Assembly: GCA_041576165.1 (NCBI GenBank)
Contig: JBFGLM010000042.1
Location: 1 to 40,227 of the forward strand
Length of the DNA: 40,227 bases
Direction of reading: 5' to 3'
Source: Acidimicrobiia bacterium
Lineage (GTDB): Bacteria; Actinomycetota; Acidimicrobiia; Spongiisociales; Spongiisociaceae
Shown one piece after another: positions 1-40,227 of this stretch (position 1 is its first letter; each line of letters starts with the position of its first letter). Made by a program: the position numbers and the translations under genes. Below the pieces are notes generated by a model. That model did no database searches. It saw nothing but the letters and a program-made list of their open reading frames with translations, and was not told the origin of the DNA.

Positions 1-22
1 ACCCAACCTGGGAGATGCTTTC

Positions 23-511
23 GTGCAATTGGACAGCAACGATTTCGCGGACGGAGACTACCTGGCCGCGGCCCACATCCTCTCGGACGACTACGGCTTC
101 GGATGTGCCGGCGGCAATCAGTCGCCGCATCTGGCGTGGTCCGGTGCTCCGGAGGGAACGGAAAGCTTCGCCCTCACCTGCTACGAACCGGATGCGCCTA
201 CCGGCTCCGGCTTCTGGCATTGGGTCGTCGTGAACCTACCCGCCGACGTGACAAACCTGCCCACCGGAGCCGGCAGTACCGGCGGTGTGATGCCTGCGGG
301 CGCGCTGCAAACCCGCACCGACTTCGGCGCGCCCGGGTACGGCGGGCCGTGTCCGCCCGAAGGCGACCATCCACATCGATACATCTTCACGGTGCACGCC
401 GTCGACAAGACGCTCGCGGTAGAGTCCGACACCTCGGCAGCCGTCGTCGGGTTCAACCTGCATTTCTCGACTCTGGCCCGGGCAACTCTCATGGGTCTCT
501 ACAAGCGCTGA
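23..511 (+). CDS. YbhB/YbcL family (PEBP/Raf kinase inhibitor-like) protein
   Basis: Motifs GGNQSPHLAWSG, EPDAPTGSGFWHW and YGGPCPPEGDHPHRYIFTVHA. GTG start with GGGAG upstream. Confidence 0.92.
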   Translation: MQLDSNDFADGDYLAAAHILSDDYGFGCAGGNQSPHLAWSGAPEGTESFALTCYEPDAPTGSGFWHWVVVNLPADVTNLPTGAGSTGGVMPAGALQTRTDFGAPGYGGPCPPEGDHPHRYIFTVHAVDKTLAVESDTSAAVVGFNLHFSTLARATLMGLYKR

Positions 512-518
512 AGCGCCG

Positions 519-1682
519 ATGGACTTCACCCTGAGTCCCGAGCACCGCCTGTTCCGGGACACGATTCGTGAGTTCGTTGGCAGCGAGATCCGGCCCGTTG
601 CCCGCGATTACGAGCTCAACGACATCTACCCGTCCGAGATCGTGGAGAAGATGAAGGAGCTCGGTCTCTTCGGCATCACCGTGCCGCAGGAATACGGCGG
701 CACGGAGGCCGACACGCTCTCGCTCGCGATAGCTTTCGAGGAGCTTTCCCGCGGCTGGATGGGCATCGCCGGGATCATTGGAACCCACTCGCTCGCCTGT
801 GCGATGATCGCCCGCCACGGAACCGCACACCAGAAGGCGACGCTTCTGCCCGACCTCGCGAGTGGCGCGCGACGCACGGCGATCGGGCTGACCGAACCCG
901 ACGCCGGTAGCGACCTCCAGGGCATCAAAACCAGGGCGTGGCGCGACGGTGATACCTATGTCGTGCGCGGGACGAAGTTGTGGATCACGAATGCTCGCTA
1001 TGCCAATCCGCTCCCTGTGCTGGTCAAAACCGATCCCGACGCCGAACCGGCCCACCGGGGAATGAGCGTCTTGTTGGTCGACCCGCAACTTCCCGGGTTT
1101 TCGGTGTCGCGCGACCTGCTGAAGCTTGGCTACAAGGGACCGGAGTCTTGCGAGGTCGTGCTCGACGATGTGCGGGTGCCGGTCGATGCGCTGCTCGGCG
1201 GGGTGGAGGGTCGTGGTCTCCAGCAGGTTCTGAGCGGGCTCGAGATCGGACGTATCAACGTTGCCGCCCGGGCAGTGGGAGTTGCCCAGGAGGCCTATGA
1301 CCAAGCGCTGCGCTACGCCCGGCAGCGGGAGGCGTTCGGCAAACCAATCGGCGGCTTCCAGACCATCCAGAACAAGCTGGCCGAGATGGCCATCGCCGTA
1401 CAAACCGCCCGCCTGCTCACCTGGTGGGCGGCCACCGAAGTTGATCGGGGCGGCCGGGCCGACATCCAGGCGGGTATGGCGAAATACCATGCGTCCGAGG
1501 TAGCGCTGGACAACGCGCTCGAGGCGATGCGCATCCACGGCGGGATTGGGTACTCCCAAGAGCTGGAGGTCGAGCGGCTGTACCGGGACGCCCCGCTGAT
1601 GGCGATCGGCGAGGGAACCAACGAGCTACAGCGACTGATCATCGCCAGGGGTCTGCTGGCGGGCCAGTTGGTCATTGATTGA
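519..1682 (+). CDS. Acyl-CoA dehydrogenase
   Basis: LTEPDAGSD, GTKLWITN, REAFGKPIGGFQ, IHGGIGYSQE and IGEGTNELQR motifs. Confidence 0.95.
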   Translation: MDFTLSPEHRLFRDTIREFVGSEIRPVARDYELNDIYPSEIVEKMKELGLFGITVPQEYGGTEADTLSLAIAFEELSRGWMGIAGIIGTHSLACAMIARHGTAHQKATLLPDLASGARRTAIGLTEPDAGSDLQGIKTRAWRDGDTYVVRGTKLWITNARYANPLPVLVKTDPDAEPAHRGMSVLLVDPQLPGFSVSRDLLKLGYKGPESCEVVLDDVRVPVDALLGGVEGRGLQQVLSGLEIGRINVAARAVGVAQEAYDQALRYARQREAFGKPIGGFQTIQNKLAEMAIAVQTARLLTWWAATEVDRGGRADIQAGMAKYHASEVALDNALEAMRIHGGIGYSQELEVERLYRDAPLMAIGEGTNELQRLIIARGLLAGQLVID

Positions 1683-1712
1683 GCGGGACGCCGGGCTCGC
1701 GACCCCGGCTGA

Positions 1713-1718
1713 TAGCGT
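1713..1718 (+). promoter_or_regulatory. Putative -10 element of a leaderless transcript
   Basis: TAGCGT lies 6 nt before ATG 1725. No SD is present. Confidence 0.55.
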
Positions 1719-1724
1719 GACGAC

Positions 1725-2585
1725 ATGGCCGCACGATCGTTTCTCTTCGTTCCCGGGGATCGCCCGGACATGCTGGCGAAAGCCGCGGCGCGGGGCGCCG
1801 ACGCGTTGATACTGGACATGGAGGACGCCGTTGCCCCATCGGCCAAGCTCGACGCGAGGGCGACAATCCGGAGCCAACTCGACAGGTTCGAGCCCGAGGG
1901 GCCCGAGATCTGGATTCGGGTCAACAACCAGCCCGAGTTGATGGACGAAGACCTCGCTGTGGCGGCAAACCCGATAGTGGCGGGCGTTTTCCTCCCGAAA
2001 GTGAACCGGGCCGATGAGGTGGAGAGATCGTTGACCGTGCTCGCGGCCCGGCCGGACATCCAGATCGATGCCATGATCGAAACGGGTCGCGGCCTGCTGA
2101 ACGCAGCGTCGATCGCTGCTGCGCCCCACGTCCGTCACATCACTCTCGGCCTGGCAGACATGGGGGCCGATCTCAATGTTGCGGCGGATCCCGATGACAC
2201 GGTTTGGGGCCCCGTGCGGATGCAAGTGGTGGTGGCCTCTGCCGCAGCCGAGATCGACCCCCCGGTCGCGCCGGTGAGCCCAAATCTGACAGACCTCGAC
2301 GGCTACCGGCGAGGGTGCGAGTCGTGGGCCGCCGATGGCTTCGGGGGCCGCCAGGTGATACATCCCGCGCAAGTTCCGATCGTCAACGAGACCTTCAGCC
2401 CTTCCCCGGATGAAGTCGCCGAGGCCCGCCGGCTGCTGGACCGGTTCAACACGGCGCTCGCCCAGGGTCGAGGTGCGATCCGGGATGAAGATGGCACCAT
2501 GATCGACGAGGCGTTTGTGCGCCGGGCACGGCGAATAGTGGACATCGCCGACCGTGATGAGACGGGCCCTAGCCGAGCTCCATGA
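1725..2585 (+). CDS. CoA ester lyase (CitE / HpcH-HpaI aldolase-citrate lyase family)
   Basis: RSFLFVPGDRPDM, GADALILDMEDAV, MIETGRG and IHPAQV motifs. Confidence 0.92.
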   Translation: MAARSFLFVPGDRPDMLAKAAARGADALILDMEDAVAPSAKLDARATIRSQLDRFEPEGPEIWIRVNNQPELMDEDLAVAANPIVAGVFLPKVNRADEVERSLTVLAARPDIQIDAMIETGRGLLNAASIAAAPHVRHITLGLADMGADLNVAADPDDTVWGPVRMQVVVASAAAEIDPPVAPVSPNLTDLDGYRRGCESWAADGFGGRQVIHPAQVPIVNETFSPSPDEVAEARRLLDRFNTALAQGRGAIRDEDGTMIDEAFVRRARRIVDIADRDETGPSRAP

Positions 2586-2919
2586 TCGGTCGGATCTCGG
2601 TGGAGCCGTACCGCGTGCTGGGAAGCTTTTCCGCCCAGGCCGCCGCCTCGTTGATGTCCGCCACATCAATCATGTAGAAACCGCCGAGTACTTCCTTGGT
2701 CTCGGCGAACGGGCCATCCGTGCGGGATACCTCTCCATCACGAGAGCGCACGGTGACTGCGGTCTCGGTTCCGTGGAGCGGCTCGCCTCCCAACAGAACT
2801 CCAGCCTCCTGCAGCTCCTGTGTGTACGCGTACCACTCGGCCATCTCGGCTTCTGCCTCAGGTGAACCGGGCTCGGGACCGGCGCCGGGCGCCGAATAGA
2901 TGAGCAGCAAGTACCGCAT
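2569..2919 (-). CDS. YciI/DGPF-domain protein
   Basis: TDGPFAETKEVLGGFYMI and EIRP motifs. AAGGAG SD upstream. Confidence 0.93.
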   Translation of the reverse strand: MRYLLLIYSAPGAGPEPGSPEAEAEMAEWYAYTQELQEAGVLLGGEPLHGTETAVTVRSRDGEVSRTDGPFAETKEVLGGFYMIDVADINEAAAWAEKLPSTRYGSTEIRPIMELG

Positions 2920-2957
2920 AGGCGACTCCTTCTTGGACTGTCCGTCGTCACCCTACC

Positions 2958-2984
2958 GACGTCACAGGCGACCCTCGATCGACA
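2958..2984 (-). promoter_or_regulatory. Putative ECF42-type sigma promoter
   Basis: Minus strand reads TGTCGA-N17-CGTC upstream of the DGPF gene. This resembles the -35/-10 described for ECF42 factors, whose targets are DGPF genes. Confidence 0.55.
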
Positions 2985-3061
2985 AGATTCAACCGGGCGC
3001 CGACGACACCTCGAACGCACGGGTGCGATAGGGTCGCGCCGAAGAGAGCGCCTGGAAACGA

Positions 3062-4192
3062 ATGTCACCCAAACCACAAATAGTCGTCATCGGCGGCGGG
3101 ATAGCCGGAATCAGTGCTGCCGCCTACATGAGCCTTCGGGCCCAGGTCACAGTCGTGGACATGGAGTCGACCCTCACCTACCACACGACCGGCCGGTCCG
3201 CTGCTGTGTACTTCCGGAGTTACGGATCGGCCCAAACCCTGGCGCTGACGGCGGCCAGCGAACACTTCTTCGCCTCGGAGGGCGAAGGGCACGCAGACGG
3301 CCCGCTGATGTCGGAACGGGGACTGGTGATCGTTGCCAGGGAGGATCAACTGTCCGGCTTGAAGCAGTGGTGGGGGGGTGCAGAGGACAGCGGTCCCGAT
3401 GTCCTGTGGCTGGACGGGCCGGGGGTGGAGCGGGCAGTGCCCACGGTGCGACCCGGGTACGCGGCCGGCGGCGTGTTCGAACCCTCCGCTCGGGACCTCG
3501 ACGTGGCAGCCATCCATCAGACGTTCGTCCGTCTTCTCCGTTCGCGCCACGGCGAGATCCTCACCGCACATCCGGTCAGTGCGATCGTACCGTCCGACCA
3601 CGGATGGCTGGTCGAGGCCGGCGACCGGCACCTGACCGCCGACGTCGTCGTCAATGCGGCCGGAGCGTGGGGAGACGTGATCGCCGGCCTGGCGGGAGTA
3701 CAGCCGGTCGGGCTCACTCCCCTGCGCCGCACGGCGTTCATGGTCGCCGGCGCACATCACTTTGCCGGGATCCCCATGCTCGTCGACGCCGACGAGGAGT
3801 GGTACGCCAAACCGGATGGTGCGCAGTTCCTCTGCTCACCTGGTGATGAAACTCCCTCGCCGCCGTGCGACGCCCGACCGGAGGAGACGGACATCGCGCT
3901 GGCGATCGAGCGGATCAACCGGGCCACGACGCTGAACATCCGTTCGGTACGCTCCCAGTGGGCGGGATTGCGCACGTTCGCACCGGATCGCGTTCCCGTA
4001 ACCGGCTTCGACCCTGACCACGAGGGCTTCTTCTGGCTGGTCGGCCAGGGCGGCAGCGGCATTCAAACCGCACCGGCGGCCGGGAGGTTCGCCGCCGCCA
4101 TGGCCCTTGACCGCCAGCCGCCCCCCGATCTGATCGACTGGGGTCTGGACGTTACGAGCTTCGACCCGGCCAGGTTCCGTCAGACGGCGTGA
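3062..4192 (+). CDS. FAD-dependent oxidoreductase, DadA/DAO family (D-arginine dehydrogenase DauA-like)
   Basis: VIGGGIAG Rossmann motif, TTGRSAA, VNAAGAW, WAGLRTFAPDR and GQGGSGIQTAPA. Confidence 0.9.
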   Translation: MSPKPQIVVIGGGIAGISAAAYMSLRAQVTVVDMESTLTYHTTGRSAAVYFRSYGSAQTLALTAASEHFFASEGEGHADGPLMSERGLVIVAREDQLSGLKQWWGGAEDSGPDVLWLDGPGVERAVPTVRPGYAAGGVFEPSARDLDVAAIHQTFVRLLRSRHGEILTAHPVSAIVPSDHGWLVEAGDRHLTADVVVNAAGAWGDVIAGLAGVQPVGLTPLRRTAFMVAGAHHFAGIPMLVDADEEWYAKPDGAQFLCSPGDETPSPPCDARPEETDIALAIERINRATTLNIRSVRSQWAGLRTFAPDRVPVTGFDPDHEGFFWLVGQGGSGIQTAPAAGRFAAAMALDRQPPPDLIDWGLDVTSFDPARFRQTA

Positions 4193-5550
4193 CGCACATC
4201 TGGAGCGGCCATCAGCGGCGGGATATCCAGCTTCCACAGCTCGTCCGCCAGGCGAGCAGCCGCAATGGCCTGGGGGGCAACGGAGGGACCTGCCGGGTGG
4301 TGTGCGGCAAGCTTCAACTGCACCAAACATCCTTGGGACGCCGGACCGACCCGCAGCAGAGCCGGTTCTGGCGCGTCGGTCACCCGGGCGCCATCGTCGA
4401 CAAATTCGATACCGACCTGCTGCTGCTCGTCCACCGGCGTCGGTAGCGGCAGGATCATGCCTCCCGCTCGGGTCTGGTCGGCCGCGGTCACGACAACGTC
4501 CTCCAACCACACGGCATCGAGATCGATTAGGCCATCCGTCAACGCACGCGTCACGGCCTCGAGGTCGAGCCCGTCCACCGCCCGGGCCTGCAGCAGCAGC
4601 CCGGCGCTCAGCCGCGGATTCAGCTCGGTGGGTCGGAAACCGTCCTCCGTCAACACTCCATCGATTGAGAACGGTCCTCGATAGTCGACCTGGTTGCGGA
4701 GGACGAGCCCGACCCTGCGAGCCGCTTCCCGCATTTCTTGCCGGTCTGCGTCCGGTGGATCCCAGAACGAGGCGACACTGCCGTACACGAACTGGGGCCG
4801 GTCGGTCCGGCGAAGGATCACCATCTCGATCGGCCGAAAAGCCGCCACCCCCTGGGGCGTGACGAAGCCGTGGATCGAACAAGGAACACCCTGGAGGAGT
4901 GGCATGACCCGGATCCGGTGGGCCCGGGCCCGAAACCAGGTGACGGTCTCGGCCGGATCGGACCCGGGGAGCAGCCACCGCGTGTAGTCGCCGCCGCCAT
5001 GCCACCCCTGCCGGTTGTCCGCCACCCACACGGTACCGTGTCCGGCATCGAGCCGGTCGGCTGCAGCCGGCCCGTCACCCGCCTGAACGATTTCCGCCGG
5101 GGCACGGGCCACACCGGCCGCATCCCAGAGATCATCAGCCCGCATCTTGTCTTCGAGCGCCACCCAGTCCGGCCGGCGAGCGCCTAGCACCGGGCGGCCG
5201 AAGGCTTGGTCCATGGTGGCGAACGGGGGCACGATCACCACTGCTTCTCCCCCGGGGTCGAAAGCGTCGACCGCAGCTTGCACCGAGTCGGGAGGGTGCT
5301 CGATGAGGTCGAACACCCGGCGCAGGCCCTCCATCACGGTCGCGGCGGGCTCGGCCGGTGGGAAGAACACGGTCGTGGCGTCAGGCAAGTCTCCCACCCC
5401 TGCCGTGGCGGCCACGACGAGCACGTCGGCCGCCTCCGACCGGCGCAGGTGGTCGACAGTGGGACCAAGCCCGCCGGCCGTATCGGACGTCACCACGAAC
5501 CGGCGTCCCTGCGCCAACCTACCAAGCCGGGTGTTGAGCTCGACCAGCAT
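4180..5550 (-). CDS. Hypothetical protein with probable ATP-grasp fold
   Basis: LEDK..., VMPLLQGVPCSIHG and YRGPFSIDGV...FRPTELNPR resemble ATP-grasp signatures. TAGCTT -10 lies 6 nt before the ATG. Confidence 0.7.
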   Translation of the reverse strand: MLVELNTRLGRLAQGRRFVVTSDTAGGLGPTVDHLRRSEAADVLVVAATAGVGDLPDATTVFFPPAEPAATVMEGLRRVFDLIEHPPDSVQAAVDAFDPGGEAVVIVPPFATMDQAFGRPVLGARRPDWVALEDKMRADDLWDAAGVARAPAEIVQAGDGPAAADRLDAGHGTVWVADNRQGWHGGGDYTRWLLPGSDPAETVTWFRARAHRIRVMPLLQGVPCSIHGFVTPQGVAAFRPIEMVILRRTDRPQFVYGSVASFWDPPDADRQEMREAARRVGLVLRNQVDYRGPFSIDGVLTEDGFRPTELNPRLSAGLLLQARAVDGLDLEAVTRALTDGLIDLDAVWLEDVVVTAADQTRAGGMILPLPTPVDEQQQVGIEFVDDGARVTDAPEPALLRVGPASQGCLVQLKLAAHHPAGPSVAPQAIAAARLADELWKLDIPPLMAAPDVRHAV

Positions 5551-5556
5551 GGCACC

Positions 5557-5643
5557 AAGCTACCCAGTGCCTCCGAGCCGCGGACCCCGGCGCCATTCCG
5601 ATTTGGCCGGGACGCCCGTGAAACCTGGTCGACCTCGTACCAT
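5557..5643. promoter_or_regulatory. Divergent leaderless promoters
   Basis: TAGCTT (minus, 5557-5562) lies 6 nt before ATG 5550. TACCAT (plus, 5638-5643) lies 6 nt before ATG 5650. Confidence 0.6.
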
Positions 5644-5649
5644 CACGCC

Positions 5650-6900
5650 ATGGCCCTGACGAACTACGAAGCTGAGCGCAGCCGTGATCTGGCGCGGATG
5701 AAGCGGATCGCGGGCTCGTTCCTGCTGGGGGCGTCCGTGATATTCCTGATCTCCCACACGCTGGGCCCTGACGGCGGGTTGAACGGGTTCGTGCGGGCGG
5801 CGTCAGAGGCGGCGATGATCGGTGGCATCGCCGATTGGTTCGCAGTGACCGCGCTGTTTCGGCATCCGCTGGGAATTCCGATCCCCCACACCGCGCTGAT
5901 TCCTCGGGGCAAAGACCAGCTGGGAAGAACTCTGGGTCGGTTCGTCCAGCAGAATTTCTTGAACCCGTCCACCCTCGCCGAACGATTGACGGACGCAGGT
6001 CTGGCCAAGCGGTTCGGCATGTGGCTCCTCGACGAGCGCAACAGTCAAGCGGTGGCCCGCCAGGCCTCGGTGGTCATCAGCTCGACGGTCCAGGCCATGC
6101 GCGACGACGAGCTGGCCGGATCGCTGGACGAAGCTGTCGCCGAGCGGATCCGAGCGATCCCGGCCGGGCCGACGCTGGGCCGGGTGCTCGAGATCGTGAT
6201 CGAAGGCAACCACCATCACGCTCTGGTGGATGCCGGCCTCAGTGGTCTGGACCGATCCCTCGACGCCAACCAGGAGGTGCTGCGCCGCCGGCTCGGGCAG
6301 GAGAGCCCGTGGTGGGTGCCCGAAGCGATCGACGACGTGGTGTTCGCTCGCGTGATGGAGGCGCTGCATCGTTTCTTACGTGACCTGGCGGATGATCCGG
6401 ATCACGAGCTGCGCCGTGACGTCGATGTCCGAATTCGGGGCCTGGCACGGGACCTTCAAAACTCCCCCGAGATGATCGGCCGGCTGGACGCCCTCAAAGA
6501 AGAGCTGCTCAACCATCCCGAGTTTCGCGCCTGGTCGGCAGGGCTGTGGCAGCGGATCAAGGCAGGCATCATCGAGGCCACCGAGCGGCCTGACTCCGAG
6601 CTGCGCGATCGGCTGGCCGAGGCGGTGCGCTCGGCCGGGCGATCGTTACTAGAGGACGCCCCAGTGCAACAGCGCGTCGACAAATGGATCATCTCGGTGG
6701 TGGCACAGGTGGCCGAGCAGTCCCAAGAGGAGATTGCCGCTTTCATCCATTCAACGGTGGAGCGGTGGGACGCCACCGAAACCAGCAATCGGCTGGAACT
6801 GGCGCTGGGACGCGACCTTCAGTTCGTCCGGATCAACGGAACCCTGGTGGGCGGGCTGGTGGGGGTGGTCATTCACACGATGGTCCTGCTGCTCGCATGA
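5650..6900 (+). CDS. DUF445 family membrane protein
   Basis: EAAMIGGIADWFAVTALFRHPLGIPIPHTALIP and GRDLQFVRINGTLVGG motifs. Start trimmed from the ORF track to ATG 5650. Confidence 0.92.
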   Translation: MALTNYEAERSRDLARMKRIAGSFLLGASVIFLISHTLGPDGGLNGFVRAASEAAMIGGIADWFAVTALFRHPLGIPIPHTALIPRGKDQLGRTLGRFVQQNFLNPSTLAERLTDAGLAKRFGMWLLDERNSQAVARQASVVISSTVQAMRDDELAGSLDEAVAERIRAIPAGPTLGRVLEIVIEGNHHHALVDAGLSGLDRSLDANQEVLRRRLGQESPWWVPEAIDDVVFARVMEALHRFLRDLADDPDHELRRDVDVRIRGLARDLQNSPEMIGRLDALKEELLNHPEFRAWSAGLWQRIKAGIIEATERPDSELRDRLAEAVRSAGRSLLEDAPVQQRVDKWIISVVAQVAEQSQEEIAAFIHSTVERWDATETSNRLELALGRDLQFVRINGTLVGGLVGVVIHTMVLLLA

Positions 6901-6924
6901 TTGCGGTTGCGCACCGGCCGCGGC

Positions 6925-8061
6925 TCACGGCGCAGGCAACGGCTCCGGGGCCGGGGGGCCGGTGTAGGCCGAGTCGGGTCGGATGATCCGGTTAGCGGCG
7001 ATTTGCTCTCGGATGTGGGCCGTCCATCCGATACTGCGGCTGATCGCAAAGAGCGCCGGGTACAAGACCGGTTCAATCCCCAGCGCGTACAGAACGACTC
7101 CGGCGTAGTACTCGACGTTGGTACGGATATCGCGGCCCGGCCGGTGGCGGGCCAGTGCATCCAGCAGGATCGGTTCCGTCGCCACCGCCATATCCACGAA
7201 CGGCCCGCCGATCGATCGGGCTACCCCTTTGAGCATTTCCGAGCGCGGGTCTGTGGTGGCATAGACACGGTGGCCGAAGCCCATTATCACCTCGCCCCTG
7301 GCCAGGGTTGCCTCGGCGTAGGCAGGCGCGTTATCGACGGAGCCGATCTCATTGAGCATGTCCACCACGAGGCTGGGAGCACCGCCGTGCAGCGGTCCAG
7401 ACAGGGCCCCGACTCCGGCAACGAGCGCTGCCCCCAGATCGGCTCCGGTGGACGCCACTACCCGGGCCGCGAATGTCGAGGCGTTGAACCCGTGGTCAAC
7501 CGTCAGTATCAGGTACTGCTCGAGCGCCCGGGCCCGAGCCGGGTCCGGCAGATCGCCTTCCAGCATCCACAGGAAGTTCGCGACTGCTGCCACGTCGGAC
7601 CGCGGTGTAACGACAGACAAACCCTGTCTCGCCCGCCACATCGTGGCCACGATGGTGGGCATGACCGCCGCCAACCGGTAGCCGAGGTTTTCGGCGTCGT
7701 CCCGATAGAGCCAGCTCGACATCCCGTCGGCCTGGGCTAAGAGGGATGCCCCGGTCCGGGTCCAGACGAGCGCAGGCGCGTCGGGTGAGCCCAGGCGGGC
7801 CACCACGCCCAGCGCTTCAATCACATCAGGGGCCAGCACCCGGAGTCGGCTGGTCAGTCGTGCGAACTCGCGGGACTGCTCGCGGGTGGGCAGCGAGCCG
7901 TGGTGTAACAGATACCAGACGTCCTCGAGCGTTCGCGTTCTGGCCAGGTCGACCGCCGAGTACTGGCGGTAATGAAAAAAGCCTTCATCGCCACGGACTC
8001 CACCGAGGGCCGTCTCGGCGACCACAACGCCGGCCAAACCGGCCGGGAGCGTTTGCGTCAT
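6925..8061 (-). CDS. Citrate synthase / 2-methylcitrate synthase family (actinobacterial CitA-like)
   Basis: GLAGVV, DHGFNASTFAAR, GPLHGGA, MGFGHRVY..DPR and NVEYY motifs. GAGGTG SD before ATG 8061. Confidence 0.92.
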   Translation of the reverse strand: MTQTLPAGLAGVVVAETALGGVRGDEGFFHYRQYSAVDLARTRTLEDVWYLLHHGSLPTREQSREFARLTSRLRVLAPDVIEALGVVARLGSPDAPALVWTRTGASLLAQADGMSSWLYRDDAENLGYRLAAVMPTIVATMWRARQGLSVVTPRSDVAAVANFLWMLEGDLPDPARARALEQYLILTVDHGFNASTFAARVVASTGADLGAALVAGVGALSGPLHGGAPSLVVDMLNEIGSVDNAPAYAEATLARGEVIMGFGHRVYATTDPRSEMLKGVARSIGGPFVDMAVATEPILLDALARHRPGRDIRTNVEYYAGVVLYALGIEPVLYPALFAISRSIGWTAHIREQIAANRIIRPDSAYTGPPAPEPLPAP

Positions 8062-8099
8062 GTACACCTCTTCGAGGCCATCCTGCCACGATATCGACA

Positions 8100-8131
8100 G
8101 TTGATCAATGTTGATCAATATTCGATAGTAT
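8100..8131. promoter_or_regulatory. Tandem palindromic operator candidate plus -10 element
   Basis: GTTGATCAAT occurs twice (8100-8119), each with the TTGATCAA palindrome. TAGTAT at 8126-8131 lies 6 nt before GTG 8138. Confidence 0.65.
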
Positions 8132-8137
8132 TGGCGG

Positions 8138-9328
8138 GTGGACAGATCCGACTACCTGTCATCAGCCGCCGCCGCACAGCGGCTCGGGATCAAGACAGAA
8201 ACTCTGTACGCCTATGTCAGCCGGGGTCTGATCACCCCGATACGCCGGCATGGCGGCAAGGGCAGCTGGTTCGACCCCGACGACGTGAGGCGGCTCGCAC
8301 GTCGACCCCGGGCCAGCAGCCGGCAACATGCCACGGTCATCGAATCCGCCATCACGCTCATCGACGGCGGGGAGTACTACTACCGGGGCCGCCGGGCCCT
8401 GGAAATGGCCGACGAGACCACCTTCGAGGGTGTGGCGGAATGGCTGTGGGACGCGAAGCCCGCACCATGGACGGCAGACCAAGGCTGGGCGGATGTGGCT
8501 CGCTCTGCCCTGGCGCTCGCCCGCCCCGGCGCGCCGGTACACGACCGTCTGCGGTTGGCAGCGGCGGCGATCGGGGCGGTTGACCCGGTCGGCGCCGGAG
8601 TCAGTCGCGATGCAGCAATCGCGACGGCCCGCCGGTTGATTCCGTCGATCGCCGCAGCGTGTTGCCCTGATCAGTCTCCTCCGACCGTGACGAGTGCCGC
8701 CTGGCGAGCAGTGGCGCCGTCGGCCGCCCCGCCTGCGGCGCTCCTCGACAGGGTGCTCGTGGTCGTGGCCGATCACGGCCTGGCGGCTTCCACGATCGCC
8801 GCTCGCACCGCGGCAGCGTATGGGGCCGGGATTCATGCTGTGATCGGGGCGGCACTTGGTGTGTTCAGCGGGGATCGGCATGGGGCTGCGTCCGTACGAG
8901 CGGAGCAGATGATCAGAGCGGCCGATGCCAGGGGTGCTGCGGCTGCCATCTCGGCTGAGCTGGCCGAGCGGGGCAACGTTCCCGGGCTGGGCCATCCACT
9001 GTATCCGAACGGCGACCCACGTGCTCGGTACCTGTTGGGAATGTTGCGCCAGCCCGCCCAGACGGGCGAGGTAGCCGGCGACCCGGCCGTGGTTGACACC
9101 GTTGGCGCCGTCGAGCAGCTGGTTGCGTCCAGGCGGCTCCCGCCACCGAACCTCGACTTCGCACTCGGAGCGCTCTCGGTTGCGTACGACCTGCGACCCG
9201 GCAGTGGCGAGTTCTTGTTTGCGCTCGGCCGGATGGCGGGGTGGGTCGCCCACGGATTGGAAGCGGCAGCCAGCCCGCCCTCCCGACCCCAAGCCGGCTA
9301 CACGGGCGCCCGACCCGTGGGCCGCTGA
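8138..9328 (+). CDS. HTH (MerR/excisionase-like)-citrate synthase-like fusion, probable regulator
   Basis: N-terminal LSSAAAAQRLGIKTETLYAYVSRGLI HTH. C-terminal citrate synthase motifs DHGLAAST, RHG, GLGHPLY..GDPR and PNLDFA. Confidence 0.88.
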   Translation: MDRSDYLSSAAAAQRLGIKTETLYAYVSRGLITPIRRHGGKGSWFDPDDVRRLARRPRASSRQHATVIESAITLIDGGEYYYRGRRALEMADETTFEGVAEWLWDAKPAPWTADQGWADVARSALALARPGAPVHDRLRLAAAAIGAVDPVGAGVSRDAAIATARRLIPSIAAACCPDQSPPTVTSAAWRAVAPSAAPPAALLDRVLVVVADHGLAASTIAARTAAAYGAGIHAVIGAALGVFSGDRHGAASVRAEQMIRAADARGAAAAISAELAERGNVPGLGHPLYPNGDPRARYLLGMLRQPAQTGEVAGDPAVVDTVGAVEQLVASRRLPPPNLDFALGALSVAYDLRPGSGEFLFALGRMAGWVAHGLEAAASPPSRPQAGYTGARPVGR

Positions 9329-9343
9329 GGCTCTCCTCGGCGG

Positions 9344-9721
9344 CTAGTCGTGCTCGCCGAGAGCGATTGCGAACACCATGGCGGTGTCGTTGGTGTGGGT
9401 GATCGTCACCTCGATCTGGGTGACGCCCAGCATCTCAGCCCGCGCCCGGGCCGTGCCGAACAGGTTGACGGTGGGCTTGCCTCCCCCTGTGATTTCGATA
9501 TCCGTCCAGCGAATACGCCGCCACCCAGTGCCCATCGACTTCATGACGGCTTCTTTGCCGGCAAACCGGGCGGCGTATCGGCGGGCCGGTTTGGCGAACC
9601 GCGACGCATAGTCCTGTTCGTGATCGGTGAAACAGCGCTCTGCAAAGCGGGGATACCTGGACAGGAGTTCGTCAACACGATCGATCTCGGACAGATCGAT
9701 CCCAAGCCCGATGATCTTCAT
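9344..9721 (-). CDS. acpS: Holo-[acyl-carrier-protein] synthase
   Basis: IIGLGID, AARFAGKEAVMKSMGTG and ITHT motifs. TAGACT -10 (9728-9733) lies 6 nt upstream. Confidence 0.95.
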   Translation of the reverse strand: MKIIGLGIDLSEIDRVDELLSRYPRFAERCFTDHEQDYASRFAKPARRYAARFAGKEAVMKSMGTGWRRIRWTDIEITGGGKPTVNLFGTARARAEMLGVTQIEVTITHTNDTAMVFAIALGEHD

Positions 9722-9785
9722 CCCGCGAGTCTACGGCCGGATACTTCGCTGCACGCTCGATTCGCCGAATGCCAGACTGTCGTTG

Positions 9786-10418
9786 GTGGACGACCAGCAA
9801 CTACGGGCCCGGATCTACTCGTTCTTCGCCGAGCACGGGACCGCGCCGTCACACCGAGAACTCGAGTTGTGGGCTGGCGGTGCCGAGCCGGCCCAAGCCG
9901 CCCTGCACCGGCTACACGAAGCGCATGCCCTGGTGCTCGAGCCGGGCGGTGGTGACATCGGGAAGGCGCTGCCGTTCTCTGCCCGGCCCACCGATCACGT
10001 CGTTCGCAGCATGGACCGCCAGTGGTGGGCCAACTGCGCGTGGGACGCCTTGGCCATTCCCGTGACCGTGGGTGTCGACGCATCGATCGAGGCGCCCTGG
10101 ATGGATGACGGCACCCCGGTGGGACTCGCCGTCAAGGGTGGGAAGCTCTCGAGCACCGACGGTTTCGTTCATTTCACGATCCCGGCTCGACACTGGTGGG
10201 ACGACATCGCCGAGACATGACGCACAATCCGCTTCCTCCGGTCGGAGGAGCACCAGCCCGTGGTTGGAGAGGCAGTGCCGCTCGGCGCAATGTGGCCGCT
10301 GACGGTCGCCTGGTACGCCGACCGCCTCGACCCCGACTTCAAGCCGAGATCCCCGCATGATTATCAGCAAGTGCTGTCGTCGGTCGGGCTCCGCGGCGAC
10401 TTCTGGCAGCTCGGTTGA
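9786..10418 (+). CDS. MerB (alkylmercury lyase)-like protein, predicted selenoprotein (in-frame UGA 10218-10220 = Sec145, 210 aa)
   Basis: N-terminal HTH-like region, LPFSARPTDHVV and WANCAWDAL (MerB Cys-x-x-Asp). The frame continues past the TGA as U-RTIRFLRSEEH...AWYADRLDPDFKPR...GLRGDFWQLG to TGA 10416-10418. A SECIS-like hairpin follows the UGA. Confidence 0.85.
10231..10251 (+). promoter_or_regulatory. Bacterial SECIS element candidate
   Basis: GCTTCCTCC-GGTC-GGAGGAGC forms an 8-bp stem with a bulged U and a GGUC apical loop. It starts 10 nt after the UGA, with the loop G 19 nt downstream, like the E. coli fdhF SECIS. Confidence 0.8.
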
Positions 10419-10540
10419 CCGCGCTGCGTCAACGCCGACCTCTGGCAGGAGAAGCGTACGCCCGCCGGTCTGAAGCTCGGAAACCATGGGCCCGGCGCCC
10501 ATTGCGGACACCGGGCCCTCCTCCCTCTCCCCAGAGAGAC

Positions 10541-12367
10541 CTATTCGACCGTCACCGACTTGGCGAGGTTACGAGGCTGATCGATGTCATGTCCGAGCAC
10601 CAGCGCCACGTGGTAGGCCAGCAGCTGGAGGGGAACGATTGACAGCAGCGGAGCCAGGACGTCGTCGGTGCGGGGGATGGTGATCACCCGGTCCGCATAT
10701 TTGGCGGCCTCCTCGTCGTCCTCATACGCAACGGCGATGACGTGGGCACCCCGGGCCTTGACCTCCTGGAGCCCCGATACCGTCTTGTCGTAGACGTGTT
10801 GTTGGGTGAGCACCACCACTACCGGGGTGCCGTCGGTGATCAGGGCAAGCGTTCCATGTTTCAGCTCCCCGGCCGGCATCGCTTCCGAGTGGAGGTACGA
10901 GATCTCCTTCAGCTTGAGCGAGGCCTCGGTCGCAACCGCATAGTCGAGCCCCCGGCCGATGAAGTAGATGTCGTTGATCCCGGCTATCTCACCAGCCATT
11001 GCGGCGATCGCATCGGTATCGGCCAGAATCGACCGGACTTTGGCCGGGATGCGGCGGAGCCCGTCCGCCATCTGCTGCAACTCGAACGGATCGAGCGTGC
11101 CTCGCACCCGACCCAGATGCATTGCCATCAGGTACTCGCCGACCAGCATCGCCGTGTAAGCCTTCGTCGACGCGACCGAGATTTCTGGTCCGGCCCGGGT
11201 GTAGAGGATGTCGTCGGCGTATCGGCTGAGCGTCGAGCCGACCACATTGGTCAATGCCAGCACCCGGGAGCCTTGCGATTGCATCAGCCGGGCAGCGGCC
11301 ACCGTATCGGCAGTCTCGCCCGATTGGCTGACCGCGATCGTCACCGAGTCCGGCGACACGAGCGGTGCCCGGTATCGCAATTCGTGGGCGTAGGAGATCT
11401 CGACCGGTACCCGCGCCAGGCGTTCGAACAGCTCGCGACCGACCAGACCTGCGTGATAGGCCGTCCCGCAAGCAGTGATCCACATCTTCGACAGATCCTT
11501 GACCAGCGAGGGCGCCCAATCCGCGTCTTCGAACAGCACGCTGCCGTCCTCCTGCAGACGGCCGGACAGCGTTTGCTCGATCACCCCGGGTTGCTCGTGG
11601 ATCTCCTTGGACATGAAGTGCGCAAAGCCGCCCTTTTCGGCCTCCGCCGCCTCCCAATCGATGCGCATCACGGGACGCGCGACCGGATGCCCGGCAATGG
11701 TTTCGATCATGGCTCCCTCAGCGGTGACATCCACCATTTCCCCGTCGTCGACGACAATCACGTCGCGGGTATACGGCAACACAGCGGGAATGTCGGAGGC
11801 CAGGAAAGTCTCCCCTTCGCCGAGGCCAACGATCAACGGACTGACCATGCGGGCAGCGATGATGCGGCCGGGTTCCAGCCTGGTCATCGCGACCAGTGCA
11901 TACGCGCCTTCGGCCCGGGCGATGGCCCGGCGCACGGCTTCTTTCAGGTCTCCGTCGTACTCCTGGCCGATCAGGTGAGCCAGCACCTCTGTGTCGGTAT
12001 CCGACGTGAAGCTGTGCCCGGCGGCCACCAGCTGTTCTTTGAGCGGGAGAAAGTTCTCGATGATTCCGTTGTGGACCACGGCGATCTCGTGATGCGGGTC
12101 CGTATGGGGGTGGGAGTTGCGATCTGAGGGCTCACCGTGGGTGGCCCAGCGGGTGTGACCGATCCCGACGTTTCCTGCCAATGGGTCGTCCTGGATCAGC
12201 GCGACAAGTCGGTCGAGCTTGCCCTCTGCCTTGGCAATGTTGATCTCATCTCCGAGAGCGATGGCGATACCGGCCGAGTCGTATCCCCGGTACTCGAGTT
12301 TACGAAGGCCGTCAATCAAGACGTCCTGGGCCCGACGTGGGCCGGCGTACCCAACGATGCCGCACAT
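10541..12367 (-). CDS. glmS: Glutamine--fructose-6-phosphate aminotransferase
   Basis: MCGIVG start, LEYRGYDSAG, GHTRWATHG, SQSGETAD and PRNLAKSVTVE end. Confidence 0.98.
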   Translation of the reverse strand: MCGIVGYAGPRRAQDVLIDGLRKLEYRGYDSAGIAIALGDEINIAKAEGKLDRLVALIQDDPLAGNVGIGHTRWATHGEPSDRNSHPHTDPHHEIAVVHNGIIENFLPLKEQLVAAGHSFTSDTDTEVLAHLIGQEYDGDLKEAVRRAIARAEGAYALVAMTRLEPGRIIAARMVSPLIVGLGEGETFLASDIPAVLPYTRDVIVVDDGEMVDVTAEGAMIETIAGHPVARPVMRIDWEAAEAEKGGFAHFMSKEIHEQPGVIEQTLSGRLQEDGSVLFEDADWAPSLVKDLSKMWITACGTAYHAGLVGRELFERLARVPVEISYAHELRYRAPLVSPDSVTIAVSQSGETADTVAAARLMQSQGSRVLALTNVVGSTLSRYADDILYTRAGPEISVASTKAYTAMLVGEYLMAMHLGRVRGTLDPFELQQMADGLRRIPAKVRSILADTDAIAAMAGEIAGINDIYFIGRGLDYAVATEASLKLKEISYLHSEAMPAGELKHGTLALITDGTPVVVVLTQQHVYDKTVSGLQEVKARGAHVIAVAYEDDEEAAKYADRVITIPRTDDVLAPLLSIVPLQLLAYHVALVLGHDIDQPRNLAKSVTVE

Positions 12368-12440
12368 GTGTGAACCTCCAATCGTCGCGTCGAGAGCGGT
12401 GCGCGCAGGCGTGCGCGCGGATGGTGGATTCCACACCGGT

Positions 12441-12575
12441 GCGGGCTTTGTACCCGGGATTGCTCACGGGTTTTGTCCGCGCCGTCACGACCGTGGGGCC
12501 GAGAGGGCATCCGCCGAATCTGTCGATGACCCTCTTCCTCGTCACCCCATCCGGGGATGGGGCCAGGCGCTCAAA
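12441..12575 (-). ncRNA. glmS ribozyme/riboswitch (GlcN6P-activated)
   Basis: Minus strand reads AGCGCCTGG-[CCCCATC/GATGGGG P1]-TGACGAGG-AAGAGGG-TCATCGA...GGCGGATG-CCCTCT...ACAAAACCCG..GCAA..CGGGTACAAAG, directly upstream of glmS. Confidence 0.92.
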
Positions 12576-12595
12576 AGCTCTCAATTGTCGACGAC

Positions 12596-12601
12596 AGCAT
12601 A
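12596..12601 (-). promoter_or_regulatory. Putative -10 of the glmS leader
   Basis: TATGCT in an AT-rich patch ~25 nt upstream of the ribozyme cleavage site. Confidence 0.5.
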
Positions 12602-12674
12602 AACGTTGTTTTGTTGCTACACAGTGGTATCGGCATTGTCCCCGCCCGGATGAAGAGGGGGCAGGCCCGGGGCG

Positions 12675-14006
12675 TCAGCTGAGCGCCGACGCGGCGACTA
12701 CCGCCAGCTCGTCGGCGATGCGCTCCGCCGTGTCCGAGGTGGGTGCTTCGACCATGACCCGGACCAGCGGCTCCGTACCCGACGCCCTCACCAGCACCCG
12801 GCCGTCCTCACCGAGTTCGTTCTCCGCCGCCGCCACCGCATCCCATACGGCGCGGGCGTGGTCCAGCCGATCTTTGGAAGAGACCTTGACGTTGCGCAGC
12901 ACCTGCGGGAATTCGGTGATGACCTCGCGGCGCAGCTCGTGGAGCGGCTTGCCGGTGGCGGCCAGAACCTCGAGCAGCCTGATCGCAGTCAACAGGCCAT
13001 CACCGGTGCGCGCCCGATCGAGAAAGATGACGTGGCCCGATTGCTCTCCCCCGAGGATGGCTTTTCGTTGGAGCATCGCCTGCAGCACATACCGGTCGCC
13101 CACCTGGGTCTCGACCAGTTCGATCCCGGCTCTGCGCATCGCCTGACGGAACCCCAGATTGGCCATCACGGTGGACACCACCACATCGCCCCGGAGTCTG
13201 CCCTGTGCCTTGAGATGGCAGGCAATCACTGCCATGACCACGTCTCCATTGGCCGGCTCGCCCTGCTCATCCACCGCAATCAGCCGATCTGCGTCGCCAT
13301 CGAATGCCAATCCCAGCCGACCGGTAGCACGGGCCGCGACCGCAGCAGGCACGGTCGCACCGCAGCCATCATTGATGTTCATCCCGGTGGGCTCTGCGAA
13401 ATGCACCTCGACCGCCGCGCCGAGCATCTCGAGCAGCGCCGGCGCAGTCTGATAGGCGGCGCCGTGGGCCGCATCGACCACGACCTCGAGGCCGCTGAAG
13501 TTGAACGCAGCCGACTCTCGCAGAAGCTTCAGATAGCGGGCGGACGCATTTTCCACGTCGTGACGAGCGCCGACTTTCTCGGCGTAGGACACCTTGTACG
13601 GCGAGCTACTCCGCAGGCGGGCCTCGATGGCATCCTCTTGGTCGTCGGCGAGTTTGTAGCCCAGGCGGTCGAAGAACTTGATCCCGTTGTCGGGCGCAGA
13701 GTTGTGGCTGGCGCTGACCATGACCCCGGTATCGGCCCCGAGTTCGCCGATGAGGGCCGAAACGCCCCCTACCGGGATCACCCCGGCGTCGATGGTGTCG
13801 ATCCCGACCGAGTTGAAGCCGGCATGCAACGCCGCGCTCAGCATCGGCCCCGAACGACGCGTATCGCGACCGATCACGGCAGTCGTGGAGCCCAGCACCT
13901 CGCCACCGGCCCGAGCCAGAGCCATGGCAAGGTCGGGGGTCAAGTCCCGGTTGGCTACGCCCCTGACACCGTCGGTTCCGAAGAGGCGGCTGTCCAGCTC
14001 GAGCAT
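12675..14006 (-). CDS. glmM: Phosphoglucosamine mutase
   Basis: LFGTDGVRG, SASHN, FDGDADR, GGEQSGH and VRASGTEP motifs. Confidence 0.97.
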   Translation of the reverse strand: MLELDSRLFGTDGVRGVANRDLTPDLAMALARAGGEVLGSTTAVIGRDTRRSGPMLSAALHAGFNSVGIDTIDAGVIPVGGVSALIGELGADTGVMVSASHNSAPDNGIKFFDRLGYKLADDQEDAIEARLRSSSPYKVSYAEKVGARHDVENASARYLKLLRESAAFNFSGLEVVVDAAHGAAYQTAPALLEMLGAAVEVHFAEPTGMNINDGCGATVPAAVAARATGRLGLAFDGDADRLIAVDEQGEPANGDVVMAVIACHLKAQGRLRGDVVVSTVMANLGFRQAMRRAGIELVETQVGDRYVLQAMLQRKAILGGEQSGHVIFLDRARTGDGLLTAIRLLEVLAATGKPLHELRREVITEFPQVLRNVKVSSKDRLDHARAVWDAVAAAENELGEDGRVLVRASGTEPLVRVMVEAPTSDTAERIADELAVVAASALS

Positions 14007-14047
14007 GCGTACCTTTCGCGGCCGGCTGGTGCAACCGGCAGGCGCAA

Positions 14048-14443
14048 TCAGCGTTTCGTGTACTGGGGCGCCCGGCGTGCCTTGCGGAGCCCGTACTTCT
14101 TCCGCTCCACGACTCGGGCGTCGCGCGTCAGCAAGCCAGCTTTCTTCAGCTCGGGTCGCAACTCGGGATCGATCTCAACCAGTCCCCGCGAGATGCCCAA
14201 GCGAAGCGCGTCGGCCTGGCCGGTGATCCCTCCTCCATTGAGGTCGGCGATGACGTCGTATCGGCCCTCGGCGCCCGCCACCCGGAGCGGCTCCAGCACT
14301 CGGATGCGCTGTGCCATGGTGGGGAAGTACTCCTCCAACGGCCGGCTGTTGAGCATGATGCGACCGGTTCCCTGGTACATGCGCACTCTGGCGACCGACT
14401 CTTTGCGCCGGCCCGTCGCCTGTGTCAGCGGTTTGTCCGCCAT
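14048..14443 (-). CDS. rpsI: 30S ribosomal protein S9
   Basis: [11 protein letters not shown] and [19 protein letters not shown]. Confidence 0.98.
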
Positions 14444-14901
14444 CAGGATTCCACCTTTCGAATGCTGAGTTCCAGGGGCTCGGGATTCTGCGCGCCGTGC
14501 GGATGGTCGGCACCCTGATATACCCGCAGTTTCTTCCCGATCCGCCGTCCGAGGCGGTTCTTGGGAAGCATCCCGCGTACCGCTCGCTCGATCACCTGCT
14601 CGGGTCGCCGCTGAATGAGCCGGTCGAACGACTCCTCACTCAACCCGCCCGGGTAACCGGAATGGCGGTAGTAGATCTTGTCCCGGCTTTTGTTCGAGGT
14701 CACCGCCACCTTCTCGCAGTTCACGACGATCACGTAGTCGCCCATGTCCATGTGCGGGGCGTAGGTCGGCTTGTGCTTGCCGCGCAGGATGGTGGCGACC
14801 TCCGATGCGAGGCGCCCCAGCGGAGCGTCGGCGGCATCGACGACATACCATTTGCGGTCGATGTCGGCCGCCTTCGGCGCAAAGGTCTTCAATCTGTGCA
14901 T
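14443..14901 (-). CDS. rplM: 50S ribosomal protein L13
   Basis: WYVVDA..LGRLAS..LRGKHKP and [16 protein letters not shown] before ATG 14901. Confidence 0.97.
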
Positions 14902-15085
14902 CTCGGGAATCTCCCGGTTGTGAGGTCCTGTCACGGGCATGCCGTCGGACGGTCTGCCTCGGCGCGGCCACCGGTGCAACTCTTCGAGCCCAACCGCGTC
15001 TCAGCCCGAGGTGTGCCATGGCGTAGAAACGCCCCGGAACGCCCGGGGACGGGACATGGTACCTCACCGGGTGAATCTGCGCCAA
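14902..15085 (-). promoter_or_regulatory. rplM promoter and ~150-nt structured leader
   Basis: TTGGCG-N18-TACCAT (15085-15056), followed by the hairpin CCCCGG-N5-CCGGGG (~15032-15048). Confidence 0.5.
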
Positions 15086-15091
15086 ACCCCA

Positions 15092-15832
15092 TCACGCTTT
15101 GGTGTAACAGACTTCCCAGAGGATGAGGCCGTGGGGCGGGGCCGCACCTCGTGCCTGGCCACGGTCGCGAGCCTCGAGCACTTCGGTGGTGGTCTCTGGA
15201 TCCATACGGCCGCGGCCCACCTCGACGCACAGTGCGACGATCGAGCGGACCATCTGGTGACAAAAAGCGGTTCCCTGCACTTCGAACTGCAGGATGTCCT
15301 CGGAGCAGGCCTTCCACGAGGCTCCGAGAATCCGCCGGATGGTGCTGCGACCCTCGGACTTCCGGCAAAACGACGCGAAATCGTGCTCGCCGACCAGGGC
15401 GGCCGCCGCCCGTCCCATCGCCTCGACGTCAAGGGGTTCCGAGATGTGCCACGCGATGTGACGCCGGAGCGGATCGATGTGCGGCCGGTTCAAGACGAAA
15501 TAGCGATAGCGCCTCGATGTAGCCGAGAAGCGGGCGCTGAAGGTCTCGTCCACCTCGATACAACGCGTGACGGCGATCTCCGGCGCCAGCAACTTGTGGA
15601 GGGACCGGGCCAGCCGCTCCGGCTGGACCCCGTCAAGCCGAAACGAGACGACCTGATGACGGGCGTGAACACCGGCGTCGGTTCGCCCGGCCGCCTCGGT
15701 GTCAACCTCGACTCCGCACACGGTCTCCAGAGCCGCCTCCAGTTCGCCCTGCACGGTGCGCTGCCCGGGCTGCCTGGCGTACCCGTGGAATCCGGAGCCG
15801 TCGTATCCAATGTCCAAGCGGTATGCGGGCAC
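15092..15832 (-). CDS. truA: tRNA pseudouridine(38-40) synthase
   Basis: YDGSGFHG, AGRTDAGVHA, FSARFSA, GEHDFASF, FCHQMVR and APPHGL motifs. Confidence 0.96.
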   Translation of the reverse strand: MPAYRLDIGYDGSGFHGYARQPGQRTVQGELEAALETVCGVEVDTEAAGRTDAGVHARHQVVSFRLDGVQPERLARSLHKLLAPEIAVTRCIEVDETFSARFSATSRRYRYFVLNRPHIDPLRRHIAWHISEPLDVEAMGRAAAALVGEHDFASFCRKSEGRSTIRRILGASWKACSEDILQFEVQGTAFCHQMVRSIVALCVEVGRGRMDPETTTEVLEARDRGQARGAAPPHGLILWEVCYTKA

Positions 15833-15842
15833 CCCTGCCCCC

Positions 15843-16325
15843 TCAGACCGAGAACACCACCACCAGCACCCACCAGGCGGCCACCCCCACTGCACTGGTC
15901 GCCAGGGACTGCTGTTGATCGAGGTCGAACAGCACCCGGGCAATGGCGGCCAGGCCGGCAAAGAACCAGAGCAAGGACGCAAGGAGGAGCCAGCCACGCA
16001 CGCCGGGCAAGAAGATCCCCAGCGCCCAGGGGAGAAAAGCGACGTGAGCGAATCCGGTCAGGCGCACGGTGGTGGGAATTCTGCCTTCTTGTTCGAATAC
16101 CTTCGTAGCCATCGCCCAGAACGCGAGGCTCACCAGCAACCAACGGATGATGCCGTTGAGGGCGATCGCCACCACCTGGATGATCCCGGCGTCACCGGTG
16201 AGGACCGCCACCGCAGCCGGAAAGGCGTACACCAGCGCAACCACGAGCACGGCATTGCCTGTGGCGTAGTCGTCGTACAGAAGCTCGCTGTAGAGCGAGC
16301 GGTCGAGCCGCCCGGCGCGAATCAA
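15843..16325 (-). CDS. Yip1-like integral membrane protein
   Basis: About five hydrophobic segments and an N-terminus of IRAGRLDRSLYSE..DDYATGNA. Start codon uncertain (TTG). Confidence 0.7.
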   Translation of the reverse strand: MIRAGRLDRSLYSELLYDDYATGNAVLVVALVYAFPAAVAVLTGDAGIIQVVAIALNGIIRWLLVSLAFWAMATKVFEQEGRIPTTVRLTGFAHVAFLPWALGIFLPGVRGWLLLASLLWFFAGLAAIARVLFDLDQQQSLATSAVGVAAWWVLVVVFSV

Positions 16326-16424
16326 CTGCTGCAGGATGATGGCCCCCTACTGCGGGTGTCGTAAGTGCAGCAGGGTACCACTGCCTCCGCACTGCACACG
16401 CAGAGGAGCGGGGTCGTCGGACCT

Positions 16425-16970
16425 TCATCTGCGGAGGGCCTTGCGCACCAGCCGTACCACCGACTGATCAGTATCGAGACCCGCCAGCTCATCCCAGCCG
16501 ACCCAACGAGACTGATGGCTGCCCGCGAGCGGCGGCTCGGGGCCCACGAAGTCGAACAGATAGCGGATGTCGTGGTGGAGGTGCTCGGGCTCGGAGCCGA
16601 AGGCGGGAATCGGATGAACGTCCACATCCATCAGCCCGCGGGACTCGACCGGGACCGGACCGACCTCCTCGAACGTTTCTCGTCTCGCCGAGTCGAGGAG
16701 TGATCGGTCCTCCGGCTCGACGTGGCCTCCCGGTTGCAGCCACCGGCGCAGCTTGGGATGGTGGACCAGCAGGACCCGGCCGGTGTCCTGGTTCCGCACC
16801 ACGGCTGAGGCAGTCAGATGACCGGGCTGGTATGAGGTCCGGGCCGCCGGTGCGTCCGCAGTCTCCATCAGCAACTGGATCTGGTGAAGCGCCCCTGCTT
16901 CGGCCTCATCGGACGGATCGAACACGTTCAGCTCGGCGGATAGCGCGCGCAAGAGGTGAGCCTCGGTCAC
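16425..16970 (-). CDS. NUDIX hydrolase
   Basis: GHLTASAVV, HHPKLRRWLQPGGHVE...ARRETFEEVG Nudix box and HLHHDIRY. The GTG start overlaps the upstream TGA (GTGA). Confidence 0.9.
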   Translation of the reverse strand: MTEAHLLRALSAELNVFDPSDEAEAGALHQIQLLMETADAPAARTSYQPGHLTASAVVRNQDTGRVLLVHHPKLRRWLQPGGHVEPEDRSLLDSARRETFEEVGPVPVESRGLMDVDVHPIPAFGSEPEHLHHDIRYLFDFVGPEPPLAGSHQSRWVGWDELAGLDTDQSVVRLVRKALRR

Positions 16971-17248
16971 CACATGGCCTCGGCCGCGGCAGCTCACAGT
17001 GAAGCCGTGTGGCGGGTGCCGCTCGACTCCTCGATATCGAGCTCCGGCCACGCCACTGCAAACGTGAGAGTGCCCTCGGGTGGCAACAGCCACCTCTGCA
17101 GCGGCTGGGTTCGGTGCGGGTCGGATCCGCTGCCGCCCCGCAATATCACGACCGGCGGCTCGTCTCCCGGCGGGCATGCCGCCCATTCCGGAATCTCGCG
17201 CCGGGCCTCCGGCGGTGGTGGGGGGACCGGGGCATCGAAGAAGCTCAC
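16967..17248 (-). pseudogene. Decayed proline-rich hypothetical gene with premature TGA
   Basis: Reads VSFFDAPVPPPPPEARREIPEW...WLLPPEGTLTFAVAWPELDIEES...ASL*AAAAEAMW*. TACCCT -10 lies 6 nt before GTG 17248, and the second stop is coupled to the NUDIX start. Confidence 0.55.
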
Positions 17249-17310
17249 CGGCGCAGGGTACCCGCCCGGCCCAGGTTCGGTCGCGTCCCGGTTGCAGCCG
17301 GCCCGAGGTT

Positions 17311-17341
17311 TTCCGTGGCGCGATCCGTGGTCGGCCCGGAT
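17311..17341. promoter_or_regulatory. Candidate operator upstream of the OsmC operon
   Basis: TCCGTGG direct repeat (17312-17318 and 17324-17330) plus an ATCCG-N9-CGGAT inverted repeat (17323-17341). Confidence 0.4.
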
Positions 17342-17474
17342 GCGGCGTTGGTGGCCCGCCCGGATGATGGCACGACACCCCCGACCGCCGGCCTGCAAGG
17401 CAGTACGGGCCGCCCCGGCCCCGGGCCGGTCGGATCCGACGATCGGTGTCTCCGACACCAGAGAAAGGAGCGAC

Positions 17475-18044
17475 ATGACTGTCACCGACAGCGCAACGCT
17501 GCCCAACGGCGTCGACATCGCCGCCATTCGGGAAGCCCGGTCTCTCATGACCGACTCTCCGGAACTGGCCGATTTCCAGTTCCGGGCCACGAACCAATGG
17601 GTCGAAGGCGTTCAGAGCCGAACCAGCTTCGAGACCTTCTACGGTGCCGGCGACGAGCAGCGCCACCGTCAGGTCTTCACGTTCGATGCCGACCACCCGG
17701 AACTGTTCGCCGCACCGGACAACGGCCCGACGCCGGTGGAGTTCGTGCTCCACGCCCTGGCGTCGTGCTTGACGGCCGGCATCGCCAGCATCGCCGCCCA
17801 TCGCGGCATCACGCTGCACCGGGTCACATCGACCGTGGAGGGCGACATCGACTTGCTGGGTCTGATGGGCATCGATTCCGGAGTACGTAACGGCTACTCG
17901 GCCATCCGGGTGAGTTTCGAGCTGGCAGGTGATGCGCCTGCCGAGGAGCTCGACAAGCTCGTCGCGCAATCGACCCGGCGCTCGGCCGTGTACGACGTCG
18001 TGACCAACGGCGTCCCGGTCGACATCAACGTCAAGGCGGCCTGA
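17475..18044 (+). CDS. OsmC family protein
   Basis: ADHPELF..DNGPTPVEFVLHALASCLTAG and VEGDIDLLG motifs. AAAGGAG SD. Confidence 0.92.
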   Translation: MTVTDSATLPNGVDIAAIREARSLMTDSPELADFQFRATNQWVEGVQSRTSFETFYGAGDEQRHRQVFTFDADHPELFAAPDNGPTPVEFVLHALASCLTAGIASIAAHRGITLHRVTSTVEGDIDLLGLMGIDSGVRNGYSAIRVSFELAGDAPAEELDKLVAQSTRRSAVYDVVTNGVPVDINVKAA

Positions 18045-18068
18045 ACCGCCGGTCACAGGGAGCTACTC

Positions 18069-19313
18069 ATGCGTCGCAACACCACAGCCATCATCGTCGG
18101 CGGAGGACAAGCAGGCCTAGCCATGAGCCGTTGCCTGCAGGACCACGCGATCGACCATGTCGTGGTGGAGCGAGGCCGGGTGGCAGAGCGTTGGCGCAGC
18201 GAGCGGTGGGACTCGCTGCGCCTCCTCACCCCGAACTGGATGACCCGGCTGCCGCACTGGCAATACCGCGGCGATGACCCGGACGGATTCATGACGAGGC
18301 CCGAGGTTGTCTCGTTTCTCGAGCAGTACGCACAGTCGTTCTCGGCACCCGTGCTCGAACACACCGCGGTCACCTGTGTGAGCCGCACCGGTGATCGTTT
18401 CCTAGTCGAAACCAGCGCAGGCCAGTGGCAAGCGGACAACGTCGTTGTCGCCACCGGCGGTTTCGCCGAGCCGCGCGTGCCCGGTATGGCAGCCGGACTC
18501 GATCCCGGCGTCCACCAGGTCACCCCCAATCGGTACCGGCACCCGGGCGAACTTCCCGACGGTGGAGTGCTGGTCGTTGGTGCCTCGGCCACCGGAGCTC
18601 AGCTTGCTGAGGAGATACACTACAGCGGCCGTCCGGTGACCCTGGCCGTCGGCCGCCACACCCGGCTGCCGCGTCGGTACCGGGGATTGGATATCCACTG
18701 GTGGTTGGACCAAGCCGGCGTTCTCGATGTTCCCGCTGACCGGGTCTCAGATCTGACGGCTGCCCGCCGCGAGCCTTCGCTGCAGTTGGTGGGCGACCCT
18801 CGTGGCCGCAGCCTGGGGCTGGACCGGCTCGCGGCAGCCGGCGTGCGCCTGGTCGGCCGGCTCCGGCGCATCGACGGCACGCGCGTCGGTTTTGCCCATG
18901 ACCTGGAGCAGACGACCCGGGCCGCCGACGAGCGTCAGAGCCGTTTGCTCGACCGCATCGACGCGTACATATCAGACGTACGCCTGGAACGCGAGGTCGG
19001 CCCCCGCCACCGCCCGGAGCCGATCCGGCCCGGCCGCACGCCCGGACGGCTCAACCTGCAGACGGAGGGAATCAACGCGGTGGTGTGGGCAACCGGCTAT
19101 CGCCGCCGCTATCCCTGGCTTCGCTTGCCCGTGCTCGACCAGCAGGGCGAACTGTGCCACCGCGGGGGCCTCACGCCGGTTACAGGGCTTTACGTCCTGG
19201 GCCTGCCGTTCATGCGGCGGCGCAACTCCACCTTCATCGATGGTGTGGGCCGCGATGCAGAGGAGCTCGCCGCGCATCTCGCAGCCCGGATCCACCAGCG
19301 ATCCCGAGCCTGA
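18069..19313 (+). CDS. Flavin-containing monooxygenase-like FAD/NAD(P)H oxidoreductase
   Basis: IVGGGQAGL, WRSERWDSLRLLTP, VVATG, VVGASATGAQLAEE and VVWATGY. Confidence 0.9.
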   Translation: MRRNTTAIIVGGGQAGLAMSRCLQDHAIDHVVVERGRVAERWRSERWDSLRLLTPNWMTRLPHWQYRGDDPDGFMTRPEVVSFLEQYAQSFSAPVLEHTAVTCVSRTGDRFLVETSAGQWQADNVVVATGGFAEPRVPGMAAGLDPGVHQVTPNRYRHPGELPDGGVLVVGASATGAQLAEEIHYSGRPVTLAVGRHTRLPRRYRGLDIHWWLDQAGVLDVPADRVSDLTAARREPSLQLVGDPRGRSLGLDRLAAAGVRLVGRLRRIDGTRVGFAHDLEQTTRAADERQSRLLDRIDAYISDVRLEREVGPRHRPEPIRPGRTPGRLNLQTEGINAVVWATGYRRRYPWLRLPVLDQQGELCHRGGLTPVTGLYVLGLPFMRRRNSTFIDGVGRDAEELAAHLAARIHQRSRA

Positions 19314-19326
19314 CGGAGGAAGACAG

Positions 19327-20505
19327 ATGAACACAAATCTCGCTCCGCAAAGATCACATTACGACGTCGTCATCGTCGGTGCCCGGGTGGCCGGCGCCGC
19401 CACTGTGATGCTGCTGGCGCGCGCCGGCCTCGATGTGCTGGTGGTTGATCGCAGCCATTACGGTGCCGACACGCTTTCAACCCATCTGTTGATGCGGGCC
19501 GGCTTATGGCAGCTACACCGGTGGGGGTTGCTGCCCTCAATCGTCGAGGCCGACACACCCGAGATCACAGCGACCAGCTTCCACTACGGCGAGGACGCCG
19601 TGCACCTGCCAATCACCGGCGAGGGTCCCGTCGGTGGGCTCTACGCGCCGCGCCGGACGCTACTCGACCCGGTGCTCGCCGACGCGGCACGCCGGGCCGG
19701 CGCCGAAGTCGTCCACGGCGCCCGGGTGACCGGCCTGTTGCGCAGCCGGCAGAGCCGGGTGACCGGGGTGACGATACGCGTTCGCGACACGACGCTGGAA
19801 GTCGAGGCCGATCTAGTGGTCGGCGCCGACGGGCTCAACTCGACTGTTGCCCAGACCGTGCGCGCGCCCATCTACCGCCAGGGCAACCACGCGGCGGCGG
19901 CCATCTACACCTACGTGGCAGGCGTCTCCGACGCCGGATACGACAACTATTTCACGCCCGGCATTGCAGCCGGGACGATCCCCACCAACTCGGGATTGGT
20001 GTGCGTGTTCGTGTCACTACCGCCCGAGCGTTTCGCGGCCGAGGCCCGGGGGGCGGTTCCCATGGCGTGGCACTCGGTGCTGCACGAGGTGAATCCCGCC
20101 GCAGCCCACCGAATTCGCCGCGGCGAGATCGCGGCTCCCTTCCGGTCCTTCCCGGGTCGTCCCGGATTCTTCCGGACCTCGCATGGTCCAGGCTGGGCGC
20201 TGGTGGGCGACGCTGGTCACTACAACGACTCGCTCACCGCCCACGGCATGACCGGCGCGCTGCGCGATGCGGAGCTGCTGGCCGCGGCGGTTTTGGCTGA
20301 CGACCTACCCACATATCAGCAGGCCCGGGACGTGCTGGCTGTGCCGATCTACACCCTGACCGATCAAATCGCGTCGCTGGCTTGGAGCCTCGAGGACCTC
20401 CAGGCGTATCACATCGATCTCAGCCGAGCCTACAAGCGAGAAGCGCAAACGGTGGCAGCCTGGTCATCCACCGCACAGGGATGGGACCTTGCCCAATCCG
20501 CCTGA
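19327..20505 (+). CDS. FAD-dependent oxidoreductase (aromatic hydroxylase / geranylgeranyl reductase-like)
   Basis: YDVVIVGARVAGA, APRRTLLD, VVGADG and WALVGDAG motifs. GGAGGA SD before ATG 19327. Confidence 0.9.
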   Translation: MNTNLAPQRSHYDVVIVGARVAGAATVMLLARAGLDVLVVDRSHYGADTLSTHLLMRAGLWQLHRWGLLPSIVEADTPEITATSFHYGEDAVHLPITGEGPVGGLYAPRRTLLDPVLADAARRAGAEVVHGARVTGLLRSRQSRVTGVTIRVRDTTLEVEADLVVGADGLNSTVAQTVRAPIYRQGNHAAAAIYTYVAGVSDAGYDNYFTPGIAAGTIPTNSGLVCVFVSLPPERFAAEARGAVPMAWHSVLHEVNPAAAHRIRRGEIAAPFRSFPGRPGFFRTSHGPGWALVGDAGHYNDSLTAHGMTGALRDAELLAAAVLADDLPTYQQARDVLAVPIYTLTDQIASLAWSLEDLQAYHIDLSRAYKREAQTVAAWSSTAQGWDLAQSA

Positions 20506-20528
20506 CCGCCGCCTGGACGCGGGTCGCG

Positions 20529-23500
20529 TCAGATTGCCTGGACTTGGTCTAGATCGCGGCGAGTGCGGTCGGCCAGCGGCACTGCGCCCATCGCCTCGTG
20601 CCGGTCCAGGGCGGCCCGCAGCCACCGGTCGGCGTCGCCCGGTCGGCCGGCGGTGGCCGCCAGCAGGCCCAGGTAACGCGACATGGCGCCTTTGCAGATC
20701 ATGGCCCGGTCCACGAGCACGATTCGATCGGAGAACGGGGTGAGCGTGTCGAGAAGGAGCTTCGCCCGGGCCTGATCACCCAGGTAGGCACAGGCCTCCG
20801 CGATGTAGGCGATGGCGTTGAACCAAACCAGGTCCCGGGGGACGTCGGCGAAGTCGTGCCGAGCCAGGCTCGAGTATTCCAGCTCCACGCCGTTGGGATC
20901 GTCCCGGCGGATGTGCAGATAGGCCAGTGACGCCCGCCAGGCCGGCACGTGCGGGTTCTCGACGGCCAGACGTTCGTACTCGTTCACCATCTCATCGAGC
21001 TCGGAAGGGATGCCCCTTTCAATGACGAGCCAGAACCACTGGACCCAATAGATGAGGTCCGCGTTGGGGTCCTGTGCTGCTTCGCTGAGCGCGCGAGCCT
21101 CCAGAATCGCTCGTTCCGCGGCATCGAGACGGCCCTCGAGCATGGCCCAGGTCGCCGCCCACACCTCGACGTCGCGTAAGTGGATTCGCTGGCGGAGGTC
21201 GTGGGCCAGTTCGGCGTGGCGACGCGTCGCCCGCCGAGCCCCGTCCACATCACCACCCTCGAGCAGGTCGACCACCAGCAGCGCCTGGCTGCGAAGCAGC
21301 AACTCGGGCTGACCCATCCGTTCGCCCATGTCGTGGATCCGCTGCGCGGTCTCGATCCGATTGTGCGTGTCCTCCGGTCCCCAGAGTGCGGCATGGCGAG
21401 CCGACAGCACCCAGGCCAGCGCCTCATCGTCCCCCGCCGCAGTCGCGTCCGCTTCCGCCAGGCTGCTCAGCTGCCGGCGGCGACCGGTGTCCGCCGTGTA
21501 GTACAGCGCCTGGGCCAAGCGGGCTGTGACCCGGGCGCGCAATGCCATCGACCCGTCCCCGAGTGCGGCGCGGGCTTGCTCGAGCAGTGCCGCCAGCTCG
21601 GCGTCAGCCCCCCAGATCGACGCAGCCTCCCCCACCCCCAGTGCGGCGCGTGCGAGCAGCACGCCATCGCCATTTCCGGCGGCCAGGCGCGCCGCCTCCA
21701 CCAGATCCTGGCGGGCGGCGGCGCTGTCGCCGGCTCGTAGCCGGGCATCACCTCGGGCAAGCAGCGCGACTGCCACGTCAGCTTCCGGCGCATCGGCCGC
21801 TCGCAAGGCATCCAGCACCATCGTTTGCAGCTCCGCCGCGTGTTCGTACGCCAGCTGGTCCATTGCGTGCGAGGCCGCCTGTCGGGCGTTTTCAATCAGC
21901 CGATTCGGATCACTTTCCGGGAGCGCCGAATAGAGGTGGTGGGCAACCTCGGCGTGCCGATGCCGACCGCCCGCTGCCTCCAGTTCCGATGCCAGCTGGA
22001 GATGCAGGTGCAGCCTCCGACTGCTGGCGAGGCGCTGGACAAGCGCGTCCCGCACGAGGGCATGCGCAAACCGGTACGAATCGGCGGCACCCGGGACCTC
22101 GACGACCAGGCCGGCCCGGAGCGCCGTTTCGATTGCATCGAACATCAGGACCGGCGTCTTATCGATCGCTCGGGCGGCGATCCCCAACCGGAAGATTTCG
22201 CCCATCAGCGCGCCGGCGGTCAAGACCTCGACCAACTCCGGCTGCAGGTGGGCGATACGGCGGGCGACCAGCTCGCGCAGCCCTGTCGGAACGGCATCGA
22301 GGGTTTCCGCTCCGGTTTCGTCGAGGTGACGTAGCAGCTCGCGCAACAGGAACGGGTTTCCTCCGGTCCGCAACCAGGCCCGCTCGGCGAGTGCAGCCGA
22401 GCGGGGGAAGTCACACGCCACCATCGACTCCACCTGCTCGGAAGACAAACCGGCCAGGTGGATGGTGGTGACACGCTCCTCCGCCTCCAGCGTGGTCAAT
22501 ACATCGGCTAGATCAGACCCCGGCACCAAGCTCTCGGACCGGACGGTCGCGGCGACCAGAATGGGCGACTGGCGGGCGGACCGAAGCATGTAGCGGATGG
22601 CCTGCAGCGTTGGACGGTCCGCCCACTGGAGATCGTCGACGATCAGCAGGACCGGCTGGGGCAATACCGAGAAGAACGCGTCGAATGCTGCGAACAATTC
22701 GGCTCGGGCCGGCTCCGGTGCGTGGTCGCGTGACCGTGCCACCGGCAGATCGGCCAGCGCCGGTACGGCCCGGGCCAGGGTGGGGGCAACGGTCTCCACG
22801 ACGTCGGGAGGGGCGACCGCCGCGAGCGAGGCCACCCACTCGGCGAGAGGTTGATATGGCACCAGTGCTTCTTCATCACATCGGCCGCAGCTGATCGTCG
22901 CAGCCATCGTCTGCAGGGCCACTGCGGCCTCAGCGACCAACCGCGTCTTGCCGATTCCGGATTGACCACTCACGACGACAGCCAACCGCCGACCGGTATC
23001 GATTGACGCGTGGAAGGCGGCTTCGACGGCCGCGCGCTCTTCAGAACGCCCAGTGAAGGTGCCAGTTGCGACGGCGGTCAGCACCGCGGACGGCAGAGCC
23101 GGAGCAGGCGGCTCGACCGGCTGATGCTTTGCCACGAGACCGGCCAGTTCCTTGCGATCGGTGGCGCCCAATTTGCGGAGAAGCGCCGACACGTGACTTT
23201 CGACCGTGCGAACCGAGATGAACAGCCGCTCGGCGATTTCGGCGTTCGTCAACTGCGCCGCGACCGCGTCGAGCACCTCGCGCTCCCGCCGAGTGACCGC
23301 CGACCAGAGCGGGGACGGGCCTTCTGACGACCCGGCCGAATCCTCTGGCCCCGACCCAACGGGTCGGGCACGCGGTGGAGGCGCGGCAGGGTGGAGCTTG
23401 GCAGCGACCGCCTGCAACTTGGCGGACGGCCCCCGGCCGGGTTCGCTTGCGAGTCGCTGAGCGAACGATTCGTACGCACGGAGCGCTTCCGTCTGGCGGC

Positions 23501-24161
23501 CCAGCCGCGACAAGGCCTCGATCGCCAGCGCCACCGGTCTCTCCCGGTGCGGGTGGTCTGCAATGATCGCTTGTGCGATCCCGAGCCCGTCGGGGTACCG
23601 GCCCAGCGCGAGCAGTATCTCGGCCAGGTCCTCCCGGGCTGTCACCACCAGCTCGTCGAGTCGCTGGGCGGCTGTTCCGGCAAAGTCTTCGTCGCGAAAC
23701 TCAGCCAGCGCCGGTCCCCGAGACAGTCGGAGAGCCGCCTCCAGCAACATGGCCGCCCGCTCGGGGTGCTCGGCCCGTACGGACGCCGCTTCCCGAACAT
23801 GCTGCTCGAGAAGGCCGGCGTCTATTTCGACGGCGTTCGTCGCCAGCAGATATCCCGGCGGCCGGGTCAGTATCCACCGGGGCTGTCCCGGCGGGCTGCT
23901 CAGGGTGCGGCGGAGGCGCGCAACGTGGGCCTGCAGCGTCTTTGCGGCCGACACTGGGACGGCGCCGTCCCACAACATGTTGACGAGCCGGTCGCGAGGG
24001 ATCACCGTTCCGGCGTTGATGGCAAGCGCAGTGAGCAAACGCCGCTGCATCCGGCTGGCGACGGGGACCTCGACGTCGCCCCGGATGACGCGTAGCGAGC
24101 CGAGGATGCCCACCGAGAGCACCGCGGCACCTTCGAAGTGGCGAGTCCCGTCGCTGGTCAT
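20529..24161 (-). CDS. Large regulator: SARP wHTH-BTAD + internal LuxR HTH + AAA/STAND ATPase + helical C-terminus
   Basis: GILGSLRV...LQAHVARLRR..PPGY (wHTH); HPHRER (BTAD); TRREREVL..TNAEIAERLFISVRTVESHVSALLRKLG (LuxR); GQSGIGKT and VDDLQWAD (Walker A/B); TGGNPFLL. Confidence 0.92.
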   Translation of the reverse strand: MTSDGTRHFEGAAVLSVGILGSLRVIRGDVEVPVASRMQRRLLTALAINAGTVIPRDRLVNMLWDGAVPVSAAKTLQAHVARLRRTLSSPPGQPRWILTRPPGYLLATNAVEIDAGLLEQHVREAASVRAEHPERAAMLLEAALRLSRGPALAEFRDEDFAGTAAQRLDELVVTAREDLAEILLALGRYPDGLGIAQAIIADHPHRERPVALAIEALSRLGRQTEALRAYESFAQRLASEPGRGPSAKLQAVAAKLHPAAPPPRARPVGSGPEDSAGSSEGPSPLWSAVTRREREVLDAVAAQLTNAEIAERLFISVRTVESHVSALLRKLGATDRKELAGLVAKHQPVEPPAPALPSAVLTAVATGTFTGRSEERAAVEAAFHASIDTGRRLAVVVSGQSGIGKTRLVAEAAVALQTMAATISCGRCDEEALVPYQPLAEWVASLAAVAPPDVVETVAPTLARAVPALADLPVARSRDHAPEPARAELFAAFDAFFSVLPQPVLLIVDDLQWADRPTLQAIRYMLRSARQSPILVAATVRSESLVPGSDLADVLTTLEAEERVTTIHLAGLSSEQVESMVACDFPRSAALAERAWLRTGGNPFLLRELLRHLDETGAETLDAVPTGLRELVARRIAHLQPELVEVLTAGALMGEIFRLGIAARAIDKTPVLMFDAIETALRAGLVVEVPGAADSYRFAHALVRDALVQRLASSRRLHLHLQLASELEAAGGRHRHAEVAHHLYSALPESDPNRLIENARQAASHAMDQLAYEHAAELQTMVLDALRAADAPEADVAVALLARGDARLRAGDSAAARQDLVEAARLAAGNGDGVLLARAALGVGEAASIWGADAELAALLEQARAALGDGSMALRARVTARLAQALYYTADTGRRRQLSSLAEADATAAGDDEALAWVLSARHAALWGPEDTHNRIETAQRIHDMGERMGQPELLLRSQALLVVDLLEGGDVDGARRATRRHAELAHDLRQRIHLRDVEVWAATWAMLEGRLDAAERAILEARALSEAAQDPNADLIYWVQWFWLVIERGIPSELDEMVNEYERLAVENPHVPAWRASLAYLHIRRDDPNGVELEYSSLARHDFADVPRDLVWFNAIAYIAEACAYLGDQARAKLLLDTLTPFSDRIVLVDRAMICKGAMSRYLGLLAATAGRPGDADRWLRAALDRHEAMGAVPLADRTRRDLDQVQAI

Positions 24162-24269
24162 GGCACACAACCGGAGCCGATCTGTTGCTCCCTGACTCTA
24201 ATCAGGGTGCCGGCCAGATCGGGACAGACCTGCCGCATCGGCCGGGCGCGCTGGATTTGGGCGGACGAC

Positions 24270-24620
24270 TCAGACGAGCTCGATGACTGCCATTTCGGCG
24301 TTGTCACCTCGCCGAGGGCCCACCCGCACGATCCGGGTGTAGCCGCCGGGCCGGTCGGCGTAGCGGGGTCCGATCTCGTCGAACAGCTTGGTGACCACCT
24401 CGAGATCGTTGATGTCCTTGAGGACCAGGCGGCGGGCATGCAGGTCACCGCGACGGGCCTTGGTGATCATCTGCTCAGCAACAGGACGCAGCATCTTGGC
24501 TTTGGCCACCGTCGTGGTGATGCGTTCATCCCAGAACAGCGACGCCGCCAGGTTGGACAGGATCGCCTTCTGGTGCGCGGGGCTGCCGCCCAGCCGCTTT
24601 CCCTTCTTCGGCTTCGGCAT
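24270..24620 (-). CDS. rplQ: 50S ribosomal protein L17
   Basis: [16 protein letters not shown] and [22 protein letters not shown]. Confidence 0.98.
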
Positions 24621-25573
24621 CAGGTTGCTTCCTTGTCTCCGCCCTGGGAAAGGCTCAGGCCCAGCTCGTCGAGCTTGGCGGCCACCTCTTCGAGGCTCTT
24701 CTGCCCGAAGTTGGTGATGTTCAGAAGGTCGTCTTCGGTTTGCTGAACCAGCTCCCCGACGGTCTTGATCTGAGCGCGACGCAGGCAATTGCGAGGACGC
24801 TCGGATAGGTCGAGCGCCTCGATGGGCAGGTCGAGGTCGGGTGAGGACGACTCCGCGACAGCGACGTCGCCCAGTTCCAAACCGACCCCTTCGCCGATGT
24901 CGGCGAACAAGCCGAGCAGCTCACGCAGCGTCTTACCGGCCGAAGACATCGCCTCGGACGGCGGCATCGATCCGTCCGTCTCGACGTCGATCACCAGCCG
25001 GTCGAAGTTGGTCATCTGGCCCACCTGGGTGCTGTCCACCCGGTAGGTGACCTTGCGGACCGGCGAGAAGATCGAGTCGATCGGGATGATGCCGATCGCG
25101 TCTGAGGTCTTGTTCTTGTCGGCACTGCGATAACCCACGCCTTGCTCAACCGTGAGCTCCATCTCGAGCCGCCCGCTAGGAGACAGCGATGCGAGGTGGA
25201 GATCGCCGTTGACGACCTCGACACCACTGGGTGTCTTCAGTTGGGCCGCAGTGACATCGCCGGTGCCCTTGGCCGACAGGTAGATGGTTTGGGGCTCCGC
25301 GTCCTCCATGCGCACGACGAGCTGCTTGACGTTGAGGATGATGTCAACCACGTCCTCCACCACACCGGGTACGGTCGTGAACTCGTGTTGTACGCCCTCG
25401 ATCCGCAACGAAGACACCGCAGCGCCAGGAATACGGGAGAGCAGTGTGCGGCGAAGGGTGTTGCCGAGCGTGTAGCCGAAACCGGGCTCTAACGGCTCGA
25501 CGACGAAGCGGGAACGGACGTCGCTGACGGCCTCTTCTTCGATCTGGGGACGCTGAACGATCAACGCTTGCAC
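24620..25573 (-). CDS. rpoA: RNA polymerase subunit alpha
   Basis: [25 protein letters not shown] and [10 protein letters not shown]. Confidence 0.98.
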
Positions 25574-25591
25574 TTGGCCACCCTTCTGGGA

Positions 25592-26200
25592 CTACTTCGA
25601 ATACAGCTCGACCACGAGCTGCTCTTGAATTGTGGTATCGATCTGCGCTCGACTGGGCAGATCGCGTATCGCTATTTGCCGCTGATCCAGGTTCACGTCG
25701 AGCCACTCCGGAAACAACCGGTCGCCGGACGTATCAACTGCATGCTGGATGACGACGATGTCCTTGCTGCGCTCCTTGACGGTAACCACGTCGCCGGCCC
25801 GCACCCGGTAGGAGGGGATGTCCACCTTTTTGTCGTTCACCCGGAAATGGCCGTGGTTCACGAGCTGCCGGGCCTGGGGACGGGTCCTTGCCAGACCCGC
25901 GCGGTACACGACGTTGTCCAGTCGCGTCTCGAGGATCTGCATGAGGTTGTCGCCGGTGACCCCGGCCTTGCGGGCGGCCTCCTTGTAGTACTTCCGGAAC
26001 TGCCGCTCGAGGATGCCGTATATGTGACGCAGCTTCTGCTTCTCCCGCAGCTGGATCAGATAGTCCGTCTCGCGCACCCGGCGCCGGCCATGCTGACCCG
26101 GCGGATACGGCCGCCGGTCGTAATACTTGCTCTTGTTCTCATCGAGCACCTGCCCCATGCGGCGACTCTTGCGAGTGCGAGGGCCTGTATAACGCGCCAT
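25592..26200 (-). CDS. rpsD: 30S ribosomal protein S4
   Basis: MARYTGP, PGQHG, LETRLDNVVYR and VELYSK. Confidence 0.98.
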   Translation of the reverse strand: MARYTGPRTRKSRRMGQVLDENKSKYYDRRPYPPGQHGRRRVRETDYLIQLREKQKLRHIYGILERQFRKYYKEAARKAGVTGDNLMQILETRLDNVVYRAGLARTRPQARQLVNHGHFRVNDKKVDIPSYRVRAGDVVTVKERSKDIVVIQHAVDTSGDRLFPEWLDVNLDQRQIAIRDLPSRAQIDTTIQEQLVVELYSK

Positions 26201-26206
26201 CTGCGA

Positions 26207-26599
26207 TCAACCCCTCCGTCGCTTCTTGGGCCGGCAACCGTTGTGGGGCAGCGGCGTCACATCTTTGATGCCGGACACCTCGATCCCCATGTTCTGCAAA
26301 GTGCGGATTGCGGTCTCTCGTCCGGCGCCGTTGCCCGAGACGATGACATCGAGCTTGCGGATCCCGTGCTCGCCGGCTCGTCGTGACGCCTCTTCCGCGG
26401 CAACCTGCGCCGCATATGGAGTGGACTTGCGGGATCCCTTGAATCCCACCGATCCACCCGACGTCCACACGACGGAGTTGCCGGATACGTCGGTGATGGT
26501 GATGATCGTGTTGTTGAAACTCGCCTTGATATGCGCCTGGCCGTGGCTGATGTTCTTACGCTCACGGCGGCGGACTCGTTTTGGCTGTTGCCTGCCCAA
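26207..26599 (-). CDS. rpsK: 30S ribosomal protein S11
   Basis: [19 protein letters not shown] and [15 protein letters not shown] start with GGAGG SD. Confidence 0.98.
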
Positions 26600-26613
26600 C
26601 GCAGCCTCCGGAA

Positions 26614-26991
26614 TTACTTGGTGACCTTCTTCTTGCCGGCGATCGCAACGCGCTTGCCCTTGCGGGTACGAGCGTTGGTGTGTGTGCGCTGCCCGCGCAC
26701 CGGGAGGCCACGACGATGCCGGAGACCCTGGTAGCTCCCGATTTCGATCTTGCGCTTGATGTTCTGCTGAACGTCGCGGCGCAGATCACCCTCCACCTGC
26801 AAATTCTGCTGGATGAAAGATCGAATCTTGCTGACTTCGCTGTCGGTCAGGTCACGAACTCGCGTGTCCATGTCGATGTTCAGTTCGCGACATATCGTCT
26901 GTGACCGCGTGCGGCCGATGCCGTAGATGTATGTCAGCCCGACCTCGAGTCGCTTCTCCCGGGGGAGGTCAACACCTGCAATACGTGCCAT
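26614..26991 (-). CDS. rpsM: 30S ribosomal protein S13
   Basis: [10 protein letters not shown] and [19 protein letters not shown]. Confidence 0.98.
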
Positions 26992-27005
26992 CTTCTAACC
27001 AGCCC

Positions 27006-27119
27006 TCAACCTTGACGCTGCTTGTGCCGCGGATTCGAACACAACACCCAGACGCGCCCGCGACGCCGGATCACCCGGCACTTCTCGCACATCTTCTTAG
27101 ATGAAGGGCGAACCTTCAT
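27006..27119 (-). CDS. rpmJ: 50S ribosomal protein L36 (zinc-ribbon form)
   Basis: [45 protein letters not shown]. Confidence 0.97.
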
Positions 27120-27405
27120 GACTGCTCCTTCTTCACCGTTCACTGCGCACCACGGGAACGGTGCTGCGATGCGGTCTGGTGGTAGCCATGCGAGTCGCAC
27201 GGCATCGGCTCTCTAGTTGTTCCAGGAGCAGCCGGCCATGTGACCGGGCGAACCTGGCGCAATCTCCGCGGCCGTCCCACGACCGCGCATCACACGCGAT
27301 GGCCACTCCTCCTGCTCGACCAGGCGGCCGACCCGGCCACAGCTGACTCAGCGGGGCTGGCCAGCACAGGAGTAACCAATCGACCTTCGAGGCCGAAGCA
27401 GCATG

Positions 27406-28179
27406 TTACCCGGCCGGCCGGGCAGTGAGCAAGTCGCTGACGGTGAGCACCTTTGGCCCGTCGTCGGTGATCGCCACCGTGTGCTCGAAATGCGCGGACA
27501 AGCTGCCGTCGGCGGTGACGACCGTCCACCCGTCCATCTCTGTTCGGGTCTCGGCGGTCCCGAGGTTGAACATCGGTTCGATGCAGATCGCCATGCCCCG
27601 TTTCAGCTTCATGCCGCTGCCCTTACGGCCGTAATTGGGGATCTGGGGTGACTCGTGCATTTGCTGACCTATGCCGTGGCCGACGTACTCTCGCACCACG
27701 CCGTATCCGTACGGGCGTGCTTCGGCTTCCACCGCCGCCCCGATGTCGCCGATGCGGGCACCGTGCCGCACCTGATCGATCCCGGCCCACAGGGCTCGGT
27801 TGGTCACCTCGAGCAGTCGAGCCACTTCGTCGCTGATCTCGCCAATCCCGAAGGTCACCGCTGCGTCACCGTGATAGCCCTCATAGATGGCACCGGCATC
27901 GATGGAGAGAATGTCCCCCTCGCGGAGCTTCTGGTCACCGGGGATTCCGTGCACGATCACGTCGTTGGGAGACGTGCAGATGTGCGCGGGATAGCCGTGA
28001 TAGCCGAGGAAGGACGGAAGGCAATCGTACGCTCGTATCACCTCGGCCCCGATGGCGTCCAACTCGCGCAACGTCACGCCGGCCTGCGCCGCCTCCTGCA
28101 CGGCCTCATGAACGGCGGCCACAGCCCGACCGGCGATCGCCATCCGGTCGAATTGCTCCTCGTTCTTGATGGTGATCAC
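27406..28179 (-). CDS. map: Type I methionine aminopeptidase
   Basis: SPNDVIVHGIP, GDAAVT, GHGIG..MHE, IEPM and SAHFEHT. Confidence 0.97.
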   Translation of the reverse strand: MITIKNEEQFDRMAIAGRAVAAVHEAVQEAAQAGVTLRELDAIGAEVIRAYDCLPSFLGYHGYPAHICTSPNDVIVHGIPGDQKLREGDILSIDAGAIYEGYHGDAAVTFGIGEISDEVARLLEVTNRALWAGIDQVRHGARIGDIGAAVEAEARPYGYGVVREYVGHGIGQQMHESPQIPNYGRKGSGMKLKRGMAICIEPMFNLGTAETRTEMDGWTVVTADGSLSAHFEHTVAITDDGPKVLTVSDLLTARPAG

Positions 28180-28188
28180 AGCCCGGTC

Positions 28189-28734
28189 CTACGCGTCGAG
28201 CACCGACATGATGCGCTCGGTGATCTCCTCGATACCTCCAACGCCGGCCACGGCGCGCACGATTCCCCGATCGCCGTAAAACTGGATCAGGGGGGCGGTG
28301 TCCTCTTCGTAGACGGACAAGCGGTTGCGGACGGCCTCTTCGGTGTCGTCCGACCGGCCCCGCGACAGCAGCCGGCGCACCAGCTCGTCTTCGGAGACTT
28401 CGAGGACGACTACTGCGTCCAGCGCGTTCTCGCCCAGTTCGACATCAAGCGATTTGGCCTGCGGCAAGGTGCGGGGGAATCCGTCGAGTATGAACCCGTT
28501 GGCAGCGTCCGGCTGCGTGATGCGCTCGTGCAGCATGGCGATCGTGACATCATCAGGAACGAGGTCACCGGCGGCCATGATCTCTTTCACCTTCAGACCC
28601 AGCTCGGTCTCATCTGCGACGTGCTGGCGGAACATGGCGCCGGTGGATACATGTGCCAGGCACAGTTCGGCTGCCACCCGTTCGGCTTGGGTGCCCTTGC
28701 CCGCCCCCGGCGGCCCCAAGAACAAGAGCCTCAT
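28189..28734 (-). CDS. adk: Adenylate kinase (short-LID type)
   Basis: GPPGAGKGTQA, LDGFPRT and short RGRSDD lid. Confidence 0.97.
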   Translation of the reverse strand: MRLLFLGPPGAGKGTQAERVAAELCLAHVSTGAMFRQHVADETELGLKVKEIMAAGDLVPDDVTIAMLHERITQPDAANGFILDGFPRTLPQAKSLDVELGENALDAVVVLEVSEDELVRRLLSRGRSDDTEEAVRNRLSVYEEDTAPLIQFYGDRGIVRAVAGVGGIEEITERIMSVLDA

Positions 28735-28816
28735 CGGCTCGTTCTCCGGGTGCCCGATCCACCGCCTGCACCGGACGCACCAACCCGCAGCCCGGGAGCC
28801 GTTGCGGGAGCCGGAT

Positions 28817-30139
28817 TCATGTGAGGAATCCCTCGTAGTTTCGCATTGTCAGCTGGCTCTCGATTTGTTTCATCGTTTCGAGGGCAACACCAACAACGAT
28901 CAGGATCGAAACACCGCTGAAGCCCACCGGGATCGACCAGATGGCGGAAGCGATCGCCGGCAAGATCGAGACCACGCCGAGGAAGATCGAACCCGGCAGG
29001 GTGATCCGATTGAGGATCCGCTCCAAATAGCGAGCCGTTTGTTGGCCCGGACGTTGCCCGGGAATGAAGCCGCCCTGCCGCTGGATCATCTCGGCCTGAC
29101 GCACCGGATCGAACTGGATCGCGGTGTAGAAGTAGGTGAAGAACACAATGAGGAGGAAGAGCAGCACGATGTAGATCCAGCTGGTACCGCCACTGCTCTG
29201 CCCGCTGGGCACGAGATGCACGTCGATGAAATTGCGAATTGCCGCGAAGAAACGATTGTCCGAAGGGATCGAGGTGCTGATGAGGGCCGGGAAGAACAGA
29301 ACGCTGGTGGCGAAGATCACCGGGATGACGCCGGCCGTGTTGACCTTGAGCGGGATATAGGTGCTTTGCCCACCCATGACCCGGCGTCCGCGAATCCGCT
29401 TCGCGAACTGGATGGGGATCCGACGTTGACCCTGCTCGACATAGATGATGCCGACGATCATCGCCAAGAACACGATCACCAGGCTGGCAAACAGCACCGG
29501 ACGGCCGTTGGTCACGGTGAACTGCCACAACGTCGTGAACTGACCGGGCAGTGCCGCCACGATGCTGATGAAGATGATGAGCGACATGCCGTTGCCAACA
29601 CCCTTCTCGGTGATCAGCTCACCGAGCCACATGATGAAGGCGGTGCCGGCCGTCATAGTGAGCACGATCATGGCCACCCGGGGCGGGTTGTAGTTGGGAA
29701 TGAGGTCGATGCCGTTGGTCAGGGTGCCGTTGTGGAAGAGCCACGTCAGGCCCGTGGACTGAAGGAGCGCCAAGATCACCGTCGTGTACCGGGTCCACTG
29801 GGTGATGACCTTTCGGCCGGACTCGCCCTCGTCCTGCAGCTTCTGCAGCCTAGGAATGACCACGGTGAGCAACTGCATGATGATGCTGGCGGTGATGTAG
29901 GGCAGGATCCCCAGGCTGAAGACCGATAGGCTCTCGAGAGCGTTACCGGAGAACAGGTTCAAGAGACCGACGATTCCGCCGGCGGCGGCCGTCTCGGCCA
30001 GCAACTCGACCCGGTCGAGGTCCACTCCCGGCACCGGGATGGCCGCGCCGAGCCGGTACACGGCGAACATGCCGAGCGTGAACAGGATCTTGCCCCGCAG
30101 GTCGGGGATCTTGAACATGTAGCGGTAGACGTTGAGCAT
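28817..30139 (-). CDS. secY: Preprotein translocase subunit SecY
   Basis: LGILPYITASII, WLGELIT..GVGNGMS, KVNTAGVIPVIFA and FIPGQRPG. Confidence 0.98.
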   Translation of the reverse strand: MLNVYRYMFKIPDLRGKILFTLGMFAVYRLGAAIPVPGVDLDRVELLAETAAAGGIVGLLNLFSGNALESLSVFSLGILPYITASIIMQLLTVVIPRLQKLQDEGESGRKVITQWTRYTTVILALLQSTGLTWLFHNGTLTNGIDLIPNYNPPRVAMIVLTMTAGTAFIMWLGELITEKGVGNGMSLIIFISIVAALPGQFTTLWQFTVTNGRPVLFASLVIVFLAMIVGIIYVEQGQRRIPIQFAKRIRGRRVMGGQSTYIPLKVNTAGVIPVIFATSVLFFPALISTSIPSDNRFFAAIRNFIDVHLVPSGQSSGGTSWIYIVLLFLLIVFFTYFYTAIQFDPVRQAEMIQRQGGFIPGQRPGQQTARYLERILNRITLPGSIFLGVVSILPAIASAIWSIPVGFSGVSILIVVGVALETMKQIESQLTMRNYEGFLT

Positions 30140-30270
30140 GTGGTCTCTCAGTCCTTCAGACGGATGGCTGGTTGTGTGTGTGGGCGCCCGTCGCGCCCGG
30201 GCACGGTCGATTGGGACTTGTTGAGCTTACCGGCACCTGGTAGCTGTGGCGCCCGCCCACCCGGCGCAAT

Positions 30271-30729
30271 TCAATCGACAACGGTGCAGGTACCTCCGGC
30301 CTCCTCGATCTTCTGACGAGCCGAACTGCTGAACGCGTGCGCCTCGACGGTCAAGCCCTTCGACAGGTCACCCTGTCCCAGCACCTTCACCCGGCCCCGT
30401 TTCTTGACCAGGCCGGCCTCCCGCAACCTGTCGACCGTCACCGTCGTTCCGGCCCGGAACGACTCCAGCCGATCGACGTTAACGACAACGTACTCCTCCC
30501 GGTTGGGGCGCTTGAACCCTCTCAGATGCGGAATACGGCGCTGGAGAGGAGTTTGGCCCCCCTCAAATCCGGGGCGCACCTTTCCGCGAGCTTTCAAGCC
30601 CTTCATCCCACGCCCGGCTGTCTTGCCCCGACGACCGCTCTCACCCCGGCCGACCCGTTGTGCCTTCTTCTTGGACCCGGCCGGCGGCCTGAGATGGTGC
30701 AGCTTCAATTGGTTGCGTTTATCAGTCAT
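30271..30729 (-). CDS. rplO: 50S ribosomal protein L15
   Basis: RVGRG..GKTAGRG, FEGGQTPL and KIEEAGG. Confidence 0.97.
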   Translation of the reverse strand: MTDKRNQLKLHHLRPPAGSKKKAQRVGRGESGRRGKTAGRGMKGLKARGKVRPGFEGGQTPLQRRIPHLRGFKRPNREEYVVVNVDRLESFRAGTTVTVDRLREAGLVKKRGRVKVLGQGDLSKGLTVEAHAFSSSARQKIEEAGGTCTVVD

Positions 30730-30917
30730 CACTTGTTCTCTTCTTCGACCCGTACGAGGTGCCGCACGCGGTGCAGCATCCCCCGCACATCGGGGGTGTC
30801 GTTGTGCTGGACGGTCTGGTGGAGCCTGCGCAATCCCAGACTGCGCACGGTGTCACGCGCTTTCGGTTTCTGCCCGATCGTGCTCTTGATCAGGGTGACG
30901 TGGAGCTTGCCTGCCAT
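30729..30917 (-). CDS. rpmD: 50S ribosomal protein L30
   Basis: LHVTLIKSTIG...TVRSLGLRR...VRGMLHRVRHLV. Confidence 0.95.
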   Translation of the reverse strand: MAGKLHVTLIKSTIGQKPKARDTVRSLGLRRLHQTVQHNDTPDVRGMLHRVRHLVRVEEENK

Positions 30918-30948
30918 CGATCTGTCCTTGGCTTCGTTTCTTGGTTGT

Positions 30949-31512
30949 TCAGCCTGAATTCGATCCCGTCGAAGCCGGCTCGGCCCGCAGCATCTCTGTC
31001 GTCCGGTAGGCAGCCAGCAGACCTGGTGGGGCCACGTCCTCGGGCGCCTTGCCGCGCATACGCGCCACCTCGTCCGGCCGGCGCTGAGACTTGAGGCCGT
31101 GGACCGTGGCCCGTGCCACATTCAGATGGGTGGGGGAACCGAGCGACTTGGCGAGGGCGTCGCGGACACCGGCCGCCTCCAAGATCTGGCGGACGGCGCC
31201 GCCCGCGATGACGCCGGTACCGGGCGCGGCAGGCTTCATCAGCACCCGCGAGGCGCCATGGCTGCCAACCACCTCGTGGATGAGCGACGAGCCGGCCATC
31301 GGCACGACAAACATGTTGCGCCGGGCGATCTCCAGGCCCTTCTGGATGGCCGCCGGCACTTCCTTGGCCTTGCCGTACCCAACGCCAACCCGTCCGTTGC
31401 CGTCGCCGACTACGACCAGAGCGGTGAACGAAAAACGCCGACCGCCTTTCACGACCTTTGCGACGCGGTTGATCTCTACGACCCGCTCATCAAACTGCTG
31501 TGGCTCTGCCAT
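30949..31512 (-). CDS. rpsE: 30S ribosomal protein S5
   Basis: [16 protein letters not shown] and [12 protein letters not shown]. Confidence 0.98.
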
Positions 31513-31523
31513 ACGCTCTACTC

Positions 31524-31877
31524 CTAGAAATCCAAGCCCGCGTCGCGAGCGGCCTCGGCGAGTGCTTTGACTCGCCCGTGATAGGGATAGCCGCCCCGGT
31601 CGAACACGACCTTCTCGACGCCGGCGTCCTTGGCCCGAGAGGCGATGAGCGAACCGACCTCGGCCGCCGTCTCGGCGCTCAAGCGTTTGGTGCGCAGGTC
31701 CGGCTCCTGAGACGAGGCCGCCGCCATCGTCTTGCCGCCCACATCGTCGATGACCTGCGCATAGATGTACCGGTTCGACCGGAAGACCGCCAGGCGGGGC
31801 CGTTCGGGTCTCCCGTTCACCTTCTTGCGCACCCGGCTGTGCCGCCGGGCACGAGCTATGTGCCGCGACCTGCTCAT
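31524..31877 (-). CDS. rplR: 50S ribosomal protein L18
   Basis: [10 protein letters not shown] and [13 protein letters not shown]. Confidence 0.98.
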
Positions 31878-32419
31878 ACGCCTGCCACTCCTGCCTTGCC
31901 GGCCTTGCGCCGGACGTGTTCGCCTGTGTATCGAATGCCTTTGCCTTTGTAGGGCTCGGGCGGACGGACCTTGCGAATGTTCGCCGCCACCTGGCCGACC
32001 AGCTCCTTGTCGATCCCCTTCACCAGGATGCTGGTGGGCTCGGGAACCTCAATGTCGATCCCGTCTGGAGCCTCGAACTTCACCGGATGGCTATATCCCA
32101 CCTGGAGCTCGACTCCCTTGCCAGAGGAGGCAGCCCGGTAGCCGACTCCCACGATGCTCAGCGACTTCTGGTACCCCTCGGACACCCCGGTCACCATGTT
32201 GGCGAGGAGGGCGCGGGACAGCCCGTGGAGGGCCCGGCTTTCCCGCTCGTCGTCGGTTCGGGTAACGACGGCTTCACCGCCTTCGACCGCCACCTGCACC
32301 CGGTCGGCAAAAGTTCGGGTCAGCTCGCCCTTAGGCCCTTTGACCGTCACGGTCTGGCCCTTCACGGCGATGTCGACTCCGGATGGAACCGGGATGGGGA
32401 GTTTGCCAATGCGGCTCAT
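31874..32419 (-). CDS. rplF: 50S ribosomal protein L6
   Basis: MSRIGKLP and [13 protein letters not shown]. Confidence 0.98.
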
Positions 32420-32420
32420 G

Positions 32421-32816
32421 TCACCAGACCTCACACACGAGTTCGCCGCCAAGCTTGCGACGCCGGGCCTCGGAGTCGGACAGCAGCCCCTGGGAGGTCG
32501 ACACGACCACGACGCCGAGACCGCCGTGTGACCGAGGGAGTTCGTTGGAACCCCGATACATACGCCGGCCCGGCTTGGAGAGGCGCTTCAGCCCTTGGAG
32601 CACGCGCCGGCGCTCCGGCGTGTACTTGAGGCTGATCGTGAGCACCTTGCCGGCCCCATCGGGATCAACGGAGTAGTGCTCGATGTAGCCCTCGGCTGCC
32701 AGCAGCTTGGCCACTGCTTCTTTCTGCTTGGAGGACGGCATCGAAACCGTGCGCTTCATCGCCTGGTTGGCGTTCCGCACCCGGGTGAGCATGTCGGCGA
32801 TGGGATCAGACCACAT
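32421..32816 (-). CDS. rpsH: 30S ribosomal protein S8
   Basis: [24 protein letters not shown] and GGELVCEVW. Confidence 0.98.
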
Positions 32817-32819
32817 GGT

Positions 32820-33125
32820 TCACCACGATGCCTTCTTGACGCCGGGCAGCTCGCCCTGATGCGCCAGCTCCCGAACGGCGATCCGGGACATGCCGAACTT
32901 GCGCAGGTAGCCGCGAGGCCGCCCGGTCACTCCGCAGCGGTTGCGATGCCGGGTCTTACTGGAATCACGCGGGAGCTTTGCCAGCGCCTTGTACGCACCG
33001 CGTTTCGCCTCGAGCGACGCGGCCGGATCCTTGATGACCGCAGTCAGCTCAGCCCGACGGTCGGCATACTGCGCGACGAGCTTCGCCCGCTTCTTGTTCT
33101 TTGCGATCATCGACTTCTTCGCCAT
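32820..33125 (-). CDS. rpsN: 30S ribosomal protein S14, long non-zinc (C-) form
   Basis: 101 aa: MAKKSMI...[22 protein letters not shown]...[11 protein letters not shown]. Contains a single Cys. Confidence 0.97.
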
Positions 33126-33143
33126 CCTGATCCTCTCAGTACT

Positions 33144-33704
33144 TCAGGTTTGTGGTTGGGGTTTGCGGAAGGGGAAGCCGAACGCTTCGAGCAGAGCCTT
33201 GCCTCCCGCGTCGTCCTGGGCCGTCGTCACGATCGTGATGTCCATCCCGCGCACGGACGACACCTTGTCGTAGTCGATCTCGGGGAAGATCAACTGCTCG
33301 TTGACGCCGAATGTGTAGTTGCCGCGTCCATCGAACGCCCGCGGGTTGAGCCCCCGGAAGTCACGAATGCGCGGTATCGCAACGGTCATGAGGCGATCGA
33401 AGAACTCCCAGGCGCGATCACCGCGAAGGGTGACCGACACGCCGACCGGGTTACCGGCTCGCAGCTTGAACTGGGCAATGCTCTTCTTGGCCCGATTGAG
33501 ACGCGGCTTCTGCCCGGTGATCACGGCCAGCTCTTCCATGGCGCTCTCGATCTGCTTGCCGTCGGTGATGGCCTCTCCCACGCCCATGTTCACGACGACC
33601 TTTTCGAGTGTCGGCACGAGCATGATGTTGTCGAGCTCGAGCTGTTTGTGGAGCGCGTCCTTGATCTCGTCGTTGTAGCGCTGCTTCAGTCGGGGAGCGC
33701 TCAT
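33144..33704 (-). CDS. rplE: 50S ribosomal protein L5
   Basis: [17 protein letters not shown] and IFPEIDYD. Confidence 0.98.
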
Positions 33705-34006
33705 ACCTCACCCCCGCACTTGACGCAGCGCCGGAACTTGGTGCCGTCACCTTTGAACGCAGCACCCACGCGGGTGGGCCCGCAGTCGTCGCAGACCAGC
33801 ATCACGTTCGATGCGTCCAGCGGCATGTCTTTGTCGACAATGCCGGCCTGCATGGTCTGGCCCCGTGCCCGTTGATGGCGCTTGGCAGTATTGATGCCCT
33901 CGACGATGATCTTGCCGGTCTTGGGGAACACCCGGACGATGCGCGACTCGCGCCCGGCGTCTTTTCCAGTAATGACCTTCACCTTGTCACCTTCGCGGAG
34001 TTTCAT
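33701..34006 (-). CDS. rplX: 50S ribosomal protein L24
   Basis: [16 protein letters not shown] motif and SNVML. Has CxxC...CxxC. Confidence 0.97.
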
Positions 34007-34374
34007 CACAGCACCTCGGGAGCGAGAGAGACGATGCGCATGAACCGGCGGTCACGCAGCTCGCGGGCCACCGGCCCGAAGATGCGTGTGCCGCGGGGCT
34101 GCTGGTTTTCGTTGATGAGTACGCACGCGTTGTCGTCAAAGCGAATGTACGTGCCGTCCTGGCGTCGATGTTCTTTCGCGGTACGGACGATGACTGCTTT
34201 GACAACCTCGCCTTTCTTCACGGCAGCGCCCGGGTTCGCGTCCTTGACCGTACCGACGATGATGTCGCCCACGCCGGCGTAACGGCGGCGTGACCCGCCG
34301 AGCACCCGGATGCAGAGCACTTCGCGGGCGCCGGAGTTGTCCGCCACATTGAGACGGGATTCCTGTTGGATCAT
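34006..34374 (-). CDS. rplN: 50S ribosomal protein L14
   Basis: [16 protein letters not shown] and [13 protein letters not shown]. Confidence 0.98.
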
Positions 34375-34628
34375 CTCGCCCGCTCCACAACCTCAGCCAA
34401 CCGCCAGTGCTTGGTCTTCGACAGCGGCCGGGTTTCGACGATCCGCACGGTGTCACCGACCCGAGCATCGTTCGCTTCGTCGTGCGCATGGAACCGAGCC
34501 CGCTGCTTCATCGTCTTGCCGTAACGGGCGTGCTTCTTCGAGGACACGACCTCGACCGTGACCGTTTTGTCACGGGCGTCGGAGACGACCACGCCGACCC
34601 GCGTCTTGCGTCGGGTTCTGTCGGCCAT
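34371..34628 (-). CDS. rpsQ: 30S ribosomal protein S17
   Basis: GVVVSD..DKTVTV, AHDE and ETRPLSKTK. Confidence 0.97.
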
Positions 34629-34855
34629 CACGCACCTTCCTGTTCTGCTTGAGCCTCCCGCCATGCCTCCAGCTCCTGCTCACGCATGACGGTCTCGATC
34701 CGGGCGATGTCGCGACGGAGCCGCCCCAACTGGGCCGTGTTGTCCAGCTGGTTGGTGGCAAGCTGGAACCGCAGGTTGAAGAGCTCGTCCTTCGCTTCGC
34801 TCAGGCGCTCCCTCAGCTCGGCGGCGGTCAGCTCGCGCAGCTCTGCCGCAATCAT
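34628..34855 (-). CDS. rpmC: 50S ribosomal protein L29
   Basis: [11 protein letters not shown] and [10 protein letters not shown]. Confidence 0.97.
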
Positions 34856-35265
34856 CAGTCCTCCCTTTTCACAAACTTGGTCTTGACGGGCAGCTTGTGG
34901 CCGGCCCGACGCATAGCTTCACGAGCGAGGTCCTCACTCACGCCGGACAGCTCGAACATGACTCGGCCGGGCTTGACCACTGCGACCCAAAACTCGGGAT
35001 TCCCCTTGCCCGATCCCATGCGGGTTTCGGCCGGCTTCTGGGTAACGGGTTTGTCCGGGAAGATGTTGATCCAGACTTTCCCACCACGACGCACGGTCCG
35101 GGTGATGGCCACACGAGCCGACTCGATCTGCCTGGCGGTGATCCAGCCCGGCTCCAGCGTCTGGATACCATAGTCGCCGAACGAGACACTCGTTCCGCCC
35201 TTGGCGTTGCCCTTCATGCGGCCTCTGTGAACCTTGCGGTGCTTGGTCCGCTTCGGCATCAACAT
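34855..35265 (-). CDS. rplP: 50S ribosomal protein L16
   Basis: [11 protein letters not shown] and RMGSGKG. Confidence 0.98.
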
Positions 35266-36476
35266 CAGGCATCACCTTCTTTGCCGCCGTCCGCGGTGTC
35301 ATCCTCGGTGTCGGCGGCAGTCGGCGCGTCGGGGACCGTCCCCTCGGCCTGAGCGGGGGGCTCACCTTGGTCGGTCGGCTGCGCCGCCGGCGGCTCATCT
35401 CCGGCCGCCTCGGTGGCTGCTGGGACGTCCGCCTCGGTTGCCGCAGTCGGCGCGGGAGCGTCCGCCTCGGTCGCCGCAGTCGGCGCGGGAGCGTCCCCCT
35501 CGGTCGCAGTTGCGGCCTCGGCCGCGGCGGCGGCCCGCTTCCGGTCCTCCGCCGCTGCGATCTGTTCTGGCGTCATGTCCGCTTTGGCCTCTTCGTACTC
35601 GGTTTGCGCGTCCTGCGCGCTGGGGCGACGGCCGCCGCCGGCTTCCACCAGGCGCCGTCCGCCCTCGCGCCGCTTGCCGCCACCGGCCTCGATGATCCGC
35701 TTGCCGCCGCCGGCCTCGATCAGCTTGGGGGTGCGGTCCTCGCCGGCGGCCGCTTCGGCCCGGCTCTTGGGGCTGGCCATCCGGCCCCCGGCCGTCCCAC
35801 CCGTCGCCAACGCCGCTTCGGCCGCGATCTTCTCGCGGGTGGTCTTCAGCGACGGCACCACGTCGCCCTTGTACACCCAGACCTTCACGCCGATCGCGCC
35901 GACGGTCGTTCGGGCCGTCGCCGTGCCAAAATCGACATCGGCGCGGATGGTGTGCAGCGGCACCCGGCCCTCTCGATACCATTCGCGGCGGCCCATTTCG
36001 GCTCCGCCCAGCCGGCCTTTGGCCTCGACCCGGACACCTTCGGCGCCACCTTTCATGGCGGTGGTGATAGCTCGCTTCATGGCCCGGCGGAAAGCGACGC
36101 GGTTCTCCAGCTGGTCGGCGATTCCCTGCGCGAGCAGCTGGGCGTCGATGTCCGGATCCTTGATCTCGATCACGTTCAGCTTCACCCGTCGGTTGGTCAG
36201 CTTCTCGATGCCCGTCCGGATCCGTTCGGCCTCAGATCCGCGCCGGCCGATGACCACGCCGGGACGGGCGGTATGCACGTCCACTTGCAGGCGCTCGCGG
36301 GTCCGTTCGATGTCGACGCGCGACACCGCGCCTCTCTGTAGCTCGCGACGGAGATAGTCGCGAATCTTGTGATCCTCGTTGACGAGGTCTTTGTATTCCC
36401 TTTCCGAGTACCAGCGCGATTTCCAATCGGTGACCACGCCGAGTCGGAACCCGTATGGGTGTGTTTTCTGACCCAT
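35265..36476 (-). CDS. rpsC: 30S ribosomal protein S3 with long repetitive C-terminal tail (403 aa)
   Basis: [27 protein letters not shown] and GVKVW, followed by ~190 aa of low-complexity tail. Confidence 0.97.
35426..35506. repeat. 33-bp coding tandem repeat (~2.5 copies) in the rpsC tail
   Basis: The unit CGTCCGCCTCGGTYGCCGCAGTCGGCGCGGGAG encodes [11 protein letters not shown]. Confidence 0.9.
35626..35724. repeat. Three (L/I)(I/V)EAGGG(K/R)R repeats in the rpsC tail
   Basis: 27-bp units at 35671-35697 and 35698-35724, with a third copy at ~35626-35652. Confidence 0.85.
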
Positions 36477-36817
36477 TACTCGTCCTCTCCGTCTGCCACG
36501 ACGATTGTGATGTGGCTGGTGCGTTTGCGGATGCGGGTGGCCCGTCCTCGCGCCCGGGGGCGCCACCGCTTCAGAGTGGGGCCCTCGTCGGCGAACGCTT
36601 CGGAGATCACGAGCTCCTCGACATCCAAGTTCAGGTTGTTGTCAGCGTTGGCCACGGCCGAGTCGAGCACTTTGAGGATGGGGCCTGAAGCCCGTCGCTC
36701 CGAGAACCGCAGCACGGTGCGGGCTTCGTCTACCGGCAACCCCCGTACAAGATCCAGGACGGCCCGGACCTTGTACGGGGACTGACGGATGTAGCGTCCG
36801 GTTGCGTGTGCCTTCAC
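36476..36817 (-). CDS. rplV: 50S ribosomal protein L22
   Basis: RQSPYKVR and [25 protein letters not shown]. Confidence 0.98.
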
Positions 36818-37095
36818 CGACGTACCCCCTTCTCGCGGGAGCCGGCATGGCCCCGGAAGGTACGGGTGGGCGCAAACTCACCGAGCTTGTGTCCGACCAT
36901 CGATTCGCTGATGTACACCGGGACGTGCTTGCGACCGTCGTGGATCGCGATGGTGTGGCCCACCATCTCGGGCACGATCGTGCTCCGCCGACTCCAGGTG
37001 CGGATGACCCGCTTCTGATTGGCCGCGTTCATCGCTTCGACCTTGCTGAGCAGGTGCTCATCGACGAATGGGCCCTTCTTCAGGCTGCGCGACAT
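36814..37095 (-). CDS. rpsS: 30S ribosomal protein S19
   Basis: [18 protein letters not shown] and [11 protein letters not shown]. Confidence 0.98.
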
Positions 37096-37192
37096 TGCGG
37101 TCCTTCCTCTCGGGCCGCGGCGCCACCCACCACGACGTTGGGCCCTACCGGCCCCGGCAGGGATGGCGCGATTTGGGGACAGCCCACCATCA

Positions 37193-38026
37193 TCACCTCC
37201 GCCCCTTCTTCGTCCGGCGTCGTACGATGTCCTTGTTGGACGCCTTCTTCTTGCTGCGGGTGCGACCCTCCGGCTTGCCCCACGGCGACACCGGATGCCG
37301 CCCACCTGAGGATCGCCCCTCGCCGCCACCCAGCGGGTGATCGACCGGGTTCATCGCCACGCCGCGGGTTTGCGGCCGTTTGCCCTTCCACCGGCCGCGG
37401 CCGGCCTTGCCCAGCTTGACGAGCTCGGCCTCGGTGTTGCCCACCTGACCGATGGTGGCCCGACAGTCGAGCGGAACGTTGCGCATCTCGCCCGATGGGA
37501 GGCGCAGTAGCGCCTTGTCGCCCTCCTTCGACATCAACTGCACGCCCGTGCCGGCGGAACGGGCCAGCTTGGCGCCGCCGCCTGGACGCAGCTCGATCGC
37601 ATGCACGATCGTGCCGGCCGGAATGTTGCGCAGCGGCAGGGCGTTGCCCGGCCGGATGTCGGCTCCCGACCCGGACTCGAGTGTGTGGCCGACCTTCACG
37701 CCCACCGGCTGGAGGATGTATGCCTTCTCCCCGTCCCGGTAGTGCAGCAGTGCGATCCGGGCGTTGCGGTTGGGGTCGTATTCGATGGCGGCCACCCTGG
37801 CCGGGATCCCATCCTTGGTGCGCCGAAAATCGATGATTCGATAGCGACGTTTGTGGCCACCACCCCGATGCCGGGAGGTGATGCGCCCGTGAACATTGCG
37901 GCCGGACGAGCGCTTCTGCTTGGACACCAGCGATTTCTCTGGTTCCTTCTTGGTGATCTCGGCGAAGTCCGAAACCGTCTGGAATCGCCGTCCGGGCGAG
38001 GTTGGTTTTCGATTCTTGATGGCCAT
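37193..38026 (-). CDS. rplB: 50S ribosomal protein L2
   Basis: [14 protein letters not shown] and [17 protein letters not shown]. Confidence 0.98.
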
Positions 38027-38027
38027 G

Positions 38028-38315
38028 TCAGACTCCGAAAATGTCGATCGTATCGCCGACGGCGAGGGTCACCATCGCCCGCTTTGTGTCGCCACGCTTG
38101 CCGACCACCCAGCCGGTTCGCTTGACCTTTCCTTTGCGATTCAAGGTGTTCACCGAGATGACATCGACGTCGAAGATGTCCTTGATCGCCTCTTTGATCT
38201 GTGTCTTGTTGGCCCGGGGGTCGACCACGAACGTATACGTGTTGGACTCCTCGATCAGGTCGTACGACTTCTCGGAGACCACCGGGGCGTAGATGATGTC
38301 GCGAGGATCCTTCAT
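38028..38315 (-). CDS. rplW: 50S ribosomal protein L23
   Basis: [15 protein letters not shown] and VNT..KGK. Confidence 0.97.
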
Positions 38316-39001
38316 CACTCCACCTCCGGTGAATCCGCGGCCGCTTCCATCACGAAGTCCTCGTCACTGACCCCATAGCTCGTGCCAGCGGTGTGGCCCA
38401 GCGCGGACGTCGTGAAGACCACTCCGTCGGCCCACAAAACGTCGTAGGTGGTCAGATGGCCGGGCTCGGCGAGCATGACGTTGCTCAGGTTGCGGAAGGA
38501 CTTGAAGGCCACTTCGTTGTCTCCGTCGAGCACGATCAGCGTCTTGCCACCGGCGTCGAGTTTGTCGAGCAGGTTCTTGGCGAGTTTGGTTTTCGGTTCC
38601 GTCCAGGAAAGGCTGTCGACGACCCGGATGGCGCCTTCGGATGCGCGGGCAGAAAGAGCGCTGCGCAGAGCGAGTCGCTTCATCTTCTTGGGAGTCCGCT
38701 GGCTGAAATCGCGGGGCTTGGGTCCGAATACGGTCCCGCCCCCGGTCCACTGCGGGGCCCGGATGGATCCATGGCGGGCTCGACCGAGGCCTTTCTGGCG
38801 CCACGGTTTGCGGCCCCCGCCGCGAACCTCGGCCCGCGTCTTGGTTCTGGCCGTGCCGCGCCGGGCGCCGGCGAGCTGGGCCGTGACCACCTGATGCATC
38901 ACCGCCTGGTTGGGTTCGATCCCGAAGATCTCGGCGTCGAGGCTGACCTCACCTTTGGGAGTGCCATCCTCGGCGTAGAGGGGGGCTTTGACCTCAGCCA
39001 T
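38315..39001 (-). CDS. rplD: 50S ribosomal protein L4
   Basis: [21 protein letters not shown] and [10 protein letters not shown]. Confidence 0.98.
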
Positions 39002-39629
39002 GCTTCACCGCCTCTCGGACCAACACCAATGAACCTTTCGGGCCGGGTACCGCGCCGTTGAGCAGCAACAGTCCTCGCTCTGCGTCCACGTCGACGATGT
39101 CCAGGTTGAGGATGGTGGCCTTTTCGCCGCCCATCCGGCCCGGGAGCTTCTTGCCCTTGAACACGCGCGCCGGGGTGGCACACGCCCCAATGGCTCCGGG
39201 GGCGCGGTGCACCTTGTGCGCACCGTGGCTGGCCCCCTGGCCGGAGAACCCGTGGCGCTTCATCACGCCCTGAAACCCCTTGCCTTTCGAAACCCCGGAT
39301 ACGTCGGCTTTCCCGCCCTTTTCGAAGACGTCCGCCACCGTAATGGCCTGTCCAAGCTCATATGACTCGGGGTCATCCACCCGGAGTTCGAGAAGGTGCC
39401 GGGCGGGAGCGACCTTTGCTTTCTCAAAATGGCCCGCCTGCGGCTTGGTGACCTGCTTCTTGGCCAGCTCTTGGAAAGAGATCTGCACCGCCGTATACCC
39501 ATCCGATTCATCGGTCTTGATCTGTGTGACGTGGCATGGCCCAGCCTTGATGACCGTTACGGGGATCGCCCGCGCCTCGTCATCAAATATCTGGGTCATG
39601 CCCAGCTTCTCGCCCAGAATCGCCTTCAT
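38994..39629 (-). CDS. rplC: 50S ribosomal protein L3
   Basis: [23 protein letters not shown] and GAVPG. GGAGGAG SD before ATG 39629. Confidence 0.98.
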
Positions 39630-39726
39630 GGTCGCTCCTCCCACAGAGGGACAATCCCCCTGCGCCCGCCGAGGTGGATGGCCCACAGGTCGACCCGCGA
39701 GCTAGCGCCGAACTGCAGTCCGCGCC

Positions 39727-40044
39727 TCATAGTTTGATCTCCACTTCTACCCCGGCCGGAAGGTCGAGCCTCATCAGCGAGTCGACTGTCTTGGGAGTTG
39801 GTGAGAGAATGTCGATGAGCCGCTTGTGAATCCGCATCTCGAAATGCTCGCGAGAGTCTTTGTTGACGTGGGGCGACCGAATCACTGTATAACGATGAAT
39901 TTCGGTAGGTAGTGGCACGGGTCCTCGGATGAATGCCGAAGTACGAACGACGGTTTCGGCGATCTTACGCGCAGACTCGTCGACCACTTCGTGGTCGTAA
40001 GCCTTGAGCCTTATACGAATCTTTTGTTCGTTGTCTGCCATCAT
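39727..40044 (-). CDS. rpsJ: 30S ribosomal protein S10
   Basis: [18 protein letters not shown] and [14 protein letters not shown]. Confidence 0.98.
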
Positions 40045-40085
40045 TTCTCGCTATCGTTCGTTGATGTACCGCGGGATCTATCTGA

Positions 40086-40227
40086 CTACGTGGTGATTGT
40101 GATGACGGTGCCGGCGCCTACGGTGCGGCCACCCTCCCGGATGGCGAAACGGAGACCCTCATCCATCGCGATCGGCGCCCCCAACACCACCCCCATCTCG
40201 GTGTTATCCCCCGGCATCACCATCTCG
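40086..40227 (-). CDS. tuf: Elongation factor Tu, 3' end (partial, runs off the window)
   Basis: Manual translation gives [43 protein letters not shown]. Confidence 0.97.

Follow-up and report, generated by a model that had tools for sequence, protein, structure and literature searches.

The window, a stretch of 40,227 nucleotides of Acidimicrobiia DNA, carries at 9786-10418 on the forward strand a single gene that opens with GTG, is interrupted at codon 145 by an in-frame TGA (10218-10220) and ends with a TGA at 10416-10418. Around it lie two citrate-synthase-type genes, acpS, glmS, glmM, rpsI, rplM and truA. The two citrate-synthase-family genes (6925-8118, reverse strand, and 8138-9328, forward strand) lie side by side and are divergently oriented, with matches to PF00285 of 347 and 156 bits, respectively. 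The features of the gene at 9786-10418 are as follows:

9786..10418, forward strand: predicted MerB-like selenoprotein gene, complete, with 210 codons plus a stop and Sec as codon 145
9786..9788, forward strand: probable GTG start codon; the N-terminus MDDQQLR resembles the orthologues' MDDWELR, MDDVQFR and MDDLELR
10035..10037, forward strand: codon for Cys84 (corresponding to MerB Cys96), invariant in 57/57 sequences of the family alignment and aligned with the C of 'CalD' in the E. coli MerB chains
10044..10046, forward strand: codon for Asp87 (corresponding to MerB Asp99), invariant in the same 57-sequence alignment and aligned with the D of 'CalD' in MerB
10218..10220, forward strand: in-frame UGA, predicted to be read as Sec145 (corresponding to MerB Cys159); TGA in 11/11 and 79/80 relatives, Cys in 64/150 representatives
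10231..10251, forward strand: putative SECIS hairpin, with a 5' arm at 10231-10239 that includes a bulged U, a GGUC loop at 10240-10243 and a 3' arm at 10244-10251
10416..10418, forward strand: predicted true stop, TGA; the orthologue frames end near the same point

After the TGA at 10218-10220 the frame stays open for 65 further codons, as the sequence-only reading had claimed, and reading through gives 210 residues in total; the peptide strings quoted in that reading (WWDDIAET, RTIRFLRSEEH, WYADRLDPDFKPR, GLRGDFWQLG and WANCAWD) are all present in the translation. Residues 1-209 of the window protein are matched by orthologues. The GTG at 9786-9788 is probably the start codon, judging from the N-terminal resemblance given above; an alternative upstream start, GTG 9627, was rejected because it would overlap acpS on the opposite strand. 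The frames of all 11 same-order orthologues end no more than five codons from the end of their alignment to the window protein, and those of 80 further relatives end 64-92 codons past the Sec codon, with the exception of locus L081, which runs off its contig. A hairpin of the conserved type described below was sought after the TGA at 10416-10418 and none was found.

That standard annotation would truncate the gene had been foreseen, and this is how it appears in the protein collections. The predicted protein of the window gene (P0002) is 144 aa long, and the 120 best homologues listed by a word-indexed protein search all cover just 62-69% of the read-through protein, stopping at the UGA; one of them is RefSeq WP_133869697.1, a 144-aa 'organomercurial lyase' from the cultured Ilumatobacter fluminis. 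When 1.84 billion cluster representatives were searched with a profile, 4767 matched at E ≤ 0.001, with 396 at E ≤ 1e-30. Among the best 150 of these 4767, 73 end just before the Sec column, every one of them with the other two sites kept as Cys and Asp. At the Sec column itself, 64 have Cys (27 of the C-D-C type and 28 of the C-C-C type), as does MerB itself (Cys159), two have W, and 11 have another residue or a gap.

Each of ten orthologues from other families of the same order, at 33-47% identity, has exactly one TGA, and the TGA column is identical in 11/11 same-order sequences, the window included. A scan of species-representative genomes gave at least 574 relatives among the 600 pattern matches listed; in the best 80 of these relatives the Sec column holds TGA in 79 and TAG in one. 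These 80 come from at least six phyla and include Acidimicrobiia, Gaiellales, Thermoleophilia, other Actinomycetota, Gemmatimonadota, Acidobacteriota, Planctomycetota and Chloroflexota. Of 301 genomes sampled evenly across the phylum, 38 have the family (E ≤ 1e-20), 27 with one TGA, two with two and nine with none; when the unpublished genomes G230, G078 and G294 are left aside, the one-TGA count is 24/35. The relatives that were checked have the TGA together with the hairpin, and not TGC or TGT without it.

Two departures from this pattern were noted. The relative with TAG is Blastococcus jejuensis (locus L096, 4433-4435, NZ_BAAAVV010000003.1), whose hairpin and downstream frame are intact and whose genome has SelA; the gene may have been inactivated recently, or the TAG may be a sequencing error. 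In G075 and G122, two TGA codons lie within the match to the family profile, and the extra one may encode another Sec, mark a broken copy or be an artefact of how far the match extends.

Mismatch frequencies at codon positions 1, 2 and 3 are 0.37, 0.35 and 0.54 upstream of the UGA and 0.38, 0.35 and 0.52 downstream, and the median NG86 dN/dS is 0.42 upstream and 0.49 downstream; coding constraint thus persists past the UGA. A pseudogene, in which a Cys codon had mutated to TGA and the DNA downstream was decaying intergenic sequence, would fit the behaviour of gene callers, which stop at the TGA, and the one relative with TAG at the site. It fits neither a TGA held at one column in 11/11 and 79/80 relatives from several phyla nor a codon-position pattern and dN/dS that are alike on the two sides of the UGA, and it is further opposed by the conserved, covarying hairpin and by the confident modelling of the C-terminal 65 residues inside the fold, both described below. 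We regard this explanation as already refuted by the comparative data and its probability as negligible.

The hairpin downstream of the UGA had been described as having a GGUC loop and a bulged U and as starting 10 nt after the UGA, and we reproduce it as such: GCUUCCUCC-GGUC-GGAGGAGC at 10231-10251 has a single bulged U, its first base lies 10 nt past the UGA, and the UGA-to-loop spacing is 19 nt, with the loop at 10240-10243. Folded alone it has an MFE of -12.8 kcal/mol. The bacterial SECIS model, as given in the accessible text of PMC13188914, has a loop of 3-9 nt with G in the first two loop positions, a stem of 4-16 bp, a distance of 16-37 nt from the UGA and an MFE ≤ -7.5. With a 4-nt loop starting GG, an 8-bp stem, 19-nt spacing and -12.8 kcal/mol, the window hairpin lies within the ranges stated there, and 81/91 hairpins of the family have an MFE ≤ -7.5 kcal/mol. 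The folding energy of the 66-nt stretch is, when set against shuffles, unremarkable for G+C-rich DNA (z = -0.11; 91/200 shuffles are at least as stable) and was given no weight as evidence, so that the case for the hairpin has to be made by comparing genomes.

That comparison was made on a gap-free alignment of 91 sequences. In the 9-pair helix, 81.6% of the cells are paired, versus 43-58% with the partner shifted 1-3 columns along the alignment; both sides have changed in 8/9 pairs, and 0/500 shuffles reached the observed pairing. The 11-sequence set gives the same covariation picture. The outermost two pairs of the stem fail to form in most of the family (49/87 and 70/87), which leaves only about 7 bp supported. 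The loop is GGTC in 88/91. Third codon positions are 0.91-0.99 conserved in the hairpin, versus 0.54-0.63 in the four codons before it.

The protein sequence encoded by the hairpin varies with the residue at the Sec column. R152, S153 and E154, whose codons fall in the loop and the 3' arm, are each present in 89/90 UGA forms, whereas the Cys forms have them in 17/63, 31/63 and 25/63, respectively, a contrast that is somewhat inflated by the greater overall divergence of the Cys-form set. Because R-S-E is kept in the UGA forms and not in the Cys forms, the constraint accompanies the UGA and is exerted on the RNA. At position 151 the UGA forms have Phe in 71/90 and Leu in the other 19, and the Cys forms have Phe in 55/63. 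A search of the hairpin region against Rfam matched no family, giving just two chance matches with E-values of 2 and 6.2.

The genome bin comprises 5.1 Mb in 161 contigs and is 96.5% complete and 7.5% contaminated. A search of it for selA, selB, selC and selD, suggested beforehand as a check on the selenoprotein reading, found all four: tRNA-Sec is encoded twice (anticodon TCA; contigs C1 and C145), as is selA (contigs C24 and C100), and each selA is adjoined by selB. The selD gene (G000:C1:171385-172317, reverse strand, locus L013) has one in-frame TGA, in the motif ...HGAGUACKLG..., followed by a hairpin with a GGUC tip, and is itself a predicted selenoprotein of the same genome. Identity between the two SelA proteins is only 56%, and the tRNA-Sec genes are unlike each other in the arms; in a bin with 7.5% contamination, these two divergent sets of Sec machinery could reflect two organisms or two systems. 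SelA is present in 59/61 genomes of the order (57/59 without the unpublished G032 and G043), and since it is so nearly universal its co-occurrence with the gene is not discriminating and was set aside as support. In G039, a genome of the same order that is 98% complete and has a UGA orthologue, no SelA match was found.

Read-through could also occur without Sec, by a near-cognate Trp or Cys tRNA or through reassignment of UGA, and W does stand at the column in two database proteins, P0123 and P0128. These are full-length proteins in which the TGA has evidently been translated by some pipeline under a code with TGA as Trp. The window gene itself, like many of its relatives, ends in TGA (10416-10418 in the window), and UGA is therefore a stop in these genomes; the homologues show Cys at the column and never a conserved Trp, the SECIS-type hairpin is conserved in UGA forms only, and the Sec machinery in the genome is complete. 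We consider read-through without Sec highly improbable and favour decoding of the UGA as selenocysteine.

The read-through protein matches the Pfam MerB family (PF03243; gathering threshold 27) with 78.2 bits over residues 64-156, and the protein cut at the TGA with 63.3 bits over residues 64-140, the match to the profile growing from position 80 to position 96 on read-through; the last 65 residues alone matched no Pfam family. The alignment with MerB2 (5c17) spans the UGA ('aeTCrtirflrseeh' versus 'ggTCkqihyfssveh'). With a profile of 57 family members, the UGA column corresponds to the first C of 'sfCC' (Cys159) in E. coli MerB 3fn8, and NCaWD is aligned to MerB 'CalD' (Cys96, Asp99). An AlphaFold2 model built on the 57-member alignment has a mean pLDDT of 97.1 and a pTM of 0.92, with no low-confidence segments, and a Foldseek search of the PDB gave 11 matches at E ≤ 0.001, all of them MerB or MerB2, over 192-213 aligned columns. 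Given the confidence of the full-length model and these matches, the C-terminal 65 residues are predicted to be an integral part of the MerB fold; the 65 downstream codons are thus conserved, remain under coding constraint and, by the model, belong to that fold. The active site would consist of Cys84, Asp87 and Sec145, replacing Cys96, Asp99 and Cys159 of MerB, with Sec as a chemical analogue of Cys at the third site, and the alignment with the MerB chains bears out the earlier assignment of WANCAWD to Cys96 and Asp99 and of the UGA to Cys159.

These results also weigh on the reading of the UGA as a true stop, which would leave a functional 144-residue N-terminal product, with the downstream frame either untranslated or translated on its own, for instance from GTG 10260. 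A 52-aa ORF does begin at GTG 10260, and the database entries are all about 143 aa long; the truncated product, however, would have neither the third ligand of the active site nor three of the secondary-structure elements in the MerB core, conservation is unbroken through the UGA and the next 14 codons, ahead of any internal start, and the Cys forms are single full-length proteins. We give a true stop very little weight. The comparative data support instead the recoding of the UGA with help from the downstream hairpin, so that a protein of 210 residues with the MerB fold and a Cys/Asp/Sec site results, as the sequence-only reading had proposed; the refuting conditions set out in that reading were all examined, and each outcome favoured it.

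Sec and Cys forms are intermixed on a FastTree phylogeny of 162 rows, in which ten changes of the Sec label are implied and the starred branches force at least four; as a quick tree with one distant outgroup, it does not settle the number or direction of the Sec/Cys changes. The window protein falls within a clade of ten rows, made up of Acidimicrobiia Sec forms, that has full support. The Cys-form members of the subfamily (P0122, P0124, P0136 and others) have the same length as the window protein and match the profile end to end (1-217); some of them keep WxNCxWD, and they carry Cys in place of the Sec of the window protein. Conservation of R-S-E is lacking in them, which argues that the Cys forms are without a SECIS element.

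One MerB-like organometallic lyase has been described as a selenoprotein. According to the accessible text of Haft and Gwadz (bioRxiv, 10.1101/2022.07.06.499078), this protein, SaoL, belongs to strict anaerobes (Firmicutes, spirochaetes and deltaproteobacteria), has a C-U motif whose Sec corresponds to MerB Cys159, is the marker of an SAO locus of nine genes and is likewise truncated in databases. As far as that text describes SaoL, the window protein resembles it in its MerB fold, its match to PF03243, the predicted Sec at the Cys159 site and the retention of Cys and Asp elsewhere. The interpretation as a MerB-like Sec enzyme holds for this gene; the principle is not new, SaoL having been published with Sec at the same position, but the present clade appears to be. 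The two differ in several respects. Against the SaoL model NF040728 the window protein scores 27.2 bits, over residues 34-124 only, with a cut-off of 140; its motif is T-U rather than C-U, with Thr before Sec in 86/90 relatives; it is encoded among housekeeping genes rather than in an SAO locus, with a common neighbour in at most 16/91 loci; and members of its family come from Acidimicrobiia, Gaiellales, Thermoleophilia, Gemmatimonadota, Acidobacteriota, Planctomycetota and Chloroflexota. Membership in SaoL was rejected on the score, the T-U motif, the lack of an SAO locus in the neighbourhood and the different phyla.

With canonical MerB from E. coli plasmid R831b (3f0o, 3f0p, 3fn8) and with MerB2 (5c17) the window protein shares the fold (Foldseek E 1e-8 to 5e-6, TM 0.49-0.66) and the active-site columns (Cys96, Asp99 and Cys159), but its third ligand is predicted to be Sec and not Cys, and the structure-based identity is 18-23%. 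Its scores against the equivalog models for canonical MerB, NF033555 and NF009710, are 31.2 bits against a cut-off of 200 and 32 against 193, and no NCBIfam model exceeds its cut-off for the window protein. The canonical protein is encoded in a mer operon; none is present around the window gene. No MerA exceeds the cut-off in the 96.5% complete genome (best 304.2 versus 454.45 bits). Given the housekeeping neighbours and the lack of MerA in the genome, the gene lies outside a classical mer operon, and identity with canonical mer-operon MerB was rejected on these grounds together with the NCBIfam scores. The gene stands alone, outside any classical mer resistance operon. Over the 91 loci, a given neighbour family occurs at 16 at most; the only recurrent ones, purN/purH-type genes at 13-16 Gaiellaceae-like loci and an ABC ATPase at 7 loci, were rejected as functional partners, the first as lineage synteny and the second as a member of a very large family.

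The literature on MerB-type selenoproteins yielded only SaoL, and supplementary catalogues (e.g. those of BSepDB and deep-Sep) may list the present family. The accessible main texts of deep-Sep (PMC12013277) and BSepDB (PMC13326102) make no mention of MerB, mercury or lyase, SaoL is the sole MerB-type entry in the accessible tables of the reviews PMC9312934 and PMC13188914, and a look-up in the Actinomarina preprint gave no further MerB-type selenoprotein. There thus appears to be, from the sequence comparisons, a second, stand-alone and widespread Sec-bearing branch of MerB besides SaoL.

We are highly confident that the window gene is a stand-alone selenoprotein gene, in which hairpin-aided recoding of the UGA gives a 210-residue protein of MerB fold with Cys84, Asp87 and Sec145, most likely a carbon-metal lyase. 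In MerB the metal is held by Cys thiolates, an Asp serves as proton donor, and the carbon-metal bond is cleaved. For the window gene, the hairpin at 10231-10251 would recruit SelB carrying Sec-tRNA(Sec) during translation of the mRNA, and the UGA at 10218-10220 would then be read as selenocysteine instead of stop, yielding the 210-residue protein. Judged from homology alone, the thiolate of Cys84 and the selenolate of Sec145 would hold a soft metal, and Asp87 would donate a proton for protonolytic cleavage of a carbon-metal bond. Protonolytic carbon-metal cleavage, with an organomercurial or another organometallic compound as substrate, is the most likely activity by analogy with MerB.

More speculatively, the T-U-type family might be a large, unrecognised group of carbon-metal lyases that stand alone, depend on selenium and work without a mer operon, in aerobic bacteria of soil and water (Acidimicrobiia, Gaiellales, Gemmatimonadota, Acidobacteriota, Chloroflexota and Planctomycetota). 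Such enzymes might either carry out a methylmercury demethylation that merB surveys have missed, the genes being represented there by 143-residue stumps, or act on some other organometallic or organo-metalloid substrate that needs a selenolate. We offer this proposal tentatively and think it rather less probable than not.

For annotation, the selenoprotein reading would mean that in hundreds of genomes this gene is cut to two thirds of its length, with the loss of one active-site ligand, and surveys of merB based on predicted proteins would miscount or misjudge such genes. For selenium biology it would add a second lineage of MerB-type selenoproteins, in phyla and habitats far from the strict anaerobes of SaoL, and the intermixing of Sec and Cys forms on the tree makes the family naturally suited to asking what is gained by having Sec at a metal site. 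An Hg-Se bond at the active site, if formed, would raise the mechanistic question of how the product is released, to which the absence of MerA from the genome adds.

Two further observations concern relatives with an ordinary Cys. The C-C-C subgroup of the Cys forms (28/64; e.g. P0130, P0134 and P0145), in which Cys replaces the catalytic Asp, makes up most of one clade on the tree. The bin of the window also contains a second MerB homologue, a 225-aa protein encoded on a short contig (G000:C84, locus L016, 310-987, reverse strand); it is of the ordinary Cys type (YAWCAWD ... GFCHKVLFF) and matches PF03243 with 88.2 bits.
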